Below, one piece after another: positions 1 to 64,000 of a stretch of DNA of 64,000 nt (within the stretch, counting starts at the first letter, position 1; the number at the start of each line of letters is the position of its first letter). Under the pieces are notes generated by a model. That model was not told where the DNA came from. It saw only the letters and a program-made list of their open reading frames with translations, and did no database searches. The position numbers and the translations under genes were made by a program. Source of the stretch: Octopus vulgaris. Lineage: Eukaryota. Where the stretch lies: positions 112,096,001 to 112,160,000 of the forward strand of contig OX597817.1 in NCBI GenBank assembly GCA_951406725.2, in the 5' to 3' direction.

Positions 1-214
1 GCTTACTATACAAACTCTGATGACTTGATGCTGTAATCTGAGTGTTAGATATTTTCTTGAATACCAAATTTATTCATCACTTAAATAAGATGTAAGGATG
101 TAATGAATAAGTGTATGAACATTTCTACATACTTGGTTTTACAGTGCACATTGTGTGCGTGTGCGTGTGTCTATGTGAGATATATCTAGATATATTTATA
201 GATGTCTATGTAAA

Positions 215-255
<41 letters not shown>

Positions 256-848
256 ACATGCATATGTATAGATGTGTATGAATGTTGCCACTCTTGTGCA
301 TAGCAGATCCAAAATGATACATAACTATACATGTATTTGTATGGCTTGAATGGTTAAGAAGTTTGTTTCAATAATAATGTACCAGTTTTGATCCCACTAC
401 CTGGCATCTTGAGCAAATGTCATGTTTTTGGTTTGGTTTGACCCGTAAGTTGTGAATATAGCAACCCATCAGATTGACTGTACTTTTAATCTAAAGGTCC
501 AATCTTGTCACATAGTTCCATTCTAGCTTTTGCCTTGGTTGTACATGAAAGGTACACATGTTTGTGCAATACTCAGACACTAATTCATTGAGCATGTGTT
601 TAAGCAGCTCAAAGAACTGAACACTCATTGTTGAAATTCTGATCAAAATTCAATTTCCTACACACACATACATATACAATAAAATACAATATATCTATAG
701 TGTTTTATTGAAGCTGAATAACTTTACAAACTTTTTACTCCGAGTAAGTTTGTGAAGTTTCTCAGTTTCAATAAAATACTATAATTTAATCTACTTTTGG
801 TATTTGAGTGCTATTTTCTCCACCAATGTGCTCGCTTGTGTATGTGTG

Positions 849-880
<32 letters not shown>

Positions 881-2495
881 TGTATATATACATGCATATG
901 TATATGTGTGTGTGTATATATACATACATACACATATATATAGTAGAAATCATGATAAGCACACTCTGGATGTCATAGCTAGTAACACAGTATATTAGTA
1001 GTTAAACCACTATACTGGAAACAGACTGGATAATGATAATCTATGTGGAGCATTAAACTCAACACATACATACACATACACACACACACACTCATGTGTA
1101 TGTGTGTGTCTTTCATTAGATGTATGACTATACTAAAGTTTTATTATTTTCTTTTATATTTATTATATTTTCTAATTCGCTTTTTACAGTTAATTTGGAA
1201 CAGCAGAATTCCTAAATTTCTAGGTCTTCATGGTCTCATTATTAAGGATTGAACTGAATTGAATATATTTGACATTTTAGTTGTTTCTTTCATACCAATT
1301 GAATTTGTGTTGACTTTCCACCAAAAGGGTTTTGACAGTTAGCATTATGCATTAACAGCCATGTGTTGATATGTTTATTGTAAACAAAATTTGACTGTGT
1401 TATGTTCTTTACATTTTTTATGTCAGTAGCTTCATGTTAATTTTTTGATGTGTATGTTTGAGTGTTAATTTTAGTATTGTATTGCAATATGAGTATGGTT
1501 TCCATAATTAATCTTCCATTTTGAGTGGAATTTTTATAAAGTATTTTTCTCAAGTAGTTTCTTATCTAATAATGTTGTGCACAGTTCCTTTCTGCAAGTA
1601 CATAATGAGCCTACATGAGAGTGTTGTATTGATCTGTCCAATGTTAACAGCTCGTGTCCTGAGGTTTCTAACATTCCGTTTTACAGTCAAATTTATAGAT
1701 AATATTGGTCATCTGCAATTTATTCTTGAGTTCATATTTTTGGTGTGTTATTGATAAGGAAGTTATTGAATATTGGTAGTTTTGTAGCATAATATGAGTT
1801 TTAAACAAGCATTAAAAAAAAGCTATTCCCCTTACATATGCTTGTGTGTCTGTGTGTGTGTGTGTGTGTGTAATTATATGTATATACATGAACTGGTCAG
1901 AATTCATTGAGGCAGATTTTTCCATAGTAAGATGCCCTTCATGTTCCTAAAACTCACCTGCTTCCGAGCAAGATAATATCGCTCCATGACTGGACATGTT
2001 TTCATGGAACATCAAGACGAGGAGATACAAACATACACACTTGCACATAAATATACAATGGGCTTCTTTCCGTTTACATCTTTAAATCCACTCAGGAGGC
2101 TTTGGTTGACACAAGGCTTGAGTAGAAGACACTCTCCCAGCTACATAGATGGAAAGCAAATTTCATCCACACACCCATATCTGCACTTACATGTAAAAAA
2201 AAAATTACAGAAGTTACAAAGTGACTCAAAGACTGTGTGTGTTTATATATGTATATAATATATGTATATATACATACATTCCCCTGCACACACAACACAA
2301 ACACACATGCATGGGCATATATTTACATAAACACATACACACATATACATATCAGGTTGCATAGAAAGTTCCATCTGATTTTTAGTATTTAAAAGTACAA
2401 ACATATCTGATAATATCTATAATTTCTTTCATTTTCTGTCACTTCTCTCCATTATCTGTAAGCTTTCAAATGTCTGATTCGAAAGATATATATAG

Positions 2496-2545
<50 letters not shown>

Positions 2546-2921
2546 TACATACATAATTCCAAGAGTGTTAGAGGTTGTGAATCCAACTAACTAAGGAATG
2601 ATATCTATCCAATATACTACTGGTAGAGTACCTAATTATTAATACAAGTGTTTTTTCATTGCATGGCAATTACACTAATGAATGAAATAAATGGGTGAGG
2701 GTAAAAAGTTTTTTTACCCTTAATTTATACAGCAATAAGAAAATGGAAGGGATCAAGAGGTGGTATTCATCACCTTTTAGATATTATGTCTATTTATTTA
2801 AAAAAAAAACAATTATAACAATATACATACATGTATAACATATTATGCTTTACATATATAATATATAAAAATACCAGTAATTATTAAAATATATAACATG
2901 GAGCATAGAAAGTAGGATAGT

Positions 2922-3046
2922 ATTTTACAGCTGTTTCAGCCAAGAGGACATAGTACCCCACTCTACTTCCATCCCTTCAGTGAACTGAAGTATTTGGTAG
3001 ATAAGATTAAGGTACTTCGGTGTGTCTCTGGGCTTCATCAGAGAGT
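2922..3046 (-). ncRNA. Degenerate type I hammerhead ribozyme-like motif in a Penelope-like relic
   Basis: Minus strand: ctct-CTGATGA-agcccagagaca...tgtcctcttggct-GAAAC-AGCT-GTA. The 3' arm of stem I is decayed. Confidence 0.5.
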
Positions 3047-3857
3047 TTAGAAAGTTCATAAGGTTAAGTTGGAATCAATTATTATTATTAGGTGTATTAT
3101 ATTATTCTTATTAGATAAAGTATAAACAGTGGAAGGAGAAAGTTATCAAAAGAGAAATAATAGTGGAATTTAAAAAAATTAATATATCTTAAGATTATTG
3201 TAGTTATGTAGGAATGAAAAGGTATATAAATGAGGAATACATACATACATACATACATACATACATACATACATACATACATACATACACACATATACAT
3301 ACGCACACACATATACATATATATTTATGTATTTATGTACAAACATGCCCATGGGTACATACATATTACATGTGCTTAGTAGTAAGGATTATTGCAGTAG
3401 TTCATATTTTTCTTTTTATATAACTATAATAATTATACACAAACATATATATATTCATATAAGCATGTGATATGTTTTCTATTGAGGGCTTTAGACAAAG
3501 GTCCACAATAAGTGGGTTAGAGTTTATATTAATACCTGTCATATTGGTTGGTACTAAAAGTAATAAATTTCTGGATATTAATCAAGATACTTTATTATTT
3601 TTTGTTTATTGAGTAGCTGAAATCCTGCAGGAAGTGGGGAGGTTATGGTCAGTTCCGTAATCTAATTGGTTATCTATTGTTTTGAAAGGGCATGATTTTG
3701 TTATTATTGGTTAAGGGATAACTGATAACATAAACAACAAATTAGGCAAAAATGTATATAAATAAAACAAGCAAAATGTGGATGAATTTGTATACACACA
3801 CAAAATTCAATTTAGTATTAAATCAAATTTCACAATATAAATATATGATATATATAA

Positions 3858-4994
3858 ATTAGAGAAAAACCACTATTATGCAATTCAAACAATGATAGAC
3901 ATAAACCAAATCATAAAGAAGAAATAAAATATATTATAAAACATATAACTAGATCACAAAAAGTATAAAAATGAATAAACAATATATAATAAGTAAAAAG
4001 ACTACGTACGTTTCATGGCGATAATTTAAATTTGAATTACAATTAAATTTGAATTTAATTGAAAAACTATTCAAATTAAAAGTATAGTCACTCTTCAGGT
4101 CAACAATAATAACAATAATAGTTAGATAAATAATCAAATAGAATTAAACAATATTTCTTGAAATAAAATCATGATTGTTCTTATAGAAGAAAGATCAGGT
4201 GCCTATAATATATTTATCATGTTAAAAACCTAAGGTAAAAAAATAGAGTAAATAGATAGAAAAATGTATTTATGTATGAAGATATAATTTAGCTTTAAGA
4301 ATAAACATCAACAAACTATAGAATATCTTTTCACTAGTTATACACTAATATTTTACGTTACAAACTATTTTACAAAACAATCACACTTAATATTTTAGAT
4401 ACGTACTAAAATAAAAGTACGTATCTAAATTATAATTAACAAATATAGCAATTAGAAATCCATATTTTTTCAATCAATAAACATATAAATAAATAAATTA
4501 CTTCATTTATATCTTAAATAAATATTATACATTCTGAAAATATTTATGAAATAAAAAATGAAAAATTCCAAAACTAAAAATGTATTACTTATCGTTTATA
4601 AAATTATTTGTGAAAATAGTACTTATTATTATTATTATTATATTCAATAGTACTAAATATAATAAAAAACTTTACCTATACTAAAAAAATTTCCAATCTA
4701 ATATTTTTCGATTTAAGTTAACATATAATAATTATAAAATAAGAATAATTAAATAAATGTACGTATCTAAATTATCATTAACAAATAAAAAAATTAGAAA
4801 TTCATATTTATCAATCAATACTCATCTAGATTACAATATTATTTCTTAAATAAATTCTATACTTATCTCTTCAAAGATATATTATATATTAGTCTTTTTA
4901 CTTATATATTGTTTATTCATTTATGTACTTTTTGTGATCTAGTTATTTTTTTTATAATATTATCATTGATTGAATTGCATAATAGTGTTTTTTC

Positions 4995-5000
<6 letters not shown>
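3858..5000. mobile_element. AT-rich non-autonomous Penelope-like relic with inverted ends
   Basis: 3858-3965 (agagaaaaaccactattatgcaattcaa...actagatcacaaaaagta) is inversely repeated at 4925-5000. There is an internal direct repeat (about 4418-4480 and 4760-4820), a hammerhead motif inside, and (TA)n flanks. Confidence 0.55.
4000..4101 (-). ncRNA. Type I hammerhead ribozyme-like motif with intact core
   Basis: Minus strand: gac-CTGAAGA-gtgactata...ttatcgccat-GAAAC-GTAC-GTA-gtc. Stem I is gac/gtc, loop III is palindromic, and the cleavage triplet is GUA. Confidence 0.65.
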
Positions 5001-5049
<49 letters not shown>

Positions 5050-5871
5050 GTTAAAGTGATATTACTAAGGGGATAATGTTTTAATATACTGCATATGAAA
5101 GATAAGTTATTACAAATTTATTAAAAAAAAACAGTTTATAATATTACATGTATCTGTTTAATTAGGGGAATCATTATATATTTACTAAATCATACAGGTA
5201 ATATATAGTGAAAATTATATGTTGGAAGTTATTTGGACCAAATGCAAATAAGGGACAAGATACCAAAAGTGACTGTACAAGTTGTTTCACTAAGTTATTG
5301 TTTATCGCTAAAATTTAGTCTTTAGTTACTAAATTAATGAACCAGCTCAATATATATCCTTATATATTCTCTTTTAATGAAACAGCTCAGTATTTATTCT
5401 TACATATTCTCTTTTATATATATATATACCTACATATTACTAGATTGTTATTTATTGCTAAAATTACTTTTAAAAATCTATATTTATCTTACCAAATGCC
5501 TCAAATGCAAGACCCCATGTAATAGTATTAAGTCACTTAAATAAAACCATCAGTCATTTAGTCCTTTAAAATATTTATCCGTCTATTTATTCACTTAATT
5601 ATTTTTAATGCTATATTTAAGAGGTGGGGGGATTTTTAGTTATAAATAGAATGAAAGGAGGTAACTCTGGTTAATTGAGGTCTATAATTATATAAATATA
5701 TTCAAAAATTTAGGTCAATTATTCACTCAATCAACTTATCAATCAGCCAATTAATTAATTAATCAATTTATTGGTATTGTAATGGGGTTGCATAGCAATG
5801 TCTGCATCCATATACATACATATACACATACAATACATACATACACATATGCAAACATAAACACATACAAC

Positions 5872-5916
<45 letters not shown>

Positions 5917-5921
5917 GCATA

Positions 5922-5979
<58 letters not shown>

Positions 5980-6111
5980 CATACACTCACATATATATAT
6001 CTATATCTATCTATCTATCTATCTATATATATATATATATATATACACGTATATATCTAGATTATTTATCTATGTATATTTATATACATATATATATATG
6101 TATATATATAT

Positions 6112-6146
<35 letters not shown>

Positions 6147-6199
6147 GATTATATTTATACATATATAAATATGATTTATATATATATATATATATATAT

Positions 6200-6499
6200 A
6201 AGAGGTTGGTTGGGAAAAATTCCTCATCCACCTTATTCCCCCGACCTTGCTCCTTCAGACTACCATTTGTTTTGTAGTTTACAGAATTATTTGGGGGGCA
6301 TAAATTTCACAAGCCAGGAGGTGGTCAAAACTGACATTTCAGAGTTCTTCGCTCTGAAATCAAAAGTGTTTCATATTGATGGGATTAAAAAGCTTGTAAA
6401 TAGATGGAAGGAAGTCATAAATAATCAGTTTAAATATAACATTTGATGACTTGTTTTCTTTATTCAAAATTTGGACAGAACTTATGGGATGACCAGATA
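6200..6499 (+). pseudogene. mariner-family transposase C-terminal fragment with probable right TIR
   Basis: [17 protein letters not shown]...[13 protein letters not shown], containing the mariner YSPDLAP motif. Ends ...aacttatgggatgaccaga followed by TA. Confidence 0.85.
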
Positions 6500-6633
6500 T
6501 ATAGATTATATATATATATGTATATATATATATACATATATTGAATATATATAGATTATATATATATATATATAATGTGTATATATGTATATATAATGTG
6601 TATATATATATATATAATGTGTATAGATATATA

Positions 6634-7038
6634 GGCGCAGGAGTGGCTGTGTGGTAAGTAGCTTGCTAACCAACCACATGGTTGCGGGTTCAGTCCCGCT
6701 GCGTGGCATCTTGGGCAAGTGTCTTCTGCTATAGCCCCGGGCCGACCAATGCCTTGTGAGTGGATTTGGGAGACAGAAACTGAGAGAAGCCTGTCGTATA
6801 TATGTGTATATATATATATATATGTGTGTGTGTCTGTGTTTGCCCCCCTAGCATTGCTTGACAACCGATGCTGCTGTGTTTACGTTCCCGTCACTTAGCG
6901 GTTCGGCAAAAGAGACCGATAGAATAAGTACTGGGCTTACAAAGAATAAGTCCCGGGGTTGATTTGATCGACTAAAGGCGGTGCTCCAGCATGGCCGCAG
7001 TCAAATGACTGAAACAAGTAAAAGAGAGAGTAAAAGAG
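6634..7038 (+). mobile_element. tRNA-derived SINE (family A) with central microsatellite
   Basis: ggcgcaggagtggctgtgtggtaag (A-box-like)...gggttcagtccc (B-box-like)...cttgggcaagtgtctt...tail gtaaaagag. Several copies in the window. Confidence 0.85.
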
Positions 7039-7066
7039 TATATACCCCCCCCCACGCACGCACACG

Positions 7067-7115
<49 letters not shown>

Positions 7116-7116
<1 letters not shown>

Positions 7117-8412
7117 AGGGTTGCACAAAATAATGGAAACACCTTATAATTTGAAACAAATTTATTCTAATATGGGGTAGGACTACCTTTGGCATTAATT
7201 ACAGATTGAATTTTTCGAGGTATGGACTCGTACAAAGTTTGAGTTGTTTCAAAAGGAAATTTTGTCCATTCTTCAGCTAAAACATTTTCCAGTTCTTGTA
7301 GTGATGATGGTGGAAGATATTGACTCCTTATTTTTCTAATATGCACCTTAAATGTTAAATAATATTTAGATGAGAGTAGTGTGGGGGTCCAGATAAGATG
7401 TTCAACTTCACTAGAATGTCCCTCGTGCCATTCAGAAACAACTTCAGCTGTGTGAATTGGTGCATTACCATCGTGAATGATTGCCTTTCCCTCCAGAAAC
7501 AGTTCTGCAACCATAGGATGAATGTGATCAGATGAAATGCTTAAATAGTCTTGACTATTAATTCTGCTATGAAGGTAAACCATTGGGCCTGCAGATTTCC
7601 AAGGTATAGCCCCCCAAATCATCACAGATCCTCCTCCTTGTTTAACAGTTCGAAGAAGGCAGTCTGGGTCAAATGGTTCTTTTGGCTCTCTCAATATGTA
7701 TACTTGGTTGGTGGTTGGAAATAAGGTAAAGGATGACTTGTCCGAGAAAATATCATTCTTCCACTGCTCTAGGCACCAGTTCTGTAGGTTTTTACTCCAC
7801 TCTAAACACTTTGCAACATTTGTTTTTGAAATTAGTGGTTTTCTGATTGTAGCCCTCCTGTGAAATCCGTCTTTGTGCAGCTCCTGGAAAACATTTTTTG
7901 TGGAAACAGATTTCACAAAGTGTACATTAAGCTCTGTAATGTTGGGAGCTGTACTCAGTAATGTTGGGAGCTGTACTTTTGAGATCTTTTCGAACAATTT
8001 GCATTGGAGTCTGACAACCCCTATCTGAAAGTTTTGGTTTTCTTTCGGAGTTTTGTTTTGACGAGGCTTTTCCCTCTTTTTGAAAGGCTGTCATTACTTT
8101 TGAGACAATACTTCTTGATACACTAAACATTTCTGCTGTTTTTGTTATGATTGCGCCTGCCATACAGGTACCAACAATGTGACCTCTTTGAATGTCCGAT
8201 AGATCTGTCATTGGAATGAATTTTAATTACCTGCTTCTGATGATATCTGAAAAGAAACAACAATTTTAGCAAAATATATTAAGCAACACTAATAATAAAT
8301 TTAGCCCCCCCCCCCCAAAAAAAACAAAAAAACAAGCTTTTGATGGCTTTATAGTTATTTCAATATTATGATACTATGATGCTAGGTGCTTCATTATTTT
8401 GTCCAACCCCTG
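7116..8412 (-). mobile_element. Full-length but inactive Tc1-like DNA transposon
   Basis: About 29-bp TIRs: cagggttgcacaaaataatggaaacacct (7116-7144) and aggtgcttcattattttgtccaacccctg followed by TA (8384-8414). The transposase is split over ORFs 7927-8211 and 7167-7997 (IFSD, VMIWGAI and DGNAPIH motifs). Confidence 0.9.
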
Positions 8413-8445
8413 TATGTATTTCTGTGTGTGTGTGTGTGTGTGTGT

Positions 8446-8758
8446 GGAGGAGGTGCAATGGCCTAGTGGTTAAGGCAGCGGACTCGTGGTTGTAGGATCG
8501 CGCTTGGTTTCAATTCCCAGACTGGACGTTGTGAGTGTTTATTGAGCAAAAACACCCAAAGCACCAGGAGGCTCCGGCAGGTGTTGGTGGTGATCCCTGC
8601 TGTACTCTTTCACCACAACTTTCTCTCACTCTTTCTTCTGTTGGCCTGCTCGCTTAGGCAGCGGGGTGGCACCATTTGAAAGCTAAAACAATGTGAATCA
8701 CTTTGTGACTAGAGATGTGTAGCAACATCTGATAGCTTGGTCGGTCATGGTGATCACG

Positions 8759-8763
<5 letters not shown>
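8446..8763 (+). mobile_element. tRNA-derived SINE (family B)
   Basis: tggcctagtggttaag A-box and ggtttcaattccc B-box-like; a homologous inverted copy lies at 41812-42080. Confidence 0.75.
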
Positions 8764-8804
<41 letters not shown>

Positions 8805-8814
8805 CATATATACA

Positions 8815-9232
8815 CTCTTACTCTCTTTTACTTGTTTCAGTCATTTGACTGCGGCCATGTTGGAGCACTGCCTTTAATCGAGCAACTCGACCCTGGGACT
8901 TATTCTTTGTAAGCCCAGTACTTATTCTATCGGTCTCTTTTGCTGAACCGCTAAGTGACACCAGCATCGGTTGTCAAGCAATGCTAGGGGGACAAACACA
9001 GACACACAAACATACACACATCATCATCATCATTGTTTAACGTCTGTTTTCCACGCTAGCACGGGTTGACGACGGGCTTCTTTCAGTTTCCGTCTACCAA
9101 ATCCACTCACAAGGGTTTGGTTGGCCCGAGGCTATAGTAGAAGACACTTACCCAAGGTGCCACGCAGTGGGACTGAACCCGGAACCATGTGGCTGGTAAA
9201 CAAGCTTCTTACCACACAGCCACTCCTACGCC
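8815..9232 (-). mobile_element. SINE family A, inverted copy, with a short RTE-tail insertion at about 9019-9070
   Basis: Reverse complement of 6634-7038. The central microsatellite is interrupted by (cat)n-tgtttaacgtctgttttccacgctagcacgggttg. Confidence 0.85.
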
Positions 9233-9272
<40 letters not shown>

Positions 9273-9276
9273 CACA

Positions 9277-10120
9277 CTAGCTGGGTCCTGTGCAATCAAA
9301 AATGATGGTTAATTGTGGTATTTTATATATAAATAATAATTTAATGATTCTTTTATTACTAAATATTTTATGATAAATCTATCCACAACTAACATCCTTT
9401 GACTGCTTGTTTCCTTCAAAAGAATTTTAAAGTTTTCCTTTACTAAATACGACCATTACTAAATATGGGACCATTACTAAATACGGGAGCTGGCAAGTAA
9501 ATTCCAAATACACAGAGTTGAAACGCTGTATGATGTTTCTTTTCAGCATTGAATGTTGACCATCCCATTTCCATTGTGCGCGTGCACACACACACACACG
9601 AATATTCACATACCTCCTTTTACATACACACACAAACTCATACAGAGTTGAAATGCTGTTTGATTTATCTTTTCCACCATACAGTTTCCATCATCCCACT
9701 ACGAAGTTTGCCATCACTCCTTCCTTCTTCATTCATCTATCACTCCTTTTCTCATTCATATGTTGTGACGGGGAAAAATACAAGAGTATTATTATAGTAG
9801 ATAAGGTGCAAAACCAGATTTAATAATTCTTATACTAGCAAACTTGTGAAAAATCTATCGGCAACTAACATCCCTTGTTCACCATCCCACTTCCATTGTG
9901 TGCACACACACACCCACACACGCACATACACATTCACATGCCCCACACTTTTACATACACACATGTATATTCGCACAGAGTTGAAATGTTGTTTGATTTA
10001 TTTTTTCAGTATACAATTTTCATCATGCCACTACCAAGTATTACATCACGCTTTCCTTCCTTATTCATCTATTATACCTTCCCTTCTCATTCATAAATAC
10101 AAGAGTATTATTATAGTAGA
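9277..10120 (-). mobile_element. Two tandem non-autonomous Helitron-like elements (9277-9801 and 9835-10120)
   Basis: On the minus strand each begins A|TCTACTATAATAAT and ends CTAG|T. They share about 250 bp of internal sequence (catcccacttccattgtg...acagagttgaaatg...caagagtattattatagtaga). Confidence 0.6.
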
Positions 10121-10209
10121 TTGTCTGGGTAACCATGGGAGCTATGAAAAAATACAAAGCCCAAGAACCCCACCAGATCATTCTACACATTTGTGTAATT
10201 TTTCACGCA

Positions 10210-10960
10210 ATTCCAGTTAACTGAAATTTTAAACATTATACTTAGAACCTAGCATTGCTAAAAAATTTATCACATGAAAAACATGATGTAAATAATAACT
10301 ATAGAATAAATAGATAGAAAAATGTACTTTAGCTGTGAAAATAAGAAATAAACTAGATGTAATATGCCATTTACTGGAAAAATTCAAAAATCTCAATAAT
10401 TAAAACTAAAATACGTAAAATACATAAAATAAACAGAAATTTCAATTTTTGTAATTGAAGTTCTGATAATAAATAAATGCCTACTAAATCAGTCACCTGG
10501 GCAGAATCGGGTGCCCCCATAGGTATATCAAAATATTCTCTAGTATTCTTCGTAACCCACAGTTTATTATTATATCTAATCAACGATAAATTTCTTAGCA
10601 ACACTAGGTTCTAAGTATAACGTTTAATATTGCAGTTAACTGGAATTCTTCATTATTTATAGTTAAGATATGTATATTTATATATTTATTTATTATATGT
10701 TAAGATACATACGTTTATTTTATTATTATCTTAGACCTGAAGAGGGGCTATATTCTTGAATCGAATTAATTTTAAATTGAATTGATTTTAATAGTATCGA
10801 TTTTATTATTATTGATTTAAGGATATAGTCATGAAACATGCATAGTCAATTTAATATTTATTTAATTTAGTGATTTTTGAATAATATTATAGTATATTTG
10901 AATTTTTCTATTTGATATAGATAAAGTCTTTCACTATTGAATTACTTAATAGAGGTTACT
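10210..10960. mobile_element. Penelope-like element relic: RT fragment in inverted duplicate plus hammerhead-bearing end
   Basis: Minus ORF 10371-10604 contains LWVTKNTREYFDIPMGAPDSAQVTDLVGIYLL, a PLE-type RT motif. 10210-10271 is an inverted copy of 10585-10647. Confidence 0.7.
10734..10847 (+). ncRNA. Hammerhead ribozyme-like motif with long stem II
   Basis: gac-CTGAAGA-ggggctatattcttgaatc...gatttaaggatatagtcat-GAAAC-ATGC-ATA-gtc. The stem II arms are complementary when G-U pairs are allowed; stem III has decayed. Confidence 0.6.
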
Positions 10961-10964
10961 TCTC

Positions 10965-11027
<63 letters not shown>

Positions 11028-11112
11028 TATTATATTACATATATATTATCTATTATATATTTTATATAATATATATATTATATACAAATTATATATATAT
11101 TATATATATAAA

Positions 11113-12115
11113 TATCTTCTTTATCTTCTTTATCCCCGTCTGTCTTGATAGACAATGGGTTGCGCCAAGGGTGGGGCCTACTTTGATGATGTGCAGCGTC
11201 TGCTGTGACTGAACAGTCCAATTCTAGAGTGGCAGTCCTTGGTACAGTTGCTGCACACGAACATCGATGGGTACGTTTGGGGTGTTGCTGCAGTTGTCCT
11301 CCTCCTGTCCCGCCTGTCCAACCACAGCTGTGCTCTCCTCTCCTCAGCCATGGAAACGCCTTTCCTCACTGTCCGACGCCAGGCAGAGTGGTCAGCAGCT
11401 GTTTCCTCCCACGCGTCCACACAGATGTTGGCAGTTCTCAGGTCGCGCTTGCACACGTCCCTGTATCGTAGCTGTGGACGTCCCTTGGGTCGGGATCCCG
11501 TGGTGAGTTCGCTGTACAGGATGTCTTTAGGCATGCGACCGTCCTGCATGCAGCAGACGTGTCCGAACCAGCGCAGTCGTCTCCGCACGTGGAGGGCATA
11601 CATGCTTGGCATATTAGTCTGTTCCAGGATGGCTCCGTTTGGTACTCGGTCCTTCCAGGAGATGCCAAGGATCCGTCGAAGACATCGCATGTGGAAGCCG
11701 CTGAGGCGGCATTCCTGCCGGGTGTATGTTGTCCAGCTCTCGCTGCCGTAGAGTAGGGTGCTCAGCACGCAGGCTCGGTACACTGCGATCTTGGTGGTTA
11801 ATGTGAGCATGTTGTTTTCCCACACTCTCCTGGAGAGCTTAGCCATGGCAGCAGCAGCCTTCCCAATCCGTCTGTTCAGCTCCGGCTCGAGGGACAGGCT
11901 GCTGGAGACCGTCGATCCCAGGTAAGTGAACTCGTTCACCACCTGCAAGCTGTGGTCGCCGACACTGATGCTGGGGACCCCTCCGAGATCCTCTTTGCTG
12001 ACGATGCCGCCCTAACATCACACAACCAACCGGGTCTCCAGAGGCTGGTCAGCTCCCTGGCGGATGCCTGCCAAGAGTTCGGCCTTACCATCAGCCTGAA
12101 AAAGACAGAGATCAT
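11113..12115 (-). mobile_element. 5'-truncated RTE-clade LINE with inverted 5' segment (about 11985-12115 on +)
   Basis: Minus ORF 11178-11948 (FTYLGS...RRLRWFGHV...CSNCTKDCHSRIGLFSHSRRC), a 3' hairpin tgtct-atca-agaca and a (gataaagaa)n tail. The plus strand reads EILFADDAALTSHNQPGLQRLVSSLADACQEFGLTISLKKTEI. Confidence 0.92.
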
Positions 12116-12267
12116 ATAAATATATATATAGATTATATGTATATATATGTATATATATTATATACATATATACATGCATGTATATATATATATATATATA
12201 TATATGCATATTATATATATATTGTATATATATTATAGTATATATTATATATATACATCATATATAT

Positions 12268-12325
<58 letters not shown>

Positions 12326-12353
12326 CATATCATATATACAGAGTACATATATT

Positions 12354-15093
12354 ATGTTGTTGGCATCCTTTTTGTCTCGGGAGACAATGGAGTTGCGCAT
12401 AAAGTAGTCTAGTCCGGCTTTTACATTTCATGTCCTGATACATTTCCTGCTGTGGCTGTGTAGTCCTATCCTGGACAAACACTCCCTCTGGCAGGTACCG
12501 CAAATGTAGCGAAGACTGTTCCTGGCTGGTTGTAATGCCATAGTTTCTTGTTGACGTCTTTTCTTGTCTTTCCATTTCTCCTCTCTCTCTCTCTCTGTCA
12601 CTCCTTTGTATTCCCTCTTTTACGGTACGTCGCCAGTCTCCACGGTTGCCGGCAACTGCCTCCCAACCGCTAATATTGTGTTCCAGGCCTTCATGTCCCT
12701 TTTGCAAACATCCTTGTAACGTAAGAACGGTCTACCCCTAGACCTAGTACCCCTAGCAAGCTCTCCGTAGAGTATGTCCTTGGGGATTCTGCCATCTTTC
12801 ATACGGCTAACATGCCCAAGCCATCTCATACGTCTTTGTGTGAGGAGTGCAAACATGCTTGGTATTCCTGCTTGCTTGAGGACATCTTTGTTGGGGATAT
12901 GATTCTGCCATTTGATGCGGAGGATTTTCCGGAGGCAGCGCAGGTGAAAGATGTTTGGGCGACGCTCTTGGCGTGTGTATAGCATCCAAGTCTCACTTCC
13001 ATACAGTAGAGTGCTAAGTACACATGCCTGGTAGATCTTCATTTTCGTGGTCTTGGTCAGCTTATTGTTGTCCCAAGCCCGTTTGGAGAGTTGGGCCATC
13101 GCAGCAGCTGCCTTGCCAATGCGTATATTGAGCTCAGTGTCAAGGGGTAGGTTGTAGGTGATGGTAGAGCCAAGATAGGTAAACTTCTCCACCTCTTGTA
13201 ATCTGTGGTCTCCAATATGTATGTTTGGGATGTCCAATGTAGCCTGACCCATGATGTTGGTCTTCTTAAGGCTGATAGCTAAGCCAAAGTCATTACATGC
13301 TTGCTCAAAACAGTTAATGAGCCTTTGGAGGGCTTCTTCTGTGTGGCAGAGCGGCATCATCAGCAAATAACATCTCGTTGATCAGGACGTTTCTGATTTT
13401 GGTCTTGGCACGCAGGCGCGAAAGATTGAATAGTTTCCTGTCACTTCTACTGTGCAGAAACACTCCATCATCTGATGTCTGAAAGGCATGTGAGAGTAAG
13501 AGCGAGAAGAAGATGCCAAACAATGTAGGAGCGAAGACACAACCTTGCTTTACTCCGTTTTTTATTTGGAAGGCGGCTGATGTTGAACCGTTGTGCTGTA
13601 TGGTGCTTTGCATGTCATCATGGAAAGACTTGATGATCCTCAGCAGCTTTGGTGGACATCCGATTTTTTGGAGCAGGATGAAGAGGCCTGTTCTGCTTAC
13701 CAAGTCAAAGGCCTTTGTTAAATCAATGAAGGCCATATATAATGGCATTTTCTGCTCTCTGGACTTCTCCTGAAGTTGGCGTATGGAGAATATCATATCG
13801 ATAGTTGATCTGCTTCTTCTAAAGCCACACTGTGATTCCGGATAGATTTGAGAAGCAAGTAGTTGTAGCCTGGCCAGGATAACGCGGGCAAAGGTCTTTC
13901 CAACAGTGCTTAGAAGAGATATTCCATGGTAATTGTTACAATCACCACGGTCACCTTTGTTTTTGTAAAGCGTAATGACGTTAGCATCCCGCATATCCTG
14001 AGGGACTGTACCCTCTTCCCAGCACTGACACAGAAGCTCATGAAGGTGCCGAAGCAGGATGGTGTTTTTGCCAGCTTTGATGATCTCTGAGGGGATGCCG
14101 TCTTTTCCCGGAGCCTTGTTTCTTGGTGAGCTCTGCTATAGATGGTGGACTGTCAAGTTCGCACATGACTGGCAAGATCTTGACACTCTTGACTGCAGCC
14201 TCAGCCACTGTAGTCTCCCGTGAGTAGAGATCCTGGTAGTGCTCCACCCATCTATCCATTTGCTTGCTTTGATCCCTGATGAGATCTCCAGTAGTTGATT
14301 TCAGAGGGGCTGACTTGGTTGCAGATGGACCGAGGGCCTTCTTCAAGCTGGCATACATCCCACGGGTGTCGCCCCTGTCAGCAGCTGACTGGATACTCTG
14401 ACAGATTTCCTGCCAATACCTATTTGCACAGCATCTGGCTGTCAGTTGGGTTTTATTTCGTGCCTTTCTGAGTTCTTCGAGTGACTTTGTAGAAGAGTCA
14501 CTCTTGTATTGCATCAGAGCTGCATGCTTTGCTTCGACAACTGGCTCCAGCTCTGAGAGCCCAGCATCTGGGTTTTGCCTTTCTCTCATGCCGAAAGTAT
14601 CTATTTTAATGCTCGCGTGGGATCTGACCATGATTCGTGGCCCATTTGTGTTGGACACATTGGTATTGGCAACATGAATGACAATGGTCAGAGACTACTC
14701 GAATTCTGCACATACCATAACCTGTGCATCACAAACACATTCTTTACCAACAAGCCATCCCACAAGGCATCTTGGAGACATCCAAGATCTCACCACTGGC
14801 ATCAGCTGGATCTCATCATTACACGGAGATCCTTTCTGAATTCTACTCTATTGACCTGCAGTTACCACAGCGCGGATTGTGACACAGACCACTCACTAAT
14901 TAGAAGTAGGGTGAGGATTCTGCCTAAAAAAGTTCATCGCTCCAAGAAAGTGGGCCGACCATGCATTAACACTGCCAGAACCTCGGACCCTACACTGCAA
15001 AAATGTTTTGCTGCTTCTATCAAGGTTGGCCTCAGTAGCTGCCCAACCTCCTCTGCTGAAAGTAGGTGGAACTATATCAGGGAAGCTTTGTAT
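12354..15093 (-). mobile_element. RTE-clade LINE (frameshifted ORF) with inverted 5' endonuclease segment (about 14603-15093 on +)
   Basis: Minus ORFs carry YHGISLLS, FIDLTKAFD, GVKQGC, LFADD and FTYLGS, plus a 3' hairpin ttgtctc-cc-gagacaa. The plus strand reads FNARVG...NDNGQRLL...HQLDLI...DTDH (APE domain). Confidence 0.93.
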
Positions 15094-15167
15094 ATGACAT
15101 ATATATTATATATATATACATATTATATATATTATATATATACATATTATACATTTGTAGATTATAT

Positions 15168-15802
15168 CATCATCATCATCGTTTAACATCCGCTTTCCAT
15201 GTTGTCATGGGTTGGACAGTTCGACTGAGGACTGGTGATCCAGATTGCTGCTCCAATCTGATCTGGCAGAGTTTCCACAGCTGGATGCCCTTCCTAACGT
15301 TAACCGCTCTGAGAGAGTAGTTGGTGGTTTTACATGCCACCGGTACGATGGCCAGTCAGGCGGTACTGGCAACGGCCACACACAAATGGTATTTTTATTT
15401 GTCACCTGCATAGGAGCCAGTCCAGCGGCACTGGCAACACCCTTGCTCGAATGTTGTTTTTCATGTACCACAAGCACAGGTGCCAGTAAGGCGATGCTGG
15501 TAACGATGATGCTCGAATGGTGCTTTTTACATGCCACCAGCACGAGGGCCAGTCAGTGACCCTGGCAACGATCATGCTCGGATTGTGCTCTTAGCGCTCC
15601 ACTAGCACGGGTGCCAGACATGCGGTGCTGTCATCGAATTTGATTTCAAATTCACTTGCCTCAACAAGTCTTCGCAAGCAGAGTTTAGTGTCCAATGAAG
15701 GAAAGGTATGCCTAAGTGGGCTGGTTACATCACTGGTATTGGCCACGGGTTATGGTCTCACTTGGCTTGCCAGGTCTTCTCAAGCACAGCATATTTCCAA
15801 CA
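15168..15802 (-). mobile_element. 3' end of an (ATG)n-tailed RTE-type LINE family with tandem GC-rich 3'UTR repeats
   Basis: (cat)n-cgtttaacatccgctttccatg... is homologous to 34905-35420; repeated ggcactggcaacg...gccagtc units. Confidence 0.75.
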
Positions 15803-15821
15803 CTAGCGCCCCTAAGAGTTA

Positions 15822-16160
15822 TATTCTCTGGGAATGCACAAAAGCCCTTTTCAGAGTTATTTACTTTGAATTGTTATTATCTCATATCCAATTCACCTGT
15901 TATTATGTAACATGTTTTACAACTTTGGTATACATACCTTATTGGTATTTCCTCCGAAGTTCTATATACTCTGGGAATGCATTAGAGCCCTTTTCAGAAT
16001 TCTCACTACTGGGTAACTAATTTCATGTTATTACGTAACTGACTTCATGATTTGAGTATTCATAACTTATTGGGATTTCCTAAAACAAGATCCTATGTAA
16101 GACAGTTCGGTATTCTCTGTAAGTGCACAAAAACTGTTTTAAGGGCTACATACTTTGTAT
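15822..16160 (+). repeat. Degenerate tandem repeat of about 140-145 bp (about 2.5 copies)
   Basis: tattctctgggaatgcacaaaagcccttttcag-like unit recurs at about 15822, 15966 and 16111. Confidence 0.55.
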
Positions 16161-16417
16161 TGTTGTTATTAGATTAGCGAAACAGTTATGAGAATGGAAC
16201 CAAGGAGTACGCTCTGGTTTTCTGGGAATTACCAGGTATGTCAGCTAGTTGTATGTATCTATGTATGTATGTATGTATGCATGTATGTATGCATGCATGC
16301 ATCCATCCATCCATCCAGATATATATATATATAAATAATTACAAATTAATAAGTAATAATTTTACCAAGTAGTTCGGTATGTTAAAAGATCCATTATCGG
16401 TAAACTTAAACAAAAAT

Positions 16418-16639
16418 TTTTTATAATTATGAGTATAATTATAATTAGGGTTCAGCAAAAAATTTGCTTCACTACATACCGAAATTTAGAAATATCAGTT
16501 AAAACTAGCTATTTCTCTACTGGGGATTTTCTTATGGTAGAGAAATAGCTAGTTTTAACTGCTATTTCTAAATTTCGGTATGTGGTGAAGCAAATATTTT
16601 GCTGAACCCTAATTATAATTATACTCATAATTATAAAAA
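16418..16639. repeat. Near-perfect palindrome: arms of about 103 bp, 16-bp spacer
   Basis: 16418-16520 (ttataattatgagtata...atttctctac) is the reverse complement of 16537-16639 with only a few mismatches. Confidence 0.92.
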
Positions 16640-19600
16640 TTAATATATATATATATATATACAGCTGAGTGTATATAATAAGATAAAATAAATTAAAGGG
16701 AATAGGAGGACCAGAATAGTAATAGTTGTATATAAATCAGTGATCATTAGGCAAATGTTTAATTTCGGAAGGGTGTAATGAAAGTGAGAATAGTTTTGAA
16801 GATTGTTGATACTCTGTTGATGGAAATTTGTCTAATTGCTTGGATGATCTCAGTTGGCTAAGTTTTCCATCACTCAATGTGAGATCTGCATTACAAAAGG
16901 AAAGTTTTATATTCCCTTTATTTCAGAAAAATATTCACATAACAAAATTTTTAGTGCAACAAGATATCTATTTTTCTGAATTGCTGAAAATTTCTAATAG
17001 TGAAGTTGAATATCATTTGTTATTATTACTATCATTATTATCATTATAATAATTATTTCTAATATAGGTATAAAGCTACAGATTTGTTGAGAAGGTGCAA
17101 ATGGTTAATCTTTATCTTGTATTTTATATAATCTACAAAGTTTCCTCAAGTATGGACTAAGTAGGTTTATCTCTCTGTCTTAGCTACTTTTTCTACTTTT
17201 ATCTTCTGACTGTTTATTCATTTACAATGTGCAACACCCATACCATTAGTATTGGCTAATTTGTGGTATTGCATTGTTAATGTTTCTGATAGTGTACCTT
17301 AGATGCTCTTTTATTGCTGATGAAACAGCACATTTTGCCTAAATGATTTAATGCAGTTGTTGGTTTTTGGCTGTTTCTCAGTACAGGTGCTGCTTCCATG
17401 AAATGTACTGATTGTAACTTCACCTCTTGTGCCTGCTTTGAGATTTTCGTTTATTCTTTTTCTCTGTTATAAAATATGAGTATTTTTCTGATACTTACCA
17501 ACTTTCAAGGCTCATAGTACTATATATGATATCTTAGTCTTATAACCTTCAAGCATGCTCATCTAAGCTCTTTCTTTCAGGTGTTCAGGCTAATTTATGC
17601 AGAAATTCACTTGAATGCTATTTCCTTAAAAATCTTTAACAAATGATTTAAGTACAGGTTCTAAAGAGACAGATGTTATCATGTGTTTATTAATGTTCTG
17701 TTTATAGTTCTCTAGCTCTTTTCCCCATTGTTAATTTTCTGCTCAGCAAATTGCTCAGCTACAGTAATGCTATAATGTGTATGTTTATGCATTCATATTA
17801 ACATGATGTAACAAGAATATATGCATGTATCTGTGTGTGTGGGGGTGGATTTGGTACCTGCTTCAGAGGAAAATATATTGACACAGCTAAGCATGATTGT
17901 CATAAAGAAATGGTTCTGTTTTTAGACTAATGAAATTTCCCCAGTTTGAATAGTACTGAAAAATTAATCTTTTCATGGCTTAAAACAATAATGTTGCAGG
18001 TCACATCTTCACTGTTTGTAGTTCATCAAAAACAAATCAGCTACCACCCATGGCTGGAAATTACAAACAAGTCAAGTGAAATGACACAACCAGAAATAAA
18101 ACATATATTTCATACACAATCTGCCAGAAGTTTACTATCAGTGTTTATTTTTCTTCTTGTAAGATTGAAATATTCCTGTTGCAATTAAAACAAAATTCAT
18201 CTTAATTTTTATCCAACATTTTATCATTTTTGTAATGCAGTTTAAGTGCATTTGACATTCAAATTATCATTGTAGATTAATGTCAACAGTTTTACCAGGG
18301 ATTTTTTGTTGCAATATCAGTGATTTTTGTTTTCTGAATGGTTTACTGAAAGAGGACCATTTATAAGGCTTCTGTGACTGTTAGAAGGAATGGAAGAAAT
18401 TACCTTCTGATTAGAGATCTAGCTTGGATGCTTGTAGTGGAATGGACTCCATTATAAGCACCCAAGGATTAGGTGACGGTGTTAAAGCAGATGACATCTA
18501 CTAATTAAGGATAGTAACAATCCCTCCAATAAGTTTCCATTGAATACCTGTCCCCAAATTTTTACTCACATGGCTTTGCATAGTGGGACCTGTTACAATC
18601 CCATATTGTTGTGAAGTGAACTTTTTACTCTCACACAAGCGTCTTTCAGTTTTTGTTACCAAATCTAATTACAAGGATTTGTTTGGCCCCTGGCTGTAGT
18701 AGAAGACAGTTGCTGTTCAGTGGAGATTGAACCAAAAATCATGTGTTTAGAAAGCAAACTTCTTAACCACAAAGCCATTTCTGTGCCTTCAACAATCATT
18801 AGTCATATTTTAATGCAACCTGTATTTGTGAGTTGATATATTACATGTATGTATATCATCACAACCACCATCATATTTCTGTTTTTATATATTGAGCTAG
18901 TTCGTCACACTTCTTTTAATGCTGGCTTTCACTAATTCCCAAGACTTTCATGGTTTAACCTATACTTACAGTTACCTTCTACCAACAACTCATTAACTCT
19001 TTTGGTTACCCAGCCAATTGCTTTCTCAAGTAGCTTCTTGAGTTTAGTTGGTTGAGTAGTAGTTGACTGTGTTGTTAAGATACTAACATGTGTTGTAAAT
19101 TTGACTTCAGAAGTGCAAATAAAAAGAAAATGATAAAAAGAGGAAGTGAGAAATTTAAAAAGCAAAATGTTTGTGTGAAAAGTATTCTAGTATGGAGGAT
19201 ATTTTTATTTTATGAAATGTCAATCAGCAGTGTGCTGATATGAATATTTAAATGCAATTTATAATTGTAAACTAATTATAAATATTAAAGTTACAGAAGC
19301 AAATTCTAAGTGTGTAACAAAGAAAGAAAAACAACAAACAAGAAACAAAACAAAGCAAGTCACTGACATGATCTGGATATAATTCCAATCTTGTTACAAA
19401 ATAGTATATCTTATATAATATTTTTTTTAAATCCTCAGTGAAATTATATTCTCTTCAAGAAAAAAATATTTATGAGTACAACAACAACATTTCTTATAAG
19501 AAATGTTGATTGATTTATCTATTTTTCAGTGAAACCCTTGGTGAATAGTGTATAATGTTTGTTTTAGGATATTTATTTTCACCATGGGTTATGTATTTTT

Positions 19601-20159
19601 GCCAAATAAGTTAGTTTGCTTTTATACTACATTACAGTCTAATCCTTGACTGTTTGCATAATTATTTGATTTTGCTCTTTTTGACAGTTTTGAAAAAAAT
19701 AAAATAAAAATGAGTCATTAACAATCCTAAAATCTAACAAACCTAACAAAACCTCTGAACCTTACAAAAAACAAAAAAAAAACAAAAAGAAAAACACCAA
19801 AACACCACACATTAGAAATCATTCTTCACAACACTAATTCTGCTTTCTAGCTGGTAATGTGGATTCAGTGTACCTTTCTATCTTCCTTCAATATTGGCAA
19901 CACATTTAACTTTATTCCTCACATCCCACACATAAACCAAACATAAAAACACTTCTATATGAAACGATTTAAAATGATAGCCAACTACCTCTATGTAGAG
20001 TACAGAAGCAAGACATCTAAAATGGTCCATGATAAGAATCTGTGCTCTCATCTACTCTTTTTAACTTATAAGAAACCAGCTTTGCCAACCTGGTTCTTTT
20101 CACTCCATAAGCATATCACTAAACAGAAGAAAAGAAAACAACCAGGATTCCCTCAGTAA

Positions 20160-21330
20160 TCGTGAGTGAACAAGGAGGAGCTCAACACCTAATCTTGTCC
20201 ATGCTGGTTGTCAAGAGCTGTAGCACAAAGGTCGTGCACAGTCAGTCATTTTATCTGGCTAGGTTTGGAGTCCACTTGTTCAGGACTTCCTAGAGTGGGT
20301 TGCAAGTGCTATTCAGAGCTGGCAGTGATCAATGGTGTTCTTGAGACTGACCGTTAGTTTGCTTAGGAACATAGCCTAAACTGGGTTATTAGTTCCATCC
20401 AAGTCTAAATATGAGGATAACTCTATTGGCCAACAAGTACTGTAGGGCAGAGATGAAAAGAATTTTGGGGAGAGAGTTCAAGAGACTGTGAAACTGCCCT
20501 GGTGTAAATAGGTAGGACCCTTCACTGAAATTACAGGAGACTGGTTCTCTTAAATTTGAGGTCTTGGAATGTTTGGTGCCAGGTGTTTTTAGGCCAGCTC
20601 TTTGTTTCATTTTCTTGCTTTCAATGCCCATGTCATTATAGTCTTTATATCCAGGATAGTTAGTAGGTACAAAATGTCACCGGTCAGTAAAATTTATGCA
20701 GCACTATGATGTTTTGCAGTAGCTAGGACTTTGCATAAGGATTTCCTCATTTGTAATTCAATCTCATCATGTGACATCGAGTATTCCACAACCTGCTGTT
20801 CTGATGAAGATGGATGATTGAGTTGTGGAATTAATCTGTATCACTTAATTCTGATCCTGATCTTTTCTGCTTTTTTTTTTTTAAGTTTGGTAATTCTTGC
20901 ACCTCTGCTCTTGTTTCCACTAGTAGTGCAATATTATCAACAAGAACAGACGGAGCAAGAGGATGCAGTCCTGATGGCCGCTAGTTAATGATGCTAAAGT
21001 TTTCAATATGGCTAACATCTGCCTTCACACGACATACGGATTCTTGATGTTGTTGAGGTACTATTGGATGATGCCATAAATTCAGGTGACTTTACATACT
21101 GATTCTTCATGGATGTTGTTGAAAATCCTTTAGAAGTTTACAAAGTTGACTGATAGATCTTTTAGAAGTTCAGGAAATTAACTGATAGGGCCTGCCAGAA
21201 TATCATTAGTCTCTTCAAACAAGTCAGGCTTGGGGTTAAAGTGGAGGTATGATATATTTGAAACAATGGATGCATTAGTTTGACTAACTACTAATGTGCA
21301 TTGGCTTGTTCCATAAGGTATGACTTTGGA
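20160..21330 (-). pseudogene. Highly decayed RTE-like LINE RT fragment
   Basis: Minus-strand traces TSGHQDCILLLRLF (compare SGVRQGCILSPxLF) and ITNEEIL-like sequence; many stops. Confidence 0.4.
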
Positions 21331-21493
21331 TTAAACAATAGCAATTAAGAGAAGCTATTAGTCTGGTTTTTGAAGAGAAATATACAAAATTAATGACTCG
21401 TTCCTTACCTAGTCACAAAACATAATCAGAAAGTGAAAATGAAATTGTGTATTTAAAAAAAAAATATATTAATAATAAAAGTTTGTAACATAT

Positions 21494-21860
21494 AGGTGCA
21501 AGCATGGCTGTTGATTCAGAAATTTACTTTTCAACTCTGTGTTTTTAAGTTCAGTCCCACTGCATGGCATGTTTTCTACAACAGCCCTGAGCTAATCAAT
21601 ACTTTGTTAGTGGAACTGGTTGTTGGAAACTGAATTGTAGCCTGTCATATATGAGTGTATGTGCATGTGTTTGTATGTTTGCTCATGAAATCAAATGAGT
21701 GAAAGTGGTAGCATTATGTTGACAATTCCCTGTCAACAAATCACCCATATTGCTCTGTATTTACTTGAAAAACAGGTGTGGGTTAGTAAGAAGGGCATCT
21801 GGCTGTAAAATAATTCTTCAGTAGTATGTTTTTGTCCAACCAATGCTAGCATGGTAAAAT
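21494..21860 (+). mobile_element. Old SINE with family-A head and RTE-derived tail
   Basis: Head ggtgcaagcatggctg...agttcagtcccactgcatggca. Tail aagggcatctggctgtaaaa...gtccaaccaatgctagcatgg matches 35891-35997. Confidence 0.6.
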
Positions 21861-23332
21861 GAAAAAGTCACATATATTTTAATAATAGACTGACTCAGTT
21901 CCAACTGATTTAAAGTTTCAGGGTTCCTAGCTTCTGATAAGATGGATGTGTCCTATACATCCTTGAAACTTCTAGGCATGGTGCCCTGAGTCAAACTGTT
22001 AAAAATATATCCAGTATTGAGTTAATACTTTGAAGAGGTTTGTCTTTAGTTACCAAAATCTTAGAATTTTATCACTTTTATTATCTCATTTATTGATATT
22101 TTTGTGGTTACTCTATTGTAATGGAACATAAAGATAATTAATTGATTTTATTAGGTGTATGTTGTATATCTTAAATTATTAAGCACTCTATCCTGTTTGA
22201 TATGCATAAAAGCTATCCAAAGATTTTATACTAATCTGTTGAATATGACCTGTCTGTTTCAACAGAATTACCTAATAAAATTTTTCTGCTATTTCATTAT
22301 TTTTAAAAATTCTGTTGAAGCCTAGTTCTTTACTTTAAGTTGACAAGAGGATATGCTGATCAAGAATATTTATTACATCTTGCCTACAAAATGAAAATGT
22401 GACTTAATACTGTTAAAACCAATGATAGTTTACTTCTTTTTTACTGTGATCATTTTTTAAAATATATTTATTTTAGCATCATTGTCAGCTCATTCACTGC
22501 TACATATATCTTTTGAGGCTCCACTTGTAAAGATGTATTTTGATATACCTCAGTATATTTTGCTGAGTTGGATATTGTTGTAAATTTTTGAAATTGTTTA
22601 TTATTTGTGCTAATGGTTGTTGGAACATAGTTTCCCATACCATCATATTGTGATGAGTTTTCTTTCATAACTGCATATAATATTTCTTGCTGGTACTTCT
22701 ACTTCATAATTCTTTTATTACAGGTGGTTAAAGATTACAGCATCAAATACTTTCTGTGTACATACCTTTGACATTGTCAATGAGTCTAATGATATTCTTT
22801 ACACCTCTTCCTTTCCCCCTTTTCTTTACTTTTCTGTGCTCTCTTTTTTGTACAGGGTTATAGTTTTTTTTTGTGCATCTATGGAATCCTTAATAATGAT
22901 GGCTGCAAAGACTTTATTTTTTTTTGACAGTACTTTTTGAGTTTTTCACTAAACTTCTCAACTTTAAAAAAAAATAAAAATTTGAAAGTAAAATGTATTC
23001 TATCCTCTCCCCGCCTCCTCCCACGAGCTTTAACAAATAGTGCAATCTGTTATTTAACACAATCTAGTAACAACCAAATATATGCAGATGACATATTCAG
23101 AATGCAGTGAATATCAGTACAGAATATGATTAAAATCATAATTATATTTTTTCTCATAATCAAATATATATACATATACATATAAATTATGTAAAGTTGA
23201 AGCATTTTATTAAAGGGACATTGTTTAACATTTATGAGTAACACTATTTAAGTAAATATTCTTCACACTTCTAAGATTATTAAAATTTTTAGTTTGCAAT
23301 ATATTCAGAGAAAATACATTTATCAATAAGAA

Positions 23333-23398
<66 letters not shown>

Positions 23399-26300
23399 TA
23401 CTAATACTAAATACTGTTGATCACTTAAGTTTTTTTTTGATAAATATCAAAAAGTCATATAGCTTATGACTTTATTGAAATGGGTCTTTATGAAAAATTT
23501 CAGCTTAGTGCAGAATTATGGTTTAGCGCTTGCAATACATTGATTTCATAGGAAATAAACCCTCAAAATAGCTATGTAGTCGTATTATTATTTTGTAATC
23601 TATGCTAAGAATATAATTCAATTGTATTCATATTTAATGCAATAATAATTTGAATTCTGCAAAGCACAATTTTTCAACAAATGATATAGGAGAATGGGGT
23701 GAATGATAGAAAAATCTAATATTCATTATTATTATTTTTTTTTTTTTATTGTATGTTGACTATCAGTTATATATAAATTTCTGAGAAAGATGAGGTTGTT
23801 CTAAATAGCCATTTCTAACATTTATTATATACTTCTTGAAAATATATAAATAAAATTATATTAGTGTTAATATATTTAATGCAAGAAGCATTAAAAAATT
23901 AATAATAAATGTGCAGTGAGGCCAGAAAATAAAAATACTTTAATTTTGTTTCCCAGTATCTGTGGGAGACAACTTTACATATGTTTTGTTTTTATCTCAT
24001 CAGCAAATCATTTGCCTTCACAGTGATGAAAAAAATAATAAATATGTATATGAAATGTGCGTGAGTTGGTGTAGGATGTCCCAAATGCTTTCTTTTATTT
24101 CTTTTTTATTTATTTTTTTAGCAGCAATAATCACGAAGTTCTAGAATTAGAATTATGATGCAAAATGTTTCTTTTTGCATTTATGATTTTTGTTTAATAA
24201 TAATCTGTAATATTCAACTGACATGATTGTCTGAATACAAATTTGGTAGAAAAATAACAAGGTTATTTAAATGTAGGAACAAACTTTCAAACTGAGCTTT
24301 GAGTCCTTGTTGAAAGCAATTCTATTTACTGTTAATGCTTTTTGAAAAACACGAGTGTTTCAATTTCTTGTTTCTTACCTCCAACAACCTCTGTTGATAT
24401 AAGGAATAATTTTAGGAAATAAATTTGATTTATAAATATTTTAAAATATTTCACTCAACACTTTCACTTGAAGTATTGCTGTTTTGTATTTGTCATAAGT
24501 TGACAGTTGCATTTTAAGTATTAGATCTTATCTCTTAACCCTTTGTCTATTCAAAGCATTTTTATAAGGATGTCTCAGATGCCTATGCTTGCTTTCAGAC
24601 TTTTTGTTTGCCCTATTTTCTTATGTTTTGAGTAATATAAAGCTATACTCTCCTAAGTCCTAGGTTACTTTGGTGATTGAAAAATATTGGGAATGTGTAT
24701 CATACATAGTTCATGGATGCCAAAGAAATATGTACCAAGTATCATATGTGATACACATGTGAGGCGAAGGATTAAATATTTTTTCTTACTTCAGTACTTT
24801 TTATATGGAGAGGGAAATTTATAGAGTATTGTTATATTTCTTTCTTGAATTTTATATTTATCATATATATTTCAGAGTTTCATCGAACTTCTAAAATATA
24901 AATTTATCCTTTACTAAATGTTTGTGCATGCTGATGCATAAAATAAAATATTTGCAAGATTGTTACTTAAACTACAAAGATAATACAAGAATATCAATCA
25001 ATGTTTACACATTTGGCAATAATAAGAATCTTGTTATTGTTGGATTATTTTGGGGTGGGAGAAATTTATGCATTTCATTCTCTAATGGTATAACTTAATT
25101 TTCTTTTTGTTTTGCTTATTGACCATTTAATATGGTATACAAGTGTGGGTTAGTTAATTGAAATTGTTTTATTCCTATGAACATTAGTGTTTCAAAGTAT
25201 TTTTTTATGTCACTTTAAGTATCTGTTCAAGCTGAATTAATCATCCTTTTGCTATTTTTAAATTTGTTTTTATAGACAGTATACAATAATCAATTTTTCC
25301 GTCCGTCCGTCCGCGTACGCGCGCGTGCGTGAGTGAGAGAGAGAGAGGGGTGTGTTCTTTGAAATATCTTAAAGGACTGTGGGTATCAGATATGATAGAA
25401 GTTCTTATTTACAAACAAACTCTCAATTTTATGAAGAGACTGAAATAAAACAATTGTAAAATGCTATTTTTCTTAAATTTTCAATAATTTTTATTTCATT
25501 AATTTCAAATTTAATCTTTCAGTATTTGAGATAATTTTAGAAATGAAATATTTTGGAATATATACATGTCCACTATGCTTTGATTAGTTTGATCTCTGAA
25601 TTTCAACCTGGAACGATGTACACATAGACACACCTGTTAAGAATTGGAGATAAAGGCAATTTGAATATAGTGTAGCTATAAATATTAAAAGTGGTTTTAA
25701 TTTCTGGAAATGAGGTTAATAGTCTTAAGGAATTATGATCTTGTTAATTTTAGTTTAATAAATAATTGTAGTGGAAAAATAATTTGCTTTCCCTCACTAA
25801 TGTTTATATCTGCTGAAACCTCACACTATTCCAGATCGTAAAGTTTAATTTTGAGCAATGCAGGCAATTTCAGGCAAATTAGTAACATAGAGTCATGTGT
25901 TTCCAGCAAGATAATATTGAATATTGCAGCAGAATATAGAATTTTTTTCTTTTTTATTATTATTATTAAGAGTAAGATATTGTTTTGCTTTGCTGTATTT
26001 GAAATACACTTAAATTCTAATTTCAAAGTATAAGTTCTTAGAAAAATAGGTTTTCAATACAAACAATTATGTCTAATACAGTTACAGAGTGAAGAAATAA
26101 TTGGCTTGATTATAACTGATATTCTATTTTTGTGTAAAAGTATTCAACTCTTTTAATTTAATTTAATTTGTAAACAGTTTCATTGTTTTATCTGGTAATC
26201 CTTCTCCCTTTTAATTTACTGGAAAAAGTTACCATTAAAATTGCTCAGCATAACACTATTATCAGGATAGATATAGAATTATGTTTTAACCAAGAGGTCA

Positions 26301-27581
26301 CATAGGTGTTATAACTCACCATTAAATTGCTAATTTTTCATTAAAAAAACAACAAAAAAACTTGGAATATTTGAAAGCAAATGGATTTCATGTGTTAAAA
26401 TTTGAGACTAAACTGTATTATAATTGGAACAAATTATTTAAAAGGAATTTTTTCTTGTTAATGTAACAAGATCCTAAGTGAGAAAGTGAAATTTTCTGTT
26501 TAATATTATATTTAATCAGAAATTTTTAACTAGGTCATCAATACAGCAATTACTTCTAAAATGATTCCTTTCAATATTGTTACTTAGCTTAAATAAGAAA
26601 AAAAAATCTCATTAAAGTAGATCTTGTTTGATTGAAGTATCAATGTTTTGGTTTACTGCTGAGAAAGCCTTTTCAAGTTTAGTTTCATAATAGCAACTAA
26701 TGCTTATTGGGAAAGATACACGGTACTATCCAAAATATTCTTTTGATTTAGAATGGTATTAAGAAACCTTAGATTTCTTTGGTTTCCAAAAACAAACTAA
26801 TCTTTTTTTCTCTTCATTTAAATAATAAGCCTAAATTTACTTTTCTATATTGTACAACTGATAAATACTATTCATGTATTAGAGGTAAGTGGGGGAGTTT
26901 AACATTACATATGTTTCATCATTATTTAATATCAAATATTTCAACACAAATTGTAACAAACTGAGATGAATTCACCTCCAAATTGACATTTGGTGAAATC
27001 GACAAAATGTGAAGTTATTTTGGCACTAAAAGCCACATATCACCCAGAAAATAACAAGTTTCTCTTCATTCATAGAATCATCTAGTATATTAATGTTTTC
27101 TGATTTTTGTAGGCATTATCAGCTAATGTGCTGCCTATATACAAACATTTTTTGTCACCATTTATTCCAAACAGTTGATTTACCAATTGGAATAAGGAAT
27201 ATGTTTGTTTCTTGTTTTTGTCTAATCTGTTGTCATTAGAATTGGCCTTACATCAAAATAAGATTTTGCATGCAGATGAGAGAAAGTGGAAGGAGGGGGG
27301 AGCTTTTAAAAACCCTTTTGTAATCATATTTCTAATGAAATATAATACTTGTATATTTCAATTAATTTTGGAATTACTCAGTAAATTAGAGGTTTAGTAA
27401 AATAATTAAAATTTTCATTTCTAAGCTAGTTTTTGAAATATAACAAAAGATTCCTTAAATAAATTATGATGAAAGGTTGTGTTTTCAATTTGAATACTTT
27501 AAAGTAAAGTTCAAAGTATTCTAGAACCAAAAGCCATGTTGGCAGGTTGATATAGAAAGGATTTAAATATATACATCTTAA

Positions 27582-27788
27582 CCCTTTTGTTGCCATATTT
27601 CTGTTGAAATGCATTGCTTTTATTTCAATTAATTTATAAAATAAAAAATTTAGTAAAGTTACTTCATCATTTTTAAGCTGGTGTTTAGAACATAAATTAA
27701 CAAAAAGATTTTAATTCAGTTTACTTTAAATCAAGAAATTTGTATCATATAATTATGGGTACTCTCAAATTGGTTGGTATCAAAAGGG
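27582..27788 (+). mobile_element. TTAA (piggyBac-type) MITE, older copy
   Basis: TTAA|cccttttgttgcca...tggtatcaaaaggg|ctaa; related to 31007-31229. Confidence 0.65.
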
Positions 27789-29378
27789 CTAAATTCTTAC
27801 CATGTGTATATAATTTAAGTAATTGTTCATTTAAATTCCAAAATCCAGGCTATATTAATAACTAAAAGAAACTGAGTTAAACTGGACTGATGTAGTTTAT
27901 ATATTATTCCTTCTAAATTCAGTTGTTCTTACATAAAAGGGGGTTAATTTAGTCTAGTAACAGTTTTAATATGTATATGACTCTGTAACTCACTCCATAT
28001 GTTAGGATATATTAACATTCCCAGTATAGATCCTTTGTTTCTAATTTTCATTTGCTTAACATTATTTCTTAAAATATTTAAAGTAAACATGTATGCAAGT
28101 GTTTTGTGTTTGTCAATGTGTTTGCATTTAATATAGATAACACAGGTGTGTTTGTGTTTAATTCATTTATTTCTCATAAGTATAATTATGTAAACATGAA
28201 AACATCTGATTTGGTTTGTAAATATTTCACCAATAAAATAGTTGCCTTATGTTGCTTTTTGGGGGCGAACATGAAAAAAATTATAAAAACAGTGTGTGCA
28301 TGTGTGATGTATCTTTTTTTCAGCACCAGTTTCCTTGTAGGAGAGAATTTGATTATAAATGTTGAAATTTATTTTTATGAGTTACAAAACAAATTTTTGC
28401 AGCTTTTTTTAAAACCAATAATTTAAATTTTTAGACAATCCAGGAATTCTGTTTTTCAAATCTTAATTTTTATGTTACTAGTATGATTTTATATTATCAC
28501 TAATTTTTTGTATTTGTTGTTAGGTATTTACAGAAAAGTAACTGGATCACAGTATTCAGCTTCATTCTCTATATTTTGTTAGAGGCAAAATGACTGAGTG
28601 GATTAGATATTGGACTATAAGCTCATAGGTCATTAGTTCAAATCCACTGTCTTAATTTCATTGTGTCTATGTGCAAAATGCTATTATATATTATTGCCTT
28701 GAGTGAGGTAGTTGTTGGGAATAGATGCCCATATCGTCTGGAAATGTTATCAATAATAAACCAATATCTTGTTCAGATGAAGATTTAGCTATCATCTATT
28801 TAATGTCTTGAAATTAGAGCCAAATGGAGAGCATCATTTTTTATTGATTAAAATAAAATTTACTCAGTAATTTCATGCTTGATTTACAAACCTTATATAC
28901 TGAAGTTGTCTTTTTAATATATGATTACATTGTCTTTTAATATATCTGGTTCAGAAGAATGTAAAATTAGATGTAGGTTTTATAGATTTATTTATGAAAT
29001 ATGCATTTGCTTTGTTCTCAATGTTTTTTGTTGATTTCAATATATCATTTCAATTTTATTGAAAATTCAGTAAAATTGAAAATTTTATGACTAATAGAGA
29101 AATCTGAAATTTTGTTTTTTGAATTAGGATTTTGTTTCATCAAATTCTCATTTATGTGATAAGCTGAAATAATTCAACCGGAAATGAAAATATCCTTAGA
29201 AAAGAATTTTTAAAATAAGGGTTCTTTTTTTCTTATTTCATTTAATTCCATTCAATCTTCATAGCTTAGATGGGTACTTTCTAATCAGAATAGTCTACCT
29301 TACTAAAATATCTTGACCTTACTTTAATGACACACTGTGGAGCTGTTGGAGTGTTAAACATTGTTTGCTTAATTTCAG

Positions 29379-29497
29379 TGAATTGAAAGATAGTTTGGCC
29401 AGTGATGCCATTGAAGGGGATATTCCAGATTTATTGAAAATGGTTTTAAGACAAGATCCCAATGTTTTTCATTCTACTGCTAGGAGAAATTATGATG
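29379..29497 (+). CDS. NIPBL: Nipped-B/NIPBL coding exon (N-terminal conserved block), phase 2 in / phase 1 out
   Basis: tttcAG|t...gatg|GTAAG. Translates ELKDSLASDAIEGDIPDLLKMVLRQDPNVFHSTARRNYD, which matches human NIPBL ELKDNLGSDDPEGDIPVLLQAVLARSPNVF as recalled from memory. Confidence 0.93.
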
Positions 29498-29733
29498 GTA
29501 AGAGCGATTTGATATTAATTTCTTTGTAATGTCCTCTGCTTCTTGAATATTAGAACATGACTACTTTATTGGCCAGCAAGGGGTAATTATATTTTTCTTT
29601 ATGTTATATTTTGGGGCCATGATGTCTTGAAATAGATATGAAACTGACTATCAATGTATATTAAAAGCCAAAAGACAAGCAAAAACAACCATCTGTTGTT
29701 TGTGTGTGTATCTAAATGAATACACATACATAG

Positions 29734-29784
<51 letters not shown>

Positions 29785-29792
29785 TATATGAA

Positions 29793-29844
<52 letters not shown>

Positions 29845-30622
29845 ATAAAGAGGCATTCTTTTTGTCATGTTCTAATTTAGCTATATGGTTTTTATTTTGC
29901 ATCTTGTTCAGATTTCTTTGTTTTATTTTTGTTTCTTAGAGGAGAATCTGTATTTTTCTTGGATTTATTTGAAAGTTACTGTGTAACATCTGTTTATTGG
30001 CTTTGTTTTCTTAAATCTTAAAGGGCTAATGTTATTTCCAGTAGCATTTTTATTATGTAACAAACCATATTCAAGAACTCGAAATAGCTTCTTTTAACTA
30101 ATGAAAGAGTTCTTTATACATTTACTTTTAGCTAATTTTAAAATGCTAAATAAATAGATTATTCTAAATGGCCTTAAATTATACTGAATCTAAACCATAA
30201 ATGTTGTCACAAGGTCACAAAAGGAATGCATTGGTATAAGTGAATATTTCAAGGTTAAAGTTTAAACCATTAGCATTTAAAGTGGCTATATCCAACCAAA
30301 ATATGTAAATGTTCAAACTGGCTACATCCAGCCTCTTACACCTGTCCTACAATGTCATTGTAAAATTAAAATTGAAATCTTAAAGCTACATGATAATTTA
30401 TGATTAATTCTAAGCAATGTAAATAAATAAGCATTACATTAGATAGGCTAATCTGAATACTAAATGGTTAAAATGTGAATTGGAGAAGGAACACAAAATT
30501 GTCTTGTGGGTATATTAAAAATAAAGGGAAGTTTTCTTAATGTCTTTTTATATTCTATATTTATTATTTGGAATTTGTAAAGCATATTCAGGTGCTTAAA
30601 TGAAGCCTTGAATCCTTTAGAA

Positions 30623-30894
30623 GAGCAATCCCCAACCTGTTTTAGACCATGGGCTTCTTTCATGCAAGACAATTTTTCCATGGTCCGAGGGTCACTCATA
30701 TAACAAAGCACAATTAAGTGTATAATACATAATGTAAATATTACATATATATATATTGCATGTATAATGCATATATAATGCAAAAACACCCTACAGACTG
30801 TGATACTCAATAAAATAGAGATAAAATGTTTTAAAAATCTATTCTTTTAACACAACCTGATGTCAAATAACAGCCTGGTGTTTGGGAACTGTTG
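30623..30894. mobile_element. hAT (Charlie/MER1-like) MITE with 8-bp TSD
   Basis: TSD ctttagaa at 30615-30622 and 30895-30902. Ends are gagcaatccccaacc and tttgggaactgttg. Confidence 0.78.
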
Positions 30895-31006
30895 CTTTAG
30901 AAAACCTCATTTCCTCAACGTGAACATCTATGATTGAATACCAGTTAGACTGTCTTTTTAATTTAAAAGCGTTGTCAATTTTATACACAAAGACACAATG
31001 ATTTAA

Positions 31007-31229
31007 CCCTTTCGTTACTGTATTTATTTTGAGATGCTCTGTGTTCCTTTCAATTAATTTTAAATATAACAAAGAATTTAATTAAAATAACTTAGTTATC
31101 ACTCAGCTAGTGTTAGGAACATAAATTATGACTAAGGTTTGATGGAAGATTTTAATTCAAAACTTATAAAAAAAAAGACATTTGTACACAGAGCCAGAGC
31201 CGGTTTCAGCCGGGTTGGTAACGAAAAGG
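31007..31229 (+). mobile_element. TTAA (piggyBac-type) MITE
   Basis: TTAA|ccctttcgttac...gtaacgaaaagg|TTAA. Confidence 0.85.
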
Positions 31230-32042
31230 TTAATCATTTACATAGATAAGTAGTTAAAAAGAATAATTGCTTTAAAAAAATTAAAACAACATATAAAATG
31301 AAGTTTTGACATGAAGTTAAGTAACAGATTTTAAAAATGAATTCTCTTTCCATTCCAATATATCATTAATGAAGTTAAATTTTATTACTTATCAGTTAAA
31401 CATATCCAGCTAAATTTAATGTAGAACTAAGTGGATATATGTGACACTATCACAAAGTTTTTTTGGTATATAATGATCTCATGAAAAGAAGCTTTTATAC
31501 ATGGGCAGTTAATAATGTATATACATATGAATTTGTAATGTTTATTTTTGATTCTATAAGAATGACCCTTTAAGATTTAAATTGTTGATACAAAATATGA
31601 TTTTAGTATTCTGTTTAGTTCTTGTGGCACTGTTATCTTTTTGTTTTGGGTAAGGTTTTATCAAATTCGTTGAATCTTTTGTTGCTGTCATTTTAATTTT
31701 GTTCTTTTTTTGTAGTGCTTTGTGACATATTGTTAGCATGTCAAAGTTTGCTTTTTTTTCTGAGCCTGTGCTAGAGTATGTTAAGTGTACTTGTGAGTGC
31801 ATCTGTTATAATATTTGATATTGTTTGTCTACAAAGTTTTGAGGGTGCATTTTTGAAATATTGGAGATACTAGTAGTAGTGCCTAGAATATTTTCATATT
31901 TATATAATTGTAATTGAATTTTGAATTCCAATATTTCAATGATGGCAATTCTCAAATAATTACAAAAATTTGATAGAATCAATTATTTTATTTAATTCTG
32001 TTTCACATTGTTGAGTAATTTGTTATTACAAAAGCTCATACC

Positions 32043-32102
<60 letters not shown>

Positions 32103-34415
32103 ATATATATATATATAAATGAACATTTGCCACCATTATGCTTTATTTAGTATATTTTAATAACAAAGACTTTTTATTAGAAAGAAACACCAGAAGATCA
32201 AAATATGAACCACATTTGTATTAAACTGTTTTCAGAAGTAAATTTTAAGTTATCATTTCTTTATTTTAGCACATTCCTTGCAAAAACAAGGAATATCTGT
32301 CATTTCGTATTGCATTCATTTTGCAAGAAATCCCTATGTACGTACTCTTACCTACACATATAGTACTGTGTATGAAATCTAATATTTCAGATACTCTTAT
32401 ATATACTCAACATGCATTAAATATTTGTTCATATTTGAATGAAAATTTCTTGTTCTATTTTTTAACCTTTGACTTTATAGGGAAAATAAACTGAATTATA
32501 TTTAGATTGAAGTGTAAAACCATATTTTTTATTTAAGCTAAATACTTTTAATCAACTTGATAATTATTACTGATAATTCATTTGTTAGATGCATTTATCA
32601 TAGTAGTTTTTACTAATAAATGTAAAAATGTTGCTTGACTGCAGTACTTTAACTGATTGAAACTTTACAAGGAAAATCAAGGATAAAATGCAATTTGTAA
32701 TATTCTGAGATAGAGTTGACAACAGAAAAGAAACCATTAGCATATGTTTATAAATGTTTCAGAATTGAATGCCTAAAGTGTTCTGAATTGGAGCAGGTGC
32801 TGGTTAATATGTACACTTTTTCAATGGCACTTATTAGAGAAATATTTACAGAATATTTGTATATTTAGCTTTTTAGTTGGTTACAGTTTTTTTAAAGAAT
32901 TGTATTTGACATTAAAATGAATAAATTGGTTTCAAATTTGATTCCAGTTCTATTTTGAATTAGATATATTGCTTTCTTACAATTCCTTAATGTTTTTCTA
33001 TTATTTCCATCTGTATCAGCAGTAATTTTGTTTGATTTTGATTTATATGTTGAGTTATAATTATAAAGTTAATGAAAGCAAAATTTTCTTTTTCTTTTTA
33101 TTGGTTAGATTAGTGGAAAACATGCAAATATGCATTAATTTCTTTAGAGTAGTTTGTTTGGTCTGTTGAAGCTGAAAAGAATTTTCAAACTACTCCTTCT
33201 ATAACTTAGAGTAAACATTTCACTGCTTTGCACCAGAAACTCTGGTTATAGTTTCTAGAGGAAACCCATGCTTGCTATCTAAGGAGTAATATCTGCTTTC
33301 ACATTTCCTGGATTAATCTATTGCAACTGTCAACATTCACATTCCAAATAGAGAGTTTGTGCTCCAAGCACCACCTTCAGTGCATTTATCAAAGTGGCTA
33401 CTGAACTGCTTCCATTCTTGCACCATAACTGTGTCAAGAAAATTTTCTCAGTATTCTGTGAATAGGATATCTTAATTAATTTGTACCTTTTTTTTTTGTT
33501 TTACTTAAGTTAGCACAATAGAAGTTCAGTGTCTTGCTCCAGTGATGGTGTAGTACTTGTAGACTACATAATGTGATGCTAAATGACATAAATTCCAATG
33601 TGTATCTGGTTATTAGCTTACTTTCCCTAGGGGGCACTTTTTCTGTTTGTTATCTTTATTTAGGCATCTTTTGAGAATAATATCTTTTATATATTGTCAA
33701 GGTTCCTATCTGCAAATGGGAAAATAGAATTTTTGCTTTGATTATGATCTGTAATTTTTGTCACTTTCAAGGCAACTCAAATGCGATAATCATGCATTAT
33801 CTACATAACTAAGCTTGATTTAGGAATATTTTGAAATCTTTAGTTACTATTTTTATTTTGCTATTTTGAAAAATTTATGACTTAAAACATATTTAATCTT
33901 TTCATAGTAGAACAAGAATATGCAAATCTTCATTTAATCTTTTTTAATTTATTTCTTATACCTGTTCTTGATGTACTACAATGTTTTGTGTGAACTATAG
34001 TTCTCGTGGTCTTGATGTATTTTTATATCATCTTGTTCTTTTTTTATAATTTTATATCAGTCATTGGTTTTATCATTTTAGCTTTTATATTTAATACCAT
34101 CTCATGACTTGTAGATGGAACAGACTTGATATAGTCTTCTAATATACATTTTACCTTGAAATATTTTATTGTAGAAAAAGAAAAAAAAAGAAAGTACTTT
34201 GGGAAAAATGAATGTGGGAATAGAACATCCATTCTTACATTCACTTTCTCCTTTTTCACATCTTTAGGATTTATTTTCCCCTCTTCTAGATTATCGCTTT
34301 GATATATTATTTTTTCAGGTCATTTTTCAATCATTGGTCAGAACTAAACATTTTATAACTGATATATTTTAATTATCTTTTGGTATAGCTTAAATGCCTG
34401 TGTGCGTGTGCGTGC

Positions 34416-34463
<48 letters not shown>

Positions 34464-34649
34464 CAAATAGGGAGGGTTTATCAGCCTGGGCAAAATACTT
34501 CATAAACTCTCTGATGGCACACCAGGCTAACAAAATTAGATTAGTGAAGAACTCTAAGTAATTTTTTGGTAGGGTTCTAAGTTATGGTTCATCACAATTA
34601 TATGTGTGTGTGTGTGATAGAAAATGGAATGATCGACATTCTTTATTTA

Positions 34650-34755
34650 AACCACTACAATTGTTTCTACACATTGTCCCCCGTCACACATTGGCGAGAT
34701 GTTGTGTAATCATTATCATCTGTCCAAGGTGTAAAATGCACCTCCTCAAGTGATT
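34650..34755 (-). ncRNA. Degenerate hammerhead ribozyme-like motif
   Basis: Minus strand: aatcac-TTGAGGA-ggtgca...tgtgta-GAAAC-AATT-GTA-gtggtt. Stem I is aatcac/gtggtt; the first core C reads T. Confidence 0.5.
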
Positions 34756-34904
34756 TTTTGAATAAGTCCTTCATTAGATCCTGTCTAACTCACTATGAGA
34801 ATGCATACACAAAATGATGTATCATTCTCAGTAGTTTACAGACAAAAGTAAACATGGATATAATGACTGACAAAATACAATCATAATCAAAATACAAAAT
34901 ACAC

Positions 34905-36024
34905 ATCATCATCATCATCATCATCATCGTTGTCGTCTAACGTCCGTTTTCCATGCTAGCATGGGTTGGACGGTTCGACTGGGGTCTGGGAAGCCAGGAG
35001 GCTGCACCAGGCTCCAGTCTGATCTGGCAGTGTTTCTACAGCTGGGTGCCCTTCCTAACGCCAACCACTCCGTGAGTGTAGTGAGTGCTTTTTACGTGGC
35101 ACAGGTGCTAGGCAAAGCTGGCAATGGCCATGATCGGTTGGTGCTTTTTATGTGCCACCGGCACGGAAGCCAGTTGAGGCGGCACTGGCAATGGCCACGT
35201 TCGGATGGTACTTTTTACATGCCACCGGCACTGGTATCACAACTATAATTTCCATTGATTTTTTTATTGATTTCGATTTCACTTGCCTCAATAGGTCTTC
35301 ACAAGCAGAGTTTTGTGTCCAAAGATGGAAAGGTATGCATAAGTGGAGTGGCTACATCCCAAGTAAAGGCCACGGGTTATGGTCTCACTTGTCCTGCCGG
35401 GTCTTCTCACGCACAGCATATTTCCAAAGGCCTCAGTCACTAGTCATTGCCTTGGTGAGACCTAATGTTTGAAGATCGTACTTCACCACCTCGTCCCAGG
35501 TTTTCCTGGGTCTACCTTTTCCACAGGTTCCCTCAACCGCTAGGGTGTGGCACTTTTTCACACACCTATCTTCATCCATTCTCGTCACATGACCATACCA
35601 GCGCAGTCATCTCTCTTGCACACTACAACTGATGCTTCTTAGGTCCAACCTTTCTCTCAAGGTATTTACACTCTGTCGAGTATGAACACTGACATTACAC
35701 ATCCACTTGTGCTGGTGGCATGTGAAAAACATTCGAGCAAGGTCTTTGCCAGTGCCACTGGACTGGCTCCTGTGCAGGTGGCACATAAAAAAGCACCATT
35801 TGAGTATGGCCGCTGCCAGTACCGCCTGACTGGCCCTCGTGCCGGTGGCACGTAAAAGCACCCACTACACACTCAAAGTGGTTGGCGTTAGGAAGGGTAT
35901 CAAGCTGTAGAAACTCTGCCAGATCAGATTGGAGTCTGGTGCAGCTATCTGGTTCACAAGACCTCAGTCAAATTGTCCAACCCATGCTAGCATGGAAAGC
36001 AGACGTTTAAACGATGATGATGAT
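34905..36024. mobile_element. Two copies of the (ATG)n-tailed RTE-type LINE 3' end joined in opposite orientation, tails outward
   Basis: The left copy (minus, to about 35706) includes WMCNVSV...LRWYGHVTRMDEDRCVKK...GRPRKTWDEVV. The right copy (plus, about 35707-36024) is 3'UTR ending (gat)n. Confidence 0.82.
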
Positions 36025-38150
36025 CTTTAGTATTTCCAAAAGCACTTATTATGAAGATTGTTTGTTTTCAATCCCTACATTCCAGGTATCTGTTCTCAAT
36101 CCTTTATATTTAATTACTGTTATTGATGTATACTGGAATTGATTAAGGACATAATGATGTGCCTTTGTGTTTATTGGTTAATTCAGTCAGTTAGCCTATT
36201 GACATAGTATGTGTATACTTTGTTGACAATCTTTCTGTTATGTAATACTTTGGAATTAGTTTCCTCTTCCAATTTACCAAAAAGAAAGAATAGAATGTTG
36301 GTAAATGCTATCAGTAACATAAAATGTAAAACAGTAGCTTTTGAAACAAAATTATAAAAGGACAAAAAATGTAGGGAAAAACCCACTAAAAATTTAACTT
36401 AAAAATTTTCTTTTGGCTACTCAACATTATCTATGATATTTATGGGTTTAGGAAATATTTGAATGAAATTGTAAGTGTGTAGTCCTTGCATGTATGAGGA
36501 TATATCATACAGATGTGATCATCCTTAATCTTTGCATTTATCACTATGGCAGCTGATTAATTACAATAAATAAACATATCTATTAAAAAGATTGCTCCTT
36601 GTGATTAATTCTGATCCATGCTTTAGATGATGAATAGTAGAAAGCAGGTAACTATGCAGAACCATTTACTGTTTATAATAAATATACTTGGGTTTACTGT
36701 TTTGGAGATTGGTTTTTGCAAAAAAAATATTCCATTTCATGTACTATTGATAATAATAGATAATGTACTTCTTTAGCGTACCTGTGATCCACAATTTCAG
36801 TAACACCCAAATGTTAGATTAATGTTTATGCAACCCCTCCCCCACACACTACTTGTGCAATTAATAGACTACATCTTTGGCACACATTTGATAAATTAAT
36901 TATTGATAAGGCTACCTAACATTAAAAGAATTTTGGAAATCATTTAATGCTCTACCATATGCAGTAAAAATAAAAGGAATCTGGAGCAAATATTGAGAGA
37001 AAAAGTATGAAAAATGTTTGAAACAAATTATCCCATCAATTTATGGACAATATCAAGGGATTTGAAAACCGAGTAAAGATTGTGAAAACTAAAACAGTAG
37101 TTATTTTTAAATTACTAATCATATGCACTTTCATGTTTCTACATGAATGATCTATTTTAGTTACATGGCTAAAATCTAACAAAGGCTTACTTAATTGGAA
37201 TGGAAGAACATTGTAGAAAGTATGAAGATCTGATAATAGAAACTTCTGTTTATTCACAACTTTTCACATAGTCAAATAGAGGTTTATATTTTCAAGTCCC
37301 AAGATTCAAATTTTGAATGAGTTAAAAACTTACTGCTAATTTAAATAAATTAGATAAATTAATTCATGTCTAATATTATGACGTTCGTGCAAAAAAAGAA
37401 AAGACCATCATGTTTTTATCCTTGACACATAAAGTCCAAAGAAAAAAAAAAACACCTACTTCAAGTGAACCAAATATGAGTAGCAAGGTCACATAAAATG
37501 ATGAATGCAAAATGAGCAGTAAAAAATAAATGAATAAAAAAAAAAAAGCGCTATTTGATTGTTCATTATTTGTAATGGATTTAGTATGTTTGATATATTA
37601 AATCATTCGTTTTGCCTAAGTTGTTACATTGTTCCTCAACACTTTAAAAATGTTATGCTAGATCTCATCAGTGAGAACTTAACCATCACTTAATTTGGTA
37701 TTTCTCTGTTTCTTCATTCTTAGGTTCTCTTTTATATTTATTGGTGTTCCTGAAGTGCTCCACTCCTGTCTAAAAAAAAAAAAAAAAAGTGGGGAAGCAG
37801 GGTGGGGGGAAGAAAAAAAGAACTGGTGCTTTTTTTTGCTACTATTTAAAAAAATTTCGCAGAGTGTTGATCCAAATAAATCCCTGCAGTATTTGTTCTT
37901 GATTTTCACACTTCAAGTTCAAATCATGCTGACATCAATTTTGCATTTCATCTCTGCAGGGTCAGTAAAATAAAGTGCCTGTCAAGTACTGGGAATGATT
38001 TATCAACTAAACCCCCACCCTAATTCACTCCACCCAAAATTTCTAGTCTTGTGCTTATGCTAGAAATTATCACCATCATTAAGATCTTGCTAAGATTTAT
38101 CATGTATTCCATCCTTCTGAGAGTTAAGTGTCAGTCATATTTAGGTGTTA

Positions 38151-38241
<91 letters not shown>

Positions 38242-38249
38242 CGCGTGCG

Positions 38250-38990
38250 TGTGCATGTTTGCTGCGCCTGGAGGAAGGAAGTGTCCAATGCCTTTGCAAG
38301 CCTTCTAAGGCTGGTGCGATTGAAGCCATTAATGTTCTTCCTGCACCATTACTAGTCAATACCTGCAGGAGAGTAGGGAGTTTCACGACATTGATGTTTT
38401 GGGAAGGACAGATAAGGCGTAGTGATCAGTATGGGTTGAGGAAGATGGGAGTGAGCATAATGAGAGTGATGAGAGAAGTAGAGATGATAAGGCCGGGAAG
38501 TGAGCAAGTGGCATGAGCACAGCTAGTTCTGAGGAGTAGATACCATTATTGTACCAATAGGGGAGAGATAGAGAGAGAGAGAGGGAGGAGATAGTTGTAG
38601 ACCAGAAACTGGTGCATATCTTTTAGTGACTTTACACAAATTAAGTAACCCTCTTCTAGATATAGTCTAGGGTGTCTGCATGTGCAGCAGTAGCATCATT
38701 CCAGATGTGGGCAACACACACCATTGTGTGTTCCACACGAGCTTTATAGAAGGTGAATAATTGTTTTCTGGCCCTGAAGAGAGAGGCTAGTTGTTGGGAT
38801 GCAGTTTTAGCTATGATTAATATATGCTTTTGCTGTGAGAAATCCTCAGTGGTAGTGAGGCCTAACATATGGAACTGTTGTGAAGGCTTTAGTTGCATGC
38901 TGCTTACTTTGTGGGGAACTGTGTGATGTTTTTTTTTTTTTTGGAGGTGGGGGCATCACCCTCACTGCAACAGGAGTAGCATGTAGCTAA
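38250..38990 (-). pseudogene. Decayed CR1/L2/Jockey-like LINE 3' fragment
   Basis: QLASLFRARKQLFTFYKARVEHTMVCVAHIW (compare LYKAQIRPxMEYCSHIW). Similar relics on + at about 57890-58380 and 47280-47450. Confidence 0.55.
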
Positions 38991-39020
38991 AGCCTTGTAA
39001 GAAATTATTATTGCTATTAA

Positions 39021-39218
39021 CCCTTTTGATACCATCCCGACTGAAACCGGCTCTGGCTCTGAGTACAAATGTCTAGTTTTCATAAGTTTTGAATTAAAAT
39101 CTTCCACCAAACCTTAGCCACAATTTATGTTCCTAACACCAGCTGAGTGATAACTAAGTTATTTAAAGTAATTGAAAGAAATACAGAACATCTCAAAATA
39201 AATACAGTAACGTAAGGA
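39021..39218 (-). mobile_element. TTAA MITE, inverted copy of 31007-31229
   Basis: TTAA|cccttttgatacc...ctgaaaccggctctggctct...gtaacgtaagga|TTAA. Confidence 0.82.
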
Positions 39219-40188
39219 TTAAGATGGTAGTTATGACAGTATACTGGCAGAATTTCTCATATTGGAAAAAAAATGTTTTGCAAAATTTGTTTTGGCTTTT
39301 TATGGTCTGAGTTCATATCCTATTGAGGTCAGTTTTGTCTCCTGTCTTTGTAGGGTTAATAAAAAATAAAGTACCAGTCAAGTCCTGCTGTTAATTTCAT
39401 CAACTAACTCTCTTTCAGATTTGTGGCCTTGTGCTTTGGTTAGAAAATTCTATTAAGAGGATGGTTGGTGGTAGAATCAGTAACACATGAAAGAGTTCTA
39501 CACATTTTTGCCTCATGGTATTTATTTAGATCCTTAGATTTTCTGAGTTTAAATGCTCTCTAAGTTGACTTTAACTTGCATCTGTCCAGGGTCAAGTACT
39601 GGTTTGGGTCAGGGTGATTTACTTAAGATGCCTATCCCAAATAGTTTTCAAAATTTAGTTATCTCCCTCTATATTCTTATCTTGGATGATTGACTTTCAC
39701 ACTTTCAAGAGATGGATGTCATGACTTTTTATTTTTGGTTAAAACATTCTTTCTAGCAGAATTTGTTTTGGGGAATCAGTTTTCACAAATTTGTATATAT
39801 ATCATTTTCTCTCCCCACCCCATCTCCCGAGATAATTTTTTTTTATCTCATTTTTTTTTATAAATGTATTTTTCTAATTACAAATATTGTAATAAAATTT
39901 ATTTTATAAGATTATATTTTGAGATGCTACGAATCTATTTTGATTGTTATGTTAAGTTGCAAGCCAACCCTGAGTAAGTTGCCCTGAAAAAGATTTTGCC
40001 TATGACCATTTTATCTTCTATTTCAGTCATAATATATCTAGAACTATGTAAACTGATCACTTTTTTTTTTTTATGTTAAAGAAAGTAAGTTGTGATTTAA
40101 GGGAGATTTTGCTACCATTTCTACCAGTTTGAGCAGTCTCATAAGGGTTTCTAAAAGGTGTACAACGTATTTCATGACAAAACCATTG

Positions 40189-40620
40189 GGTACTTTTTGG
40201 TTATCTCACCCCCATTAAAAAGTTGCCATTAAAAAATTGGGTTATTTCCCCACTAAAAAATTGAGTTAATGTGGTGACATGAGATTGGATTAAAAGAGTT
40301 AGATCCTTTTGATTCAATACTTCAACACATTGTTGATGTTTGGTCTCCTCATTAGGAATGGTATGATTTGTTATAAAAATATTATCAGATTCAGTAAGAT
40401 GTTTAATTTTTCAGTTTTGTTTTTGTCATAAAAATATCAGTTTCAAAACGATGTTTAATTTTTTTCACTTTTTATGTTTATTAATTAAAAAATTTTTTTT
40501 TGGTTTTATTGAGTGTTAAACAATTTTTTTAGTTGGAGATAACCAAAAGTATCGCTATTTCTCGTAAAATGATGGGGAGATAACTCAATTTTTTAATTGG
40601 GGGGAGAACCAAAAAGTACC
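40189..40620. mobile_element. MITE with GGTACTTTTTGGTT TIRs and 8-bp near-TSD
   Basis: aaccattg|ggtactttttggtt...aaccaaaaagtacc|aaacattg (7/8 match), with reiterated subterminal ggttatctcccc...aattaaaaaattgag motifs. Confidence 0.75.
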
Positions 40621-41811
40621 AAACATTGAATTAAAGTTAAGTTTTCATTATGAATGTATGTGATGAGTTGCAAATTTGACCATGTTGCTTAACTCTATGA
40701 CTTGTAATTAAATTTGAACCATTCTGTAATATTTCTAATACTTTTTAATTTGATGTTTCTAATTAACTTCGTTTTTAGGTTTCAAGAAAGAAGAAGCATA
40801 AATTGCATATGCAAAGCTGTTTGTTAATCTTTCTTTTTATCAGTTTCCAGCAAAAAATAGTTGCAGTTTTTGTGTTACATTATTAAAAAAATTTATCTAA
40901 TAAAATATTTAAACTGACCAATACCTTTTAGTTATTTAAGAGAAAAACGAAGCATATAAAATATATCAAAATGTATATTCAGTTTCTTTATAGAATATTT
41001 TACAAGAAGTTTATTTCATCACAATAACTACCATCACTACACCTTTCCATCCCGACATAAGTTTGTTATGTTGTCAAGATCCAAGTCTTTATTCAGAGTT
41101 ATCCTTTCCTAAATAGGTTGGAGGGACACATCTTGCTCAAAATATTCCGTTTTTGGCATGCTTTTCATTGTTGGATGCCTTTCTTAATACCAACCACATC
41201 ACAAAGGGCACTGGCTGTATTTTATCATAGCACCAGCTCAGGCGTGTTGTGTTTTTGGACAAATGAAGTGCTTCTCTTTATTCTTGCCTTTGTTTGTTTG
41301 CTAATCACTTTGCAGAGTGTACTGAGTGCATTTTACTGTGATTCCAGCACTATTGAGGCTGCCTTGTGCTCCTCAAGACTAAAGGGTTGTTACAAACTAT
41401 GGTGTCTTCATTAGTTCAAGGATGGCTCATTGCCATTTATCATTTAACATCTATTTTCTGTGCTGACATGGATTTGACAGTCTAACAGGCGCTGGTGAAT
41501 CAGAAGACTGCCAAGCTCCAGTGTCTGCTTTGATAAAGTTTCTTCAGTTGGATGCTCTTCCCTAACATCAACTACTTTACAGAGTACACTGGATGCAGAA
41601 TCCTTCAACTGAGGAGGGGGAATACTGTTGAAGGAAGATGCTTTGTACCAGGTGATAAGTAGTTGAAGTATGACAGGGAAACAGGAGCACACACATAAAG
41701 TCACACAACCTATGACATTCTCCTTGATGTGCTCTTATTCAACATTTCAGTTACTGTAGCCTACAACTTGGAATACACTTAAATATATTCACTTATATAT
41801 GTATTAAGACC

Positions 41812-42080
41812 ACTGTGACTGACCAGACTGTCAGATGTTGCTACATATCGCTGGTCACAATGCTTCGCATTGTTTTAGTCTTCAAATGATGCCACCCCGC
41901 TGGCTAAGCGAGCAGGCCAACAGAAGAAAGAGTAAGAGAAAGTTGTGGTGAAATAGTACAGCAGGGATTGCCACCACCCTCTGCTGGAGCCTCGTGGAGC
42001 TTTAGGCGTTTTTGCTCAATAAACACTCACAACGCCCGGTCTGGGAATTGAAACTGCAATCCTACGACACTAATCCATTA
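41812..42080 (-). mobile_element. SINE family B, inverted copy
   Basis: Reverse complement of 8460-8740 (cagatgttgctacatatcgctggtcacaa...gctcaataaacactcacaacg). Confidence 0.8.
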
Positions 42081-42420
42081 GACACTAAAAGAAGGGTTTT
42101 GACTTCTAATTTATATTTTAATTATAACCTTTAAGTTTATATGCTAGCAACAAATAATTTTATTTTGATGTTGTTATATAGTTACTGAACTAATTTAATA
42201 CTTGTGAAAATAATTTACATCATTTTTACAGTTTTTATCAAATATTATATCAAGTTATTAACAAATGTGCTATTTCCTGGATATGTCAGATTGTTTTGAG
42301 ACTATATTATTTGATTGCGCAAATACTAAATTCTATTACAACAATATTTTAAACATTTTAGATATTTAATGCTAAATGGATACGTTCTATTCATTTCTTT
42401 GTATGTTTTTGATCTTATAG

Positions 42421-42658
42421 GCAGACAGACCCGTCAAAGCTTATCACAGCAACGGTCTTCAAGTTATCCCCAGCAGCAACCACCACCCCCTTCCCCACAA
42501 CAACACCAACCACCACAACAACAACAACAGCAACAACCACAACAGCAGCAGCAGCAACAACAGCAGTATCATCACCAACATCAGCCTAGACAACCCCAGC
42601 CTTTGTCACTTTATCATTCATCTCGTTTTCCATCATATCAAAATAATACTACTTCTAG
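42421..42658 (+). CDS. NIPBL: NIPBL exon, Q/P-rich low complexity, phase 1/2
   Basis: ttatAG|gc...tctag|GTAAGT. Reads (G)RQTRQSLSQQRSSSYPQQQPPPPSPQQHQ...QNNTTS(R); phase fits both neighbours. Confidence 0.85.
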
Positions 42659-43468
42659 GTAAGTTTATTAAAATGTACGTATTAACTTTTTTGTTTGGGT
42701 GCTTTTTGATTTTCTTTCATCATCAAATAAGTTTTATTGAATCAAGTTATTCAGCATGCACTTTTATTATGTATTAAGTGTGTTTAATGTTACAGTTATC
42801 AAAGCAGAAATCTTGTTATTCTTTAGGATTAATTTTTCCTTTTCTTTATTATGTGTAAGATTGATGAAGATAATATAAAGTATTTTGCTTTAGATGGCAA
42901 AATTAATTATCTGCAAAGACAACTCTTCTATTTACACAGTATGAATTTTTTGATGTTTTGTCAAAATGTTTATTTGTGTTAAAATTCAAATTCTAAATAT
43001 TTGTCCAATTTTCTTGAAAAGATGCTAAATATAGTGAATCTGTATAGATGCAGTATGTATTGTTTGAGTTTACACATTTGATGTACAAACACATATGTTG
43101 TGTAGCCTACCAAATGATTACTGAAATATATCTTATAGTTTTTACATTTTCTCAATATATATTGAATGTAGAGACATGGTGCATTAATAAAATATATTTA
43201 GACCGCTTTATCAGTTTATTAAAAATAAAACAAAAGAAAAGAAAAGAAACTACATTACGTTTTCTTGAAACTCCCAGTTCATTTAATTCATTTTCAGGGA
43301 AGATTAAATTAAAATTTTAATGTATTTTTCTGTTCTGTTGAATAAAAAAGAATCTTTGACATTTAAATTCAAATATGACTGAAAAAAAAAGCCCCCCCCC
43401 CAACCGAAAACAAAACATCGAGTTCAAGATTTTCATTATTGCATTGATTATTATTTCTAATTTTACAG

Positions 43469-43602
43469 ATGTCCACAGCAAAGTGGTCAACGGTTTCCTA
43501 ACAGCCAATATCCTGTCCATGGTAACTTTTACCCTACAACAAGATTCCAACAACAGCAATATCAGCATTTTGCTCAAAGTCAGCACCATGAACAATATGC
43601 AG
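43469..43602 (+). CDS. NIPBL: NIPBL exon, phase 2/1
   Basis: ttttacAG|a...gcag|GTACT. Reads CPQQSGQRFPNSQYPVHGNFYPTTRFQQQQYQHFAQSQHHEQYA; PQQSGQRF loosely resembles human PPQTSSGNRF. Confidence 0.82.
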
Positions 43603-44159
43603 GTACTAATGTTTGCAATAGTATTTTTGAATTCTGTTTAAGTCAGTTATACTTTTGGAAATCTCAGCTGGCTATGTTAGGTTTAATTTATTGAAATGAT
43701 TGATATAGTGTTTCATTCATGATGAGTTTAAACTCTTCTCAAGCATAAAATCTGTGATAGACTTGCATGTTGCTTTTGAAAAAAAATGTTTTTTTTACCA
43801 CCAATCAGCAATATGAAATCTGGGTTATAAGCAGCATATCACAATTTTTTCTGATAGAGGTGTGTAAAAATTGAAGCCTTATTTACTAAATATTAATAAC
43901 ATGAATAATATATATGGCATATATTGTTTACCACAACTCTGCACTGATTAAGCAGATCCTATGATAAAAGGTGTTCTAGCTATGACCATCCTATCTTTCT
44001 GTAAATTCTTGGTTATGGTGTTCAATATGTGCTCTTTTTTAAGCTGATAAGGTGTCATTTGAGTGAATTTAAATACTAAGCTTTTCTGTAGAGCAATCAT
44101 GGGAAAACTTCAGCTCATAGGACTCTCTGAAAAGCTAAGGAAAATTTATGTTGAATTGT

Positions 44160-44670
<511 letters not shown>

Positions 44671-45999
44671 GTAATGAGCCCTGTCTCATGTGTGCCGCTT
44701 TCAATAAAGGTTGCCCATGCCAAGTATACTGGTTGTCTTAGAACCAGATTCATAGAATCTGTTAAGCTGATGTTAGAATGGAAGAGTAATTATAAAACAA
44801 ACAAAATGTAACTTTTTCTCTTAGTGTTATTTATTGGGTTGGCAGCAATGGTAAAATACTGGGATAGATGTGTTGCAGTATTTAGTTTTCCCCACTGAAC
44901 ATTCTAAGTTCAGATTCCACTCTGAATGAGTTTATGTAATATCCTTCACATAATTTGTTAAAATAAACCCTGTCTTATAGTGGTGTTGATGTCATTGACC
45001 AGTTACTTCCTTACAATTTGAGGAATCATAATTTGTTGTGTATTAATAGTTGTTTAAATATTAGGTGTAAATTAAGGTCAGTATATATGAGGATAATGTC
45101 GTATAAAGAAATTGTTTAGAAGATTGATAGACAGGGAAAAAAAAAAATATTAGGAAGAGTATAGTTAAGTCACTGTACCCCAACCCCGTAGAATCATATT
45201 TTCAAAGCCTGTGTATGTATTTTTTCTGACAGAGAAAAATTTTGAAGAGTTATATCCCCTTATTCTTTTATTGTTTGTAATGTTTTATTTTTAAGAGGAT
45301 TTTCATTTTTTAAAAATTAATTTTTACTTTTGATGATATTATTAAAACAGATTGTTCATAGTTCTTGCCACTTACTAGAAGTGAGCCTATAGTGTGAAAG
45401 GTATATTAGCAGAATAAATGTTTAGATACAGTGATATTAGTTCAAGCCTTTCTGTAGAAATTGTATTTTTTTTCTTGTTCCTATTTACCTTATGTTGTAT
45501 CATTTTACTGATATAGTTGTCACTTTGTTCCATTGTTGAATGTTGAGCAGTGAAGAGACCTCAACAATTCATAGAATCTGTTAGGCTGATGTTAGAATGG
45601 AAGAGTAATTATAAAACAAACAAAATGTAACTTTTTCTCTTAGTGTTATTTCTGTTGTTGTTTAACTTTGGATTAACCTTGATTGAACAAACCCTCTGTT
45701 GAAAGACATCTTCATAGACATAGGTATATCCAGAATTACATTATTGAGTTTGTCCTCTTTTCTTAAAAAAAGAATAATGGTAGATTTGGTTGCTATTTTG
45801 CTATTCCTTTGCAACCACAAGAAACTCCATTGTTGGCATATGTTATTTCTGTTAATTTATGTAGTTTCTTTAGATTATAAATATACATACCTTTTATCCT
45901 AGATTTATATTTTTATGCCTACTTTTAGATGACAGAGGGCATTGTTTTTATGAATACATCATGCAATTTTAGTAAAATGTTTATAAATTTATCTTTCAG

Positions 46000-46139
46000 G
46001 ATCTCCTGCTCAAGCGGCTGTGGCAGAACCCTTGATAAATATTGATATTTCCCCTATGCCTGAATCAGCTGGATCAGCATACTCTAGCAGGCGCCGTTCA
46101 AGTACTTCCAGTAAGCCACAAACTTTAAGCTGTTCTGAA
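46000..46139 (+). CDS. NIPBL: NIPBL exon, phase 1/0
   Basis: ctttcAG|ga...gaa|GTAAGT. Reads (G)SPAQAAVAEPLINIDISPMPESAGSAYSSRRRSSTSSKPQTLSCSE; open frame, phase-compatible. Confidence 0.8.
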
Positions 46140-48485
46140 GTAAGTTATTTTGACATTGTAATTTTTAACTGCTAAGTCTAGTTTTCCAAAACAATTTCCA
46201 TCTTGTTGCTGAAATGAATTAAAAAAGAAATTTTAACTTGTTTTCCAAACATGCATTTCATTATCTGTATTGATGTTAAACGTCTTGATAAAGTTTAATT
46301 TAGCATTGACATTTTCAGCAATAGATAGTGTTTGAAACAGTTTTATTTTGCCATCTCATTTGATTTCATCATCTTTATTATTATTATCATCATCACCATG
46401 AACATCATTATCACTACCATTTATTTTGTGTTTAGTTTTTCATACTAGAAAATTGAATAAACTTTCAATTCTACATGAACTGACCTGAACACAAGTTATT
46501 CCTTCATATTTTGGTGTTTTGAGTTACAACTGTTTTACATGAAATTTGACTGGATGTTGGTGGGAAAAACTCATTGTGTATTTCCTGCTGTCATCTGCTT
46601 TAGTGATGCATATCAAGTGTAACAACAATTCCAGTTATATACTCAAAGGTTTAGAAATATTTTTTACCTGTTGTTGCCATGAACATTTGTGATAAGCATA
46701 GTGAAATTTACATTCTGGATTTGACTTTTGATATGGATCTTTTGTTGGGAGCAAAATAGTAAGGAGTGGGTAATGTGTGTCAGTTTTAGAGAAAGGTACA
46801 AGAAAAGTTCTTTTCTGAGGGCATAGAAAAAATCTGGAGCAGTTCTCTGTGCAGGAACAAGGGACACCTCTATACTGTATCAATTAACTTGTCCTTTTAC
46901 TGCAGTGTCTGCAGTATAAAAGGGTATGTAGTCTCCTAGGATGTTAATGGGTCTTGTGAGGTGTTGCCCGTTAGCAAAAATGGTAGGTAAACATATAGTG
47001 TGTAGCATTCTCTTAGGGTTGCTATGGCTTGTCAAGATATAGATTAGTGATGGCTAAAATTTTATGTTAAATTAGATGTTGAGAGCCATTACCATATCAT
47101 ATTTTTATGGGTAGTAGGACTAGTGTTTACCTTATCTAATTTAGTAGGGTGTCATATAAGGGATGTTTCTCAGCTATTTCTAGTAGGGTGAATGACTATG
47201 TTGAGCCCAACTCATACAGACTAGAGATGTTGATTTTTTTTGTCAGAGGTAGCCTATTTACCTAGATTACATTCTCTTCTGAATAGCCTTGAATGCTTTC
47301 TCATCTTCTAACCCTGACTTTATGTTACCTATCCAAGGCAGCATATCTCACACTTCCTAATTGCACATAAGTACCTGCTCTCCAAACCCTTTCTTTGGTA
47401 TATCTTGTCAGCCAAGTCATTGGAACTCTGCAAATATACTTCCCCTTTCACTCATATGACACAGTTAAGTGAGGAACTGATATCCTTTTCCTAGTTGTGT
47501 CTCTTTATATATTTTATTAAAAAATGTACTCAATCTTAAACTCCAAATTCAAAGTGAGAAAATTTGCAGCCTATACATAGCCTGAAAATTTTTCAGTTTT
47601 TGGTTTATAGTCAGGCTTTCTACATTCGCTATTCTTGACAGCATGTGTGCTACACCTCTGACCCATCTGAGTTAAATGAGTGACTTTGTTATGCCTCTTC
47701 TCATACTTCGTGAAAACAAAACTATCAACCCTCAAATCCTTAAGTGGTTCACTCACAGCTGTACTGCTGATCTCCAACAACTACTATTATCATTTAGGAA
47801 ATATTTATGCACCACTGCAATGCTATTGTTAAGAAGCAAAGGGTAACTTAGTGCATTACACATCCTGCAGGATTTTTTTACTTCTAGATTTGCAGCAAGA
47901 GTATTAATACCTCAAAATATTTTTATATCTGACCCCACACTTAAGAAGGTATCATCTGTCTCCTCTCTTGGATTGGAAGTCCTTGCTAGTTGACCCCTTC
48001 CATTCTAGTGTACCAGATATTTCAGTTATGTTTCTCAAATTCTTCTTTTTGAGATTATTGATCTAATTATGTGATTATGTCTACCTTCTACTTCTAACCA
48101 CACATGCACCTATTCACTTACATTGTCCACTTGTTCCATAAGCTCTTCATATGGGCAGATACAGTGAAGAACTTTCATGAACAGATACATCAGAAACTTC
48201 CTTCAAGGTCACATAATGTGTGTATGAGAAATGCAAAGCCTTGCAGTCTTTTCTATAATGATTTTTTGTGGCCGCCTAAAGAGTAAACTACCTTTTCAAA
48301 ACCGCAAAATACTTGGACCCTAATCATTTGTTAATCGTTTACAAAAATGTTTTAAGAATAATTCACAATGAAGTACTACTCTTATATAAACAGCACAGTC
48401 ATTTTTATTCTACTTGTTTAAACTTTTTCGGCGAAAATTGTTCATATATAGGCTTTTTACTTAAACATCTTACTTTCTTCTACAG

Positions 48486-48563
48486 CCTACTGAAAGGAAA
48501 AATCCTAGTACTTTGAACAAAGAAATGGAATTATCAAATCGGAAAGGAGGTGACCGTAAATGT
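48486..48563 (+). CDS. NIPBL: NIPBL exon, 78 nt, phase 0/0
   Basis: ctttcttctacAG|cct...tgt|GTAAGT. Reads PTERKNPSTLNKEMELSNRKGGDRKC. Supported only by splice sites and frame. Confidence 0.7.
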
Positions 48564-50916
48564 GTAAGTATGATGCCACATAACAGAAAATAAATTTTTG
48601 TGTTTTTGTTGTTTCAGAATGCAAATTATGCAACATCCATAAATCATATTTATGAATGTTGCATGAGGAATAGTATTTGTAATTCTATGTGACCACAAAT
48701 GATTTCAAAATGAAAATAGAAATTTAAAAACAAGCACATAAATATCTCTAACTGACTTAAATTGCTTTTTCTTTAAATATTTTTTGAAATATCATTTTTG
48801 ATAATGCACCTATTCACTATGAGAACAAAGGCATACATGTTGTTTTAAATGTTTACTAGTTTTTTTTTTTTACCTCATTTTAATCCAGTAGAGGACTATT
48901 CTTCATGTATAAATTATGCTTGAAAAACTATAGGTATTCATGTTAAAGCAATAATCAGTCCTGTAAGAGTTACAAAAGTAACACCCTCAGCTAATATCCT
49001 CAGAAAATTAACATTGGGTATCTTTGCTTTACTTAACCCTAAAAAATAAATAATAAATAAAATAAAATAAAAACTGGAAGGTACTACAACTGTATGATGA
49101 GCTTTTTGTCTCATTATTTGCTTGATGGAAACTGAACCAGGCAAGTTCACATTGATATATTTTACTGGAATGGCAAGCGGGCAGAATCATTAGCATGTTG
49201 GACAAAATGCTTAATGGCATTTCTTCTGGTTCTGTATGTTCAGAGTTCAAATTCCACTGAGGTCAAATTTGCCTTTAATATTTTCAGGGTTGATAAACTA
49301 GCTACCAGTTGAGCACTGGAGCCAATGTAATTGACTTACCCAGTCCTCTCAAAATTGCTGTCCTTGTGCCAAAATTAGGGAAAAAATTACGAATGAGATA
49401 TTTTATATCAGATAAATCTTCTTGCACTTAATTCCACTTTGGAATCATTTTTCTTGCTTTGAAATGGCAGAATCTCATTTTGAAATCCATAATATTCCTT
49501 TGAAAGTAGCGAAGTCTCACTTCAAAATATAATCTGCTCACTCACAAGTAAAAAATACTCCAGCAATCATGCTCATATCCTCCATAAAGAAAATTGTCAT
49601 TTATCAAGTAGATATCAATCAAGTACACATACTCATACTCTAACATACACGTATGCATGCACACACATGAGTACTTGTGCAACACCTGCACACACACACA
49701 CTAGTTGATCAGCCTGCTAAAGGTAGTGGGTAAATTCCCTCAAATACTCCTTATTTTAACAAAGAAAGGGCATGTTGGACAGTGTGGTACTCGATATGTA
49801 AAAAATGGATTGGTTATGGTTGGAACACCTTTAATCATAGGGCTGCTTGTTAGAGTTGACCTGAGTCTAAACTACAACTTTGAAAATTTGTTATTCAAAA
49901 CTGAGAGTTTGGTTCTAAACATGATCTTATTGTGTATGATTAAGTCAAAATCATGGTTTCATGCAGTAATGATTGTGATTGCTTACTTACAATTTTCAGT
50001 TGATATAAAGCAAAATAACCACTGAAGATAGCTAATGATGACTTGTATGCCTGAATGAAACCATGGTGTAGATTTAATTATATAGTTACCTACATGTATG
50101 TATAACAGACTATACTTTAAGTGCTTATTAACTACTTCAATATTTATTCATATAAATAAAAATAGACGCATACATATATGTATATGTGTGTGTATGTGTG
50201 CAAGCATGATTTTGTAGTTAAGAAGTTTGCTTTGCAACTACATTGTTCTGAGTTTGAACCCACAGCATAACACTGTAGGCAAGTATCTTCTATCATAGAC
50301 TTGAGCCAACCCAAGTGAAATTTTGAAGATAGAAACTCTGTCTGTGTGTATGCACATATAATGAGCAAGTTCAGGATTAGTTTTACGCCTAAGTTGATTT
50401 TAATTACTGATATCAATAAGTACCGAGCAAACAACTGGGGTTCCTTTTGAAGTTTGTGTTCCAGCATGTCTGTAATTCAGTGACTGAAACCAATAAACGA
50501 AGAAAAGGAAAAAAAAAAAAATAAAGACATGCAATACTTATAGGTAGCTTAATAAATACACATCTGTCTTGCATCACCATGCTGTTTGCTAGCTTGAAGA
50601 GAGTCTGGTTGTAAACATCCAAGTTCAGTCATGCTGAGGCTGCAAGTATTAGAGATCTTGTCACATGGAATACTGCTGTGTTGCAAATCTGTGCAGTGTG
50701 TCAGCTTGTCACAAAAAACATAAAACAAATGAAGATTGTGGTTATGGATATAGTGATGATGTTAGTGATAGATGTAGAGATTGAGTAGTGACATGTGTAT
50801 ATTTTTAGTTATAGTCTTATATAGCTCCATTAATCTTGGACTTTAAAACAGTTGGTGAATTTCATTGAAAATCTCTAATACTCACCAGTAAATTATCTAA
50901 TATTAATTTTTTACAG

Positions 50917-51106
50917 GTTGAAGTAATAAATAGAAGAGGAAGGCCTCCTCAGATAACACCACGGCATCAATTTCCACAGCAGCAGCAGCAACTGAGCCAG
51001 CAGCAAAAATTGTCTCAGCAACGACAACCACATCACCACCACCAACAACAACAACAACAACAACAACAACAGCAGCAACATCATCAGCACCATCAACATC
51101 ATCATC

Positions 51107-51149
<43 letters not shown>

Positions 51150-51396
51150 GTTGCTGTTTCAACAACAATTTGAGCAATTACAGCAACAACAACAACATCA
51201 AAGGCAACGGCGTGTACCGCAACCGACCTTGCCAATACTTCCACAACAGCCACCATTACCACATCATAAAAGACATTTACAACCACCTCCACCTGTTGAA
51301 AATGACTCTGAGGAGATTTCTTTTGATAAAGCTGTGGAACTTTTGGTTGCAAGAAATTCTTGGCCTATTGTTGTTTTAGAACCACTTGATCCAGAG
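50917..51396 (+). CDS. NIPBL: NIPBL exon, 480 nt, polyQ/H tract plus PxVxL motif, phase 0/0
   Basis: ttttacAG|gtt...gag|GTATGT. Reads VEVINRRGRPPQ...polyQ...EEISFDKAVELLVARNSWPIVVLEPLDPE; PIVVLEPL aligns to human KPVVVLQKL. Confidence 0.88.
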
Positions 51397-52625
51397 GTAT
51401 GTCAAGTTTTCATAACATTTTAGCTAAACCAATTATGTTTTATATTTTTAACTGGTTTCTTTTTTTAACATCATTGTTACATTTTTTGTAATTTAGAAGC
51501 AGCTATGTTAATTACTTCACATTAACAGGGATTGTTTCATTCACTCATTTTTTAAATGTATTTTTCATAAATGAATTTGTGTTTCTTAATTAATTTGTGT
51601 TATTAATGTGTATCTAATGAAGTGAGAGAGTAAGTAAATATTCTTGGAAGAGTTTCAGTTTCACTGAGTTTAATAGTTTGCTAGATTGAAGCTTTTGTGC
51701 TTATATCAGGCACAGACATGTCTTGTGAATGGAATTTAGTAGACAGAAAATATGTAAATATTTTATAGTGAAAGATGTAAACATAACAAAAAAGGGATAA
51801 ACTAGTAGCTATGAATGTAATTTTGATATGTGCTTCACCCAAGTTGGACAACTATCTCTTGTCACTTCCACTATCATAAATATAGTGAACCAGTAACTGG
51901 CTTGTAGGAATCATGTTGCTTACAACAGGCTGGTTACAGGATTATATTGATATAAAAATGCAATATAAAAAATAAATTTTTAAATATCTCCATGCTGGCT
52001 CCACTGTGTTTATGATCAAGGTAATTTACTGGCTCGGCCAGCTTAGTTGTAAATATCTGTTGAGTAGGTATACATCACTGCCAAGTTATACGAGTACTGT
52101 ACAAGAGTGTTTCTGAGATAGGAGTAAGAAATACGAAACCAGATTATTGTACCTTCCAAAAGAAATTTTGAAATTAGTAGGATTGCTATTCTTTCTTCAA
52201 CAACTTTTTAAATATAAAGTGATTAAGAAATGTGAGATGAAATTCATGAGTTGTGGTGGCTGAGAATTAAAGTTTTGGACTCATAGCCTATAGGATATTT
52301 GTTTAAAGTTATTTAAAGGCTTATTTTGAAGGAAATTTTATTTAATCAATCCAGTTGAGTGAAAAAAGCCTGGAATGTATGTAGATGTGACTTAAAAATA
52401 GATACTTGCTCCTATAGTATATATGCAAATGTTAGAGGTTATAAGGCCATCCAGTCTTTGCTGATCTAACTATTAAGATATATAAAAATGAAAAGAAATG
52501 ATTTAAGATATATACACTTTCTATATGTTTCTTTCCAACTGTATCTCATCAAATTTATTGTTCTGTTATCTGTTCCACTTTGTTCTGAGAATACATGCAT
52601 AAATATTATTTTTTTCTCTTTGTAG

Positions 52626-52656
52626 ACATTGCAATCAATTGCCACTGGGGGAAGAA
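52626..52656 (+). CDS. NIPBL: NIPBL microexon, 31 nt, phase 0/1
   Basis: tttttctctttgtAG|aca...agaa|GTAAGT. Reads TLQSIATGGR and supplies the phase 0-to-1 change needed downstream. Confidence 0.72.
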
Positions 52657-53198
52657 GTAAGTTATATATGTTATATATGTCTGTTGTCTCTTCACTGTCT
52701 GTCGGGAAATCATTAAACCCCTCCAAAGAGAAATCTGTATTCTACTTTCATTCCACCTTTTCATTTTCTGAAGTGTGCTGCGGTTTTTAAAAATAATGGA
52801 AATATATACCATGAAGTATTTGCATATGAACATAACATTCTGAAATAATAGATCTTGTTTCAGATTCTGTTTACTGCTTTTGAAGTCCCAAAGCAATGTG
52901 TTTGTATGAGTGCATATTTTAGTGAGTTTGGCATTTAAAATGACTAAGTGGTTGCTTATAGTCTATGTTAATAGTGCCTCTCAACTGGAACATTACTAAA
53001 TGAAATTTGAGTTGTTAGAAGTTACCCAGAAAGGAACTGTTTCCCAATCTTTGGTTACTCTTTTTTTATATTTTTTTAATTATATTTCAATATTAAGAAA
53101 TCCTCCTATAAAATATGTAAATATTAAAAAAATTACTGGCTTTTCATTCTATTTTATTTTACCCTTTTTATTTTTTTTTATTATTTCCTTCCATACAG

Positions 53199-53237
53199 TT
53201 AAGGCCGACTGTGATATTATGAGGAGACAGTTAAAGG
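53199..53237 (+). CDS. NIPBL: NIPBL microexon, 39 nt, phase 1/1
   Basis: Long pyrimidine tract, then ccatacAG|tt...aagg|GTAGGT. Reads (I)KADCDIMRRQLK(G). Confidence 0.62.
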
Positions 53238-54329
53238 GTAGGTATTTAAAATACAAAATACTTTTTTTTTTGGTTCCAATATATTTTTAGTGTAATCTAT
53301 AGGAATAGATAAAATTTTGAAAGCCAGTATTGGTTTATATATACATATATATATTTTGATTTTTAAGTAATTTTGAAATATACTCTCACAATATATTTTT
53401 CAATTTATAAATAGCTTAGTCTTTTAATTTAAACTATTATTTTTAAGCAATGTTCATACTCAGAATTTTTAGTGTGCCACAATGAAGATAAATCCAAACT
53501 ATTTACCTTAGTTTAAACATTTCTTGTCTACAAGCAGGTGATAGGCAAAAGGCCTGTTAAATAATCTACTATTATTAAATGTAAAAAGATTGACTGGAAT
53601 AGCACTAGACTAAATGTCATGCAGTATTTAATTTAATTCCTCTATAATTCAAATCCTGTTTCATCCAAACTCCACAGGCATTCACCTTGCGTTTTACCCC
53701 TTGATAGTGAGTAAGATAAGTGGAAAATAATAATGAAAAATAAATAAAAAATGAAAAACTCCCACCATTTGAGGAATTGTATAATATTGAATTGTATAAA
53801 GAGGGAGTAAATTAAAACTATTCTGTATGAAAATAATTAAAGGATTATTGTTGATTGTGTGTGTGTGTGTGTGTGCACATGCACATACTTACTTAAGCAA
53901 AGAAAAGCCATGCCAAGCTGGAACATATGAGCAAGATGTGGTCTTCTAAGTTGTCTAAGAAGGCAGAAACTGCAAATAAAAACTGATATAATCAAGGACA
54001 ACTTGTCCAACATGCCACCATGGAAAGTGAACATAAAAGTGATGATGATGTACATGTGTATCTATCTATATCTGTCTGTATATGTGTATGTGTGTAGCCT
54101 TGATTCGGTTAGATTAGGAGAAGAAAACTTTAATATAAAACCTCCATTTGGTGTTTCCAGTAGTCATTGTGATCTTTCTTGACACAAGATCATGCATGAT
54201 AACTGATACTTACAGAATGGTATTTGTGTTGTGCAAACATCTAATACTATAATCTTTATAGTGTACATGCACTTTGTAACACTGCTGTACATTATGCTGC
54301 CTTATAACTAATATGGTTTAATATTGCAG

Positions 54330-54830
54330 CACATTATCAGACGAAAGACCATTGTTATCTATGTTGGTTTTTGACAATAATCCTGCTAGATGATGCATTA
54401 TACTGCTCTTGTTGCTGTAGAGCTTAACTGATTTAAGATTGATTGCTGCCATTGCAGAGACATGATTATCAATGGAAAGGGATGTAGCTATTGCTTCTTT
54501 TGAGTCAGTAAGCCTGTAGATGAAAACTGAGAGGACAGTATTGGCTTTGTAATCAGGAAGAATCTAACTGTTAGGTGAAATAGATTGCTATCCAGTGTGG
54601 GTAACTGTTATTAAAATCTGCTTACCATTATATTGTGTCATGGAATATTCTTTTCTGTTTATATACCACCTCTTCATTCAGCAGAAGAATTTCTATCTCT
54701 TTTCTATGAGTTTCAGAAATAACATTTTTTCTAATTGAACTGCTAACAAAATCATTCTATTTGGAGATTTTAATGCCAAAGTAGATTGTGATTGCAATGT
54801 GTGGTTTTGCATAGGACACTATGTTGTATA
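54330..54830 (+). pseudogene. Decayed RTE-like APE endonuclease fragment
   Basis: IGFVIRKN, YYTTSSFSRR and IILFGDFNAKVD traces. Confidence 0.55.
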
Positions 54831-56468
54831 TGAAAAAACACTAGTGATCTTTGCCAGTTGCAGCTATTTTCTCAGCTTGTTTTTATTTTTTTATTCTTGA
54901 ATTTAAAATAACCTCAAAGTAATGCATATTAAATAAAATGATCAGTAGATAAGCAGCTAATGGTAATTGAGAGAATAGACCTGATAAAATTTAGAACAAA
55001 TTTGAGTGAATGATTTTTTTTAAGGGTTTTTGACTCCATCTTGGTTAAAAACTATTTAGTATAGGTTATGTTAAACCTAAGTATTACACAATCTTTTCTT
55101 TTAAAAACTTTGTCATCATCATATGTTTTTCCATGCTGGCATCAATATGATTTGACTATAAAAATGTTTTTTTTTATATCTTGTTTAGAGAAAATTGAAG
55201 TATGGAGTATTTAGGTTAATATATATTTGTGAGCATTTAACTTATAATTAACATAACATTTATTGATTTTTAATCTATTGTATTAAATAAAACTACTAAA
55301 ACTTAAAAAAAACTACAGGTATTTTATTAATATTTCTCTTTTCATAATTAATCAGATAAAACTGATGTAGTAGTTCCTTACATATTTCTCAGTAACATAT
55401 ATTAAAGAAAGTAAAAACAGGCATGTTGGATGGAAGAAGATCATAAATACAAATGATGTAGCAGAAATAATTATAGTTATCTTAATGAGAACTGGAATAA
55501 AATTCAAGTTTTATAAAGTTTTATTTCATATATTACTGGAATATTAACTTCTTCTTTCTTTTTTTTTTTAAGTTTGAATATTGTAATCTAGCCATATATT
55601 TTTAGCTCTGCAATTGGCTTATTTCTGAGTTTGAGCTACACATGAATCAACTGTTTTATATGAACACGCTTCTTTACATTACCTTAAATTCAGTTTACTA
55701 AAAAAAAAATTAGCAAATCAAGTAGTCTTAAGAAATAGTACTTTTTATTTTGATAATATGAATATAAATCCATTTTACATTGAACATTTAATTTAAAAAA
55801 ATGATATTATAAGACAAAAAATTAGGGTTAGGAGTAATTCATCTTAGATTTTAAAATATATAATTTTAATACATTTTGAGTAAATTGAGTAGATTTTAAG
55901 ATATACAATTTTAATACCTTTTGAGTAAATTTAGATGTTATAGTTAAAATGTAAAATGATATTTATATTTGCTCCAGTAGAATACTGTCAAGAATGTACA
56001 ATGAAATGAAGTTAAGAAATTAATTATAAAACGATATTATCAGTACAAAATTACTTTAGTTCATATATTGATATATTTCCCATTTATTAGACTTTCTCTA
56101 ACTACAGTTCTAGCTCATGGAAAGAACATTAAAAATAATATCTTTATATGAATAGTATAACTGTTACTCCTGAAATATTTTTTTAGTGCTCCCCGCCATT
56201 TATTAACGTACTAATATATTTTATGATAGTTCTTTATTATTGATAACATTTAATCTTATGTATTCCTCATTTTTATTACTTTTTACTCTAGTTTTCTTTT
56301 CAATATTTTTCTGGTCATTCCTCAAGTTAGTTAGATTTTTATCCAAGCTATAACCATTCCATTTTGTGGTTTATTTTTATTGTTTAATATGAATATTTAT
56401 TTACTCAGCACATAAGGCTACAAGAAAACATATCAATGGCATTTCACTTTTAAGGAAAAAAACAAACG

Positions 56469-56547
<79 letters not shown>

Positions 56548-57556
56548 GGATTTTGTTACTTGAATTGTTATTATTTTCAATGTTAGTGTGAAATTCTAAT
56601 TGCTATTTCCATGGTTCCTCATTTTCATAGTCAGTGATATCCCGTTTCTCTTAAGTGGGATTTCTTACAGCTATTTGGTATTATTTTATTGTAAACTGAT
56701 TAGTAAAATTGGCTTGGAACAATTCTGTAAGGTATTTAAACTGATTTTGTTATATATATTTTTTAAAAACTATTCCATTGAGCATATATTTGTGAATTAA
56801 GTATCAAAACTTCTCTCTTTTGAAATATTTCCACATTAATGGAATCTAGTTACTGTCTACATCTAGAATGTCTGCTGAATAAATGGTTGCTTTATATGTT
56901 GTAAATGTGTCAGCTTACCTTGTAAAGTTTTGCTGTTTCCTATCCACTGCCATCTATTATTTTGAAGAATGATCTATCTGATCATATGCAGTTAAGAAAA
57001 ACAATTTAAATGAAAAAAAAAAAAGTACTTTTATAAAAGCCATAAATTTTATTGGACTGACTTTGGTGGAATGAAACTAGACTGCTAATATAAGGCTGTC
57101 TGGCTAGACCCATCAAGGGGACAATTCTATGTTTATATGTATATATTTGTTGACTTTTTTCTATTGTTAAATTGTGAATAATTGTCAATGGTAAATATAA
57201 CTGGAAAATTGAAATGGTTTGTAAATACTTTAAAAATATAATCTTAAATTGGTCTCTATATTTGTGATTTTACAAATGAAAATGTATAACTATTACAAAA
57301 ATAATGGCTTTCTTTTTAAAACTAACAATGCAATATTCAGACATTTTACATATGCTTTTCCTGTTTTACATGTGTATTTCATAATATTTGATAATACCTA
57401 CACTGTAATCTATAAATTCACAGTTTTCATCGTTCTTTAAACCAAGAAAGGAAAAAATATATGTAATTCTGGTCTTCTGAATCCTTGTTTCACTTTTTAT
57501 GGATCTTTAAATGCTTTGAATATTTGGTTTTATGTTATCATACTCTTGTAATTCAG

Positions 57557-57607
57557 GCTGTAAAAGAAGTTATTCTGCTGACAGTGATGATGATGATGAT
57601 CTGTATT
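57557..57607 (+). CDS. NIPBL: NIPBL microexon, 51 nt, acidic, phase 1/1
   Basis: attcAG|gc...tatt|GTAAGT. Reads CKRSYSADSDDDDDLY, comparable to the human KYAEISSDEDNDSD patch. Confidence 0.75.
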
Positions 57608-59029
57608 GTAAGTATTTAATTATTCTTTAGTTGTTTATCAGTATTTCCTAAAGTGCGATGCTGCTGTTTATATGCCAGATTTTATATGGAGCACATTTTG
57701 TACTGATGGGAATTTCTCTAACCTACACTATGTTTGCCCTAAGGTCTGATTACCTCTCCCCTAATATTTTATGTATTTTTTCTATACCCTAGGACCTTTA
57801 TACTATCAACTGACAATATTCGATCCTATTCAGCTGAGAGCGTCTTCATTCCTCAACTCTCCATGTACAACATCTTCCACTTATAAATTAGACTCCTCAT
57901 GCCAAACATGCTTTGTTTCCATGAACAGCAAATATAAAAATGTCCTCTAATGAGGACATGATAATCTAATCTCTTTCAACTATAAAAAGACACAATTGCT
58001 ACTCATATCAAGGAAATGACCTTGTATTCTACTCCGTTTTAGTTATGGAGAATATAAACATATGATTAAAATGTTCAAAGTTACATATAAAAATCACACT
58101 TTTAAACAGTATTTTCTGGTAATCCAACTTACGTAAAAACTAGCTTAAATTGAATTCTGCAGAATGGGCTTCCTCTTTGGAGTTAGAATATAGTTTAGCT
58201 GTGATCAGTTGCTGATTTCAAGCTAACTAACTCAAGTAAGTTTCATATCTGAGATAATGCTGCTGCCACCTATACAAATGCATCCTAAGCTGCTTCCCAA
58301 AGAGTTAATTTGTCTGATTGGAAAAATATTCACTGATGTATTACTACCTTATGCTCAAAAATGGCATTACATTCCCTCCTATGTATATGCTTTGTGAGTG
58401 AATTTGGAAGGTAAAAACCTTTGTGTGTATGTATGTGTGTGTGCATATAGGCATTCATGCTCCTTTCTGACATACACTCACAAATGATGGGCTTTCATAC
58501 AGTTACAGTTAAAATATACTGTGATATATATATGAGTAAAAAATAAGTGCATTACCTCGATGGTAAGACTGTGGGTGAACACACATACACAGAGGAATAC
58601 AGGAATTATCTTTCTTTTTTTTTTTTTCTGCAGTAGCACAATGGGGTGAAAGGTTGGGGCTGAGGGGAAGGCCACACTGCTGCTAAAAACTATGAAGCAC
58701 ACACAAGTATGCATACACACACAAGAACACAAACACATGTGAACATCAGGATACACATCTTAGAAGAACAGAATGGAGTAATAAACGAGTGAAGATAAAA
58801 AAATAAACAAACAAGTAAAATGACCATCCCGAAATACAACAATAGTTACATAAGTAATATTTCAAAAATTTCACTGATAATGTTCACTTTTGGTGGCTCC
58901 AGCAGCGTGAAATTGTAAGGATCTTTTGGACATTGAATAATGAGAAATTAGCTACGAATTTTCTGTTGTGTTTTTGTCAAATTTTCCTTTTGATATGTTT
59001 CTGTGAAACTTTTGAACTATATATATATA

Positions 59030-59821
59030 CTAGCAGCATAGCCCGGCGTTGCCCGGGTATGTAAGAGCCCCTAGTAGGCAACGACTAATCCCAATCTAGT
59101 CCTTTTCCTCTAGGGAACGAAGGCGCATGTGTAGGTTGCAATGTCTTCTCTTCACTCCCAAATAACTATCAAACAGCTATCGATAATTCAACCCAACCAA
59201 TTCCTACCAGGAAGAAATTACATTCGAGACTTTACCCCCCACTTCTGCTAATAGCTGCTGCAGCTGCAAGTTATTCGAATACTTTTTTTGTTTACACTTT
59301 CTTTATAACTACCACCCCAAACGTTTTACCTTAAATTTTTGACGTACCCTAAGGGTCCTCGGACACTACTTGCAAACTCTTGGTTTATTATAAACCGCTT
59401 TTGTCGTGTGCATCAAAAAACCTTTTCCATTCGTTTGTTCAGTTTGGTCACTTTTGACTTTTTCGTTGTTGTCACTCACATTGCTGCCCGCTTTTTTTGC
59501 CGTTTTGGTACATTTTTATACATTTTGGGATACTTACCCCACGTGTTCCGAGAGTTAAAAAGGTCGAGTTGCGTCCCCTAGACAGTCTGTAGAAAATGTG
59601 TTGCATATAAAAAGCTTAGATTCTCGACCCATGTCGAATTTATCGATTTTTTTTCAGAACTGGGGGAACTTTTCAAAATTTTCGCTGCGTTAGTTTTGAA
59701 TTATGACATTGGGCTATGTGTGTGTCAAGTTTCATCAGAATCGGTTGAAAGCCGTGGTCAGGGTGAGGGTACAACCTGACAGACACACAGATAGACAAAC
59801 TGCCGTTTATATATAGAGAGA
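59030..59821 (-). mobile_element. Non-autonomous Helitron-like element
   Basis: Minus strand: A|TCTCTCTATATATAAA...cccgg-gcaacg-ccggg hairpin, 8 nt, then CTAG|T. No TSD; CpG retained, suggesting a young copy. Confidence 0.8.
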
Positions 59822-59834
59822 TATGTGTATACAC

Positions 59835-59884
<50 letters not shown>

Positions 59885-60204
59885 TTTACATTATTTATAT
59901 TTGATGGATATTTGTCCTCATCTTGTTTGTTTTTAACACAACATTTCAGCTGAGATACCCTCCAGCCTTCATCAGGTATCTTGGGGAAATTTTTGAACCT
60001 GGGCTCTCATTCCTAAGGTTTTTTTCTTTTCTTTTTTTTTTGATGTTGCTATTATTATTATTATTATTAAGGTCACTGCTTGGAATCGAACTTGGAATCT
60101 TGAGGTTAGTATCCATGCTTTTAACCACTACGCCATATACCCGTGGGCCACAGGCATATGGCAAGGTGGTTAAGAGCACAGGCTACTAACCCCAAGATTT
60201 AATG

Positions 60205-60238
<34 letters not shown>

Positions 60239-60412
60239 TAATAATAATAATGATAACAACATAAAAAAAACCCCCATAGGAATGAGAACCCAGGTTCAAA
60301 AATTTTCCCAAGACACCTGATATATCAGCTGAAATGTTGTGTGAATAACCAACAAGATGAGCACAAATATCCATCAAATGTAAATAATGTACATAATTCC
60401 TCATCTCTTAAA
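59885..60412. mobile_element. Head-to-head pair of a tRNA-headed SINE (family C) with hammerhead-like 3' region
   Basis: Minus copy 59885-60145 has A-box tggcgtagtgg and B-box gttcgattc. Plus copy 60148-60412. Both have an (aat)n spacer and the tail ...acctga(tga)...cagctgaaatgttgtgt...caaatatccatcaaat. Confidence 0.8.
59935..59980 (-). ncRNA. Minimal hammerhead core inside the SINE
   Basis: gatac-CTGATGA-a-ggctg-gagggtatct-cagct-GAAA-tgtt-gtgtt. Stem II is ggctg/cagct and stem I is ga(t/c)ac/gtgtt; stem III is essentially absent. Confidence 0.6.
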
Positions 60413-60425
60413 TATATATATATAT

Positions 60426-60970
60426 AATGTAGGATGATAAAATTTTTTCTAAAAAAATTTTATCAATGGCTAGCATATTAAAAAATACCTTTAAAGGTTA
60501 AATTTATAAATAACTTATAAAATAAGGGCAAAAGATAAATTCTAATGCCAAATATGCCGAAATTTGACAAATTGTCAATAACCATTATAATTTATGCGTC
60601 TCAAAACATGCCGATAGAAATTTCTAAAAAATTCCGTTATTACCGTATTGGTCCCAATTTCAAAGTTAATTCATAAGAATTTTCTTCTCCTCAGCAATAA
60701 ATATGTCAGACATAAATGAAATACTTACTCATACTCATGAAAAAAGCAAGCACTAAGTCCTGAGCAGACCTAAGTACCCCAAATATATCCAAAATAGAAA
60801 ATCTTCAGCACATTTTGAGACACGTGTGATTCGAACTAAAAACTTTCACAGAGTGAGAGAGTCCGGAAGTCAACACTATTAAATTTACATCTAATGTAGG
60901 ATAAATTTTTTTGAAGAAAGATTTTATCAATGGCTAGCCTATTAAAAAATACCTTTAAAGGTTAAATTTT
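60426..60970. mobile_element. AT-rich element with direct terminal repeat of about 75 bp (pLTR-like) and internal inverted repeat of about 30 bp
   Basis: aatgtaggat...tttatcaatggctagc(a/c)tattaaaaaatacctttaaaggttaaattt at 60426-60505 and 60893-60969. Inverted repeat at 60596-60626 / 60795-60823. Confidence 0.55.
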
Positions 60971-61567
60971 TCTATTTTGACAACTGATGCTGCCATGTTT
61001 ACATCTCTGTAACTTAACAGTTTGGCAAAAGAGACCAATAGGCTTGCAAAGAATACGTCTTAGGGTTGATTCGTTCGACTAAAGGCAATGCTCCAGCATG
61101 GCCACAGTCTAAATGACTGAAACAAATAAAAGAATACAAACAATATTATGTGTGTGTGCAGTTTGCATTTTTATAATATAGTTTATATGATTAAATACTT
61201 AGCTAGAGCTAGTAACCCAAGATAAACTGGTCAAAATTTTATCTGCATTAAACATGGATATTAATTGTTACATAGGTCATAAAGACGTAAAAACCATTTT
61301 TATTTATTTTAACAATCATTGATCACTTAACTGAACTCATTGTACATTGAATAACTATTGAAGCAGTCATTTGTATGTCATTTAACAATGAGTATCCATA
61401 TTCTTTACTTAATAGATATTCTTTTCTGAATAGTTGAAGCAAAAGCATAATAGTTTTATTTTTAGTTGGCAATATAAAATTTTTGTTAGAAAAAAAGTAC
61501 CCCCCCCCAATTCTGTTTCATCTGATGATTGTTGTTATTTAAAGGGAGAAATATGAAATCTTAACAC

Positions 61568-61905
61568 AGGTGCAGGCATGGCTGCAGTCCCATTGCATGG
61601 CGCCTTGGGCAAGTGTCTTCTACTATAGCCTCGGGCCAACCAAAGCCTTGTGAGTGGATTTGGTAGATGGAAACTGAAAGAAGCCTGTTGTATATGTATA
61701 TGTTTGTGTGTCTGTGTTTGTCCCCCACACTATAGCTTGATAACTCATGTTGGTGTGTTTACATCCTTGGAACTTAGCGGCTTGGCAAAAGAGACCGATA
61801 AAATAAGTACTAGGCTTACAAAGAATAAGTCTGGGGCTCAATTTATTTGACTAAAGGCAGTGCTCCAGCATGGCCGCAGTCAAGTGACTGAAACAAGTAA
61901 AAGAA
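61568..61905 (+). mobile_element. SINE family A, internally deleted head
   Basis: ggtgcaggcatggctg|cagtcccattgcatggcgccttgggcaagtgtctt...tgactgaaacaagtaaaagaa. Confidence 0.8.
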
Positions 61906-63003
61906 TATTGTGTGATTGAGGAATACACTGGCTAAAAGTGTATCTATATGCCCTTCAGATGCAAAGAAGTGTTAAAATCTCTACTTAGTACCTATCCTTT
62001 TGGAATTTTAGAACATAGTATTAAAAAGAGATGGTGCCTTTTGACACCAGCATGCCTGATACAGCCCAAGCTCCTTGGATATAAAACTATCAATTTTAAA
62101 AATATCTATATTTAAATATAAACATTCCCTTCATGTTTTACCTAAGGACATTTTAATTAACTTTTAAAATACCAGATTAATAATGGATTAATTAACCATC
62201 TTTTTTTTTCATTCCTTAAAACTCTTTATTATTGAAATATATGAGCAGTGTTTTTAATTAGAAGAGTGAAAAGAATAAACTAGCATTCATTATTTTGTAA
62301 TAGATTAGACAAAAATTCTCAAAAGAAAAATTTTAATAAAACTACTCTAATCCTATGTGTGTGTGTGTATAAATGTTCTTATTTTTAAATAGCTAAAAAT
62401 TAGTGGCATGAAATAGTCGGAAATAGGCAAGAAATAGTCTATTAAGAAGTTTAAAAAGAGAAAGGTTTCTAATAAAATCTTTTACCTGATGATGAAAGGC
62501 TATTTTCTTTTTCTAGAATAAATAATTTAACAAATTATTTATTGGCAAATTAGCAAAGATGTTCGAAAATCTAATAGAATAATTCTTGGCACCAACTATC
62601 TGTACTCTGTTGCCAAGGTCAACTTTGCCTTTCGTCCTTTCATGATTGATAAAAATCTACGAATCCAGTGTAGTGGATTAGCAGAGACATAAGAATGTTT
62701 AACTGGATGCCACGCAATAATTGTTCTGGCTATTTGCATTCTGAATTCTAATCTTACTTGGATGGCAGACTCAGTCTCTCACCCAGTTTAACAGCATCAG
62801 CTGGCACCTTTATAGGAGTCAAAACTGAACTGATGTCTAGTTTGAAGATGTCTCCATCCCTCCCACCAATGTTGGAGGACCACCTGTCTGTAAGCAAGAA
62901 GAAAAATTTATTATTCCAATAGTTTGTTAGAGCAGTCATTAGAGTCAACTTTTCAGACATAAATTGAAATTTATAGTTGTGAATTCACTGGTTATTATAT
63001 ATA

Positions 63004-63215
63004 TATTTCTTTACTGCCCACGAGGGGCTAAACATAGAGGGGACAAACAAGGACAGACAAAGGGATTAAGTCGATTACATTGACCCCAGTGCGAAACTGG
63101 TACTTTAATTATCGACCCCGAAAGAATGAAAAGCAAAGTCGACCTCAGCAGAATTTGAACTCAGAATGTAGCAGCAGACGAAATACTGCTAAGCATTTCA
63201 GTCGGCGTGCTAAAA
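63004..63215 (-). mobile_element. SINE (family D, Meta-domain-like core) with 15-bp TSD
   Basis: TSD tggttattatatata at 62989-63003 and 63216-63230; core gagttcaaattctgctgaggtcgactttgcttttcattctttcggggtcgataa. Older copies near 37950, 39300, 39500, 44850, 49100-49380 and 62600. Confidence 0.82.
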
Positions 63216-63267
63216 TGGTTATTATATATAGTTTACAAATTATTTATCTTGTAATCTTTCATTTCAG

Positions 63268-63423
63268 CTCAAAAGAAGAGAAGAAAGAGAAATAAAAGGC
63301 TTCATCAAAGAGCGCTGTCTATAGATGAACTTCTTGAAAGTCCAACTTTTAAAAAATTTGTAACATCAATTGAGTATGTGTTTGATTCTGCTGAAGATAT
63401 AGATTTTGGATCTTTGGATCCAG
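63268..63423 (+). CDS. NIPBL: NIPBL exon, basic NLS-like patch and start of the conserved core, phase 1/1
   Basis: tttcAG|ct...ccag|GTAAGT. Reads QKKRRKRNKRLHQRALSIDELLESPTFKKFVTSIEYVFDSAEDIDFGSLDP versus human KLTPEEMMDSSTFKRFTASIENILDNLEDMDF. Confidence 0.93.
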
Positions 63424-64000
63424 GTAAGTAATTTTACTGGCTTTCCCACTACTGTTGGTGTAACATACTCTTCTTTATCTTTTATATACTATTGATACCT
63501 TGCAGTATGAGTTTCATTCCATGATGGAGCTTGTTTTATGATTTACTCATTTTACAAACCAGTTTTCCCCATTGAAATTAATTCAAATATAATTAATCCG
63601 TTCCAACACCCCCAAACCACCCAAAATCATTTTTCATGGGTTTTAAAACAGAAAAGGTGCAGTTACAAGGAAAATGATCATTATAAAAACAATAAAAAAG
63701 AATGCAAAAGAAATATGTAAACTGGTTTTATTAATTTAATTACCTTAAAGATGGGACAATTTGTGCACAAGGAAGACAATGGAGTAGGGAGGAGGAGGAT
63801 TATTGTTTGGGAGGAGCACCTCCTTCCATTAAGACTTGAGGAAGAACAATTTCTGGCATTTTTTTCTCTCATTTAGCTTAATTTAGGCTTTTCCTTCACT
63901 TTCTTCACTTTTCACACTTATAGGTTGTTTCGTTAGAAACATATCAAAAGAAACCTGCTTTTTCAAAATGTTATGAAAATGTACCAGAGCAGTGTCATTA

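What the first reader, a model, noticed from the sequence alone, without database searches (positions are those of the whole stretch)
11113..12115. RTE LINE copy 1 has a twin-priming-type 5' inversion with an apparent 8-bp junction overlap
Seen: the 3' part runs on minus (QDLGGVPSISVGDHSLQVVNEFTYLGS...). The immediately preceding coding sequence (EILFADD...SLKKTEI) runs on plus from about 11985 to 12115 and ends at AT, merging with TA-rich flank. Bases 11985-11992 (gagatcct) read sensibly both ways (EIL on plus, QDL on minus). Established: this geometry, with the 3' end of the inverted piece at the flank and nearly contiguous with the start of the non-inverted piece, is the twin-priming signature described for mammalian L1. 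To my knowledge it is little described for RTE elements.
Basis: partly seen in the sequence, partly recalled or inferred. Interest (0 to 1): 0.7.

Follow-up and report, generated by a model that had tools for sequence, protein, structure and literature searches.

The report
Twin-primed inversions in RTE retrotransposons
A young, dead copy of an RTE-like jumping gene has its front 131 bases flipped between two identical 10-base target repeats, and about one in twelve sampled copies of two such families in this genome is flipped the same way, likely because both cut DNA ends began copying the same RNA, a process documented mainly for mammalian L1.

Summary
The inversion is in the assembly. Against 63 colinear sister copies, 11985-12115 is a flipped 131-bp piece, 11 nt are lost, and an exact 10-bp target-site duplication (11106-15, 12114-23) brackets the copy. 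The '8-bp overlap' is only 2 bp exact (6 of 8 matching). Both parts carry the same subfamily markers. Family census: 15 of 150 insertions have a 5' inverted piece (12 twin-priming geometry, 3 fold-back-like), and none has an internal inversion. The neighbouring copy, of a second RTE-like family, is flipped too; 8 of 85 of its sampled sisters are, five starting in one AU-rich 5'-UTR site. A CR1-type family showed 0 of 39 short copies (weak contrast, p about 0.05). Twin priming is the best explanation (0.78). No laid read or contig showed this junction, so misassembly is excluded only indirectly. RTE membership rests on architecture, not on a tree. My paper searches found no RTE case, but three key papers were not held. 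This scan has noted RTE inversions before in other genomes. It is a known mechanism in another clade, now with rates and a priming hot spot.

The parts
11106..11115 (+). Target-site duplication, 3' side of copy 1 (ATATAAATAT)
   Evidence: exact repeat of 12114-12123
11116..11133 (-). 3' tail, two ATAAAGAAG units; purine-rich tails are the rule in the family
11134..11986 (-). Non-inverted 3' part, from family position 3189 to the 3' end (end of RT, C-terminal region, 3' UTR)
   Evidence: 16 mismatches in 856 nt to the family majority
11985..11992 (.). Inversion junction: 2-bp exact microhomology (11985-86) inside an 8-bp stretch matching at 6 of 8
11985..12115 (+). Inverted 131-bp piece, family positions 3047-3177 (EILFADD…KKTEI); 11 nt (3178-3188) lost between it and the 3' part
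12114..12123 (+). Target-site duplication, 5' side of copy 1; its first 2 nt (AT) are shared with the inverted piece (inferred second priming site)
12347..12355 (+). Copy 2 (second RTE-like family): TSD ATATATTAT, 3' side, next to a (CAA)n tail
12356..14605 (-). Copy 2 non-inverted part (aa about 309-1043 of the family 1 ORF)
14603..15100 (+). Copy 2 inverted piece (aa about 145-304); 3-nt internal microhomology, 1 nt lost
15101..15109 (+). Copy 2 TSD, 5' side (9 bp exact; 11 bp if one AT unit slipped)

Best explanation
Copy 1 is a single 1-kb insertion of a young RTE-like LINE with a flipped 131-bp 5' piece, an 11-nt loss and a 10-bp target duplication, and it likely arose by twin priming during insertion. 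Inferred steps: the element's endonuclease nicked an AT-rich target, and the first strand primed reverse transcription at the RNA tail. The second strand was cut 10 nt away before that cDNA was finished. Its 3' end (…AT) paired with an internal AU at family position 3176-77 and primed a second cDNA back to 3047. The first cDNA stopped within 11 nt of the second primer. The two cDNA ends then joined through 2 exact (6 of 8 imperfect) base pairs, and the second cDNA's letters were kept. Shown: structure, breakpoints, TSD, common subfamily, recurrence. Inferred: the order of cuts, priming on RNA, and the joining enzyme.
For: Breakpoints and TSD. The inverted piece lies wholly upstream of the non-inverted start, so it is not a copy of the retained cDNA. 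Marker 3091A in the inverted piece is linked to six markers in the 3' part, e.g. 25 of 26 versus 1 of 41 for 3460G. Family 1 census: 15 of 150 insertions have a 5' inverted piece, all at the 5' flank and none internal; 12 have twin-priming geometry, and 10 of these 12 have breakpoints within 50 nt. Four of the 12 overlap by 3-17 nt, which one cDNA cannot supply without re-synthesis (inference). Family 2: window copy 2 and L210 are inverted, and 8 of 85 sampled copies have this geometry. Five of the 8 start within about 13 nt of one AU-rich 5'-UTR site, over 1.3 kb upstream of where the sense part begins, two with a 12-14-bp TSD and 3-nt microhomology. Clear non-(AT)n TSDs cluster at 8-13 bp, near the 10-12 bp RTE peak and the 10-20 bp range tied to L1 inversions in PMC4245944 (passages).
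Against: No listed read or contig bridged the junction in 8 runs: two raw-read runs laid nothing, contigs showed only the colinear form, and 169 records were not shown. The TSD is AT-rich with a 3-6% chance background. Outer microhomology is only 2 nt, and an AT/TA start is also common in plainly truncated copies (26 of 129, versus 5 of 15 inverted). Family 1 priming sites are not predicted to be more open than the RNA's average (0.18 versus 0.17). Several inverted copies have untemplated bases or no clear TSD (L051, L083, L064, L129). Three copies are fold-back-like, so a second route to inversions operates in this family.
Confidence: 0.78

Rival explanations
1. One cDNA ran to position 3047, folded back on itself through the 6/8 stem, primed its own second strand, and the hairpin loop was opened next to the stem; this would give the same product without priming on RNA.
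For: cDNA snap-back is described for R2 insertions (PMC11371274 passages) and self-annealing inversions near L1 sites (bioRxiv 10.1101/2024.12.14.628481 passages). Fold-back-like copies exist here: L019, L175, L079, and a fold-back step in L320.
Against: The stem is predicted to form with pair probability about 0.003 in the 160-nt cDNA. A cut at a random place in the loop would give wide gaps, yet 10 of 12 are within 50 nt and four overlap. The family 2 hot-spot copies would need near-full-length cDNAs with loops of several kb removed.
Confidence: 0.1
2. Dual priming: the two DNA ends primed on two different RNA molecules.
For: Proposed for L1 in PMC2837659 (abstract). It would fit the large-gap copies (L064, L185, L317, L320 and the five hot-spot copies).
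Against: An 11-nt gap and shared subfamily markers in copy 1 point to one template.
Confidence: 0.04
3. Misassembly or a chimeric read.
For: The locus sits between (TA)n tracts, and none of 8 runs showed the junction.
Against: An exact TSD, a clean 11-nt loss, and the same architecture at different breakpoints in over 20 loci of two families but in 0 of 39 CR1-type copies of the same assembly.
Confidence: 0.04
4. An ordinary 5'-truncated copy whose first 131 bp were inverted later, or two separate insertions back to back.
For: A later inversion with one break exactly at the 5' end would give the same order of pieces (reasoning).
Against: It needs a break exactly at the element end with the TSD intact; 0 of 150 insertions have an internal inversion; the inverted piece has no tail of its own; both parts are of one subfamily.
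Confidence: 0.04

Closest known systems
5'-inverted (twin-primed) mammalian L1 insertions; model of Ostertag and Kazazian 2001 (not held; seen as described in PMC2912911 and PMC4245944)
   Same: Inverted piece at the 5' flank, nearly contiguous breakpoints, TSD, microhomology at the outer and inner junctions.
   Different: Single-ORF element without ORF1 or a poly(A) tail, AT-microsatellite targets, non-mammalian host. Rate 19 of 234 (8%; families 1 and 2, window excluded) against 639 of 2068 (31%) for human and chimpanzee L1 (PMC2912911 Table 2).
One 5'-inverted Nimb-2_DR insert in chicken DT40 cells (PMC4245944, passages)
   Same: A non-L1 LINE with about 12-bp TSDs giving a 5' inversion.
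   Different: One event in a foreign host cell; that paper saw inversions otherwise only with L1 in human cells and none with ZfL2-1. Here they recur in genomic copies of two families.
L1 insertions with 5' poly(T) from twin or dual priming (PMC2837659, abstract and outline)
   Same: Short antisense pieces containing a T-tract at the 5' end of a truncated copy.
   Different: There the inverted piece is the poly(A) tail; in family 2 it comes from an AU-rich site beside an internal A-tract of the 5' UTR.
cDNA snap-back junctions of R2 (PMC11371274, passages)
   Same: Antisense element sequence at the 5' junction; fits L019, L175, L079.
   Different: Snap-back duplicates retained sequence; copy 1's inverted piece is not duplicated.
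RTE-clade LINEs such as SR3 and Bov-B (PMC1291365, PMC6007223, PMC13295347; passages)
   Same: One ORF with AP endonuclease and RT, short repeat tail, 10-12-bp TSD, AT-rich targets.
   Different: No description of 5' inversions in them: 'inversion' and 'inverted' occur 0 times in two, and only in a reference title in the third.

Membership tests
Twin-primed 5' inversion | Inverted piece abuts the 5' flank with its 3' end; its 5' end joins the non-inverted part | tested here: met
Twin-primed 5' inversion | Breakpoints nearly contiguous (small loss or duplication) | tested here: met
   11 nt lost; 10 of 12 family 1 cases within 50 nt
Twin-primed 5' inversion | One TSD brackets both parts | tested here: met
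   10 bp exact; chance background 3-6%
Twin-primed 5' inversion | Microhomology between target end and RNA at the outer junction | tested here: met
   2 nt; short and not specific to inverted copies
Twin-primed 5' inversion | Microhomology at the inner junction | tested here: met
   2 nt exact, 6 of 8 imperfect
Twin-primed 5' inversion | Both parts from one template lineage | tested here: met
   six linked markers
Twin-primed 5' inversion | Junction present in raw reads | tested here: inconclusive
   no listed record of 8 runs bridges it
Twin-primed 5' inversion | Second cDNA primed on RNA by the second-strand end | not testable with these tools
   needs a biochemical or cell assay; family 2 hot spot is indirect support
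RTE clade LINE | Single ORF with AP endonuclease then RT, no ORF1 | tested here: met
   1044-aa ORF in L134 with PF03372 and PF00078; other frames of the 4060-nt majority hold at most 103 aa
RTE clade LINE | Short repeat 3' tail and TSD peak of 10-12 bp | tested here: met
   criteria from passages
RTE clade LINE | Groups with named RTE elements in an RT tree | not tested
   none of the 120 listed homologues (62-75% identity) carries a clade name; no labelled RTE reference was on hand
L1 clade | ORF1, poly(A) tail, close likeness to L1 ORF2p | tested here: not met
   no ORF1 or poly(A); only about 100 bits over aa 411-694 to L1 ORF2p

The most novel reading that the evidence does not exclude
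Twin priming is a routine insertion outcome (about 8%) of ORF1-less RTE elements in an invertebrate germline but rare in CR1-type elements of the same genome, so it depends on the element's cut geometry rather than on L1 or mammalian host factors; and one family carries a fixed AU-rich hot spot in its 5' UTR where (AT)-rich target overhangs prime the second cDNA kilobases from the first.
Probability: 0.45. Interest if true: 0.6.

Novelty: new member of a known kind. Interest (0 to 1): 0.42.

Why it matters
The 5' inversion is treated in the papers I read as nearly an L1-in-mammals trait (PMC4245944, PMC2912911), and why is open: one proposal is that a 3' overhang of 10 nt or more must be exposed before the first cDNA is finished. 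Young RTE-like families with roughly 10-12-bp TSDs, no ORF1 and about 8% inversions fit that idea and argue against a need for ORF1 or mammalian factors. The family 2 hot spot gives a defined RNA site to mutate. The single copy in the window is dead, and I found no sign of a function.

Tried and rejected
Reads: one run search and two layings (8 of 24 listed runs). Two raw-read runs laid 0 reads; the 'opposite strand' joints in X15 and X16 are the colinear family form, not support for or against this locus. RNA accessibility at family 1 priming sites: no signal. The 8-bp perfect overlap and 'QDL': rejected. An 11-bp exact TSD for copy 2: rejected on re-reading, 9 bp exact. L141's distant 24-nt inverted hit (about 900 nt upstream), the 542-572 hits in the CR1-type family (in nearly every long copy, read as an internal inverted repeat) and L341's 16-mer (outside its TSD) were not counted as inversions. 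L284 was kept apart as ambiguous. The CR1-type family is not a clean short-TSD control, because its TSDs in (AT)n cannot be measured. The Atlas look-up gave no answer. [quoted passage not shown] No supplements were read; they may hold RTE cases.

Full report
Observation. The window holds the 3' part of a LINE on the minus strand and, abutting it, the preceding coding stretch on the plus strand at 11985-12115. A search of the own genome scored 40 of 103 candidates and returned 30 loci. In 28 of the 29 other loci the two stretches are colinear (three with small variants at the join); L012 has an internal deletion there. Against a majority reference of 4060 nt built from real copies, the plus piece is positions 3047-3177 and the minus part starts at 3189, so 11 nt are lost. 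Exact overlap at the inner junction is 2 bp. Over 8 bp the two parts match at 6 positions and the genome carries the inverted piece's letters; given the 2-bp match this has probability 0.048. The minus strand reads EDL and the family QDV. An exact 10-bp repeat, ATATAAATAT, stands at 11106-15 and 12114-23, and its first AT on the right is also the last AT of the inverted piece. The 10-mer is in 4 of 149 other tails and at 0 of 149 other 5' junctions. Under looser matching the window's flank fits 5 of 149 foreign tails and its tail 9 of 149 foreign flanks. The TSD is therefore good but not decisive evidence.

The element. Full-length copies are about 4.1 kb. L134 has a 1044-aa ORF with endonuclease and RT domains. 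Tails are purine-rich repeats and targets are mostly (AT)n. Of 41 truncated copies with a non-(AT)n TSD of 8 bp or more, 29 have 8-13 bp. This fits RTE as described in passages of PMC1291365, PMC6007223 and PMC13295347. The 120 listed homologues are 62-75% identical and carry no clade name; L1 ORF2p matches only weakly. No tree with named RTE elements was built, so I write 'RTE-like'. The copy is young: 1 difference in 131 nt and 16 in 856 nt from the majority. A marker in the inverted piece is linked to six markers in the 3' part, so both parts come from one subfamily; 63 census copies are colinear across the junction. Earlier scan notes call this genome an octopus; I did not check that.

Family 1 census. 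An exact 30-mer about 380 nt from the 3' end has 154 hits. All were located and examined. I dropped three segmental duplicates (L150, L152, L166) and one copy at a contig end (L156), leaving 150. Fifteen have a 5' inverted piece, always at the 5' flank; none has an internal inversion. Twelve have twin-priming geometry: ten with gaps of -17 to +46 nt and two (L064, L185) with the inverted piece from the RNA's 5' end, 2.5 kb away. Three (L019, L079, L175) duplicate retained sequence and look like fold-backs. Without the window copy the rates are 11 of 149 (7.4%, interval 3.7-12.8%) and 14 of 149. By my manual reading 6 of the 11 have outer microhomology of 2-4 nt (p 2e-5 against 1/16), but truncated copies also begin with AT or TA more often than background (26 of 129 against 6.7%; inverted 5 of 15). 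The census misses diverged copies, very short ones and inverted pieces under 12 nt.

Family 2. The next element in the window, 63% identical in protein at family level, is also 5'-inverted: plus 14603-15100, minus from 14605, 3-nt inner microhomology, 1 nt lost, 9-bp exact TSD. Its family has 452 exact hits. I examined the first 87 listed and dropped one duplicate (L244) and one unresolved copy (L301). Eight of 85 have twin-priming geometry and one (L284) is ambiguous. Only L280 has a small gap (12 nt). In L252, L275, L298, L310 and L261 the antisense piece starts within about 13 nt of one site in the 5' UTR and runs into an internal A-tract; the sense parts start at different positions, so these are separate events. 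That site and the adjacent A-tract are the most AU-rich 25-nt windows of the RNA (11 of 4124 windows, all there), and part of it is predicted open. L252 and L310 have 12-14-bp TSDs with 3-nt microhomology directly beside the antisense piece. The clustering was found after the fact; a rough chance figure is 7e-8. L210, outside this sample, is inverted with a 76-nt gap.

Comparison family. A young family that I label CR1-type from recalled RT motifs has 450 exact hits. Of 98 distinct loci only 39 showed their 5' end within the fetched flank, and 0 of 39 were inverted. Size-matched RTE-like copies gave 12 of 121 and 5 of 52, fold-backs and the ambiguous copy included; Fisher p 0.047. This is weak: my reference lacked that element's 5' part, long copies were unseen, and its TSD lengths cannot be read in (AT)n.

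Reads. Of 24 listed runs I laid 8. Two raw-read runs laid nothing; the listed contigs of the six others showed only the colinear form, and 169 records were not shown. A private insertion would give this result, and so would an artefact.

Mechanism. Twin priming explains the TSD, the small gap, both microhomologies, the overlaps and the hot spot (0.78). A single cDNA that folds back and has its loop opened gives the same product at one locus, but the needed stem is predicted at pair probability about 0.003, and it does not explain small gaps or overlaps (0.10). Dual priming may account for large-gap copies (0.04 for copy 1). Misassembly and later inversion get 0.04 each. Against my reading: no accessibility signal at family 1 sites, untemplated bases or no clear TSD in several inverted copies, and no read support.

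What is known. PMC2912911 (passages and part 2 of 5) gives the model and 30.9% inverted L1 in human and chimpanzee. PMC4245944 (passages) found inversions only with L1 in human cells, bar one Nimb-2 insert, proposed that long overhangs are needed, and quotes a 10-12-bp TSD peak for RTE. PMC4476161 (passages) says non-L1 clades formed U6 chimeras only by template switching. PMC11371274 and bioRxiv 10.1101/2024.12.14.628481 (passages) describe snap-back and self-annealing. PMC2837659 (abstract and outline) describes inverted poly(A) tails and dual priming. PMC5389967, PMC13174262, PMC9115989 and PMC13282606 (term passages) showed no RTE inversion. Nine searches (listings) showed no report of twin priming in RTE. 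The founding paper and two comparative papers were not held, most subscription journals are outside the library, and I read no supplements. The scan's own notes list six RTE cases in other genomes, one with about one in ten long copies inverted; these are unchecked and not independent.

Verdict. A real structural feature of the assembly, best read as twin priming by an RTE-like LINE: a known mechanism in a clade and host for which I found no printed report. The added value is the census in two families, the weak contrast with a CR1-type family and the 5'-UTR hot spot. Interest 0.42.

Noticed in passing
window 12347-15109: The neighbouring RTE-like copy of a second family is also 5'-inverted (498-bp piece, 1 nt lost, 3-nt inner microhomology, 9-bp TSD). 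Two adjacent inverted copies are expected rarely at an 8% rate.
   Followed up: yes
L252, L275, L298, L310, L261 (5' junctions): Recurrent short antisense pieces from one AU-rich 5'-UTR site beside an internal A-tract in family 2; L261 then switches to a second antisense piece that includes a roughly 181-bp tandem repeat from upstream of the element's 5' end.
   Followed up: partly
L317:3556-3588 and L320:3524-3565: Two independent family 2 copies have antisense pieces that start at 908-912, stop at the same base (880) and join sense parts at 3195 and 3214; L320 folds back through its own TSD before joining.
   Followed up: partly
L064, L185: Family 1 copies whose inverted piece comes from the RNA's 5' end, 2.5 kb from the sense part; L185 runs to position 2.
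   Followed up: partly
L051, L083 (outer junctions): Extra bases repeat the first triplet of the inverted piece (CCT CCT), as from slippage at the second priming.
   Followed up: no
L059, L141, L148, L165, L169, L073, L176: Same-orientation internal deletions or template jumps in 7 of 150 family 1 insertions; L169 joins the first 583 nt to position 3551 between a 13-bp TSD.
   Followed up: no
families 1, 2 and the CR1-type family, genome-wide: All three insert mostly into (AT)n or related microsatellites.
   Followed up: partly
L091 5' end: Tandem repeats of the first roughly 19 nt of the element at the 5' end of a full-length copy.
   Followed up: no
window 50869-51420 (+): Glutamine- and histidine-rich open frame of 184 aa, possibly an exon of a host gene.
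   Followed up: no
window 5796-6443 (+) and 7170-8090 (-): Open frames that look like mariner and Tc1-type transposase fragments (recalled motifs, not tested).
   Followed up: no
window 35406-35702 (-) and 54402-54710 (+): Fragments of more distant LINEs (27-28% protein identity to the family 1 ORF).
   Followed up: no

What the first reader, a model, noticed from the sequence alone, without database searches (positions are those of the whole stretch)
12354..15093. RTE LINE copy 2, a different subfamily, independently shows the same inversion
Seen: the plus-strand APE segment (FNARVG...AESRWNYIREALY, about 14603-15093) ends at TAT against TA-rich flank. The minus-strand body starts at IDTFGMRERQNPD at about 14604, the natural continuation of REALY apart from a few codons. 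Both long RTE copies here are inverted, and both terminate on AT in (TA)n. Inference: self-complementary (TA)n targets give the second strand an easy internal primer, so twin priming may be common for microsatellite-targeting RTEs in this genome. That could be an undescribed integration mode.
Basis: partly seen in the sequence, partly recalled or inferred. Interest (0 to 1): 0.75.

Follow-up and report, generated by a model that had tools for sequence, protein, structure and literature searches.

The report
Front-flipped RTE LINE, subfamily-dependent rate
A dead jumping-gene copy has its front 500 bases flipped, likely by the 'twin priming' mishap known from human LINE-1; only about 1 in 20 sampled relatives in this genome are flipped, but about a third of one older subfamily are, so the element's lineage seems to matter more than the TA repeat it landed in.

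Summary
The inversion is real in the assembly. Against a family consensus, 14603-15100 (+) is endonuclease sequence and 14605-12356 (-) continues it with 1 base lost. There is 3-base inner microhomology and an ~11-bp target duplication whose last 4 bases match the priming site: textbook twin-priming geometry. Neighbouring copy 1 is built alike. Public contigs neither confirmed nor refuted the junction.

'Common in TA targets' failed. In 3'-anchored samples 3 of 98 copies of copy 1's family (80% TA-flanked) and 6 of 108 of copy 2's family are inverted. TA versus non-TA was 7/113 versus 2/93 (p=0.19); pooled 13/159 versus 4/140 (p=0.08). A modest TA boost stays possible. Inverted ends do favour AT/TA (10 of 17), as ordinary microhomology predicts.

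The stronger signal is lineage: an older subfamily has 3/8 anchored (8/19 overall) inverted versus 2/85 (3/130) in the rest, an L1-like rate. The window copy belongs to the low-rate group.

Verdict: a known mechanism in a clade where my searches found no report. This scan already noted twin-primed RTE copies in other genomes.

The parts
14603..15100 (+). Inverted 5' segment of copy 2: C-terminal half of the APE endonuclease and linker (consensus 1003-1500); its high end is the inferred internal priming site P
   Evidence: BLAST to consensus 97.2%; translation; weak Pfam Exo_endo_phos_2 E 0.0065, below cut-off; intact relative L341 has Exo_endo_phos above cut-off
12356..14605 (-). Non-inverted body of copy 2: consensus 1502 to the 3' end, RT domain, 3' UTR, (CAA)n tail; dead (12-, 20-, 5- and 1-base deletions)
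   Evidence: BLAST 96.3% with alignment trace; Pfam RVT_1 E 5.5e-23; tail seen
14603..14605 (.). Inner inversion junction, 3-base microhomology shared by both segments, no flank DNA
15097..15109 (-). 5' copy of the candidate target-site duplication (13 bases, one AT unit longer than the 3' copy); its last 4 bases overlap the inverted segment
   Evidence: sequence read directly; its limits inside a TA tract are inferred
12345..12355 (-). 3' copy of the candidate target-site duplication (11 bases, begins with A right after the tail)
12114..12338 (.). Degenerate (TA)n tract shared by the 3' end of copy 2 and the 5' end of copy 1
   Evidence: TRF
15099..15151 (.). Degenerate (TA)n tract at the 5' side of copy 2
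   Evidence: TRF
11985..12115 (+). Inverted 5' segment of copy 1 (other family, 131 bases of RT, 100% to its consensus)
11116..11986 (-). Non-inverted body and tail of copy 1; 10-base target duplication at 11106-11115 and 12114-12123

Best explanation
This is a dead, 5'-truncated RTE-type LINE copy whose front 498 bases are inverted, likely by twin priming during insertion. Shown: the two-segment geometry, the 1-base gap, the inner and outer microhomologies and the candidate target duplication. Inferred steps: the endonuclease nicked an imperfect TA tract. The first 3' end primed reverse transcription from the (CAA)n tail. The other strand was cut about 11 bases away before copying finished, and its end (...ATGT) paired with ACAU at position 1497-1500 of the same RNA. 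It primed a second cDNA running to position 1003. The first cDNA stopped at 1502, where it met the second primer, and the two cDNAs were joined over 3 shared bases. Across the genome this is a minority outcome (about 2-4% in copy 1's family and in copy 2's own subfamily). It is much commoner in an older subfamily of copy 2's family (30-40% of a small sample). TA flanks set where priming occurs (AT/TA ends) and may raise the rate modestly. Two inverted neighbours in one window are most likely chance.
For: Geometry. Eighteen further classic inversions were found in the two families. Seven of these 18 (9 of 20 with the window copies) have the two breakpoints within 20 bases, against 132 of 287 for human L1 (PMC12016303). 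None of the 20 inner junctions holds a TA run over 4 bases. Non-TA inverted copies have clean duplications overlapping the inverted end: L375 15 bases, L130 9 bases. Duplications at non-microsatellite sites have a median of 10 bases (35 found among 88 copies examined; the measure includes junction overlap). PMC4245944 holds that an overhang longer than about 5 bases is needed. Rates. The subfamily effect holds when diagnostic sites are learned from colinear copies only: 3/8 vs 2/85 anchored, p=0.004; 8/19 vs 3/130 overall. L402 is primed within 6 bases of the window copy's site but has a different far end, so it is an independent event.
Against: The duplication here lies in a slippage-prone tract and its two copies differ by one AT unit. 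Several inverted copies have large gaps between breakpoints (399-3147 bases in L041, L073, L126, L375, L475, L491), which other repair routes could also give. The subfamily counts are small, and the subfamily test was post hoc (one of three site blocks). A TA effect does reach nominal significance in post hoc cuts: copy 2's family 10/81 vs 4/120, p=0.02; stratified test p=0.013; later sample 4/7 vs 1/12, p=0.04. So 'modest' may understate it. No biochemical test.
Confidence: 0.85

Rival explanations
1. One reading: (TA)n targets are the main driver, making twin priming common and amounting to a distinct integration mode. A workable version is that a palindromic TA tract offers the same nick site on both strands, melts easily and gives an AT end that pairs at many AU sites.
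For: 13 of 17 other inverted copies are TA-flanked; pooled odds ratio 3.0 (p=0.077); Mantel-Haenszel odds ratio 4.9, p=0.013, with post hoc strata. Within the older subfamily 7/16 vs 2/13 (p=0.13). TA-flanked inverted ends start with AT/TA in 7/13 vs 30/125 truncated ends (p=0.04). RTE-clade endonucleases favour TA sites (PMC13295347).
Against: Planned test not significant (7/113 vs 2/93, p=0.19; 7/125 vs 2/81 with the either-flank rule, p=0.49). The most TA-bound family has a low rate (3/98). No effect in the window copy's subfamily (2/56 vs 2/74). With fold-backs included the planned sample shows 10/113 vs 7/93. Tract length has no effect (median 90 vs 103.5, p=1.0). Inversions occur at non-TA sites with the same anatomy. 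In old copies with eroded ends 'non-TA' may be misassigned, which inflates the effect; restricted to copies with a 3' end it is 11/147 vs 4/110, p=0.28.
Confidence: 0.2
2. A normal truncated copy was flipped after insertion, with one break in the cruciform-prone TA tract and one inside the element.
For: Inversions are commoner in more diverged copies (span 600 bases or more: 9/27 under 94% identity vs 2/94). Long TA tracts are fragile (recalled).
Against: A break in the tract would carry TA bases to the inner junction; 0 of 20 have a run over 4 bases. All four old inverted anchored copies belong to one subfamily, so age alone does not explain them. Target duplications stay outermost.
Confidence: 0.04
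3. Two separate events: a truncated insertion completed by repair with a second cDNA or a second family copy pasted head to head.
For: Copies with breakpoints thousands of bases apart (L126, L375) could be of this kind.
Against: For this locus the two pieces abut within 1 base on the consensus, have similar divergence (97.2% and 96.3%), have no second tail and share one target duplication.
Confidence: 0.07
4. Assembly artefact from a chimeric or fold-back read.
For: No listed contig piece crossed 14603-14605 in four public runs, nor in the two of them also laid.
Against: A fold-back artefact duplicates sequence; here the pieces are adjacent and non-overlapping. Twenty junctions on several chromosomes share the anatomy. 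The runs may be other individuals or species, 111 pieces were not shown, and the tool states that a hole proves nothing.
Confidence: 0.03

Closest known systems
5'-inverted (twin-primed) human and chimpanzee L1 insertions (model of Ostertag and Kazazian 2001, paper not held; as described in passages of PMC2912911, PMC4245944 and PMC12016303)
   Same: Inverted 5' segment plus colinear 3' body inside one target duplication; 1-4 base microhomology at the outer junction (L1: 2-5 bases in about 70%); short inner microhomology; breakpoints within 20 bases in 9/20 (L1: 132/287).
   Different: RTE-type single-ORF element with a (CAA)n tail in an invertebrate-type genome. Overall rate 4-6% against 10% of all and 18-31% of recent L1; only the older subfamily reaches L1 levels. 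TA-rich targets rather than TTTT/A.
Single 5'-inverted zebrafish Nimb-2_DR insert in chicken DT40 cells (PMC4245944, passages)
   Same: A non-L1 LINE with a target duplication of about 12 bases giving an occasional inversion.
   Different: One engineered event. Here 20 natural insertions in two families give rates.
RTE-clade LINEs such as Bov-B and octopus RTE-2_OV (PMC6007223, PMC13295347, PMC9115989; passages)
   Same: Single APE-RT ORF of about 1,100 aa, about 3.9 kb, microsatellite-like tail, duplication starting with A at TA sites.
   Different: These papers do not describe 5' inversions (0 uses of 'inversion' in two; 1 in PMC6007223, not shown in the passages). Identity with RTE-2_OV was not tested.

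Membership tests
Twin-primed 5'-inverted LINE insertion | 5' segment inverted, 3' segment colinear with tail, far end of the inverted piece at the inner junction | tested here: met
Twin-primed 5'-inverted LINE insertion | Start of the inverted piece close to the end of the colinear piece on the RNA | tested here: met
   1 base lost in copy 2, 11 in copy 1
Twin-primed 5'-inverted LINE insertion | Whole structure inside one target-site duplication of about 10-20 bases | tested here: inconclusive
   11/13-base candidate differing by one AT unit inside a TA tract; clean duplications in non-TA relatives L375 and L130
Twin-primed 5'-inverted LINE insertion | Microhomology between target end and internal RNA site, and at the inner junction | tested here: met
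   at least 2 bases, 4 if the duplication is as inferred; 3 bases inside
Twin-primed 5'-inverted LINE insertion | Both cDNAs made from one RNA by priming on both cut strands | not testable with these tools
   needs a retrotransposition assay
RTE clade LINE | Single ORF with APE then RT, no separate ORF1, about 3-4 kb | tested here: met
   intact relatives L341 (1095 aa) and L371 (1092 aa) carry Exo_endo_phos and RVT_1 only; longest upstream ATG frame 52-89 aa in 6 full-length copies; consensus 3878 bases
RTE clade LINE | Short tandem-repeat 3' tail and target duplication near 10-12 bases, often starting with A | tested here: met
   CAA/CCAA/TACAA tails; median 10 bases in 35 non-microsatellite cases; benchmark from PMC4245944 and PMC6007223
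RTE clade LINE | RT phylogeny groups with named RTE elements | tested here: inconclusive
   120 listed homologues at 56-68% identity have the same architecture but none is named as RTE; no tree with named references was built; the label rests on architecture and recall
   13/159 TA-flanked inverted; 4/140 non-TA inverted; TA-specialist family 3/98

The most novel reading that the evidence does not exclude
Twin-priming rate is a heritable property of a LINE lineage. In one genome an older RTE subfamily inverted 30-40% of its insertions, like human L1, while its close sister subfamilies inverted 2-3%, and TA targets multiply the rate further. The pair would be a natural experiment for mapping what controls the timing of second-strand cleavage, in an element with no ORF1.
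Probability: 0.45. Interest if true: 0.62.

Novelty: new member of a known kind. Interest (0 to 1): 0.4.

Why it matters
5' inversion is described as almost confined to L1 in human cells (PMC4245944), and why some LINEs invert and others do not is open. Twenty natural cases in two single-ORF RTE-type families indicate that neither ORF1 nor a mammalian host is required, and they give a first rate for this clade within my searches. A tenfold difference between sister subfamilies, if it holds, offers closely related proteins to compare. The single locus is ordinary dead repeat DNA.

Tried and rejected
1. Opposite-strand hits looked like a family-wide shared inversion. The coordinates show those copies are colinear; 1 of 39 others was inverted.
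2. Read validation gave no verdict. Raw-read runs X23 and X24 laid 0 reads. Contigs of X1, X2, X4 and X15 stopped at 14603-14605, as colinear copies would, with 236 and 111 pieces not shown.
3. TA-tract length as a driver: no effect.
4. Age alone as a driver: old inverted copies share subfamily sites.
5. Mining flanks for other LINE families: 44 loci outside copy 1's family had distant protein hits; the only strand switches were window copy 1 itself.
6. The last genome search gave places but no DNA, so the older subfamily could not be sampled further.
7. The homologue search gave no clade name.
8. Paper searches for inversions in RTE or in TA-targeting LINEs found no report. One search returned unrelated papers and none. 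Ichiyanagi and Okada 2008, which surveyed RTE junctions, was not read and may bear on novelty. No supplements were opened.
9. Earlier-findings look-ups by words and by sequence returned nothing.

Full report
Setting. The window lies at G000:C4:112096001-112160000 in a 2.8-Gb animal genome, probably an octopus (my inference and that of earlier scan notes; not tested). Two LINE copies stand in tandem on the minus strand and share a degenerate TA tract at 12114-12338.

The locus. I built a consensus of copy 2's family (F2) from 23 long colinear copies. Window 14603-15100 (+) matches consensus 1003-1500 at 97.2%, and 14605-12359 (-) matches 1502 to the end at 96.3%. One base is missing between the pieces and 3 bases are shared at the inner junction. 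After the (CAA)n tail comes an 11-base word (12345-12355) that recurs at the 5' side with one more AT unit (15097-15109). Its last four bases are also the first four of the inverted piece. Copy 1 belongs to another family (F1, 67% identical). It has a 131-base inverted piece, 11 bases lost, 2 shared, and a 10-base duplication ending in the shared AT. Intact relatives encode one APE-RT protein of about 1,095 aa with no ORF1-sized frame upstream. That fits the RTE clade, but no named RTE was matched.

Mechanism. The anatomy is that of twin priming as described for L1 in PMC2912911 (12 passages), PMC4245944 (12 passages) and PMC12016303 (12 passages). The original paper was not held. The order of events is inferred from the anatomy.

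Survey design. I sampled copies by an exact 3'-end motif, which is blind to 5' structure but favours young copies. F2 has 1401 matches. The first 100 listed were fetched as 99 loci, plus 20 new loci from the list. Ten copies that are one fragment amplified inside another repeat and one duplicate were collapsed, leaving 108. F1 has 120 matches. All 100 listed were fetched; the window copy and L161 (junction at the locus edge) were dropped, leaving 98. Further F2 loci came from internal 80-100 base queries. Duplicates, composite copies and copies with an unseen 5' end were dropped before counting; in the last two sets that removed 7 colinear copies and 1 inverted one (L475), leaving 19. L130 came from the length-biased search and was added to pooled counts without its 38 colinear companions. 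'Classic' means the inverted piece starts upstream of the body. 'TA' means a perfect alternating run of 10 or more bases beside a junction.

Rates. Classic inversions: F1 3 of 98, F2 6 of 108. Short or fold-back inversions add 4 in each. Pooled, 17 of 299. Human L1 benchmarks are about 10% of all copies and 18-31% of recent ones. 'Common' is therefore not borne out, least of all in F1, which is 78/98 TA-flanked.

Flank test. Planned sample: 7/113 TA against 2/93 non-TA (3' flank rule, p=0.19); 7/125 against 2/81 (either flank, p=0.49). Pooled: 13/159 against 4/140 (p=0.077); with a 3' end present, 11/147 against 4/110 (p=0.28). Cuts made after seeing the data reach nominal significance: F2 10/81 against 4/120 (p=0.021), stratified p=0.013, the later sample 4/7 against 1/12 (p=0.038). 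Tract length does not differ (11 inverted, 122 colinear, p=1.0). A two- to fivefold boost is possible but not shown.

Where priming happens. Ten of 17 inverted pieces begin with AT or TA, against 7-10% of positions (p=1e-6). Truncated colinear copies do so in 30/125 (TA flank) and 13/102 (other). Three of the four non-TA inverted copies do so too. Priming sites cluster: 4 pairs lie within 15 bases among 16 F2 sites (p=0.014 on a crude uniform null), including L402, 6 bases from this copy's site.

Subfamily effect. The older inverted copies share 23 variants. Copies carrying them are inverted in 4/12 anchored and 9/29 overall, against 2/85 and 4/130 for the rest. Because those sites were learned from inverted copies, I relearned sites from 143 colinear copies alone. 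One of three blocks gave the same group: 3/8 against 2/85 anchored (p=0.004), 8/19 against 3/130 overall. A wider overlapping block gave 6/43 against 2/84, and the third 1/38 against 10/120. The window copy has 3 of 23 sites and belongs to the low-rate group, where TA makes no difference (2/56 against 2/74). Whether the element or the host of that epoch set the rate cannot be told from these data.

Rivals. A later flip with a break in the TA tract should leave TA at the inner junction; none of 20 has a run over 4 bases. Two independent pieces would not abut within one base. An assembly error would not repeat this anatomy 20 times, but reads did not settle this locus.

Literature. Ten searches found no report of 5' inversions in RTE elements or of a TA-linked mode. 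I saw passages only: PMC6007223, PMC13295347, PMC9115989, PMC13282606 and PMC5389967 (one reference-list hit). PMC13295347 reports a TA preference of RTE-clade endonucleases, which would account for TA-tract targeting. Most subscription papers are not held, and Ichiyanagi and Okada 2008 was not read. Earlier notes of this scan report single twin-primed RTE copies in other genomes (unchecked).

Verdict. Real in the assembly; most likely ordinary twin priming in a clade where it seems little recorded. The TA-specific mode is not supported. The lineage-dependent rate is the lead worth following. Interest 0.4.

Noticed in passing
L034, L056, L057, L065, L075, L080, L090, L105, L114, L122, L128; most of L444-L470: One F2 fragment (from consensus ~1059 to the tail) with the same 3' flank is amplified many times as cargo of another repeat; it belongs to the older subfamily.
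   Followed up: partly
L035, L094, L097, L110, L113: Short non-autonomous derivative joining the 5' end (to consensus 244) to the last ~80 bases of F2, a bipartite SINE-like element.
   Followed up: no
L049, L102, L185, L189, L240, L373: Fold-back 5' junctions: 17-117 bases from inside the body repeated in inverted form, likely snap-back of the nascent cDNA; a class distinct from twin priming.
   Followed up: partly
L126, L375: Two inversions primed within 2 bases of each other near the ORF start, both joined to a body of under 260 bases; the RNA's ends may lie close together.
   Followed up: no
L346, L347, L348, L354, L358 and others: Many full-length F2 copies share further upstream sequence with an A-run, perhaps a longer 5' UTR or a captured upstream piece.
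   Followed up: no
L132-L250: F1 is young (97-100% to consensus), has a variable A/G-rich tail and is about 80% TA-flanked, a near microsatellite specialist with intact copies such as L371.
   Followed up: partly
window 15161-15800: Repeat-like stretch after a (CAT)n run, with a 66-base tandem unit at 15408-15589.
   Followed up: no
window 35406-35642: Weak match to the C-terminal part of the F2 protein (29% identity, E 9e-5), probably an old LINE fragment.
   Followed up: no
L483: Complex F2 copy with three pieces in alternating orientation.
   Followed up: no
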